This document shows positions 1 to 64,000 of a DNA stretch of 64,000 nucleotides, in pieces (position 1 is the first letter of the stretch; every line of letters begins with the position of its first letter). The position numbers and the translations under genes were made by a program. The stretch lies in assembly GCF_009914755.1 (NCBI RefSeq), contig NC_060934.1; one strand, 5' to 3'. The stretch is from the human T2T-CHM13v2.0 reference genome, Homo sapiens. The notes below the pieces were generated by a model. The model ran no database searches and was not told the DNA's origin. It saw only the letters and a list, made by a program, of their open reading frames with translations.

Positions 1-258
1 GCTGGAGTGCAGTGGTGTGATGGCAGGTTGCTCACTGCAACCTCTATCTCCCGGCTTCAAGCGATTCTCGTGCCTCAGCCTACCCAGTAGCTGGGAATAC
101 AGGTGTGCGCCACCAAACCCAGCTAATTTTTGTATTTTTAGTAAAGACAGGATTTCACCATGTTGGCAAGTCTGGTCTTGAACTCTGGACCTCTGGTCAT
201 CTGCCCACCTCGGCCTCCCACAGTGCTGATATTACAGGTGTGAGCCACCATGCCCAGC
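1..258 (-). mobile_element. Alu (partial at window edge)
   Basis: Alu consensus in reverse orientation. Confidence 0.95.
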
Positions 259-536
259 CAACACTGCTTTAAATACAAATTCTTCCTCTTGGGATCATAA
301 GACTTACACGGACCTCTAAGTACCCAACATTTTCTCTTTATAAATATCAATCTTCACAAATATTATTTCCTTAAGTACATACTCCACTTAGCTCCCTCCT
401 CTCAATAGGCCTGCCACTGAGGAAAACACCAGCTCTCACGGCACAGGCTACACTGAAGTTCAGTCATCGTTATTTAAAAAAAAAAAAAAAAAAAAGCTCA
501 ACAGTAGGTTTATCTCACTAGAGGTTTCCAACACAC

Positions 537-542
537 TTTATT
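537..542 (-). terminator. SEPHS1: Distal polyadenylation signal AATAAA
   Basis: tttatt on the plus strand, followed on the minus strand by a GU/U-rich element and a T20 run (476-495). Confidence 0.8.
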
Positions 543-1176
543 TTGCAGACCACTGGTTTGTAGCTTTTGAGGACCAACATCTCTATCAATTCCTATAAAA
601 TGTCCAATCACTTTCAGTTCCGTAGCAGGCTCTTCCATACTGCACACCATGCTTATGGCTGGAGGTCCAGTTACACATGCATGAAGGCTGCCCTGCCCAC
701 TGGTTCCTGGAGGAGGGCGCGTCCGAGTTAAAGCCTCTTCCAGGAGCTTGAACTTCCCAGGGGTCATTTCCTTTGGCAAGAAGTCAGTTTACATGTGCAG
801 CTTTGGTGCCTGTGAGCAGAAAGCACCAGAAATGGGCAGGATGTGCTGCTTTTTCTCTCACGAAGATGGGCACTTGAGGATCCAGCGCCCTTGTGCTTAA
901 TGACAGGAATCCCTCCTCATTGCTTAGTAGGTTAAAATATAAGGAAGCCTCCACTTTACATAACACAGAGAACACCTTTTTAGATTGCCTATTTATTCTA
1001 GAACTACAAAATTTAATTCAAGAAAATATAGGTCCCATGAAAGACTTAAAAGTTTTATAAAACTAAAATCTAGTTTTTCCCGATAAATTGTACTTTAGGC
1101 AAAACCCTCCCAACGCTTCTAAAATAATACTAAAAGGGGCATCTGATTATACAAGAGCAATTTAAAAAATTAAATA

Positions 1177-1182
1177 TTTATT
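1177..1182 (-). terminator. SEPHS1: Candidate intermediate poly(A) signal AATAAA
   Basis: tttatt on the plus strand, with U-rich sequence downstream on the minus strand. Confidence 0.5.
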
Positions 1183-2069
1183 TGAATAACAAGTTTAAGT
1201 TCGAGCTGCAATGTTGGCAATGCAGGTTTTTAACACAGATCACAAAAAGCGTGCACAAAAAAGTACTGGCGCAAAGGACAAAATAATGCTAAGAATTAGG
1301 CCAAACAGCTGCTGATTTTAAGAAAACAAAAGGCCTGAAATCACTGTACAAAATAGAAAATGTATTAAACACTACCATCCACAGAACAGTCTTTACTATT
1401 GATTATATTTAAAAATTATTTGTGTAATTATATATTGAATTGTAAATGAGTATTATACATGAACCTCCATTCGGAAGGCAATTCCTTGTAGCACTATAGA
1501 ACATCTAATAACATTGCAAAAAGTATCCTTTTTTGCTATCGATAAAACAGTTAATGGTATTACTGTAAATATCAGGAAGGCTACAAAAAAAGAAATAAGA
1601 TTTCTTTTTTGTCTTCAAAGTGTTTTCCATGCAATGAAGCACTTGCTGTGTTGAACTGAATGCACTACTGGAGAATGTTCTGGGTCCGAGATGCTCTTGA
1701 GAGACAAGACTAGGCTTTTCAAATCAAACACTCAAAGGAATCATGCAACCCTCTTATGACTGGGATACCGTCATGTGCCACTTACCAATGCTGTCTCTCC
1801 AGAAAACCATTCAAGACGCTTAAAAAAAAAAATCAGACTTATATGATAAATATACATAAAATGAAGACACCAACTGCTATTTGACACGACTACGGGTAAT
1901 GCCTGTGCTATGTGAAAGCACCTTTAAAAAGCCTATGCGGCAAGAGATAAGTGTCTAAAGATTCAAAATGAATCAACAGTATTGGATAACAATATAATTC
2001 TCAACTCAGAAGCTGCCTCAAGATTAGGTGCATCTTCAGTTAATGTAACAGGAAAAAAAGGCAATGGAT

Positions 2070-2080
2070 TTTATTTTATT
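2070..2080 (-). terminator. SEPHS1: Candidate proximal overlapping poly(A) signals AATAAAATAAA
   Basis: Two overlapping AATAAA hexamers about 145 nt after the stop codon. Confidence 0.5.
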
Positions 2081-2222
2081 AATTGTATCCACTTACAAAC
2101 CGACCTAAGGTCACCCCGATGTGTAGACACAATGAGATTTTTGTTGTTTATAGTCTTTAATTGAAGTGATAAGGGAAATAGATCTATTTAAAAACAAAAC
2201 CAAACAGCTATTTCTGTCTAGA

Positions 2223-2437
2223 TTAAGAGGTGGCCCCGGGTGTGGGATTCACATTTTGAGTGGCCACTTGTGGTGCGACCTCGATGATCCGGGGTTTGTC
2301 TATGATTCTGGCTGTGCGGTTGCCCTTCTCTACAATCCCAATAATCCATGCTTGGTGGCCTTCACCATATTTGGGGGACTTTATCTCTGCACAGAACCGA
2401 GCTGCTTGCTCACGTGGTAAACAGATCAGAAGGCCGC
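2223..2437 (-). CDS. SEPHS1: SEPHS1 exon 9 coding part to the TAA stop
   Basis: [71 protein letters not shown]; acceptor TTTTGCCAG|GC. Confidence 0.98.
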
Positions 2438-3284
2438 CTGGCAAAAGAAAACAAGAATGACTGTTAGTGTTGACATGACAGCAGCTTCTCTGCCTCTGCT
2501 GTTTCTGCAGAGATCCAACTTCCATCAACAACTTGCTGCCACCTATATGCAAGTAGCTCTTCCCATTCAACTAAGCAGCTTTTTTTTGAGACAGGGTCTC
2601 ACTCTGTGGCCCAAGCTGGAGTGCAGTGGTACAATCACAGCTCACTGCAGCCTCAATGTCCTGGCTCAGGTGACCCTCCCACTTCAGCTTTCCCAGTAGC
2701 TGTGATTACAAGTGTGCACCACCACACCTGGCTAATTTTCTGTAGAGACAAGGTTTCACTGTGTTGTCCAGGCTGGTCTAAAACTCCTGGACTCAAGCAA
2801 TCCACCTGCCTTGGCCTCCCAAAGTGCTGAGATTACAGGAATGAACCACCACTCCCAGCCTAAGAGGCCTGTTCTATGCTGTAATTAAGCAATTGCTAGT
2901 AAACTCCTAACACACACACATATACACTCCAACTTTCAACTGTGAAAATGACCTATTCGTGAACCACATAACACTGTGTAGGGGTAAGGTGTTTGGGGCT
3001 TCAATAACCCATGTGGTAGCTATTTTTTCCAAGCTACACTGAAACAAATATTGACAAACAAAAGGGAACTTTTGATTCTCTACATCGACTCTCTCATTTT
3101 ACCGAGAATGCTTTTTTGTATTTTTAGAAAATTTAAGACTCATGAAACAGTGTATGCCCCAAAGTATCTAGGTTCCAGTCATGACTCTGTCATTATATCC
3201 AAAAGACAAACAGTATAAAATACATTAAAATAAACCTTTGTTGCTCTTTCCAGTAAATAGGCCATAAATTTTTTTTTTTTTTGA

Positions 3285-3386
<102 letters not shown>

Positions 3387-3469
3387 TGAGTAGCTGGGAC
3401 TACAGGCGCCCGCCACCACACCCGGCTAATTTTTTGTATTTTTAGTAGAGACAGGGTTTCACCGTGTTA

Positions 3470-3574
<105 letters not shown>

Positions 3575-3701
3575 CTAAGTAGAAATAAGATGATGAGGAA
3601 AAACTGTAGTCTACTTCTACAAAATGTAAAAACCTTGTGGCTGGGCATGGTGGGTCACACGTGTAATCCCAGCACTTTGGGAGGCCGAGGCGGGTGGATC
3701 A

Positions 3702-3913
<212 letters not shown>

Positions 3914-4790
3914 TTAAAAACTTCCTATTTCTGAAGAAAGGAAACAAATTTAAATGGCTGGTAACATTCGTCAATTCATTCAATTTCCATTCAGTGCCCA
4001 ATTATGTGGCAGACACTGTCCTGGCCAGAGCCTGAACCAGCAGGGGAAAAAAACCCTGCCCTGTTGGAGCTTACTTCTAGAAAATGGTTTGTTTTTTTAA
4101 ACGGGAGGCTGAAGCGTCCTCTATAATGGCGGTGAGAGGCCTGGCAGAGTCCTGAAGCCCCCTCGCCACAGCACAGGTCGACGTGACCAGGGCTTTGTGG
4201 TCCCAGCACTGTGGTCCCTTGCCCCGGCCTACTACGGAATCTCCCAGGCAGCCTTCACAGATGCTGAGGCCCAGGCCCACCCGAGATGGATCCCACCGTT
4301 TTTGGGAGGCTGGGGCTAGGCATGTGTATTTTTCTTTTTTTTTTTGAGACAGAGTCTCACTCTGTCGCCCAGGCTGTAGTGCAGTGGGGCGATCTTGGCT
4401 CACTGCAACCTGTGCCTCCTGGGTTCAAGCGATTCTCCTGCCTCAGCCTCTGGAGTAGCTGGGATTACAGGGCACACGCCACGACGCCCCGCTAATTTTT
4501 GTATTTTTAGTAGAGACAGGATTTCACCATGTTGGTCAGGCTGGTCTCGAACTCCTGACCTCGACCTCCCAAAGTGCTGGAATTACAGGCGTGAGCCACC
4601 AGGCCTGGCCGGCATGTGTATATTTAAAATCCTAAGGTGATTCCACTCTTTTGCGGGTAGAAAACTAGAGTTCTAGAGGAAAGGAAATAGAAAAAGAGAG
4701 AAACTGAAAAAAAGGGGAAAACAGGGAGACTTAAAAGATGAAAACAGTAAAGGTAAAGGGAACAAAGGGGGCAAAAGAGAAATGGTACTT

Positions 4791-5163
4791 CAGGAGGACG
4801 CGCCATCTGGCTCCAGCTGGGGCTGCGGGAGTGGGAATGAGCGATGGCGAGCCTGTAGGCTGTGGGTGGCGGCCTCGGCGGCCGGCAGGCCATGCTGGAG
4901 TACCTGCCATGATGAAGAGGAGGACGTCCCACAAGTTCCGGACAGATGTGGCCACCAAATTAATCAGGAAACAAAAGGAGCTTAATCTTAGAAAAATGAT
5001 AAGGGATATAAAAGCTCCCTAGGAGTCAAACTACTGGGGCGTATGGTGTCAGACCTGCACTGCTGTCTGATGGCTCTCTCTACCTACGCTTGCTCCATCT
5101 CCCGTTTATCCTCCATTTATGTTTCCTCTAATAAATTACTGCACATCTAAGAAAAAAGAAAAA
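4791..5163 (+). pseudogene. Processed retrocopy of a short transcript containing a SPIN1-like segment, antisense within SEPHS1 intron 8
   Basis: GC-rich 5' end, AATAAA at 5130-5135, decayed poly(A) at 5149-5163. Flanking direct repeat aaaagagaaatggtactt (4773-4790) / aaaagaaaaatggcattt (5154-5171). 4885-4934 encodes AGHAGVPAMMKRRTSHK, close to the SPIN1 N-terminus AGHAGVSANMMKKRTSHK as I recall it. Confidence 0.75.
5088..5146 (-). other. SEPHS1: Candidate alternative (cryptic) SEPHS1 exon encoding D-V-Q-stop; 3' boundary uncertain
   Basis: Acceptor CCATTTTTCTTTTTTCTTAG|ATGTGCAGTAA in phase with exon 8 (TCA G|AT GTG CAG TAA). Possible donors after 5088, 5084, 5055 or 4904. Confidence 0.65.
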
Positions 5164-5174
5164 TGGCATTTTAA

Positions 5175-5462
<288 letters not shown>

Positions 5463-5914
5463 TGATGTGCCTGCCTCAGCCTCCTGAGGTGCCAGTATTA
5501 CAGGCAAGAGCCACCACACCTGGCCCCTTTTCTCTCTATCATTCTTAAAACAACGTTAGACAATTTTCAAGGAAAAAAATATCACCTGTTCAAAGTAACC
5601 TAGGGGTATTACAGTTAATTTCAAATGCGAAGCTTTCAGTAAAAACTGAATGCTACCTTATTTCCCCCATCACCATATCCTTGCATCAAAAAGAGCACAG
5701 GCCACTCAACCTCAGCAAGGCTGCTGGATCCACCCAGGATGGCGGGGACCAGACCCACCGGGAGGAGGAAAGGCACCAGCTGCTGCGGAGGCCGAGGTCA
5801 GCAGCATGGAACTCGAACAGAGTGGGGGCCCACTCGGGGTGGGGCTGCTGCTTTCTCGCTGAGCTTTCTGTTAGCCTCACTATTTAGTCCTCAGATGCGC
5901 CCAGCATCCTGTAC

Positions 5915-6127
5915 CTGAAGTCTCCGGGCAGGTCCCGTGCATGAGGCCGAACATGTTTCCGCAGGCCTTGCTCACCGCAGCCATCTTGGCCAGCACCGGG
6001 AGGTTGTGAATTACAAACGACACCTCGTTCCTCTGCTGCTTGGCCAGGTTCTGCGCATGGCCCAAAATCCCGAAGCCCGTGATGTCAGTGGCGGCGTGGG
6101 CATTGAACGTGTGCATGAGTCCTGCAG
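5915..6127 (-). CDS. SEPHS1: SEPHS1 exon 8 (213 nt, frame-preserving)
   Basis: [35 protein letters not shown]...GTCPETS (DITGFG motif); acceptor CTCTCCCAG|CT, weak donor CAG|GTACAG. Confidence 0.98.
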
Positions 6128-6454
6128 CTGGGAGAGAGAGGGGGCGGCTCTGAGAAAAAACACCTTTCCTCAACTCAAAAATCTTACGTCCACAATTAAT
6201 CTGCAACTTCCTTACTTGTCAGGGAGATGACGTATCGGAATAATGAAAACGCAATGTAAAATCAACCAAAGACATAGTGAAATTCCAAAAGTTCTTATTT
6301 CACTTTGAGCCACCTGAAAACTATCAGAAGCTTCAATTAATAGTAGTTTTCCAGTAAACTAAAAAAACTATGCAGAGGGATTATGATCTCAGTGGAAGGT
6401 AAACCGGCCAAGACCATCCTAAAACCAAAGACCGGCACTTTTTTCCTTTTTTGA

Positions 6455-6562
<108 letters not shown>

Positions 6563-7069
6563 TAGCTGGGACTACAGGTGCGCACCACCACGCCCAGCTA
6601 ATTTCTGTATTTTTAGCAGAGACAGGGTTTCACCATATTGGCCAGGCTGATCTTGAACTCCTGACCTCATGATCCGCCCGCCCTGGCCTCCCAAAGTGCT
6701 GGGATTACAGATGTGAGCCACCACACCCGGCCAAGACCAGCACTTTTTAAGAAGGCCTTGCTCAGTATCAAGGTACTCCCGCGAAAGGTGAATTGCGTGC
6801 AAGTTTATTTTTAAATTTCTTTCTTTTTTTTTTTTTTAAGAGACAGAGTCTTGCTCTGTTGACCAGGCTGGAGTGCAGTGGCATGATCATAACTCAATGC
6901 ACTTGGGCTCAGGCAATCGTCCTGCCTCAGCCTCCCAAAGCGCTGGGATCACAAGTGTGAGCCACTGCTCAATAATATTCCATACTACAGATACACTACA
7001 TTTTGTTTATCCATTCATCCACTCACCTACTATTATTTAATTATCCATTCACCCGACCTATTATTTAAT

Positions 7070-9250
<2,181 letters not shown>

Positions 9251-10010
9251 CTAGGCCAGGTGCAGTGGCTCACGCCTGTAATCCCAGTACTTTGGGAGGC
9301 CGAGACAGGCGGATCACAAGGTCAGGGGTTCAAGACTAGCCTGGCCAACATGGTGAAAACCCATCTCTACTAAAAATACAAAAATTAGCCAGGCGTGGTG
9401 GCGGGCGCCTATAATCCCAGCTACTTGGGAGGCTGTGGCAGAAGAATCACTTGAAGTCGGAAGGCGGAGGTTGCGGTGAGCCAAGATCCTGCCACTGCAC
9501 TTCAGCCTGGGCGAAAGAGCAAAACTCCATCTCAAAAAAAAAAAAAAATCAGTTGACTATAATATGGACCTACCTCTGGATTCTCTATTCTGTTCCTCTG
9601 ATCTATAACTTTTTTTTTTTTTTTGAGACATGATCTCACCCTGTCACCCAGGCTGAAGCGTAGGGGTATGATCACCACTCACTGCAGTCTCAACATCCTG
9701 GGCTCAAGTAATCCTCCCACCTCAGCCTCTCGAGTAGCTTAGACTACAGGAATGCACCAGGCGCAGCTAAAGAGACGAGATGGGGTCTCACTATGTTGCC
9801 TAGGCTGGTCTCCAACTGCTGGACTCAAGTGATCCTCCTGCCTCAACCTCCCAAAGTGCTGGATTATAGGTGTGAGCCACTGTGCCTGGCTATAACTTTC
9901 TTACAAGTAACAACAAATTACAGAAAATTTTTATTTCCAAATGAATTGTAAAACAATAGGTAAAAGATAATTGTGGTACATTTCTCTGGTAGAACATTAT
10001 CTAGTCATTA

Positions 10011-10548
<538 letters not shown>

Positions 10549-11397
10549 CTATTTTCCGTTTTCTAAAAACTTTTCTATAATAAGCATGTAATTCTTTTAT
10601 AGTAGAAAAAATGTATAAAATAAATGGGAAGAGAAGACATATTAAAAAACGCTTTCTAAACATAGTGTGCCATTGTAAACTGTGGTGAACACTTTGGAAG
10701 ACAGTTTGGCACTATCTATAAAAGCTGAGCCAGTACTGATCTCTTACACGTGCCTCAGAGGGCTGGGCCAAGGAAGTCCATAGCAGTCGCCCCAGTGTGA
10801 AACAGGAGAGCAGAGAAGCCAGTGGAAAAATCAACACAGCCAAAAGGAATCTACTACAGCTACATATAACAAGGAGACTCTCAGGAACAATGGTGAATAA
10901 AACAAGTAAAAAAAATGCAAAACTAATTTGCTGCTTAAGAACACAAGGGCTGTGCAATAAAAATATTCTAAAATGCAAGAAAATAAACACAAAATTCAGT
11001 GGTTACACCTAAGCAGGAATGCAGGGGATGGGTGGGAGTGGGGGCACTTCTAGACTTCCAAGGTTATGTTCTGGAAATAGCTCCAGTAAACTTTCTAAAT
11101 TTCCATTCTGAATGGTTTGCTTCCAAATCTTACATAGGTAACCCACACAAACGCTTTCTAGAAATAGTTTCTCTGGTATGTCAGAAGTTAGGACTTCCTT
11201 CTTAATTATAAAGCACTGTAAGTCAGGGACCATCTGCAGTGATCTATGGAATGCCAACCTGGTACCAGGAGAAGACGGTCTGTAGTCACTGGCCAAAAAT
11301 CTGGCCACCTACCCTGAGACAGTATGTGGCCAGAAAAGCCTAAGACATTTACTGTCTTGGATCCCTGGGACCGAAGCGCCCTTCCCACCTGTCATAC

Positions 11398-11497
11398 CTG
11401 TCCTGTTGAGCCTCGCCATGTTCATCATCGCCTCCTGGTAGGCCAGCTCTACATCTTCTTGGGTGACCACTAGTTTAATCTTATTCCATTTCTCAGG
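11398..11497 (-). CDS. SEPHS1: SEPHS1 exon 7 (100 nt; not in the ORF track)
   Basis: Read manually: [34 protein letters not shown]; acceptor TATCAG|CC, donor CAG|GTATGA. Confidence 0.97.
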
Positions 11498-12744
11498 CTG
11501 ATAATAGAAATGTAGGTGAGGGAGAGAAAGAGAGGAAAATGTGATTAATCTTTACTTCTAGCAACTGAGAAAAACAGCAACTTTTTCTTATTTAACTTCT
11601 AGGGACTTTAATTCAGAAAACTGAATTTTCCAACTCTGGTTTTTCTGTGGATAGTATTTTAGGTGTCCATTAGACCTGTCAGCATGGCGTCTTTTCTGTT
11701 CTCATCCCACATTTCTGTAATTAAGTGCTGTGATTTATTGGGTATGTGTAGTCTAGCGGGACACACGGCGGCACTGCTGTACATGCAGTGTAGTGTCCTG
11801 CTAGTGGAGAAGGGCTCCCCCATCCCTGACACTCCCTGCCTCACCTGCTTCCAGCTCCCTGCTAGCTCAGGCCTGGGAGGTGGGGCTGGAAGGCACCTCT
11901 GCGCAACATCCCCGCAGTGGCCTTCTGCTCTGCTCCCCATCACAGGGGGAGGAGGGAAAAACTGCTAAAGAACGTGGCAGCCTTAGAGAATTTCTCTACC
12001 CTGCTACATCAAGCTAAGATATACCAGGTTGATGAAAGACGTGTAATTATTGATTATTCTCTTTCAACTGTTTCTCAGGACTGGTAGTTTCAGATGATAG
12101 TTGTAGAAATTAAATGCACCATGATATGTGAGAATATACCCCAATCTTATTAATTTGTGAGTTGTTACGGCAATGAAGAAAACCAATCTTAAAGTATGAT
12201 TATAGCTCACTGGAAAAATGACTCACAAGACATATCCTCATTATAGATAGATTCATTCTGCACAAGAGAATTATTTATCAAAATGTTCTGAGTTACTCAT
12301 CAGTTTAAAAAGACAAAACTACCAAACAAAAACAACCAAAAACTGCATAAAACAATTTAAACTGTCAATAACCCTGGTTTTATTTATACCCCAAACACTA
12401 CGCCTTCCACCAATTCTCCTTCATATTATTTCTTAGTGATGTTTAAGACATGAAAGACGAAGCTATCTCAGGGCCAAGTAAACAAAGCTAACCCCCTGCC
12501 GAGCAAATTCTTTACAGAAAAATCTTAAAGCTCCAAGCTGGGGCTTACCTACTGCAATCAAGCATTCAATATGCAAAACTGTTATTTAAAGACTATGAAC
12601 AATTCCTAGGATTTCTTTAAGGACTTGACTAATATTAACTCCCTGGATATGAAACTAAAAAACCTCATTTCCCAAATCCTCCAACAAAAATTACCTGCAA
12701 ACGTACCATTCCCCTCCCTCCCATCACAGCAGTGGTTTACTCAC

Positions 12745-12835
12745 GATATCCAGCCACTGGTGCACAGCCACTGCCACCTGTGTCCCCAGGGGTTTTGTCA
12801 GCACCAGCACGTCCCCTGGCACTGCATTGTCTGGC
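12745..12835 (-). CDS. SEPHS1: SEPHS1 exon 6 (91 nt)
   Basis: [30 protein letters not shown]; acceptor TTTCTTCAG|G, donor ATC|GTGAGT. Confidence 0.98.
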
Positions 12836-13875
12836 CTGAAGAAAAGAAAAGGGCATGTTCTAGTCAAACTAACCAAGGAGATGAGCTCATTGTTATTAAC
12901 ACAAGAGAAGGAATAATCTGTCAAAAATATATCTGCCTTTGCATTTACTTAAATTGAAGCCAACTACCAGCATGTATGGGACAGAGCCTTGCAACCTGCT
13001 ACTGAGGCTATTGCTGGAACAAAACATTCAGCCATCAGGCTGGACACAGTGGCTCATTTCTGTAACCCCAGCACTTTGAGAGGTCAAGAGGGGAGGATCA
13101 CTTGAGCCCAGGAGTTCAGGACCAGCCTGGGCAACACAACAAGGACCCCATTTCAAAAATAATATACATATTTTTAAAAAGAATGAAACATTTAGCCTTC
13201 AAACGTTTCATCAGGCCCAGATTTCCCCTCGACCACATACGAGTGTATGTGTAATTTTCACTACAGACCCACTAGCATTCAAAAGCTTCTGAAACAGAGA
13301 GTGCTTCTTTATGATCACTGATATGCTAGAGACTCAGGACGGATTTTTCGGCCCAGGGGTTTGGTGGATTTGCAGGCAATCTGTGGGTCTAATGTCTTGG
13401 TGATTTCTGCCTCCAGGTTCTCAAACTCAGACTGACCGATGGTGAGTTTCCTACCTGGCACCCAGACGCCTTGGTGGTCCCTGTCTTAGAGACAGAAGGC
13501 AATACTAAAAAGGCACCTCTAAAAGATGACAACTGGTGCCCGAATGAAACATCTACCAGACTTGCATTCACACTACCAGGAAGCAGGTCTGAGAGTTGTG
13601 CCTTTCGCAGCTTCAGCAGCTGAGCTCCTGAATCGTTCCATTCCCCGATGCTGGCCTCCTCAGGTACTCACCCAAGTCGATGAAAACAAAGCCAGGGCCA
13701 CAGACTTCAATACCAACACCCAGCTCCCCAGCTCAACCTATACCATTTGTATCCACTCTCAGCTTTGAAAAATAGAATTCTGTGACTACGCAAGAAACTT
13801 GTTTTCCAAAAACCAGACCTGAAGACATAAATGTCTTCGAATTCAGACTCAGTTGTACCATAAAGTTGATGTTCT

Positions 13876-14431
13876 TTTTTTTTTAAAATTATACTTTAAG
13901 TTCTAGGGTACATGTACACAACATGCAGGTTTGATACATAGGTATACATGTGCCATGTTGGTTTGCTGTACCCATCAACCCGTCCTTTACATTAGGTATA
14001 TCTCCTAATGCTATCCCTCCCCCAGCCCCCTACCCCCGACAGGCCCTGGTGTGTGATGTTACCCGCCCTGTGTCCAAGTGTTCTCATTGTTCAACTCCCA
14101 CCTATGAGTGAGAACATGCGGCGTTTGGTTTTCTGTCCTTTTGATAGTTTGCTTAGAATGATGGTTTCCAGCTTCATCCATCTCCCTGCAAAGTACATGA
14201 ACTCATCCTTTTTTACGGCTGCGTAGTATTCCACGGTGTGTATGTGCCACATTTTCTTAATCCAGTCTATCATTGATGGACATTTGAGTTGGTTCCAAGT
14301 CTTAGCTATTGTGAATAGTGCTGCAATAAACATATGTGTGCATGCGTCTTTACAGCAGCATGATTTATAATCCTTTGGGTATATACCCAGTAATGGGATT
14401 GCTGGGTCAAATGGTATTTCTAATTCTAGAT
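13876..14431 (-). mobile_element. L1PA (PA6/7-like) 5'-truncated 3' end
   Basis: ORF2 C-terminus ([33 protein letters not shown]...), L1PA 3' UTR and T tail. Confidence 0.92.
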
Positions 14432-14588
14432 CTTTTTTTTTTTGAAACTGAGTTTCACTCTGTCACCCAGGCTGGAGTACAGTGGCACGATCTTGGCTCA
14501 CTGCAACCTCCGCCTCCTGGGTTCAAACCACTCTCCTCAGTCTCCTGAGTAGCTGGGATTACAGGCGCCTGCCATCGTGCCCGGCTAA

Positions 14589-14729
<141 letters not shown>

Positions 14730-14749
14730 TGACTTTTCTTAACAAGACA

Positions 14750-16170
<1,421 letters not shown>

Positions 16171-16192
16171 ATCTATTTTTTTTTTTTTTTGA

Positions 16193-16351
<159 letters not shown>

Positions 16352-16412
16352 TAGTAGAGATGGGGTTTCTCCATGTTGGTCAGGCTGGTCTCAAACTCCC
16401 AACCTCAGGTGA

Positions 16413-16760
<348 letters not shown>

Positions 16761-16856
16761 TGAGCCACTGCACCTGACCTTAATACATCAATTTTTAAAA
16801 AGAGAGGACAGAGAGAGAAAAACAGGTCAGGTGATATGAAACAAAAATCAACTTAC

Positions 16857-17011
16857 ATGATAAATTCATTGGGTTGGCAGACAGTGGTAGCCACTCCTCC
16901 CAGGACAATCCAGGGGTTTAGTACTGTTTGGCCGCCTGTTACAGACGTTCCTGCTTCCTCAGCTGCGTCTTTAAAACCTTGGATAATCAGAGGCATCACT
17001 TTATCCCTTTC
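16857..17011 (-). CDS. SEPHS1: SEPHS1 exon 5 (155 nt; not in the ORF track)
   Basis: Read manually: [52 protein letters not shown]; acceptor CCTTAG|GA, donor CAT|GTAAGT. Confidence 0.97.
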
Positions 17012-17174
17012 CTAAGGTTGAAAAAGGTACAAATAAAAAGTCAAAGAATTCTGTTCAAAACCCAGAAAAGAAGGTTTTTACACTTACAGTTATAAAAAGA
17101 ACCATAAAATCCTAAAGGAAGTCCTCAAAGTTTACAGACAGGGAAGGTTGTTAGGGGCCAGGCATAATCGCTCA

Positions 17175-17793
<619 letters not shown>

Positions 17794-18486
17794 TCATCAT
17801 TTTATCCAATGCTGGAAGATGTTCTAGACAACAATGTAAATAAAGCCCAGACACCAACATTGTCTGGACTCAGTGCACAGGACCAGCCCTAGGTCTGATG
17901 ACTGCTGGAAGCCAGCTGTCCAGTGCTCCTTGAGAATCTCAAGACTGGCTTCCTAAGCACAGGTCCCCTGCCCTGCAGTAGGCATCCATCCTACCAAGGC
18001 TTGGCTGCAGGCTACGAGTAACCCACACTGACAGAGCCTGCGCCAAGACCACCATGCACCACTGATGACTACAGCCCATGTTCAAGGGCAGGAAAGAGCC
18101 TACTGGAAACTCAAGTTTCTCTAAGGCAGGGCAAACTGTTGGGGGCTCTTGGGACAAAAACAAGTACCTGTCTATCTAAATAGGAATTCATCTCTGGTTC
18201 AAAGAACAGGTTCAGGCAGCAAGGGCACAGAATGCTAGGCGATGACACAGAGGCGTGAGCCCCTGGTGGCCCTATCCCCCGTCACCATCTACGTCCACGA
18301 CATCCCCAGCCACAGCAGAGGGAGTGCCCTCTAAGTGCCACGTGTCCCACATCTGTAAGGCTGTGCCTGATTCACACTGAGGCACCATTACTATGGCCAA
18401 AACTTTATTTTAAAAAATGCACAGGTCGGGCACGGTGGCTCATGCCTATAATCCCAGCACTTTGGGAGGCCGAAGTGGGTGGATCA

Positions 18487-19018
<532 letters not shown>

Positions 19019-19283
19019 TCAAAAAAAAAAAAAAAAAAAAGTCTTGGTTTCAGTCTACTGGGAAGAGAGAAAGGGAGCAGGTGGCAGAAGTGCAGAGATG
19101 ACTAGGCCAGGCTTCCTCATTTTAATTTACTGGTAACTGCCAAAAAGTGGAGAGCCAGAAGGAGTGCAGGGAGCCATATGGCCTGGGCTCCTCGCTTTCT
19201 AGATGGGAAACCAAGTCTAACGAAGGCCAGAGATGCCACCGGGACAACACGGACCAGGCAGCAGCCGGGTAGCTCCTACTTAC

Positions 19284-19391
19284 CCTGTCGGTCATTTTAT
19301 TACTGACTCCAAGGAGCATCAGCATATTGTCACATTCCGTGACCCCCATTGCATAGAGGTCACTGAGGACATTGGCACACGCTATCCTGCC
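19284..19391 (-). CDS. SEPHS1: SEPHS1 exon 4 (108 nt)
   Basis: [36 protein letters not shown] (SelD/PurM-family SDxYAMG motif); acceptor TCCCAG|GG, donor AGG|GTAAGT. Confidence 0.98.
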
Positions 19392-19995
19392 CTGGGAAGA
19401 GAGGGAAACATGAGAAAGGACGACCGGGGACTTTCCATCTGCAGAAACTGAGTGAGCCATGGAGTGGACTCCACAGAGAACGTGGGGACTTTCCAGGAGT
19501 AGCAGCTACTAGGATGGGGTCCTCAGTTTCTATGATTTGCAGACTGGCAACCTTTCCTGCATCACAGAGTCACTAGGCCATTCGTTTTTTCTCAGACATT
19601 CCTGTTACCACCTCTTTCTTGTGCAGGACAAAGAATGTACCAGTTTTTCTCCATTCTAAATTTTAGAAGTCTGCAATTTATTTAGATAGGGGAAGGGGTA
19701 TATGTGCAGCGAATGAGGAGGAGAAGCAAGGTTAGAACCGACAGTCTTGGGGGAAGAGCTATGGAGCGAAAAAGCCTGCAAACAACTCTCCTAAAGAAAA
19801 GTTGGAAACAGCCACATATCCCAAACAGATTCTAAAAATGAAAATGGCTGGCTTTAGTGGTTATAGAGATGGAGATAGTCTTTGTGCACTTGGATTAAGA
19901 AATGTTTGCAGCTTAGGCTGGGTGTGATAGCTCACGCCTGTAATCCCAGCAATTTGAGAGGCCGAATCAGGTGGATCACTTGAGGCCAGGAGTTA

Positions 19996-20241
<246 letters not shown>

Positions 20242-21751
20242 TCAAGGATGTATGAGATAAACAGAAAAATCATCTTAAGAAACAAATAAAAAAATACCCA
20301 GGGCTGAAGTCATATTGTTTTCAAAAGAAAAAGAAGCATTTCCCAGTAAATGATGTCATTTTATTAGGAACTTTAAAATACAATTCAACAGAAATGTGGT
20401 AATGAAGATTTTTTTATTGCCACTGGAGATTTTTAAAAGTTAAGTTGCCCTTATCTAAATTTTTATCTTTTATAGACAATAAAGAGAAAATACAAATTTT
20501 CCTTCTGACATAAGGATAATCAAACTCCCAAGTGTTATCACTTCCAGTGGCTGTTTAATTGCTTGCTTTAGGCTTTCTTATACATTCCTGGAGGTCAGCA
20601 ATGCAGCTCAACAACCATCTGTGGCCACACTTTCAGTATCATCAAGCCAGTCCACAAGGCCAACAGGTGGTCTACAACTCGCACAAGCCAATCGCTAGTT
20701 AGGGGGGTGGTGATTTAGCGCCCCTTCTGTTCTGGGTGCTCTCATTTTAGGAGATGCTGGAAAACAATGGACTGTGGTTTTAGCCATCCCTGCCACCTGG
20801 TCATGTGGGACCTGGGCTGTGGCTTACCTGCCCAGTCTCAAGAGTATTGCTCCAGAGGAGAAAACGGACAGATGTGCGGAAGAAATATAGGTTTCCAATA
20901 ATCTGGTATTTGTCACTGGTACCTGAGGGTGAACACCCCCCACGTGGCTGCCTCATGATAAAGTCCCTACAGTGCAGCCTGATCCCACTGTCCTTGCCAC
21001 ACACGAAGAACACCTGGCATTTTATAGCAAACCAGATTTTCCTAGTCTCTCCACTGGCTCCTCCTGGGTGGTAGCAAATTGGGGTTAAAGGTTGGGTGGA
21101 TCAAAGGGTGGCTGGCTGCAACTACGCAGTGAACAACTGGGGAACACACCTCAGCAGTGTATCATCAGTAGCCAGGAACTTTAACTCAGTGGTCAGAAAC
21201 CTACTATGTACAGCGGCACATCACACGGTGGTGGGTGTGCAAGTGGCTGGGTTGAGTGAATTAACCAGATATCCGAATTAATGTTTGAGGCATCTAATTG
21301 TGATGAGATACTAGCTCCTTAATCTCTTGAAGGAAACATTTAGGATCAGTCCTATTACAGAGGACAGTAACATCTCCAGCCTAAAACACAGGGGTGATGG
21401 AGGTTACCAATGTCAAAGAAGAGAAGGTGCAAGAAAGAAGAAAATGACAAAAACAGGCCATTGACATGCTACTAAACAAGAGGTGTTCTTACTCACAGCA
21501 TGTACTCAGTTGCAACAGCAGCAGAGGGCCTTCCCTGCTTCCTCCCTAATTGCTTTATGCCCAGTGCCAAGTGTGGGCAGGGGACAGGCCTGACTTCAGC
21601 AACTGCAGGAGTCTGGGCAGGGTGGGGCAGTATAGTCGGGATATAACAGAAATAAAACCAAAACCCCACAGATACATACAAAACCCCAGCCACAACCCAA
21701 ACCAAACAAATAAGCCCTTCCAGTCACAAAAACACATCGGCTCACGCTTAC

Positions 21752-21855
21752 CATCATGTAAGGGTCGTCTACGATCGGGTAAATGTAATCTGTGGTTTGA
21801 ACCAAGGAAAGCCCACCGTGCCTCAAAGGAATGACACAAGTATCCATTCCAATGC
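21752..21855 (-). CDS. SEPHS1: SEPHS1 exon 3 (104 nt)
   Basis: [35 protein letters not shown]; acceptor CCACAG|GC, donor ATG|GTAAGC. Confidence 0.98.
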
Positions 21856-22653
21856 CTGTGGAGATGGAAGTCATTAGCATCCAAAAATAAAACGGGAAAG
21901 CCATTTCATTTTATATCACCAGTGCTCTGAACAGGAAGAGCTCATAAGATACTTATGGAAACTGCAGGCTGCCAATGAAGCCATGTGTTTCCTATCAAGA
22001 AGCGTAACTGAAATAAACGTGAAACATATCCAGCTTAGGATGGAAAATACCAATGAAAATGTTACTCATCAAGACTCAACTCCAATATGGCATAGTTTTA
22101 ATCCTTAATGATGCCTTGAATAAAAATCTTTTTCACTGTATGACTTTTATTATTTTACTGTATTACTGTAGCGTGTGACTGGTACCGTATACAATTTCTT
22201 TGAAGACGAGAATCCTATAAATGGAACTTGGGTTATCTTAAGTATAGTTATTGTGCGTACATCTTTACAGACATTATCGTATTGTCCCATCAGAAACCAT
22301 GTAAAATATTTTTACATTGAAAAATGCTATTATTACTTATACATTTTAGTCAAAAGTGAAAATGACACACACACAGATGAAATGAAAGGACAAATCCCAA
22401 TCTACAATTCAATGGAAATTTCCAATCAAGCCTGGATATAAACACTCTGGCATCTATGTCAGAGGAGTCCCAAGACCACCAGTAGTAGTCAAGATACGCT
22501 ACTCCTTGTCTTGGAGATAAGGCTGTACTCCTTTAAAAATTACTTGTAATGCAGGCATTTTACAAACTCAGACTAGCATTCCCACCAAGAAAGCTGAACA
22601 CAGTGAGCAGCCCTACACCCCTCAGAAGGACACTCTTCTGTCCTCTTATGAGG

Positions 22654-22998
22654 ACAGCTGTTCCTTGGTATCTGTGGGGGACTGGTTCCAGGACTCCCAC
22701 AGACACCAACATCCACAGATGCTCAAATCCCTGATTTGAAATGTCCCAATATTTGCATATAACCTACACACATCTTCTCACATACCTTAAATCATCTCTA
22801 GATCACCTATGACACCCAATACGATGTGAATGCGATGTAAATATTTGTTATGCTGTACTGTTTAGGGAATAATGACAAGACCAAAAAAAGTCTGTGCATG
22901 TTGAGATGCAACCATCCACTTCTTTCCCTGCATATTTTCAGTCTGTGGTTGGTTGAATCCCCCACGAGGATTCTGCAGATACAGAGGGGGATGCTGTA
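22654..22998. mobile_element. MER2-like (Tigger) DNA transposon relic
   Basis: cagctgttccttggtatctgtgggggactggttccaggac...atacagagggggatgctgta, with decayed terminal inverted repeats. Confidence 0.75.
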
Positions 22999-23891
22999 CT
23001 TCTACTTTGCAGCCCAATAGCCAAAAGCAGGGAAAAAGCCAGAATTAGGACAAAAGGAAGCAAATTATGTGCCTGAATCTACCCTATAAATTCAGAATTT
23101 CAAACAAGTTTAAATCATATCTGAATCGCACTAAAACGACCTTTAATATTCTGCGTAAGTGAAAGGGCCGTGAAGCACTGCCTCACTCGGTCTCATGACA
23201 GCAGCAGACCTCACAGAGGCGGGTCATGGAGGCACCAGATCTTTCCTGCTGCAAAAATGAAATCTCACTCAATAAAAAGCCATAGTCTGTGAAGACAGGC
23301 TGATTTTTATCACACTAGATAACAAAGCAGAAACTCTTGCTGGAAGACCTCGCTTAGGGAATGGAGAAGTGAAGTTCAGAATGGCAAGTTTCAACAATGT
23401 CAGGCACTGGATCAGTTTTCATCTGTCAGAGGAGAACGTGTGAGATAATTCACGTAAACAGCCCATGGGCACAACCTCTCAGAAATTTGTTTCATCACAC
23501 TCTTTAGCACCTAAATAGAAATACCACTCTTTAACTCAATGGATTCTCCCTAAATGGATAATTCTGACAACTGGTTATTCTGAGTATATTATTATTCACT
23601 TTGGAAAACAGTAAGAGGCAGTTTTCTTTCAGGCTTCCATTTAAACTGGAGGACTACTGAAAGAGAAACTAAAATTGTTGCTGAATGTTAGCTTTAAATG
23701 TTCTTAATTTGAATAATCTTAAATTTGAATTACATACATTTGATTTGTAAAGCGCTTTATTTCTAAACTTAGCAAGTCCTTTGATCAGAGTAACGGGGGA
23801 CTCTTGAGCACGCCCCTAGGGCTGAAAAGCAGCTCCGTTATCCACGGTTTCTCTTTCACACCTGTGCCACCACAGTCTACTAGAATAGGGT

Positions 23892-24181
23892 CTGGTGCTG
23901 TCCAATGTGGTTGACACTAGACACAGGGGGTGGCTGCGCATCTGACAAACAGGTGCTGTAAGTACAAAACAGACAACTGATTTTAAACACCTAGTACCAA
24001 AAACCAACATCTCATTAATAATGTCGTATATATACATACTGAAAAGACATTTTTATATATTGTGTTAAATAAAATAGATTATAATTAATTCCACCTGATT
24101 TTTGTTATCGGGTTTTTAAAAATATTACTTTGAATTTGAAAATTACGCATGTGGCTTGCATTGTATTTTTGGACAGCACTG
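23892..24181. mobile_element. MER33/MER3-like hAT-Charlie relic
   Basis: Terminal inverted repeats gtgctgtccaa ... ttggacagcac; AT-rich interior typical of the family. Confidence 0.7.
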
Positions 24182-25065
24182 GTCTACAGTGATTGGTTTA
24201 GAAATCACCAATCACATTTCAAGGAAGGAAGAGAGAAGGGGTGAGCCTGAGATGCCCATAGGCCTTGAAAAACTAGCGTTTGAAATGGAAAGACAGAGGG
24301 ACGGTCCAGAGGGATGGTAACTGGGAACAGAGGAAAATGCCACAGGGTCGGGGAAGCCTTAAATACTAGACAGAACAGTTTAGGTTTAATGACCAGGAGG
24401 CAATGGGCAAACTTGCTGGAAGGTTTTCAGCAATACTGACATCCTCCATCAGAAAGACAACCTAAGTTATCACACCACTACCCACCCCCAACCCCCGCAC
24501 CGCCCCCCGCCAGCAGCAGCAATCATTACTTGATAGCTCCTAGGCACCAGGCAACAAATGTCTCTGGTTCTAAGGCACACTTCTTTTACCATTTCTTTAA
24601 TTAGGATACATTTAGTAATCGTGTGTACATTTAAAAGCTGTTTTGGTTAACCCTTCAATTAACACCATTTTTGAAGCCAGAAAACATGACATTCAATTAG
24701 AAAAAAGTTAAAAACATAAACAGGCCGGGCGCGGGGGCTCATGCCTTTAATCCCAGCACTTTGGGAGGCCGAGGTGGGCAGATCACTTAGAGTCAGGAGT
24801 TCCAGACCAGCCTGACCAACATAGTGAAACCCTAACTCTATTAAAAATACAAAAAAATTAGCTGGGTGTGGTGGTGCACGTCTGTCATTCCAGCTACTTG
24901 GAGGGAGGCTGAGGCATGAGAATCAGGCCTGGGAGGGCCTTGAACCCGGGAGGCAGAGGTTGCAGTGAGCTGAAATTGCACCACTGTACTCAAGCCTGGG
25001 TGATGGAGTGAGACTCTATCTCAAGGAAAAAAAAAAAAAAAAAGATGGCGGGGCGCGGTGTCTCA

Positions 25066-25363
<298 letters not shown>

Positions 25364-26653
25364 TCACGCCTGTAATCCCAGCACTTTGGGAGGCTGAGGT
25401 GGGTGGATAACCTGAGCTGAGGAGCTTGAGACCAGCCTGGCCAACACCGTGAAACCCCGTCTCTACTAAAAACACAAAAAAATTTAGCTGGGTGTGGTGG
25501 CATGCGCCTGTAGTCCCAGCTACTTGGGAGGCAGAGGCAGGAGATCACTGCTTGAACCTGGGAAGCGGAGGTTGCAGTGAGCTGAGATTGTGCCACTGCA
25601 CTCCAGCCTGGGCGACACAGTGAGACTTCATCTCAACAACAACAAAAAAAAGGTCAAAAACACCCATACATATATACCATATATACTTGTGTACAGAGGG
25701 TATACACATACATGTATTATATATGTAAGTACAGACATACATGGCACACCTACACACATTTTTGGTACAACAATGCAAAACAGTAATCTTTTTTTTTTTT
25801 TTGAGGCAGGGTCTCACTCTGTCTCCCAGGCCGCAGTACAGTGGTGTGACCTCAGCTCACTGTAGCCTCTGCCTCCCGGGCTCAAGGGATCCTCCCACCT
25901 CAGCCTCCCGAGTAGCTGAAACTACAGGTGTACACCAGCAAGCCCAGGTAACTTTTGTATTTTTAGTAGAGATGGGTTTCACCATTTTGCCCAGGCTGGT
26001 CTTGAACTCCTGACCTTGAGTGATCTGCCCATCTTGACCTCCCAAAGTGCTGGGATTACAGGTGTGAGCCACCGCACCCAACCCCAAACAGTAATTATTA
26101 TTTTATAGATTAGGAAGCTGAGGCTCAGGAGGGCTGGGTGACATTCATGACATAATATGAGTGACTAGTAAGTAACTGTGCCAGAGGAAGTTATAAATAG
26201 TAATTCTTACTTTATGCCGTAATGTTTTAATTTCATTGGTTTTTGAGCATTAAGTATTAATAGCTTTTTTTCTTGACAGTTATCTAACAGCTTCCTCAGT
26301 ATATTCTCATTTCTCGACAAATAAGCCAACATCAAACCCAGCTCGCTCACATGGTATTTCTCCACAGCTTGGCCATCAGCTGGACGGCAGGAACTGTTTT
26401 CAAACTGAGCTCCTCAAAGTCCTGCAGGTCACCAGCGACTGGGGTGTAACATTTCTTCCTTTCCAACAAAAGCAAGTCTGCTTTTATCTGCTTTCTCTAT
26501 CTGGGAGTAAAGGAGACCCCAGGCTCATAACCAATGAACCTTACCAAATAATGGGCAAAAACAAATGAAATGAAAACCTTGGCTGGGTGTGGTGGCTTAC
26601 ACCTGTAATCCCAGCACTTTGGGAGGCTGAGGCAGGCAGATCACCTGAGGTCA

Positions 26654-26890
<237 letters not shown>

Positions 26891-27585
26891 TCACACAGTA
26901 ATTATCGAACATCCAAACCTCCGAAACTATGCGTCGAACACAAGAAAAGTGATCACAGTCTTGTACTGTGTACTTAATAAACTGCACAAGAAACATGAAT
27001 AAACAATATCCCAGGAGCCCAGAATTTGTTTCTAAGCTCTGTGTTTGGGAAAAGTGAAATCACTCATGACATCAGGAATGTAGTAAAGAAAAAGACATTG
27101 CCCTGGTTCCAGATGACATCCTGGGGTCAAGAACAGATCCATCCAGTCCTGGGTCTGGAGCAGTCCCACCTCCTCACCGTAACACGCTTTTCGCCCGATG
27201 CACCCTGCAGAGAACCCCAATGCCCTCCTGACACAGTCACTGCCATCCAAGTACAGCACAAGAACCCTAAGGCTGGAACCGCCTTTCCTAGGGCAATGAA
27301 GGGAATGTGAGCATTTTAGGAGTCCTTTTAGGAAAAGGGAATAAAGTATTTCTGCTTAATCTTCAGCTAACAGAAAATTCAATTCAATTAAATTGAAAAT
27401 AAAAATTAAAAAGTTTTTACTGTAATAACAATCTCAATTGCATACTCCATGATTTAAAAACTGTCAAGAGTACCCCTCTTGATGCGTTTCAAGTACTTTC
27501 TCTACATAAGTTACAAGAACATAACATAGCAATCATAACATTGATTGCTCTTCTAATCCTTCCCACAAAAATTAAAAAAAAATAA

Positions 27586-27726
27586 AGGGGGTACGATGTA
27601 CACTATTTGGGTGATGGCTACACTAAAAGCCTAGTCTTCACCATTATGTAATATATTCATGTAACAAAACTGCATGTGTATTCCTCAAATCTATAAAAGC
27701 AAAAAAAGTAATAATAAAAAATAAAT
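27586..27726 (+). mobile_element. Short L1MA-like 3' terminus
   Basis: gggtacgatgtacactatttgggtgatggctacactaaaagcc...catgtaacaaaactgca...atctata plus A-rich tail. Confidence 0.7.
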
Positions 27727-27807
27727 AGGCAACATGGGAGGCGAGAAATCCAGTTTTTGACTCACTGATTGGATCGCAGACCATCAAAGAAACACTGGGT
27801 TACCTAC

Positions 27808-28000
27808 CAAGCCTTGGCATAACGGCTCCCAGAAACTGCTCATCTTCTTGGAAGTGGTTCTCCTGTAAAGATTCCAGCAATTTTTGCAGGACATCTTGGG
27901 GCACTTTGCAGCCTGTGCCCTTCAGTTCAGTGAATCTGGTTAGCCGGAAGCTTTTGTCCAATTCGTAACTTTCCGGGTTAAAGGACTCCCGCGTAGACAT
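27808..28000 (-). CDS. SEPHS1: SEPHS1 exon 2 coding part (aa 1-65); whole exon 27808-28078
   Basis: [35 protein letters not shown]...MPRL-G. Acceptor CCCAG|GTGG at 28078, Kozak ACCATGT, donor TTG|GTAGGT. Confidence 0.98.
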
Positions 28001-28544
28001 GGTTCTTGGGCCCCGCTCTCCTCACAGCTCAGCCCCTCCCCTCCCTCTGCGGGTTGGCTGGGTTCTTTATGGATCCACCTGGGTGTCACCAAAACACAAA
28101 GATGCCATGAAAAGAATTCCCACTGGGACCTGCCAGCGAATCAAGTGAATACATGACAGCGAAAAGTCAATGTGACAAGGGCTGAAATCATCAAGACCAC
28201 TTATATTCACCACAGCAGTGCATATGACAAAATAGATCTTTTCATAACGGGACTGCGTCAGCACAGACATCTATGTAAAATCTGACATCTGGACTGTGGT
28301 TTTAACTGTGGCAAGAGGGCCAGCCTGCAGGTTCACATGACACCATGCCACCTTGAACAGCAAATCCCAAAGGTTCTTCTAGGACTCAGCATTAGAACAG
28401 CACCTCTGGGCACTTCATGTGTCAACCTGGAAGCACTGTGGTTCAGAAAGCGGCGGTCCTCGCTAAGGTGACTTTTCCGCAAAATCTTTTGATATCTTTT
28501 GCTTTATCACACAGAAGAATGAAACGCCCGATACAAACTTGTCA

Positions 28545-28977
<433 letters not shown>

Positions 28978-30129
28978 CTAAAGGGCACAACTTAAAAACT
29001 ACAGTGGCAGTTTAACACAGTAAGGTCTGTGTTCTTCAGGCGAAAGCCTGGAAAGTTCTCTGATGTTTTCACGCAGTGCTATTTCCTAGAAAGCAAAACA
29101 TCCAGCCCAACAAACTAGTACACACATCATTGACAAAATATGCTACTCCTCATTAACATTTCATTGCAGAACCGAAACAATAAATTAAGCCATACTAAAT
29201 CAGCAGCATTTCGGCCCTGTGTACCACCGTTAGGTTTCTGGAACAAGCACTCCTACGTTTTTTAGCCTTTGGGGCTAAAGGAAAAAACAACATGTGTTCC
29301 TCGAGTTTACAAACCTCCAGACTGATACTTTATTGGGACTAGAATTACAAACACCCCAAGTTTTAAGGTCGGTTTCCCCTATAAAATTTATGATTAAGAA
29401 CATAATTCCCATTTATAGAGTTTTCCATCCCTTGGGACGCACATCGCTCATATAAATCTCACGAAGCCCGAGTTTGGGCAGTAATCCAAACCGTCTTCAC
29501 AAAAACACGGTTTGGGATGAGCAATGATTTCGGTGGGAAACGTAACAACTGAGCAGGAGTCAGCCTTCGAACACGATTCCAAGAAGTCTCCCTGCCCAAA
29601 AAGAGCAGGCGCTGGCCGCAAGTGACAGGAGACGAGAATTTTGAAGCCATCTTAGAGTTATGGGAAAGTTTGAATACCACTTTGACTTGGAAGCCGTTTC
29701 AACAAAAACAACAAAGTCCTTTCCTCAAAAAACACCTCGCATTTAACACAGCCTCACCCCTACCAGGAAAAAAAAAAGAAAAAGAAAAAATCCAACTCAC
29801 GAGGCATCCAGTTATTTTCCTACCTCCTATCTATTCCTCTCCTGGCTCCCAAAAAGGTGGGGAGGGGAATTGTGTGGCTATCACTTCCTTTTAAATTACT
29901 ATCTTCTCAAGAGTTTTAAGGGTGGAAAAAAGTTTAAAACACCTTGTATCAGGAAGGCGCTCAGATTTAAAATTCCAAATGGTACTAAGGACACAAATCA
30001 GCCTCACATCCTAATGAAAAAAGTACTAGATTCTTACATTTTTGGAGGGCATGGGAAGGGGGAGGGGGTTCTGGGGGAAATGTGCAGTGATTAGGGAACC
30101 AGGGGGATCCATTTGCATTAATAAGGGAC

Positions 30130-32000
30130 GGTGCCCGGCGACCCCGCAGCCACATGTTTACGCCTTTAAAACAATGGCATGAATATTTAAAGCAACGTTT
30201 AGCCCTTTCCTTCCCGGGCACATTTCCATGGTTTGGTTTTTTTTTTCTTCCAACGAGCGTGGGGAGCCGGGGAGCCGGTCAGCGGGGTGGGCCCGGCGCG
30301 CTGCCCCGCCAACCCCGGACCTACCTCCCCGCCGGCCCCGCACAATGGGGCGCGCTCTCCAGGACGCCCGCGTCGGAGGCGGCCGGGGAGGGGAGCAAGG
30401 AACCCGGGGACACCTTCGGGCTCAGGCTCAGGCTCAGGCCCTCGCCGCCGCCTCGGAAGGCCCAGCAGGCCCGGGCTGCGGGCCGGCGGCGGGGCGGAGG
30501 CGGCAGCTCGGGGCCCCGGCCGGGCCATCCCTGTTCGGGCCGGCGGGAGGCGGCGGGAGCCGGCGGGCACCGCGCGTGCGGCCCAGGAGCCGGGGAGGAC
30601 GCCGGGACGCACCCGCCCCGGGTCGACAGGGCCCGCGCGGAGAAAAGGGGAGGCGGGGAGGCCCCGGAGGCACCCCGCGACCCCAGGCCGGCCGCTCCCG
30701 CCGCGCGCACGGGCCGCCGCCGCCGCCGCGCAAAAATGTCGGCGGGCGAAAAAATTAACCCCTGCGTGGCCGCCGCCGCCCTCCCCTCCGCTCCTCCCCG
30801 CCCTCCCTCCCTCCTTCCCCGGCCCCGCGCGGCGGCGGCGGCGGCGCGGGCGGCGCTTCTTTTTTAAAGCGGCCCCACCAAGCCCGGCGCTGCCCCTCTC
30901 CAGGCAGGGCTGGCGGGGCCGGCGGCGCGCGGCTCCCCGGCGGTCCCGGGCGGCCCGGAGGGGGATTTGCAACGGCCGCCGCGGGCCTGCGGACCCAGAT
31001 TCCCCTTTAAGCCTGCGCCTCCCCCCCGCGCCGGGCCCGCCGCTTACCGGCTCGCTTTGCGCCCTCCGCCTCCTCCCGAAAACGGGCCGCGGGCCGCTCC
31101 CACAATGCACCGGGCGCGGCCGGGCTCCCTTAAGCGTCGCCTGAATAAAAATGCCGCGCCCGGCGGCGGCGGCGGCGGCGGGGGCCCGGGCCCGCGCCTG
31201 GGCGCCGCGGGGGCTCGCCTGCCTCGGCGCGGCCCTGCGGGAGCCGGGCCGCCGCGCTCCCGCCGGCTGGGCGCGCGGGGGTCCTTTAAGGCCGGCCACC
31301 TCCCTTTAAGAGGCGGCCCTGGCTGCTGGGTGGCGGCGTGCGGCCCGGGAAGGGGGCGGGGGCGCCGTGCAGCCCCGAGCGCGGCAATGATTGGTCTCGG
31401 GGGAGGGGTGGGGGGTTGCAAACCCGAGGAGCGGTGGCATCCGTTGCATGATGCAAAAAAGGATTGATTTCAAAAGTTGCGAGTTGCATTGGCAGCCGCC
31501 CTTGGCGCCCGGGCCACCTTTTTCCCGGGCCCCGCTGCAAGGGCCGGGAACGTTTCCGCCACCTGGCCGGGCTCGACCGCGCGGCGCTCTGCGGGGCGCT
31601 GTCCCCGCTCCCCGAGTGCGCAGCGGAGCGTCCTGGAAGACAATGACCATGGGAACAATTTGCACAGGAGGCTAGGAGCCCAGGAAAAGCCGCCTGGGCG
31701 CCAGGCAGAGGTTTTTTGAAAACACAAACGGCGCGTTAGATGCTTGGGGACTCCCAGCATCTGTCCTTCCTATTGTTTAGCTCGGCTCCGGAGTTCACGG
31801 GAGCCTCGTGAAATGTGGAGACGTCCTGCAAAGTTTCTTGAACACTTCATGTGCGTGGTAGGAAGTCGAGGAAAAAGGTTTACGGTTCCCCCGCTGGTTG
31901 CATTGTTTGTCCTGCACATGTTCGAGCGAACATGGCAGCCGCAACCCTGGATGTGTTCGAATTGACATCGAGGGGGGAGCTTCACGTCGTGAAATAACTT
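30130..32000. promoter_or_regulatory. SEPHS1: CpG island / SEPHS1 promoter
   Basis: Very high GC and CpG density, (CGG)5-6 runs, GC box GGGGCGGGG at ~31352-31361, CCAAT (plus strand ATTGG ~31390). Confidence 0.95.
31048..31340 (-). other. SEPHS1: SEPHS1 exon 1 (non-coding 5' UTR); TSS approximate
   Basis: Strong donor CCG|GTAAGC (plus strand gcttac 31042-31047) inside the CpG island. No ATG in the exon. GC box and CCAAT box lie just upstream. Confidence 0.8.
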
Positions 32001-32291
32001 TTTTCTGGGCTTTCGAGATTCTAAAGCATTGCTGATGAAAATAAAGCAAATACTTTCAGATATCGTTTAGGGCTTCTCTCTAAAACAGCAGTGTGCAGGA
32101 ATGCCGATCGAACTTTTCTAGGCAGTAGGTCAGCATTTTCCAAATGTTATTTGGGAGCAGAAATGTTTTGGGTCACTGGACCGTGCTTTACGTGGCACGG
32201 CAGGTTGGCACGCTACGCAGATGCCCTTTTCGTTAACATTTCCGCTTGCCAGTTGCTCCGGGTTTTAATCCTGGGCTGGATGCAGAAGTGA

Positions 32292-33115
<824 letters not shown>

Positions 33116-33508
33116 GACAGAGGCCGATCCCCGCTGCGTCGGTGGGAGGCCACCATCCTCAGAACCGACTCTTCCTCCCCGCCTCCACCCACCACGAGCT
33201 CACCGGGAAGCAGTTCTCTGCCGCAGAGGCCGTAAGCCACAGATGCCTTACTTCATCCAGGGCCACACTACAGCCTTGGCCCAGATCATCTGGCAGAGTC
33301 ATGCATCCTTTTCTTTGCCGGTGATGAGAGCTTCTTCCTTGGGTACTGCTTTGAGCTAGTCCTACGCTCCCCCGCAACTCCCGGGCTCACCAGAACCCCA
33401 TTCTAGGGAGCCATCCCCGCTGGATTCTCAGGCTCTGCTGGTTCCGTCCAAGAGATGGTTCTCCTGGGTTGCATTGTCTGGTTGGGGCTTATTAAAAATA
33501 CCAGTTTA

Positions 33509-33649
<141 letters not shown>

Positions 33650-33862
33650 TCAGGTGTGATGGCGCATGCCTATAGTCCTAACTACCTCAGAGGCTGAGGT
33701 AAATCATTTGAGCCCAGTAGTTCAAGGCTACATTGAGCTGTAATCGTGCCACTACACTCTAGCCTGAGTAACATAGCAAGACCCTGTCTCAAACAAAACA
33801 GAACAAAACAAAAAGAACTAATTTACCAGCTTCACTCACTTGAAAGATTACAGCTAGCAGAT

Positions 33863-34630
<768 letters not shown>

Positions 34631-36199
34631 ACTCCAGCAGGTCGGAGGTGTATGTGGTGGGGAAGGGATATGAAGAATCCCCATTTTGCCAGGCTCCCTG
34701 GGTGATTCTGATGCTTTTGAAGAACACTGACCTAAGAATTCCACTTCCTCTGAAACCCAGAGGGACGAGAGGCTGCCTGTTCTATACCCCACATCCTGCT
34801 CACCCCAAAACAGAAAAGCAGCTCCAGTGACATCACCTTCCTGTCACCTGCCCTTCTCATTCGGGGCTCATGCCATCCAACACTGCCACCATCTGCTGCC
34901 AGAAGTGTCACTCCCCTGCATGGTTTGAATCATGCCCATTCAAAAGTGGCCCCTGCTCTGTCATCCCAGGGGATGGAGAGGGTCCATTCTCAGGAATAGC
35001 ACCTGCTAGATGATGGATGTGCAAATCTGATGACCTTGACCTTAACTCCACTTTAGACACCCATTGTCTTGGCCGTGCTGTGAACCTTCTCGGCCCTGGA
35101 AATCTTTCATTTTTTATTCGTTTAGAGATGAGCTCTCGTTATGTTGCCCAAGGTGGTCTCAAACTTCTGGGCTCAAGCAATCCTCCCACCTCAGCCTCCT
35201 GAGTAGCTGGGACTACTACCATGCTTAGCTAACCCTGGAAATCTTAAACACCAACACCCTCTCCCCCGTCCCTGAGTCCTCTCCCTTCTTTACATAGGAC
35301 ACCCACACTCTAACTTCATGGGGGCCACCAGTCTCCTGAAGTGGATCCGTTTCATTCTGTTCAGCTTGGACCGTCTGAGGGTAGTTCTGCAGCCTCATCT
35401 CACCTCAACCCATTTCATTGACCATGTTCACCCCCACATGTCCAAACTTAAGCCCCTCTACCTGCCTTCTTTGTCCTTCCACTGGGCTGGAGGAAACTCA
35501 GAACTTAGAGATCCTGCCATGATGGGCATGTCAGCCCCCAGTGCCAGCCGGGCTTTTCTGACACCTCAGAAATCATTGAGTATGTTATTCCTGATGTTCA
35601 TTATTCTCCCCAAGGGCTGGTTCACACTTTGCTGCCTTCAAGAGCAGATGCACCTTACAGAAAAGAATTCATGTCCTCAGGGGAAACCCTGTAATTCCCC
35701 CACCCTTCCCTGGCCCCACTAGACTCCTCTGACCTCCAGGGTCAGTGTCTCAGAGACAGGACTGCCCTCTGCCGGTCCCAGGCTGGTCCCTGCCTGTACC
35801 CTGACTTCCACCCCTCCAACAATAGCTAACCTTTGTTGAGGATTCACTACATACCCCACTGCACAGTGTTTTAAAGCACTGCTTTTAGAATTCTCCCCAC
35901 AGTCCCCTGCGGTAGGTTTTCCTTTCATGGGGATGGGAACCAGGGTTCCGACTAATTAAGTAATTTATCCAAGGTCACTGTCTTAGTTTGGGCTCCCCCA
36001 AAGTAGACCTGGAGACAAGGATTAGGGAGAAGGGAGTTAGTTAATTTGGGAGGTGATCCTAGGAAACATAAGTCATGAAGCAGACAGGAGGAAACAGAAA
36101 GGAGAAAGCCGGAAGGAATGTTAGAGTGGCCTACCAACCGTGGGCACCTGGGACTCTGCCCTGTTGAGGCTGCTCTGAGAAATGGTACGGACCCCCTAG

Positions 36200-37770
<1,571 letters not shown>

Positions 37771-38285
37771 CTGTCCCCTTAAACTCATGCTACTGGCAGG
37801 AAAAGAAGCCACGGCTCTATCCACTGACTCCTGTCCTTTGGTGGTTAAGGGTTGCCCCTGGATGTTAATTCCCCGGAACTCCCCGCACGTCCTCTCACTG
37901 GACTGGACAAGACTGAGAACTTCAGGGCCAGCAGAGCTGCCCTGGAGTGCTGGGCAGGCAGGTGATTGAGGTGGGATGCTCTCAGCGGGCTGGCCCCTGC
38001 AGCTTTGGGTAAGATCAGTGAGTCAGATGTCAATGGCGTGGGCAGTGCTACCACAGTGCCCAGCTGTAAGTAGTGAAACCAGGATTTGAGCTTGGGCTAC
38101 GTCTGGAGCCCATGCACCCAGCCTCCAGCATTTGCTAGTCCCACTCTTTTGTTTGAAATTTTCAGGCAGGGCACAGTGGCTTATGCCTGTAATCCCAGCA
38201 GTTTGGGAGCCTGAGGCGGCTGGATCACCTGAGGTCAGGAGTTCCAGACCAGCCTGGTCAACATGGTGAAACTCCATCTCTACTA

Positions 38286-38480
<195 letters not shown>

Positions 38481-38656
38481 CTATAATCCCAGCTACTGGG
38501 GAGCCTGAGGCAAGATAATCACTTGAACCTGGGAGGCGGAGGCTGCAGTGAGCCAAGTTCACACCAATGCACTGCAACCCGGGCAATAGAAGAAGACTCC
38601 ATCTCAAACACACACACACACACAATTAAAATTCATGTCACCTGTTTCTTTTAACC

Positions 38657-39386
38657 TTTTTTTTTTTTTTTTTTTTTGAGATGGAGTCTCGCTCTGTCAC
38701 CCAGGCTGGAGTGCAGTGGGCGATCTCGGCTCACTATAACCTCCACCTACTGGGTTCAAGCAATTCTCTACCTCAGCCTCCCGAGTAGCTGGGATTAACA
38801 GGTGCCCGCCCCCATGCCTGGATAATTTTTTTTTTTTAATTTTTGGTAGAGATGGGGTTTCACCATCTTGGCCAGGCTGGTCTTGAACTCCTGACCTTGT
38901 GATCCACCCACCTCAGCCTCCCAAAGTGCTGGGATTACAGGCGTGAGCCACCGTACCCAGCCACACCTGGCTAATTTTTGTATTTTCAGTAGAGACGAGG
39001 TTTCACTGTGTTGGCGAGGCTGGTCTTGAACTCCTGACCTCGTGATCCACCCACCTCAGCCTCCCAAAGTGCTGGGACTATAGGCGTGAGCCACCATGCC
39101 TGGCCACACCTATTTTTTGTATTTTTAGTAGAGACGAGGTTTCACTGTGTTGGCCAGGCTGGTCTAGAACTCCTGACCTCGTGATCCACCCGCCTCAGCC
39201 TCCCAAAGTGCTGGGACTATAGGCGTGAGCCACTGTGCCCCACCACACCTGGCTAATTTTTGTATTTTTAGTAGAGATGAGGTTTCACTGTGTTGGCCAG
39301 GCTGCTCTAGAACTCCTGACTTCGTGATCCACCTGCCTCGGCCTCCCAGAGTCCTGGGATACAGGTGTGAGCCACCATGCCCGGCC
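38657..39386 (-). repeat. Full Alu followed by three tandem ~140-bp Alu left-arm units
   Basis: Units 38961-39103, 39104-39240 and 39241-39386 share gaggtttcactgtgttgg. Confidence 0.9.
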
Positions 39387-40228
39387 TCTTTTTACTTTTT
39401 AAAATGGGGCCACTTGAACACTTAAGATGACACATGTGGTCACATCCACTTTCTAGTGGACAACACTGCCTTAAAGGATTCCTGGTTCCCAGACCCCAGA
39501 CACAGGCATTTGGGCACCTACTTGAGTGTTACACAAACACTTCACATTCAACATGTTCCAGACCAAAATAATCATTTTCCTTCCCACTCTCCCTGTCCCA
39601 TCACCCCCGACTATGTACTCTCTTGGCTGGTGGACAATCTCCTGTGTTGCACGTGGTGGAACCCTGGCCCATATGCTGAACTCCTCCCTCTCTTTCCAGT
39701 CCCTATTCTGAGTCAATTCTACCACCTTGATATTCTCCATCTCTCATCCCCACTGTTGTGGACTTAGCCTTATTTACGGTCTTTTGCTGTTTTGCTCATT
39801 TCCATCAGCCCAAAATGATCCATGCGGCTGGAATGACATTTATCAGAGGCAAACCTGATCATGTCCTTTCCTTGCTTAAAACTGCGCAGTAGCTCCCGTT
39901 GCCTGTGGCTCCATTTCTCAAAAAGTCTGGTCTTCATTCGTGGGTGTGCATGGATGAGTTAAGTAGGGCATGGAAGAATATTTTATTTTTGTAGTTAGGG
40001 GTATTCATTTCAACACCCACTGGAAGGATTTAACTGAAACATAAAACCTGTGATTTCACGGACATTATTGTTCAGAACAAAAGTGAGTCAATTTAAATAA
40101 AAGTTTAAAGAAACAATAGCACAGGCTGAAGTAATAGCACTGACCAAGTAAATAATAGCTACAGGATAAATTTCAGACTCCTTAGTATGGTAAAAAACTA
40201 AGCAAACAAAAAAATAAACGCTTTGTGA

Positions 40229-40748
<520 letters not shown>

Positions 40749-41074
40749 TGAGAGATCCTCCTGCCTTGGCCTCCCAAAGTGCAGAAATTACAGGCATGAG
40801 CCACCGCAGCCAGGCTTCTACTTTTCTTCTCTAATTTAATCTACCCTCTTCAGCCCTACAGCCACACTGAGTGGCTTCCAGATCTCTGGGCTCACTTCTC
40901 TTTCTTCACGAAGTGTCTCAGCAAGTACTATTTCTTCACCTGCTCTCCCTCTTCCACCCTCCTCACTTCTGGTGAAAATGGATAATAACTAAACTTGTGA
41001 GATTCAGCTCCAAGAGTCTCCTCTCTGAAGGGCTCTCTAGATACTCTAGGGAGAGTGAACACCCTATTCTTGGT

Positions 41075-42118
<1,044 letters not shown>

Positions 42119-42523
42119 TCCATTCTCTGCACCACCCTATCCCTTGTACAGTCCTCGTCATGGAACCTATCCAGCTGACTTGCAGTGGTGTTCCCTGTAC
42201 CTAGCCTGTTCCTCCAAAAGTCCCATCAAACCATGAGTGTCTTGCAGAAACTGTCTGGAATGTCTTTGCCCCCAGTGCCTAGCACACTGCTTGAAATATG
42301 CTAGGAATGGCAGGAAAGTGACATTCTGGAATTTGGTGACAAAGAACATTTCAAGAAGGGAAGAATATCGGACATTGCCAAATCTACAGAAAATTAAAGT
42401 AAGATAAGGAATTGAAAATAGACCACTGCAGCCGGGTGCCGTGGCTCACGCCTGTAATCCCAGTACTTTGGGAGGCCCAGGCGGGTGGATCATGAGGTCA
42501 AGAGATCGAGACCATCCTGGCTA

Positions 42524-42766
<243 letters not shown>

Positions 42767-43218
42767 CTAGTGGCCCTGGGGCTGGTTCCTTCCACAGGAC
42801 CACCCCACTCCCTGTAGACCTGGCTTTGCAGCTCTAGAATTGTCTGTCAGCAGGGATTAGGGCCAGGGGACAAGTGTCAGAAGGTAGGTGTCTAAGGGGA
42901 GCAGAAATTCAGATCCAGAACCAGGAGGTTCCGAGGTAATAGATTCAGGGCTAAGGAAAGCCAGAGAACCAGGAAGGCCAGATGGGGGCCCTGGTAGGTC
43001 AGGTGGGAAAGTGACACAGCCTGGAATATATCCCAAAGTAGGGCCTGGGACCACCTGCTGTGTATGCCCTGGAAGCCAGCATTTTCCTGTGGGCTGATAC
43101 TGTAAAAGAGCAAGACCATTAAGGCAAATTTTAGATTGCATTTTGATCTTTTGGAGCCGTCTCTGTTTTCCCTAGGCCCCTGCCTGGGGTTATTTATTTA
43201 TTTATTTTATTTTTTTAG

Positions 43219-43407
<189 letters not shown>

Positions 43408-43907
43408 TAGCCAGGATGGTCTCAATCTCATGACCTCATGATCCTCCCGCCTCAGCCTCCCAAAGTGCTGGGATTACAGGCGTAAGCCACGGTGCCTGGA
43501 CTTGCCTGGGGTTATTCTTGTAACTACATAGCTTTCTAGATCAATTGAACTCTTCCAAGGGCAAGGGTTTTGGATCCCTCTCTGTATAAGACAAACTGGG
43601 CCGGATGCAGTGGTTCATGACTGTAATCCCAGCACTTTTTGAGAGGCTGGGGTGGGAGGATCGCTTGAGCCCAAGGTGCAGAGAGCTATGATCTTGCCAC
43701 TGCACTCCAGCCTGGGCAACAGAATGAGAGCCTATCTCTAAAAATAAAAATAAAAAAAGAGAAACTGGTCCTGTTTTTCCATGCTATGAAATTCCCAAGT
43801 GACCTGAATTCCAACAAAAATGGATACCGCTGAAAGACCAATAAAGTTTTTTTCTTGAACAAGAGAAATAAGCTTTCTCCCTACTTCCTTTTTTTTTTTT
43901 TTTTTGA

Positions 43908-44012
<105 letters not shown>

Positions 44013-44363
44013 TGAGTAGCTGAAATTACAGGCATGAGCCACCATGCCCGGCTAATTTTTGTATTTTTAATAGAGACGGGGTTGGTTTCTCCATGTTGGT
44101 CAGGCTTGTCTCAAACTCCCGACCTCAGGTGATCTGCCCACCTCAGCCTCCCAAAGTGCTGGGATTACAGGCGTGAGTCACCGTGCCCAGCCTCTATCTA
44201 CTTCTATATATCATTTGTCTTTGTCCACCACCTTTGCCTACAAAGTCAGGTTAACAATAAGCCTTAGCACTGATCAACTACTAGTTTCCAGGCACTGGGC
44301 TGGGTACTGGGATCCCGTGAACGTTGGAATCCAAATCAGTGGACGGGAATTGTGGAAATATGA

Positions 44364-44597
<234 letters not shown>

Positions 44598-45035
44598 TAG
44601 CCAGGATGGTCTTGATCTCCTGACCTGGTGATCTGCCCGCCTCGGCCTCCGAAAGTGCTGGGATTACAGGCGTGAGCCACCGCACCCGGGCAGGAGATGC
44701 ATTTTGTTTTATTTTACATTTGAGGGGAGAGGAGGGAATCCATGAACCTTCTGAAATGATGAACAAAATTGTGTTTCCTCGTCATTTCTGGGAAGAGAGT
44801 TCCTCGCTTCCACTAGCTCCTCGGAGGGGTCTGTGACTCCCAGCCTAAGTATGGTGGTAAGTACTGTGAGAACAGCAGTTGCATTTGAGGGAGACCTTTG
44901 AAATATAGGGAGGACATTACTATTCCATTAACTCATTAATATTACAGTAATTTCAGTAATCATCATTCCTCTTCATCAGTGGCCTTACGATCTTTGGTAG
45001 AACCATAGCTTTTTTGACAAAAATAAAAAAGGTCA

Positions 45036-45507
<472 letters not shown>

Positions 45508-45510
45508 CTA

Positions 45511-45666
<156 letters not shown>

Positions 45667-46058
45667 TCACAAGGAATTCCTGTCATGGTTTTGGCACTTT
45701 TGTGTTTGATTTCAGAAGGAGTGAATTAATGATTTCACGCCTTCATTAAATGAAGAACACGCCATAGAGTCCACCATAGTTTAGAAACCCACTCAGCCTC
45801 CAGGCCTCTGAGTGGCGTTGCTGTCCCCTCTCCCAGGGCTGCTACCCATGCGGCTCTGCAGTTAGGCTCAGAAAAGATCTCAAACCGGCCGGGCGCGGTG
45901 GCTCACGCCTGTAATCCCGGCACTTTGGGAGGCCGCGGCGGGCGGATCACGAGGTCAGGAGATCGAGACCATCCTGCCTAACACGGTGAAACCCCATCTC
46001 TACTAAAAATACAAAAAATTAGCGGGGCGTGGTGGGGGGGCGCCTGTAGTCCCAGCTA

Positions 46059-46166
<108 letters not shown>

Positions 46167-46633
46167 TCAAAAAACAAAAAACAAAAAGATCTCACACCAC
46201 TGCGCGGTGGCAGAACGGAGGCAGGAGACAGGACTTGAACTCAGTCTAGACAGCAACGCAAGGGGGCATCTATGCGATTGACCATGGCCGGAAGCACACC
46301 TCCATGCGATGCGGTGAGGGGAGTATGCGCCACTGAAATATAATCAATCAGAAGATGCTTTCCAAGATTCTAGCTCTGCAGCTCCCTGAACGTAGCCACA
46401 TTCCACCAAAATCCCACCGTGCCTGTCATGGTGTTTGCCCAGTGAATTCTGCATTTTTAACCCCCCCAAAATGATTCCTTTTGTGTATAAAATGAAGATT
46501 TCCTTGCACCCAGAGAATATCAAAGGCTACAAAATTATTGTTTCTTGGCCGGGCGTGGTGGCTCATGCCTGTAATCTCAGCACTTTGGGATGCCGAGGTG
46601 GGCGGATCACTTGAGGTCAGGAGTTTGAGACTA

Positions 46634-46957
<324 letters not shown>

Positions 46958-47334
46958 CTAATTAAAATGAGTGAAATCTTGCACATCGTTTCAGAAAGTG
47001 CAGATGCCCCTCTTCTAAATGAGATCTTGGTAGCCACCCACTTCTGGTTATTATCTAAGTCCAAGTCCTTTCTTTTGAGACCGGGTCTCATTCTGTGGCC
47101 CAGGATGGAGTGCAGTAGCACCATCATAGCTCACTGCGGCCTTGAACTCCTGGGATCAAGTGATACTCTCACCTCAGCCTCATGAGTAGCTGGGACTACA
47201 GTTGCACGCCACCATGCCCAGCTACTTTAAAAAAAATTTCTGGCCGGGCGCGGTGGTTCACGCCTGTAATCCCGGCACTTTGGGAGGCCGAGGCCGGCGG
47301 TCACGAGATCAGGAGATTGAGACCATCCTGGCTA

Positions 47335-47631
<297 letters not shown>

Positions 47632-47662
47632 TTATAGGCGTGAGCCACCGTGCCCAGCCTAA

Positions 47663-48046
<384 letters not shown>

Positions 48047-48719
48047 TGAAATTGTGATAGGCTCTTCTTTGTCCCCCAGTGTTGGAGACTATCTGCATGT
48101 GGTCACATTGTATTGAATGATGATTGTTAGCATCCAGCTCGCACCTCGTGTTTATTGGGTAGGGGAGGGGAAGAAAGAGGGAAAAGTAAGGAGGAGAGAG
48201 ATGCAGAGAAAATAGTTTGAAAAGACAAGTATATGTGGATGTATGTTTCAGGCTGACTTCCTGCTCTAAGAAATTCTTGAATAAAAATGGAATCCAGAAC
48301 TAAGTCCTCAGTTAACTAGAGTTCATTGTTCTCCAAGCAAGGGAGCAGCTATTTCTCCACATTCTTTGTCTCCAATGTTTAATCCATGGCAGACTTTACC
48401 CTTTGCCCCATGATTACCGTCTTCCTCAATTATTTCCTCTGGTTAGAGGCCACTTGGGAAAATAATTACAACGTGAGTTCATCCCACCCAACTGTGACTG
48501 TCCTTGTTGGATACTTTCTCTGTCAGCAGTGTCGCCAGCCCTTATGCTGAACATGGTTCAGGAGTAGACTCGACTCCAGGGACTCCAGACTCAAAGTTGT
48601 ATACAGACTGGATGCAAGATGAGGATAAGAGGGGCTGGGTGCAGTGGCTCACACCTGTAATCCCAGCACTTTGGGATGCCGAGGAGGGTGGATCACTTGA
48701 GGCCATGAGTTTGAGACTA

Positions 48720-49037
<318 letters not shown>

Positions 49038-49508
49038 TCAGGTTTGACCTCCTTGGCTGGAATTTCTCCGAGCACAGCCAGTCCTCCATCCTATGAGGTG
49101 CTCTGTATTCTTTAAAGAGAGCGAGGGGAATGTTTCTATTTCAATGCTTAGCAGGGGGGTCCAAGCAGCAGATGTGTTGTTGTACTTGAGCATGAAGATC
49201 CTTTCCACGCTGAAGATTCTGTGATTCATTTGGTGCGGGGTGGGGGGCGCCCCTGACCATTTGTTGGAGGTGATTTCCTCAGCTCAGTCTGGCTTCTTGT
49301 TGATTCTGCTTTTCTGAATATTACTCAACTCCATCCACATTTGTCCTTCTCCACGAATTTAACCTTCATTCACATTCCATTTGTCTGAATGACCAGCAGT
49401 GGTCTCCTAACTGAAGTCTCTGCTTCCCTACTCTACCTATCCTCTTACGCCTCTGCCCCAAGATACCATCCCGAAGCACAGCTCAGATAAAGCCACACCC
49501 AAGTCTGA

Positions 49509-49697
<189 letters not shown>

Positions 49698-49777
49698 TGA
49701 CTAATTTTTCTATTTTTAGTAGAGATGGGGTTTCACCATGTTGGCCAGGCTTGTCTCAAACTCCTGACCTCAAGTGA

Positions 49778-50077
<300 letters not shown>

Positions 50078-50375
50078 TGAGCCCAAGTAACCAAGCTCGG
50101 CCAGTGGTGAAGTACGTGTTAACGGCCTTGTCATTAACCCATTGTCAAGACTCCAAGAACCCTCCCCCTGGCTGGTGAAAGAAAGTCCTGCCTTTTGCAA
50201 TGCCTCCTGCTCTGAAATTCCTGTAAATGCCAAGGTGCTTCCATGTCCCAAAAATCAAACTTAGTTATGGCTCACCAATACTCTCATTATCACCCTTGAA
50301 ATGTGAAAGGTGGGCCAGGTGTGGTGGTTTATGCCTGTAATCATAGCACTTTGGGAGGCCGAGGTGGGTGGATCA

Positions 50376-50707
<332 letters not shown>

Positions 50708-51469
50708 TCAATTAATTATTTTTAGAGAAAGGGTCTTGTTCTGTTGCACAGGCTGGGTACAGTGGTGCAATCATAACCCATTTTTATCTCAAACTCCTTC
50801 CTTCGCTCAAGTGGTCCTGTCTCAGCCTCCTGAGGAGCTGGGACTACAGGTGCACACCACCTTACCTAGCTAAATTATTTTTATTTTTCTTAATAGAGAC
50901 AGGGTCTCTCTGTGTTGCTTAGGCTGGTCTCAAACTCCTGGCCTCAAGTGGTCCTCCTCTCTTTTTAATTAAAAAAAATTAAAACTGCCAACGATTACAA
51001 ACATAAGCGGTATAGTTAAAGCGTATATGTCTAATAATTTAATGCTTTTCACACACACACATGCAAATCAGTGCAATATAATTATGCTGTTTACAAGACA
51101 ATTAGGAGTCTTATAATAAAAGTACACCTTTGCATTTCAAAAATATGAGACTTTGACTTCAGAGGGAGAAGAATTTTTTCTTTTCTTTTTTTTTTTGAGA
51201 CAGAGTCTCAAAAAGAGTACAGTGGCAAGATCTCGGCTCACTTGCAAATTCTGCCTCCCAGGTTCAAGCGATTCTCCTGCCTTCGTCTCCTGAGTAGCTA
51301 GGATTACAGACATGCACCACTACACCCAGCTAATTTTTGGAAATTTAGTGGAGACGGGGTTTCACCATGTTGGTCAGGCTGGTCTCAAACTCCTGACTTC
51401 AGGTGATCGGCCTGCCTCAGCCTCCCAAAGTGCTGGGATTACAGGCTTGAGCCGCCGCACTAGGCCTGT

Positions 51470-53800
<2,331 letters not shown>

Positions 53801-53840
53801 GAGAAAAGCCAGAAGTAGAGGTTATGCTTGAACTTCATAA

Positions 53841-54083
<243 letters not shown>

Positions 54084-55437
54084 TGACCTCAGGTGATTTG
54101 CCCGTGTCGATCTCCCAAAATGCTGGGGTTACAGGCGTGAACCACTTCGCCCAGCACACATTTTATTTGTTTTAAAAAACTAAGAAAGGCTGGGCACCCA
54201 TGCCTCTAATCCCAGCAGTTTGGGAGGCTGAGTTGGGAGCATTGCTCGAGCTCAGGAGTTCATGACCAACCTGGGCAACACAGGAAGACCCCATCATTAT
54301 TTAAAAAAAAAAAAAAAAAGAAAGTATTTTAAGACCAGGCCTGATGGCTCATGCCTATCATACCAACACTTTGGGAGGCTGAGGTGGGGAATCACTTGAG
54401 TCCAGGATTTCGAGACCCACCTGGGCAACACAGAAAAACCACATCTCTACAAAAAAATTTAAAAATTAGCTGGACATTGTGGTGTGCACCGATAGTCCCA
54501 GCAGTCAGAAGGCTGAGATGGGAGAATCACTTGATCCCAGGAGATCAAGGTTGCAGTGAGGTATGACTGTGCTACTACACTGCAGCCTAGGTGACAGAGC
54601 AAGACCCTGTCTAAAAAAAAATACAACAAAAAAAAGAAGTGTAAAGGACAGAGTGTTGAGACACAGCAATGATATCCTCCCCTGTTCTAGATGGGAAAAG
54701 ACAGAAACTTATATAAGGTGAAGGAGAGAAATAAGTACAGTTTCACAGAACCTGGGGGAAAAGTATGTTTCTGTAAGAATGGAGTTATAAACAGCATCGA
54801 AAGCCAAGTAGACAGGTGACTGGCAAAAGGTCACCATGACTGTGAGGTTTATTGTGGAAAATATACACAAAGTGGATAATCCTGAGAACAAAGAAAACAC
54901 CCTGCCTTGCAAGGTCTCCCATGAAAAGCACCTCTTAGAATTTGAGGCTTGGTTGATATGTAAACTTTGTCACTTGATTGATTTAGAATGGCATTTCTCA
55001 ATCTGGAGACTGCAGACATATTTAGACGAGATTCCCCTCCCCGCTCTTTAAAAAAGTCTGTGTATTAATCCAGATGAGACCTGTGGGTTTTGTGCAGATC
55101 CCCACTATGGCCGGTAAGAGGCAGCATAACCTAATGCTCTGAGTCAGGATCCTGTTGCTGGAGTCTGTGCTCTGGCCCAGGGGAGGAGGAGCAGCTCATC
55201 AGCTCTGTGCTTCTGTTTCTTTCTCTATATCCTGCAAAAGGCAGGAATTAACAGAGCTAAACACTCTCAAAATATTAAATGCTGTGGGGGCGCCAGGCAT
55301 CACTGCAGAAACCACAGCTGAATATAACACTATTCTCCCTGCTGCTCTCTGGCCCTAGGATCAGAAAAGCTCAACACTTTTTATTTTTTTAAATAGATAA
55401 ATAAATTTATTTTGAGACAGAGTCTCAACTCTGTCTC

Positions 55438-55855
55438 CAACTTTTATTTTCGATTCAGGATGTATATGTTCAGGTTTAGTATATTTCCATGATCCTGAGG
55501 TTTGGGGTACGATTGATCCTATCACCCAGGTACTGAGCATATCACCCAACAGGTGGGTTTTCAGCCCTTATCTCCTTGCCTCCTCCCTCCTTTCCCCCTT
55601 TTGGAGTCCTTAGTGTCTACTGTTCCCATCTTTATGTCCATGTGTACCCAAAGTTCAGCTCCCACTTATAAGTGAGAACATGCAGTATTTGATTTTCTGT
55701 TTCTGTGTTAATTCGCTTAGGATAATGGCCTCCAGATGCGACTTTGTTGCTGCAAAGGACGGGAGCTTGTTCTTTTTTATGGCTGTATAGTATTCCACGG
55801 TGTATATACACCACATTTTCTTTATTCAATCCACTGTTGATGGGTACCTAGATGA
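55438..55855 (-). mobile_element. L1PB / old L1PA-like 3' fragment
   Basis: cagctcccacttataagtgagaacatgcagtatttg...ttttatggctgtatagtattcca. Confidence 0.8.
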
Positions 55856-56025
55856 TCCCACGTCAAAAATGTTACATTCAGCTGTGGCTCACATTATATT
55901 TCTATTGGACAGAGATTATATTTCTATTGGACAAAGCTGCTCTGAGCTATTAATAAGCTGGAAGTGTGTTGTGCATCTCTAAGAGGAGGTCATAGTAGGC
56001 AGGCAAGGTTTGGAAACACATTTGA

Positions 56026-56422
<397 letters not shown>

Positions 56423-57355
56423 TGATCTGCCCTCCTCGGCCTCCCAAAGTGCTGAGATTACAGGCGTGAGCCACTGTGCTTGGCCTAGAAGTTAATTTAT
56501 TGAAACAAATCAATGGAGGCTCTGCAAAGAAGCCCCTCATTGTTCTGATAGCTGTAACATGATGAAGACCGGCAGAAGCATCCTTCATGCAGCTGTCCAC
56601 TGTGCAAGTGGTTTTAGCAAAACCAAAATGAAAGTACATTTTATCATTTCATTGTATCCCAGAGAATCATAGAAATTGAGATTTGAAAGGTATCTAATCC
56701 AATACCCCCAAGTCATATTCTTGATTGGGAACCAAACACCCAGCTGCCAATACTATGTCAAATGTTTATTGAGCATCCACTATGCTCCAGACACTTGTTT
56801 TACACTCACCAACAAACTTACCAAGCTGATTCTATAATGATCAGTACAATTTTGTAGGTATTAGGAAGATCAGAGAGGTTGGACCACCTCTTTGAGGTCA
56901 CACAGCTGGATGGAGGCGCTAGCATGCTTCTCCACTATGTTCTGCTGCCACTGGGAAGCGAAGAGACTTGCAAACATACCAGGTATATTAATAATATTCC
57001 AGCCACTACAAATAGCAATATACAGTGTTTGCACTAGACCAATGACAGTGGTAATACAGTGAAAAGAGTAATCATTTTTACCAGTTTCAGAGTACTAAGA
57101 CAATAATGTGGAAATGAAAAAACTGCCAGGCTCAGTGGCTCATGCCTTTAATCCCAGCATTTCAGGAGGCCAGGGTGGGAGGATCCCTTGAGGCCAGAGT
57201 TCAAGACCAGCCTGGGCAACATAGCAAGACCTCATCTCTACAGAAAAAATTTTAAACTTAGCCAGGCATGCAGTGTGTGCCTGGGATCCTAACTGCTCAG
57301 GAGGCTGACCTGGGAGGATGGCTTGAGCGCAGGAAGTCGAGGCTATAGTGAGCTA

Positions 57356-57775
<420 letters not shown>

Positions 57776-57789
57776 TTACAGTATTAAAA

Positions 57790-58030
57790 TAAAATGTTCT
57801 AATAGCCACATTGAAAAAGTAAAAAGAAACAGATGAAATTAGTTTTAATAATACATGTTATTTAACCCAATACACTCCAAATAGTCTCATTTCAATGTGT
57901 AAGTAACATTTTTTAAATGGTTAAAAATGTCTTATTAGGTCTTTTAAATACGATGCAAATTTTACATCTAAGAGCTCATCTCAAGTGCTCAGTACCTATA
58001 TGTGCCTAATGGCTGCTGTATTGGATGGTG
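57790..58030. mobile_element. MER3/MER33-like hAT relic
   Basis: taatagccacattgaaaaagtaaaaagaaacagatgaaattagttttaataata...tatttaacccaata. Confidence 0.65.
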
Positions 58031-58287
58031 TAGGCTCAGAGATTAAATACTGCAAGGAAACCCCAAATAGAACCTGAGAAGTCATCACGAAGTTACAGGG
58101 AAAATAATGGAAATGAGCAGAGGATACAATTGGGTTAATATAAAGGCCGAGATGTTAGAAGACAGCCTGTCCAGGAAAAGGCTTAGCTGACAGCACAGTT
58201 AGGTTAGATTAAAATGGACTCTGTTGCTGGGCACAGTGGCTCACGCCTGTAATCCCAGCACTTTGGGAGGCCGAGGTGGGCAGATCA

Positions 58288-58604
<317 letters not shown>

Positions 58605-58977
58605 TCAGGAGAGACACTTGCGGTCTAGGCCAGGAGGTGGTTTGGTCTTGTGTTTATTTGTTGCTTTGAATTCTAGTTGAGTTGTTGCCGCTGTGTGTTT
58701 ATAGGATGAGGCTGTGGAGAGTTTAGCCATTTTTTTTTTCAACTGCAAATGATGTGTGTCTATATGTACATGTGTGTATATAGAGTTTTTGTTTTTGTTG
58801 TTGTTTTTGTTTTTTGTTTGTTTTTTAAGAGACTGGGTCTTGCTCTGTTTCCCAAGCTGGAGGGCAGTGGTATGATCATAGCTCACTGCAACCTTGACCT
58901 CCTGGGCTCAAGTGACCCTCCCACGTCAGCCTTCTGAGTAGCTGGGACTATAGGTGTGAACCACCACACCTGGCTAA

Positions 58978-59127
<150 letters not shown>

Positions 59128-59989
59128 TAACAGTAACAACTTCTCAGACTCTTTAGCGAGAGATAATTTTAGCTCCCTGCCCCATTCTAATTCACTGGTT
59201 TCCAAACTTGTCACTGTGTCTTCATGCTGACATTCTAGGCACTCCTCGTCTCGGCTCCCCTATCTTTATTTCATCTTTGGGCTAGCTTTCCTCCCCCAGA
59301 CAGAAGCAGCCTGGATGCTCTGCCTGTAGCTCTTATTAAACAGGCTTGAAATACCTGGTCCCCTCTTAACCTGCTCTGAAATATTTCTTCTTACACACCT
59401 CTGTAAAAGCATTTTACGATCCCCCATATTAATCCCTGTTTTTTTTTTTTTGTCAGCGCTGCATAATTGTACCATGAGCCACGATCCTAAGTCAAGAGAC
59501 CTTTCTCTCACCAGTGCAGATGATTGCTCCCTCCAGGTGTGTAGGAGGGAGGATGGCATGGCTTTCATCAAACCGTGAGCTTTTTCAGAACTTCCAACCC
59601 ACCATAAAGCTCATCTGAAGAATGTTTGCTTTTCCCTGTCAAATATTTCTCTGATCCAAAGTCTGTTAACAATTTAAACGTCAAATCCCCCTCTAAGGTT
59701 ACTGAACGGGTATCTCTTTTTGTTATGAAGTGAAGGTGTGTAATTATTCCAGCCAGGTTCGAAGTCACCTGATCTGAGCTGGTCTTTCTCCTGGGGATGC
59801 TCTGTGAGTATTAAATTCCCAAGTTCCCTTCCCAAGCTGGCAGTGCGACATAACCAAACAGCTATCCGATAGCTGCTTTTGGAAGGCAGCAAACTTCTGC
59901 CAGGCTTAGAGGAACCTGTTTCACGCAAACATGCGCAGCTTATGGGGGATCATCTTGGGACTAGTGTGCAGGCCCAGGCAATTGAGTAA

Positions 59990-60535
<546 letters not shown>

Positions 60536-60655
60536 TAGTGCAGTGGCACGATCTTGGCTCACTGCAACCTCTGCCTCCCTCGTTCAAGCGATTCTTGTGC
60601 CTCACCCTCCACCGAGTAGCTAGGATTACAGGTGCCCACCACCATGCCTAACTAA

Positions 60656-61075
<420 letters not shown>

Positions 61076-61260
61076 TGAGCCACTGCACCTGGCTCATCTC
61101 TATTTTCTTTCGCCAAGAATCCTTTGTAGTACCCAAATTTCATGATGTCATGGGAGTGGAGTTAAATTGGAACCACTTACATTACATGACCAATTAAAGT
61201 CCGCTTTAACTACAATGACTAATAGGTCAATCCTGTTAGTGTAACATTCTGTTCCTGTCA

Positions 61261-63080
<1,820 letters not shown>

Positions 63081-64000
63081 GCAATCATAGGGCATAAATT
63101 ACCTTGATCAGCTTCCTTTCTGAGAGCAAACATTAACTGGGAGGAGAAAGTAAATTCTTCCGGGCACGGTGGCTCACGCCTGTAATCCCAGCACTTTGGC
63201 GAGCGGATCAACTGAGGTCGGGAGTTCGAGACCAGCCTGACCAACATGGAGAAACCTCGTCTCTACTAAAAATGCAAAATTAGCCAGGCGTGGTGGCGCA
63301 TGCCTGTAATCCCAGCTACTCAGGAGGCTGAGGCAGGAGAATCACTTGAACCCAGGAGGCGGAATTTGCAGTGAGCCGAGATTACACCATTGCACTCCAT
63401 TATGGGCAACAAGAGCAAAACTCCATCTCAAAAAGAAAGAAAGAAAGAAAGAAAATATAGATGAGTGAAGCCTCTGCATGGTCTGGATTCATGTTTGAGG
63501 CATGTCCTACACCACCATCCATGGACTCTTGTCAAATTGCTGCTATTGTCAATGAAAACATCCACATGGCCTATGCTCCATCCCAGTGGGAAAAAGATAC
63601 TCCCTGGCCTAGCGCTATTCCACCTCTAAACATCTGCGATTCCGCAGGTTCTTAGTTTACTTCTGTAGGGAAGTGCTCACATTTGTTTCTTATTGGAACA
63701 TTTGGGGGAAAAATGTGTATGAGAAGAGCCAAAAGGAACATCAACTTGGGAACACCCTTTTGGAAATGAGGATGGAGCTGTGGCTTAGACTTCAAGGAAG
63801 CTGTTGAAACCTAACACAGGATGAGGCCCCCAAAGAAAGCTGGTGGTTGAACCCCAGGATTCGGCAGTCCAGTCACTGCTTACAAGAGTTGCTATTCCTC
63901 AGGGCATCTCCTTGCTTCCATTTCTTTCATTTGTCCTTACGGGGATAGTGGGTGAAATCGAGGAGGAGAAACCAAGGGGTCCCCACTGTGAAGGTAAAGA

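What the first reader, a model, noticed from the sequence alone, without database searches (positions are those of the whole stretch)
4773..5171. Unannotated-looking retrocopy preserving a short, unusual SPIN1-like spliced transcript
Seen: 18-bp TSD (15/18 identical), GC-rich 5' segment (4791-4888), AATAAA 13 nt before a poly(A) relic. Recalled knowledge: 4889-4934 (gccatgctggagtacctgcc-atgatgaagaggaggacgtcccacaa) matches the small SPIN1 exon encoding GHAGVSANMMKKRTSHK, and the similarity seems to stop where that exon ends. Inference: this is a fossil of an isoform made of a first exon, this micro-exon and an alternative terminal exon (4935-5148). That terminal segment has TATAAAAG and AATAAA and may itself be LTR-derived. 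Such an isoform would skip the canonical ATG exon and all Tudor domains.
Basis: partly seen in the sequence, partly recalled or inferred. Interest (0 to 1): 0.75.

Follow-up and report, generated by a model that had tools for sequence, protein, structure and literature searches.

The report
Old retrocopy of odd SPIN1 transcript
A 360-base dead copy of an ancient spliced SPIN1 messenger RNA sits in a SEPHS1 intron; this is an ordinary kind of genomic fossil, but the RNA it records joined SPIN1's first exons to exons that today lie millions of bases away on chromosome 9.

Summary
Window 4791-5153 is a processed, L1-type retrocopy. It is flanked by a 15/18 target-site duplication (4773-4790 / 5154-5171) and ends 13 nt after AATAAA. 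It has four exon blocks, not three. (1) 4796-4888 is SPIN1 exon 1. (2) 4889-4934 is the SPIN1 micro-exon, joined exactly at the GT/AG borders with 60.4 kb of intron and the ATG exon missing. (3) 4935-5045 is "X", whose only other copy in the genome lies on chr5. (4) 5046-5150 is "Y", 93% identical to chr9:104,376,582-104,376,686 (T2T). That chr9 site has a polypyrimidine-CAG acceptor just upstream and the same poly(A) site, and lies inside an old interspersed repeat. A sister retrocopy on chr5 has its own duplication and poly(A). It shares exon 1, the micro-exon and X, then continues into two different exons from chr9:106.53 Mb. All mapped sources lie on chr9, + strand, in order, 3.8 and 5.9 Mb distal of SPIN1. 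The "single LTR-like terminal exon inside SPIN1" is not supported. The element is most likely inert. What is unusual is the extinct or unannotated SPIN1-initiated transcription unit it records. Interest is moderate to low.

The parts
4773..4790 (.). 5' copy of the target-site duplication
   Evidence: 15/18 identical to 5154-5171 and the best 18-mer pair between the flanks. Reached in 3 of 2000 shuffles and in 8 of 654 real pairs.
4791..4888 (+). SPIN1 exon 1 (5'UTR, CpG-rich), 5'-shortened
   Evidence: 4796-4888 aligns to C9:100542546-100542641 with 75 matches, 18 mismatches and 3 gap columns. The source exon ends at CAG|gtgagg. The chr5 sister copy starts 41 nt further 5' in SPIN1 coordinates.
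4889..4934 (+). SPIN1 coding micro-exon
   Evidence: Aligns to C9:100603041-100603089 with 43 matches, 3 mismatches and a 3-nt deletion. The source is flanked by ttacag| and |gtaagc. Translates to GHAGVPAMMKRRTSHK.
4935..5045 (+). Exon X, source unknown; contains the in-frame TAG (5020-5022) and the TATAAAAG
   Evidence: The only other copy is in the chr5 retrocopy: 99 matches, 12 mismatches and 1 gap column once a later Alu is left out. Genome-wide DNA search at E<=10 and two pattern scans with up to 3 mismatches find only these two places.
5046..5150 (+). Terminal exon Y with AATAAA (5130-5135)
   Evidence: 98 of 105 identical to C9:104376582-104376686. That site is preceded by ttttctctttttacag|, and its similarity to the window ends at the cleavage site. 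It lies in an old repeat: 5 other loci at 74-82%.
5149..5163 (+). Short A-rich poly(A) relic, overlapping the start of the 3' duplication
   Evidence: Sequence reads AAGAAAAAAGAAAAA. The chr9 source has no A-run here.
5154..5171 (.). 3' copy of the target-site duplication

Best explanation
Window 4791-5153 is a fossil processed retrocopy. A germline RNA started at the SPIN1 promoter. It was spliced from exon 1 to the 49-nt micro-exon (skipping the ATG exon), then to exon X, then to terminal exon Y, and was polyadenylated at Y's AATAAA. L1 machinery reverse-transcribed this RNA and inserted it into an A-rich site in what is now the last intron of SEPHS1, antisense to that gene. The splicing, the poly(A) site and the duplication are shown. 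The L1 mechanism, the germline origin and an age of tens of millions of years are inferred. The copy carries no SPIN1 ATG exon and no Tudor-like repeat. Its longest SPIN1-frame reading ends at a TAG inside X. It is therefore most likely an inert, non-coding pseudogene. Its value is as a record of the parent RNA. Together with a sister retrocopy on chr5, it shows that SPIN1's 5' exons once belonged to a transcription unit with alternative 3' ends. Those ends now map 3.8 Mb (Y) and 5.9 Mb (Z1-Z2) distal on chr9.
For: Intron loss at exact splice sites:
- Exon 1 to micro-exon removes 60,399 nt bounded by gt..ag.
- Y begins right after a polypyrimidine-CAG acceptor in its chr9 source.

Poly(A) and duplication:
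- Similarity to the chr9 source ends at the cleavage site 13-14 nt after AATAAA, where the window has an A-run instead.
- The 15/18 duplication abuts both ends.

Skipped and absent parts:
- The ATG exon (MKTPFGKTPGQRSRADA, then G|gtaggc) lies between the two used exons.
- No Spin-Ssty match on chr10 (0 of 17 matches).

Independent sister copy on chr5 (C5:70160603-70165338):
- It has the same exon 1, micro-exon and X junctions.
- After X it continues with Z1, whose source is C9:106529104-106529247 behind the acceptor tgcaacag|.
- A 121-nt intron is removed, and Z2 runs to C9:106532655.
- It ends in AATAAA, poly(A) and its own 13-nt duplication (12 of 13 identical).
- This rests.
- The two copies diverge exactly at the X 3' border, as alternative splicing predicts.

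No RNA family matches inside 4791-5153 apart from one noise hit at E=0.54.
Against: - The poly(A) relic is very short, and the duplication is A-rich and only moderately unlikely by chance (about 1%).
- Exon X has no detectable source.
- The parent RNA would span 3.8-5.9 Mb in today's gene order, far beyond usual genes.
- No outgroup genome was available, so no empty pre-insertion site could be shown.
- No expression data were available, so inertness is inferred only from structure.
- The genome-wide DNA search has limited sensitivity. It missed the SPIN1 exon hits that local BLAST found, so an X source below about 90% identity could have been missed.
Confidence: 0.88

Rival explanations
1. The parent RNA did not come from SPIN1 in today's gene order. 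Either the ancestral 9q22 order placed X, Y and Z close behind SPIN1's 5' exons, or a partial SPIN1 5' duplicate or chimeric gene near those exons existed and has since been lost. This refines the best explanation rather than replacing it: it still gives a retrocopy, but of a different parent.
For: - Every mapped source is on chr9, + strand, in transcript order. That is unlikely by chance and argues for linkage in cis.
- A 4-6 Mb primary transcript is implausible.
- Z lies inside a young inverted duplicon, 98.98% identical over 2252 nt, that also carries the two chr9 NUT-family genes. This region has been rearranged.
- X is missing from the genome.
- Both retrocopies share 7 of 96 exon 1 positions and 1 of 49 micro-exon positions against today's SPIN1 (counted by eye).
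- Recalled and unverified: in mouse, Iars1, Nutm2 and Spin1 are neighbours.
Against: - No genomic duplicate of SPIN1 exon 1 or of the micro-exon with its introns exists today.
- The shared differences can equally be changes on the SPIN1 lineage itself.
- No outgroup was examined.
Confidence: 0.5
2. The parent RNA arose in the present gene order, by megabase-scale intergenic cis-splicing or by trans-splicing of SPIN1 5' exons to distal chr9 exons.
For: The same facts on splice sites and chr9 order. Two isoforms share the exon 1, micro-exon and X core, which suggests a recurrent product rather than a one-off.
Against: - No transcript evidence could be examined.
- X has no source in today's genome.
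- The distance is far beyond known read-through chimeras.
Confidence: 0.3
3. It is a chimeric retrocopy made by L1 reverse transcriptase switching templates between unrelated RNAs (a SPIN1 mRNA fragment plus others), not a copy of one spliced RNA.
For: The blocks come from loci megabases apart, and one block has no source.
Against: - Every mappable junction falls exactly on a canonical splice site in the source.
- The micro-exon to X junction recurs in an independent insertion that has its own duplication.
- All sources are on one chromosome and one strand.
Confidence: 0.04
4. The interval is a DNA-level duplicate of the chr5 locus, or a single transposable element.
For: 83-92% similarity to chr5 over 4795-5045. 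Y belongs to a repeat family.
Against: - Similarity to chr5 starts inside exon 1 and stops at the X border.
- The flanks are unrelated, and each copy has its own duplication and poly(A).
- Exon 1 and the micro-exon map to SPIN1 exons.
- The repeat copies share only Y plus about 20-40 nt upstream of it.
Confidence: 0.02

Closest known systems
L1-mediated processed pseudogenes / retrocopies (general features as reviewed in PMC5470649; passages seen)
   Same: Intron loss, poly(A) at the parent's cleavage site, flanking target-site duplication, insertion in an A-rich site, no promoter carried along.
   Different: It copies a short non-canonical isoform (about 360 nt, no SPIN1 ATG exon and no Tudor-like repeat) rather than the main mRNA. 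One exon has no extant parent.
Processed pseudogenes used as fossils of old splice variants (Shemesh et al. 2006, recalled; only the phrase 'genomic fossils' was seen in search listings)
   Same: The retrocopy preserves an exon-skipping, alternative-3'-end isoform.
   Different: Here two retrocopies together reconstruct a transcription unit whose exons are now megabases apart.
PIPSL, a retrocopy of an intergenically spliced PIP5K1A-PSMD4 RNA (mechanism recalled; one search showed only that PIPSL, Akiva et al. 2006, is cited as a new gene)
   Same: A retrocopy of an RNA that joins exons of more than one locus on the same chromosome and strand.
   Different: The PIPSL parents are immediate neighbours and the copy is a long ORF. 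Here the partners lie 3.8-5.9 Mb away and the copy has no meaningful ORF.
X-linked intronless SPIN family genes (names SPIN2/3/4 recalled)
   Same: Spindlin-derived copies elsewhere in the genome.
   Different: The X-linked copies are uninterrupted frames of 250-279 aa, each with three Spin-Ssty repeats. The window copy has none.
Mouse oocyte Spin1 isoform initiated in an MT-family LTR (passage in bioRxiv 10.64898/2026.08.22.746432)
   Same: A Spin1 transcript partly built from a transposable element.
   Different: In mouse the repeat supplies the promoter and first exon. Here an old repeat supplies the acceptor and poly(A) signal of the last exon, and the start is the normal SPIN1 exon 1.

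Membership tests
L1-type processed retrocopy | Parent introns absent, with junctions at the parent's exact splice sites | tested here: met
   Exon 1 to micro-exon junction; Y acceptor. The X borders coincide with the micro-exon donor and the Y acceptor.
L1-type processed retrocopy | Ends at the parent's poly(A) site and is followed by an A-tail | tested here: met
   Homology to chr9 stops 13-14 nt after AATAAA. The window continues with AAGAAAAAAGAAAAA, which is short.
L1-type processed retrocopy | Flanking target-site duplication | tested here: met
   15/18. Reached in 3 of 2000 shuffles, 8 of 654 real pairs and 1 of 78 A-rich pairs.
L1-type processed retrocopy | L1 endonuclease-like target (TTTT/AA on the nicked strand; motif recalled) | tested here: inconclusive
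   The duplication starts AAAAGAG and is preceded by GC, which gives CTCTTTT/GC on the bottom strand. The T-run is present but the AA is not.
L1-type processed retrocopy | Empty site in an outgroup species | not testable with these tools
   No other primate genome is held.
SPIN/SSTY protein family gene | Spin-Ssty (Tudor-like) repeats, PF02513 | tested here: not met
   17 matches genome-wide: 3 at SPIN1 on chr9, 14 on chrX, 0 on chr10.
SPIN/SSTY protein family gene | Canonical start-codon exon | tested here: not met
   The ATG exon at C9:100580644 is absent from the window copy.
   6 of 6 other Y matches (the chr9 source and 5 repeat copies) begin at 5045/5046. X has no other copies except chr5.
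   No repeat library is held. The copies share about 130-175 nt around Y. Any LTR-like look of the AATAAA region is only my recollection.

The most novel reading that the evidence does not exclude
The chr10 and chr5 retrocopies are the only surviving record of an extinct anthropoid gene or transcription unit. That unit ran from the SPIN1 promoter through the SPIN1 micro-exon and a now-lost exon X to alternative ends: one beside today's class-I tRNA synthetase gene (IARS1 by recall), the other in the NUT-family duplicon. This would mean those three 9q22 loci were once adjacent and were later pulled apart by rearrangement, with loss of X. My unverified recollection is that they are adjacent in mouse. 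Retrocopies would then serve as markers of ancestral gene order.
Probability: 0.4. Interest if true: 0.55.

Novelty: new member of a known kind. Interest (0 to 1): 0.35.

Why it matters
The element itself is one more unannotated, dead retrocopy and needs no functional explanation. It matters modestly as evidence in three ways.
- It shows that SPIN1 exon 1 was spliced directly to the micro-exon, skipping the ATG exon, in the ancestral germline.
- With its chr5 sister it documents alternative 3' exons that today lie 3.8 and 5.9 Mb away, plus one exon that no longer exists in the genome.
- It therefore offers a cheap, testable handle on the rearrangement history of 9q22 (the region of the NUT-family duplicons), or alternatively on very long-range intergenic splicing.

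For annotation, 4791-5153 should be labelled a SPIN1-derived processed pseudogene fragment. The acceptor at chr9:104,376,582 (T2T) should be checked as a possible unannotated exon.

Tried and rejected
- The repeat finder did not report the duplication because its seed was too long. I re-tested the pair by script.
- The genome-wide DNA search with the whole element did not return SPIN1 at all. Local BLAST against 110 kb fetched around SPIN1 did. Negative genome-wide results therefore carry limited weight.
- The source of X was sought by DNA search at E<=10, by two pattern scans with up to 3 mismatches, and by sensitive BLAST in 110 kb of SPIN1, 10 kb around Y, 20 kb around Z and about 4 kb of the second duplicon copy. 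The best hit there was 30 nt at E=0.033. All came back negative. The 3.8 Mb between SPIN1 and Y could not be fetched in full.
- Genomic duplicates of the SPIN1 5' region: none found.
- Rfam over 4600-5600 gave only Alu-related hits at 5238-5524 and one noise hit at 13.8 bits, E=0.54.
- Literature: 'SPIN1'+'retrocopy' gave 0 papers. 'SPIN1'+'chimeric transcript' gave 5 papers, none on this. 'SPIN1P1' gave 1 irrelevant paper. I therefore found nothing in print on this copy in the held library. Retrogene catalogues and browser tracks could not be consulted.
- Coding function was rejected. The SPIN1 frame runs from the micro-exon's ATG ATG to a TAG at 5020-5022 (read), and the chr5 copy has a 1-nt indel in X, so there is no sign of constraint.

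Full report
**What is in the window**

The sequence at 4773-5171 reads as follows:
- an A-rich 18-mer;
- a CpG-rich stretch;
- a segment that translates to GHAGVPAMMKRRTSHK;
- about 215 nt of unique-looking sequence ending in AATAAA (5130-5135), 13 nt, then an A-run;
- the 18-mer again, at 15/18.

In my script this 18-mer pair was the best between the two flanks. A match this good was reached in 3 of 2000 flank shuffles, 8 of 654 real window pairs with the same spacing, and 1 of 78 A-rich pairs. The repeat finder did not list it because its longest exact run is 6 nt.

**Where the pieces come from**

The window's own genome could be searched. Spin-Ssty repeats (PF02513) place SPIN1's Tudor-like exons at C9:100616654-100629366. 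The other 14 of 17 matches are on chrX and none is on chr10 or chr5. I fetched C9:100530001-100640000 and ran sensitive BLAST against it.

| Window block | Source | Alignment | Source borders |
|---|---|---|---|
| 4796-4888 (exon 1) | C9:100542546-100542641 | 75 matches, 18 mismatches, 3 gap columns; many differences at CpG | ends CAG\|gtgagg |
| 4889-4934 (micro-exon) | C9:100603041-100603089 | 43 matches, 3 mismatches, one 3-nt deletion | ttacag\| upstream, \|gtaagc downstream |

Both hits have E=4e-14. The next best hit in the 110 kb has E=0.037.

The 60,399 nt between the two exons are absent from the window. That interval contains the only ATG-AAR-ACN-CCN motif hit, at C9:100580644. It reads MKTPFGKTPGQRSRADA and ends at a G|gtaggc donor. 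This is the start-codon exon, and the retrocopy skips it.

**The rest is two exons, neither in SPIN1**

Nothing in the 110 kb matches 4935-5150. The genome-wide search gave nine matches:
- the window itself;
- two pieces on chr5, covering window 4795-4980 at 83% and 4971-5045 at 86%;
- C9:104376581-104376684 at 93%, covering 5045-5148;
- five weaker loci at 74-82%, covering only the last about 100 nt.

All six non-self matches to the last block begin at window 5045 or 5046.

At the chr9 locus the match is preceded by ttttctctttttacag|. It ends 13-14 nt after AATAAA, where chr9 continues with unrelated sequence and the window has its A-run. 98 of 105 positions are identical. So 5046-5150 ("Y") is a terminal exon with its own acceptor and poly(A) site, 3,773,492 nt distal of the micro-exon on the same strand.

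The five weaker loci and the chr9 site share about 130-175 nt, including 20-40 nt upstream of the acceptor. Y is therefore an exonised part of an old interspersed repeat. I could not name the repeat because no repeat library was available.

Block X (4935-5045) is not repeated. A DNA search at E<=10 and two pattern scans of 30 and 34 nt with up to 3 mismatches found only the window and chr5. Each pattern scan gave 2 forward hits, 0 reverse and 0 in the reversed-pattern control.

**The sister copy on chr5**

C5:70160603-70165338 begins 41 nt further 5' in SPIN1 exon 1 than the window copy does. It has the same junctions from exon 1 to the micro-exon and from the micro-exon to X. Its alignments:
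- micro-exon against SPIN1: 46 of 49 identical;
- X against the window: 99 matches, 12 mismatches, 1 gap column, with a later Alu left out.

It departs from the window exactly at the 3' end of X. It then continues with two further blocks:
- Z1, whose source is C9:106529104-106529247, behind tgcaacag|;
- Z2, whose source runs from C9:106529369 to C9:106532655.

A 121-nt intron reading gc..ag in chr9 is missing between Z1 and Z2.

The chr5 copy ends at the source's AATAAA and cleavage site. That is followed by poly(A) and a 13-nt duplication, AAAA[A/G]CAGGCTTT. It is thus an independent retrocopy of a second isoform of the same unit.

Z lies in an inverted duplicon pair. The first 2252 nt compared are 98.98% identical, and a truncated copy sits at C9:109068900-109069914 on the minus strand. 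The pair also holds the two chr9 NUT-family genes, at 106488091-106495522 (minus) and 109103510-109110902 (plus). Class-I tRNA synthetase exons (IARS1 by recall) lie 50 kb distal of Y on the opposite strand.

**Mechanism**

Shown:
- splicing at canonical sites;
- use of the parent's poly(A) sites;
- target-site duplications in both copies.

Inferred:
- L1-mediated target-primed reverse transcription of germline RNAs.
- An age of roughly 25-45 million years. This comes from 6.7% (Y) and about 10% (Z) divergence from the sources, using a recalled neutral rate of about 1-2e-9 per site per year.

The copy lacks the ATG exon and all Tudor-like repeats. The SPIN1 frame from the micro-exon's ATG ATG stops at TAG 5020-5022. 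The chr5 copy carries a 1-nt indel in X. No RNA family matches. I conclude that it is inert, at about 0.85 within the retrocopy reading.

**What remains odd**

All mapped sources are on chr9, + strand, in transcript order, but they span 3.8-5.9 Mb, and X has no source. No genomic duplicate of SPIN1's exon 1 or micro-exon region exists today. The micro-exon query with its introns returned only itself plus the exon-only chr5 match, and the exon 1 query returned only itself.

Both retrocopies share 7 of 96 exon 1 positions and 1 of 49 micro-exon positions against present SPIN1 (counted by eye). That fits either change on the SPIN1 lineage or a separate source copy.

I favour a different ancestral arrangement or a lost chimeric copy (0.5) over megabase-scale cis- or trans-splicing (0.3). 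Neither was tested, because no outgroup genome or RNA data were available. Template switching and DNA duplication are disfavoured by the splice-site precision and by the independent duplications.

**Comparison and novelty**

This is a processed pseudogene of a non-canonical isoform, which is a known kind (review passages in PMC5470649). It is closest in spirit to retrocopies of intergenically spliced RNAs such as PIPSL (mechanism recalled; name seen). TE-chimeric Spin1 isoforms are known in mouse oocytes, but there the repeat supplies the 5' end.

I found nothing in print on this copy in the held library. Retrogene catalogues could not be checked. It is a new member of a known kind. Interest is 0.35, carried by the long-range parent rather than by the element.

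Noticed in passing
L033/L034 = C5:70160603-70165338 (+): Sister retrocopy made of SPIN1 exon 1, micro-exon, X, Z1 and Z2. It has its own 13-nt target-site duplication and poly(A), and has later been interrupted by Alu insertions, one of them inside X.
   Followed up: yes
L003/L037 = C9:104376582-104376686 (+): Exon-like site with a strong acceptor and AATAAA inside an old repeat, 50 kb from class-I tRNA synthetase exons on the opposite strand. It may be an unannotated terminal exon.
   Followed up: partly
L035 = C9:106529104-106532655 (+), and L024/L026 = C9:109068900-109069914 (-): Two-exon 3' end (Z1, a 121-nt GC-AG intron, then a 3.3-kb Z2 with AATAAA). It lies in an inverted duplicon pair, 98.98% identical over 2252 nt, that also carries the chr9 NUT-family genes. 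The second copy loses similarity about 750 nt into Z2.
   Followed up: partly
window 5238-5524 (-), T-run 5222-5240: An Alu element (Rfam SRP-like hits of 63 and 36 bits) immediately 3' of the retrocopy's duplication. It is a separate insertion.
   Followed up: partly
C23:56368009-56368395 (-): An X-linked SPIN-family copy with an in-frame TAG in two Spin-Ssty repeats. The neighbouring copies are intact frames of 250-279 aa.
   Followed up: no
window 4660-4790: A purine-rich, low-complexity tract (AG/AAAG-type) forms the insertion target region.
   Followed up: no

What the first reader, a model, noticed from the sequence alone, without database searches (positions are those of the whole stretch)
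5055..5171. Antisense poly(A) tail of a retrocopy creates a truncating DVQ-stop exon in SEPHS1
Seen: on the SEPHS1 strand the retrocopy tail reads CCATTTTTCTTTTTTCTTAG|ATGTGCAGTAA, a textbook acceptor. Exon 8 ends TCA G (phase 1), so splicing gives ...T-S-D-V-Q-stop, a 324-aa protein lacking residues 322-392, including W352 and R371. The donor after 5088 (AGC|GTAGGT) leaves the stop 48 nt from the last junction, borderline for NMD escape. Donors after 5055 or 4904 put it more than 55 nt away, an NMD target. Inference: donor choice could switch between a truncated protein and a poison exon. I recall a DVQ-ending SEPHS1 isoform in protein databases (unverified). Its origin by exonisation of another gene's retrocopy is the part I have not seen described.
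Basis: partly seen in the sequence, partly recalled or inferred. Interest (0 to 1): 0.85.

Follow-up and report, generated by a model that had tools for sequence, protein, structure and literature searches.

The report
SEPHS1 stop exon from antisense retrocopy
A short stop-containing exon candidate in the last intron of the human SEPHS1 gene is built from the reverse strand of an inserted copy of another gene's processed RNA; the resulting shortened protein form seems to be already known, so only the exon's origin is new detail.

Summary
The sequence observation holds. On the SEPHS1 (minus) strand, a 17-of-18 pyrimidine tract and an AG precede ATGTGCAGTAA at 5146. Exon 8 ends in phase 1, so the splice reads T-S-D-V-Q-stop. 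That gives a 324-aa protein lacking residues 322-392. The four named donors exist and are the best GT sites nearby.

The plus-strand insertion (4788-5153) is a processed RNA copy. It has a 13-of-15 target-site duplication and an AATAAA signal. It also lacks the introns found at two chr9 source loci: a 49-nt exon of the chr9 spindlin gene (SPIN1 by recall) and a terminal exon at chr9:104.38 Mb.

One correction. Only about 5 nt of the pyrimidine tract is poly(A) remnant, and 15 nt is the duplicated A-rich target site. The AG, the stop and the donors are antisense to the source RNA's last exon.

I could not test usage, because no RNA data were available. RefSeq's 8 transcripts have no exon here, and 0 of 120 listed database proteins end in DVQ. 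From recall only, this matches the "+E9/+E9a" variants of Kim et al. 2010.

Antisense retrocopy exonisation is a described class (Baertsch 2008). The donor-choice NMD switch is untested speculation. Interest is modest.

The parts
5147..5148 (-). AG of the candidate 3' splice site. It is the complement of the last templated CT of the inserted RNA copy.
   Evidence: The chr9 source, read antisense, also has ...GTTAG|ATGTGC.
5149..5168 (-). Polypyrimidine tract. 5149-5153 is the complement of the AAGAA tail remnant. 5154-5168 is the complement of the 3' target-site duplication.
   Evidence: 17 of 18 pyrimidines at -20..-3; homology to the chr9 source ends at 5150.
5088..5146 (-). Shortest form of the candidate cassette exon (59 nt), with donor AGC|gtaggt. 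Longer forms end at 5084, 5055 or 4904.
5136..5138 (-). In-frame TAA stop after D-V-Q. It is the complement of the TTA directly 3' of the plus-strand AATAAA.
   Evidence: The chr9 source reads GAA here, with the next in-frame stop further on in the same antisense frame, by my reading of the strings printed.
4788..5153 (+). Processed (spliced, polyadenylated) RNA copy inserted in SEPHS1 intron 8, antisense to SEPHS1.
4773..4787 (+). 5' target-site duplication, AAAAGAGAAATGGTA.
   Evidence: 13 of 15 identical to 5154-5168; 3 of 2000 shuffles.
5154..5168 (+). 3' target-site duplication, AAAAGAAAAATGGCA.
4889..4934 (+). Copy of a 49-nt internal exon of the chr9 spindlin gene: 43 of 46 identical plus a 3-nt deletion.
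   Evidence: Spin-Ssty exons lie 13.6-26 kb downstream on the same strand.
4935..5044 (+). 110 nt of the insertion with no genomic source found. It is shared only with a second processed copy on chr5.
5045..5150 (+). Copy of a terminal exon at chr9:104376581-104376686 (99 of 106 identical). At the source it is preceded by ttttacag.
5130..5135 (+). AATAAA polyadenylation signal of the inserted RNA copy.
5915..6127 (-). SEPHS1 exon 8. It ends ...ACT TCA G (phase 1), with donor CAG|gtacag.
   Evidence: AIRS_C profile positions 58-100.
2223..2437 (-). Coding part of SEPHS1 exon 9 (residues 322-392), which is lost from the DVQ form.
   Evidence: AIRS_C positions 115-154 of 156 at E = 0.0083, below the cut-off. 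Present in solved structures 3fd5 and 9hjt.

Best explanation
An L1-type retrotransposition placed a processed copy of a spliced, polyadenylated RNA into SEPHS1 intron 8, in the opposite orientation. The RNA contained an exon of the chr9 spindlin gene and ended in a terminal exon from chr9:104.38 Mb.

Read on the SEPHS1 strand, the insertion's 3' end forms a complete cassette exon:
- The duplicated A-rich target site plus a short tail remnant give the polypyrimidine tract.
- The last templated CT gives the AG.
- The stretch between the cleavage site and AATAAA gives D-V-Q-stop.
- The antisense terminal exon supplies several moderate donors.

Inferred steps: inclusion happens at a low level and gives mRNAs with a premature stop. 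These would encode a 324-aa SEPHS1 lacking the last third of its AIRS_C domain. For the longer exon forms, they would mainly be NMD substrates.

From recall only, this is the exon of the '+E9' and '+E9a' variants of Kim et al. 2010, two mRNAs said to encode one protein. That would fit a stop lying upstream of alternative donors.
For: Sequence, frame and stop are confirmed.

Retrocopy hallmarks:
- Target-site duplication of 13 of 15, reached by 3 of 2000 shuffles.
- AATAAA 13-15 nt before homology to the source ends.
- The terminal-exon copy starts exactly at the source's acceptor, ttttacag|GTGTCAG.
- The 49-nt exon copy is flanked at its chr9 source by ...cttacag| and |gtaagc.
- Both pieces show the same divergence from their sources, 93.4% and 93.5%.

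A second processed copy on chr5 shares the 5' part but continues into other chr9 exons. It lacks a 122-nt GT..AG intron present at that source.

The acceptor tract is as pyrimidine-rich as the best constitutive SEPHS1 acceptors. The named donors have U1-duplex energies of -5.8 to -7.7 kcal/mol, against -5.5 to -11.6 for constitutive donors.

Exons 8 and 9 both fall in AIRS_C. [quoted passage not shown]
Against: No expression data were available, so use of the exon is not shown here.
- The RefSeq table supplied with the task lists 8 SEPHS1 transcripts and no exon between 2438 and 5914.
- 0 of 120 listed proteins (of 504 hits) sharing exon 8 end in DVQ.
- No yUnAy branch-point motif lies within 60 nt upstream.
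- 7 other intronic AGs have equally pyrimidine-rich tracts without being annotated exons.
- The donors match only 5-6 of 9 consensus positions.
- The text of Kim 2010 and of the Bang 2022 review was not held, so the link to +E9/+E9a and to a UniProt DVQ isoform rests on recall.
- The first ~100 nt and the middle 110 nt of the insertion have no genomic source apart from the chr5 copy.
Confidence: 0.7

Rival explanations
1. Donor choice (5088/5084 against 5055/4904) decides between an NMD-escaping mRNA that makes a stable truncated protein and an NMD-targeted poison exon, giving primates a way to tune SEPHS1 dosage.
For: The stop-to-junction distances straddle the 50-55 nt rule: 48 and 52 nt against 81 and 232 nt. 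Several donors of similar strength are present. By recall only, Kim 2010 reported two mRNA forms encoding one protein, with expression that varied over the cell cycle.
Against: Nothing here shows regulation, conservation or NMD sensitivity. A stop in this exon would also leave a 3' UTR of about 2 kb (exon 9 spans 509-2437), which can trigger NMD without a downstream junction. The exon derives from neutral-looking insertion sequence about 6.5% diverged from its sources. 'SEPHS1' with 'poison exon' returned 0 papers.
Confidence: 0.1
2. This is an unused pseudoexon. The acceptor, stop and donors are a coincidence of insertion sequence, splicing ignores them, and the recalled DVQ isoform is either mistaken or maps elsewhere.
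For: There is no RefSeq exon in intron 8 (task table). 0 of 120 listed proteins end in DVQ. No canonical branch-point motif was found. 7 comparable acceptor tracts in SEPHS1 introns are not annotated exons.
Against: Two independent recollections exist of a DVQ-ending isoform and of '+E9/+E9a' variants. The existence of the 2010 paper is confirmed by title. The protein database is clustered at 90% identity, so a 324-aa isoform could be hidden inside the full-length cluster.
Confidence: 0.15
3. The plus-strand segment is not a retrocopy. It would be ordinary intronic DNA or a DNA-level duplication that happens to resemble sequences on chr9 and chr5.
For: The parent transcript is only partly reconstructed. 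About 210 of 366 nt have no genomic source, and the two identified sources lie 3.8 Mb apart on chr9.
Against: The homology blocks begin and end exactly at splice sites of the chr9 loci. AATAAA and an A-rich end are followed by a 13-of-15 direct repeat of the 5' flank. An independent chr5 copy has the same exon joins.
Confidence: 0.05

Closest known systems
Human SEPHS1 (SPS1) '+E9' and '+E9a' splice variants (Kim et al. 2010, BBRC 397:53; UniProt P49903 isoform 4). Only the title was seen here; the details are recalled.
   Same: An extra exon after exon 8, with two mRNA forms said to encode the same C-terminally shortened protein. That is what a stop at codon 4 of the exon followed by alternative donors would give.
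   Different: I could not read the paper or the database records, so the exon boundaries are not matched to 5146/5088/5055. As far as I recall, the paper does not discuss a retrocopy origin.
Type Ib exon acquisition from antisense retrocopies (Baertsch et al. 2008, PMC2584115; passages read). Examples there include RRAS2/SCP2, RPL24/DENN1B and RPL21/BRCA1.
   Same: A retrocopy inserted in an intron opposite to the host gene contributes an alternatively spliced exon. Some of those exons shorten the host protein. The polypyrimidine tracts come from antisense purine-rich sequence of the insert.
   Different: Here the tract comes from the tail remnant plus the duplicated target site, and not from purine-rich coding sequence. 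The source RNA is a non-canonical, apparently chimeric transcript and not a standard mRNA. SEPHS1 and SPIN1 occur 0 times in that paper's main text, and its supplements could not be opened.
Antisense Alu exonisation (Sorek, Ast and Graur 2002, seen as a reference; the mechanism is from general knowledge).
   Same: The antisense A-rich 3' end of an L1-mobilised element becomes the polypyrimidine tract of a new, weakly included cassette exon. SEPHS1's introns hold four such Alu poly-T/AG sites.
   Different: The element is a single-copy processed RNA and not an Alu. The AG and the donors come from a unique sequence.
Poison (NMD-coupled) cassette exons, for example in SR-protein genes (general knowledge).
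   Same: A cassette exon carrying a premature stop more than 55 nt upstream of the last junction, in the 92- and 243-nt forms.
   Different: There is no evidence of deep conservation, autoregulation or NMD sensitivity. The exon is young insertion sequence, and the shortest form sits at the NMD boundary.

Membership tests
L1-mediated processed retrocopy | Lacks the introns present at the source locus | tested here: met
   Block boundaries coincide with the acceptor and donor of the chr9 49-nt exon and with the acceptor of the chr9:104376581 terminal exon.
L1-mediated processed retrocopy | Polyadenylation signal followed by an A-rich tail at the 3' end | tested here: met
   AATAAA lies at 5130-5135. 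Homology to the source ends at 5150 and is followed by GAA and then A-rich sequence. The recognisable tail is only about 5 nt.
L1-mediated processed retrocopy | Flanking target-site duplication | tested here: met
   4773-4787 against 5154-5168 is 13 of 15 identical. 3 of 2000 shuffles of the flanks reach this.
L1-mediated processed retrocopy | Identified parent gene covering the whole copy | tested here: inconclusive
   155 of 366 nt (46 plus 3 deleted, and 106) map to two chr9 loci. The rest matches only the chr5 sister copy. 200 kb upstream of the chr9 terminal exon holds no 5' part.
Antisense retrocopy exonisation (Baertsch Type Ib) | Retrocopy lies within a host-gene intron, opposite in orientation to the host | tested here: met
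   The insertion is on the plus strand. SEPHS1 is on the minus strand, intron 8 (task table).
Antisense retrocopy exonisation (Baertsch Type Ib) | Spliced host transcripts that include the retrocopy-derived exon | not testable with these tools
   No RNA data were available. RefSeq lists no such exon. Support is only from recall (Kim 2010 +E9/+E9a).
SEPHS1 +E9/+E9a variant exon | Extra exon between exons 8 and 9 whose two forms encode one truncated protein | tested here: inconclusive
   The position and the stop-before-alternative-donors layout fit. The paper's text was not held, and 0 of 120 listed proteins end in DVQ.
Poison exon (NMD-coupled alternative splicing) | Premature stop more than 50-55 nt upstream of the last exon junction | tested here: inconclusive
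   Met for the donors at 5055 (81 nt) and 4904 (232 nt). Not met or borderline for 5088 (48 nt) and 5084 (52 nt).
Poison exon (NMD-coupled alternative splicing) | Transcript stabilised by NMD inhibition, with regulated inclusion | not testable with these tools
   No expression data.

The most novel reading that the evidence does not exclude
A primate-lineage retrotransposition of a germline spindlin-initiated chimeric RNA gave SEPHS1 a dual-output exon. The 59/63-nt form would escape NMD and make a dimerisation-competent, C-terminally truncated SEPHS1 that modulates the full-length enzyme. The 92/243-nt forms would act as a poison exon, so donor choice would tune SEPHS1 dosage in a lineage-specific way.
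Probability: 0.1. Interest if true: 0.55.

Novelty: new member of a known kind. Interest (0 to 1): 0.3.

Why it matters
SEPHS1 is an essential redox and selenium-pathway gene. From recall, de novo exon-9 missense variants in it cause a neurodevelopmental disorder. A lineage-specific exon that removes all of the exon-9-encoded residues could matter for interpreting variants in intron 8 and for differences between human and mouse models.

As it stands, the shortened isoform appears to be already described. What this work adds is base-by-base provenance:
- The exon is antisense to the last exon of an inserted processed RNA.
- The pyrimidine tract comes mostly from the target-site duplication and not from the poly(A) tail.

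It is a clean textbook example of antisense retrocopy exonisation. It is not a new mechanism.

Tried and rejected
- **Parent gene near the chr9 terminal exon.** BLAST of the insertion against 200 kb upstream and 10 kb downstream of chr9:104376581 found nothing beyond the terminal exon itself.
- **Guess that the chr5 homologue belongs to RAD17.** RAD17-domain exons lie 40 kb further on, at chr5:70.200-70.211 Mb. The chr5 locus is instead a second processed copy.
- **The 106-nt 3' block as a free-standing repeat.** It does belong to an old dispersed family, with copies 61-77% alike and homology extending beyond the block. The 93% match to one chr9 copy, and the start exactly at that copy's acceptor, point to that copy as a transcribed terminal exon.
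- **Source of the middle 110 nt and the first ~100 nt.** Whole-genome searches with the window's version and with the chr5 version found only each other.
- **Literature.** Kim 2010 and Bang 2022 were not held. 'SEPHS1' with 'E9a' gave one irrelevant paper. 'SEPHS1' with 'poison exon' gave 0, and 'SEPHS1' with 'exon 9' and 'isoform' gave 0. Other SEPHS1/SPS1 papers only cite Kim 2010 or do not mention splicing. Two searches were rejected for term format.
- **DVQ isoform in the protein database.** 0 of 120 listed hits (of 504) end in DVQ. Many short hits are read-through into intron 8.
- **Canonical branch-point motif.** No yUnAy was found in the 60 nt upstream of the AG.

Full report
**Observation**

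On the minus (SEPHS1) strand the window reads ccatttttcttttttcttag|ATGTGCAGTAA. The AG lies at 5148-5147 and the first exon base at 5146.

Joining the annotated coding parts in a script gives 1179 nt and 392 aa. Exon 8 closes at nucleotide 964, which is 321 codons plus one base. Splicing 5915 to 5146 therefore reads ...C-P-E-T-S-D-V-Q-stop, a 324-aa product. W352 and R371 lie in the lost part. The stop occupies 5138-5136.

| Donor after | Sequence | Exon length | Stop to junction |
|---|---|---|---|
| 5088 | AGC\|gtaggt | 59 nt | 48 nt |
| 5084 | TAG\|gtagag | 63 nt | 52 nt |
| 5055 | CAG\|gtctga | 92 nt | 81 nt |
| 4904 | CAG\|gtactc | 243 nt | 232 nt |

**Is this more than chance?**

The acceptor has 17 of 18 pyrimidines at -20..-3. 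That equals the best of the eight constitutive SEPHS1 acceptors, which range from 11 to 17. Of 1886 AG dinucleotides in 27,568 nt of SEPHS1 introns, 8 reach this level.

Four of those 8 are antisense-Alu poly-T sites. Two more (4703, 4672) lie just beyond the insertion. None of the other seven is an annotated exon, so a strong tract is rare but is not proof of use.

By U1-duplex energy the four named donors rank 1, 2, 4 (tied) and 6 among 29 GT sites in the 640 nt downstream. The two others in the top six, at 4566 and 4560, would give exons of 581 and 587 nt. The four score -5.8 to -7.7 kcal/mol, inside the range of constitutive SEPHS1 donors (-5.5 to -11.6). They match only 5-6 of 9 consensus positions.

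No yUnAy branch-point motif lies within 60 nt upstream, and the nearest upstream AG is at -42.

**What the plus-strand element is**

On the plus strand the region reads AATAAA (5130-5135), TTACTGCACATCTAA, then GAAAAAAGAAAAATGGCA. The 15-mer AAAAGAAAAATGGCA (5154-5168) repeats AAAAGAGAAATGGTA (4773-4787) at 13 of 15 positions. Only 3 of 2000 shuffles of the two 41-nt flanks do as well. The element therefore spans 4788-5153 between target-site duplications.

Whole-genome searches of the window's own assembly give these matches:
- **Window 5045-5150** is 99 of 106 identical to chr9:104376581-104376686. There it is preceded by ...ttctctttttacag and continues past the cleavage site into unrelated sequence.
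- **Window 4889-4934** is 43 of 46 identical, plus a 3-nt deletion, to a 49-nt exon at about chr9:100603041. That exon is flanked by ...ctcttacag| and |gtaagc. It translates to HAGVSANMMKKRTSH. It lies 13.6 kb upstream of the first of three Spin-Ssty exons on the same strand. This is the only multi-exon autosomal spindlin locus found, which from general knowledge is SPIN1.

The two blocks are equally diverged from their sources (93.4% and 93.5%). This fits one insertion event of one spliced RNA.

The remaining sequence is about 100 nt at the 5' end and 110 nt in the middle. It matches only chr5:70160626-70161185 (83-86%), which is interrupted by an Alu. That chr5 locus is a second processed copy. 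After the shared part it continues into exons found at chr9:106529105 onward (acceptor ttttttgcaacag|AGACTCC) and lacks a 122-nt GT..AG intron present there.

The source was therefore a non-canonical, apparently chimeric spindlin-initiated transcript with alternative 3' exons. Its full structure is not recovered.

**Provenance of each splice element**

- **AG (5148-5147).** It complements the last templated CT of the source RNA. The chr9 source read antisense already has ...GTTAG|ATGTGC, but behind a purine-rich stretch.
- **Pyrimidine tract.** It is TTCTT (5149-5153, the complement of the tail remnant AAGAA) plus 15 nt of target-site duplication. Most of the tract is duplicated intron and not poly(A) tail, although both are products of the retrotransposition.
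- **Stop.** The TAA complements the TTA directly 3' of AATAAA. The chr9 copy reads GAA there. By my reading of the antisense strings printed, the next in-frame stop in that source version lies ten codons further on, so the exon would carry a stop in either version.
- **Donors.** The donor AGC|GTAGGT is present in the antisense source. CAG|GTCTGA arose by substitutions. The donor at 4904 lies in the antisense spindlin-exon copy.

**Consequence for the protein**

Exon 8 matches AIRS_C (PF02769) profile positions 58-100 (E = 9.7e-6). Exon 9 matches positions 115-154 of 156 (E = 0.0083, below the gathering score). Residues 323-392 are part of the solved human structures 3fd5/3fd6 and 9hjt/9hju.

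The DVQ form would therefore lack roughly the last third of the C-terminal domain. Whether it folds or accumulates is not tested. The joined protein was not sent to a structure predictor.

**Is the exon used, and is it known?**

I had no RNA data. The evidence on use is as follows:
- **RefSeq.** The RefSeq table supplied with the task lists 8 transcripts and no exon in intron 8.
- **Protein database.** A search with exon 8 returned 504 hits, of which the best 120 were listed. 0 of those 120 end in DVQ. 80 continue GGLL as in exon 9, and many short ones read into the intron. The database is clustered at 90% identity, so this is weak evidence.
[quoted passage not shown] 2010) is cited in four papers I opened. 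Its text and a 2022 SEPHS1 review were not held.
- **Recall only.** Its abstract names the variants major type, deltaE2, deltaE8, +E9 and +E9a, and says +E9 and +E9a make the same protein. UniProt lists a corresponding isoform. That is what a stop four codons into an exon with alternative donors would produce. I therefore think the isoform is already described, at about 0.75.

**Mechanism class**

Baertsch et al. 2008 (PMC2584115; abstract and passages read) describe 'Type Ib' exon acquisition from retrocopies inserted antisense in host genes. Their cases include some that trigger shorter alternative transcripts. They note that the polypyrimidine tracts derive from antisense purine-rich insert sequence.

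A 2024 preprint (FREDDIE; passages read) also treats retrocopy exonisation as a routine category.

The origin story is thus a new, well-resolved example of a known kind. The donor-choice NMD switch is arithmetically possible but has no supporting data. A stop here would also leave a 3' UTR of about 2 kb, which by itself can promote decay (general knowledge).

**Age (inference)**

There are ten substitutions in 152 aligned nt against the two chr9 sources, a recognisable target-site duplication and a decayed tail. Together these suggest an insertion tens of millions of years old, after the primate-rodent split. No primate or outgroup genomes were available to test this.

**Verdict**

The retrocopy origin holds. 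'Poly(A) tail' should read 'tail remnant plus target-site duplication'. The regulatory switch is untested.
- The isoform is probably already known.
- Interest is modest.

Noticed in passing
L002 (chr5:70160626-70161185 of the same assembly) and onward to about chr5:70165300: This is a second processed copy of the same unusual 5' exons (83-86% identical to window 4795-5045), split by an Alu. It continues for more than 4 kb into exons that map to chr9:106529105 onward, with a second, inverted copy near chr9:109.07 Mb. So two independent retrocopies record spindlin-initiated RNAs ending in different chr9 exons, 3.8 and 5.9 Mb downstream of the spindlin gene.
   Followed up: partly
window 5045-5150; loci L003, L005-L008: The 106-nt terminal-exon block belongs to an old dispersed repeat family. 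Copies on chr4, chr5, chr9, chr13 and chr18 are 74-82% identical to the window and 61-77% identical to each other. Homology among them extends up to 1.3 kb beyond the block. The family was not named.
   Followed up: partly
window 4738-5022 (+): A 94-codon open frame runs through the insertion in the spindlin exon's own reading frame (it contains ...HAGVPAMMKRRTSHK...) and stops at 5020-5022. By eye, the chr5 copy keeps the last part of this frame open. This is probably chance at this length.
   Followed up: no
window 4703 and 4672 (-): Two more AG sites with 17 of 18 upstream pyrimidines lie in the original pyrimidine-rich intron just beyond the insertion's 5' end. Their best downstream donors are weaker, at -6.4 kcal/mol.
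   Followed up: no
window 25019, 19017, 10296, 8972 (-): Four antisense-Alu poly-T/AG sites of the classic exonisable type lie in other SEPHS1 introns.
   Followed up: no
window about 5217-5527 (-): An Alu in sense orientation relative to SEPHS1 ends with its A-run about 70 nt upstream of the candidate acceptor. It lies outside the retrocopy's target-site duplications, so it gives no relative dating.
   Followed up: no
proteins P0001-P0014: Many short database 'proteins' 100% identical to exon 8 are open frames that read from exon 8 straight into intron 8. For example, one ends with the translation of the human intron's first 30 nt. These are gene-prediction artefacts on short contigs and not isoforms.
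   Followed up: partly
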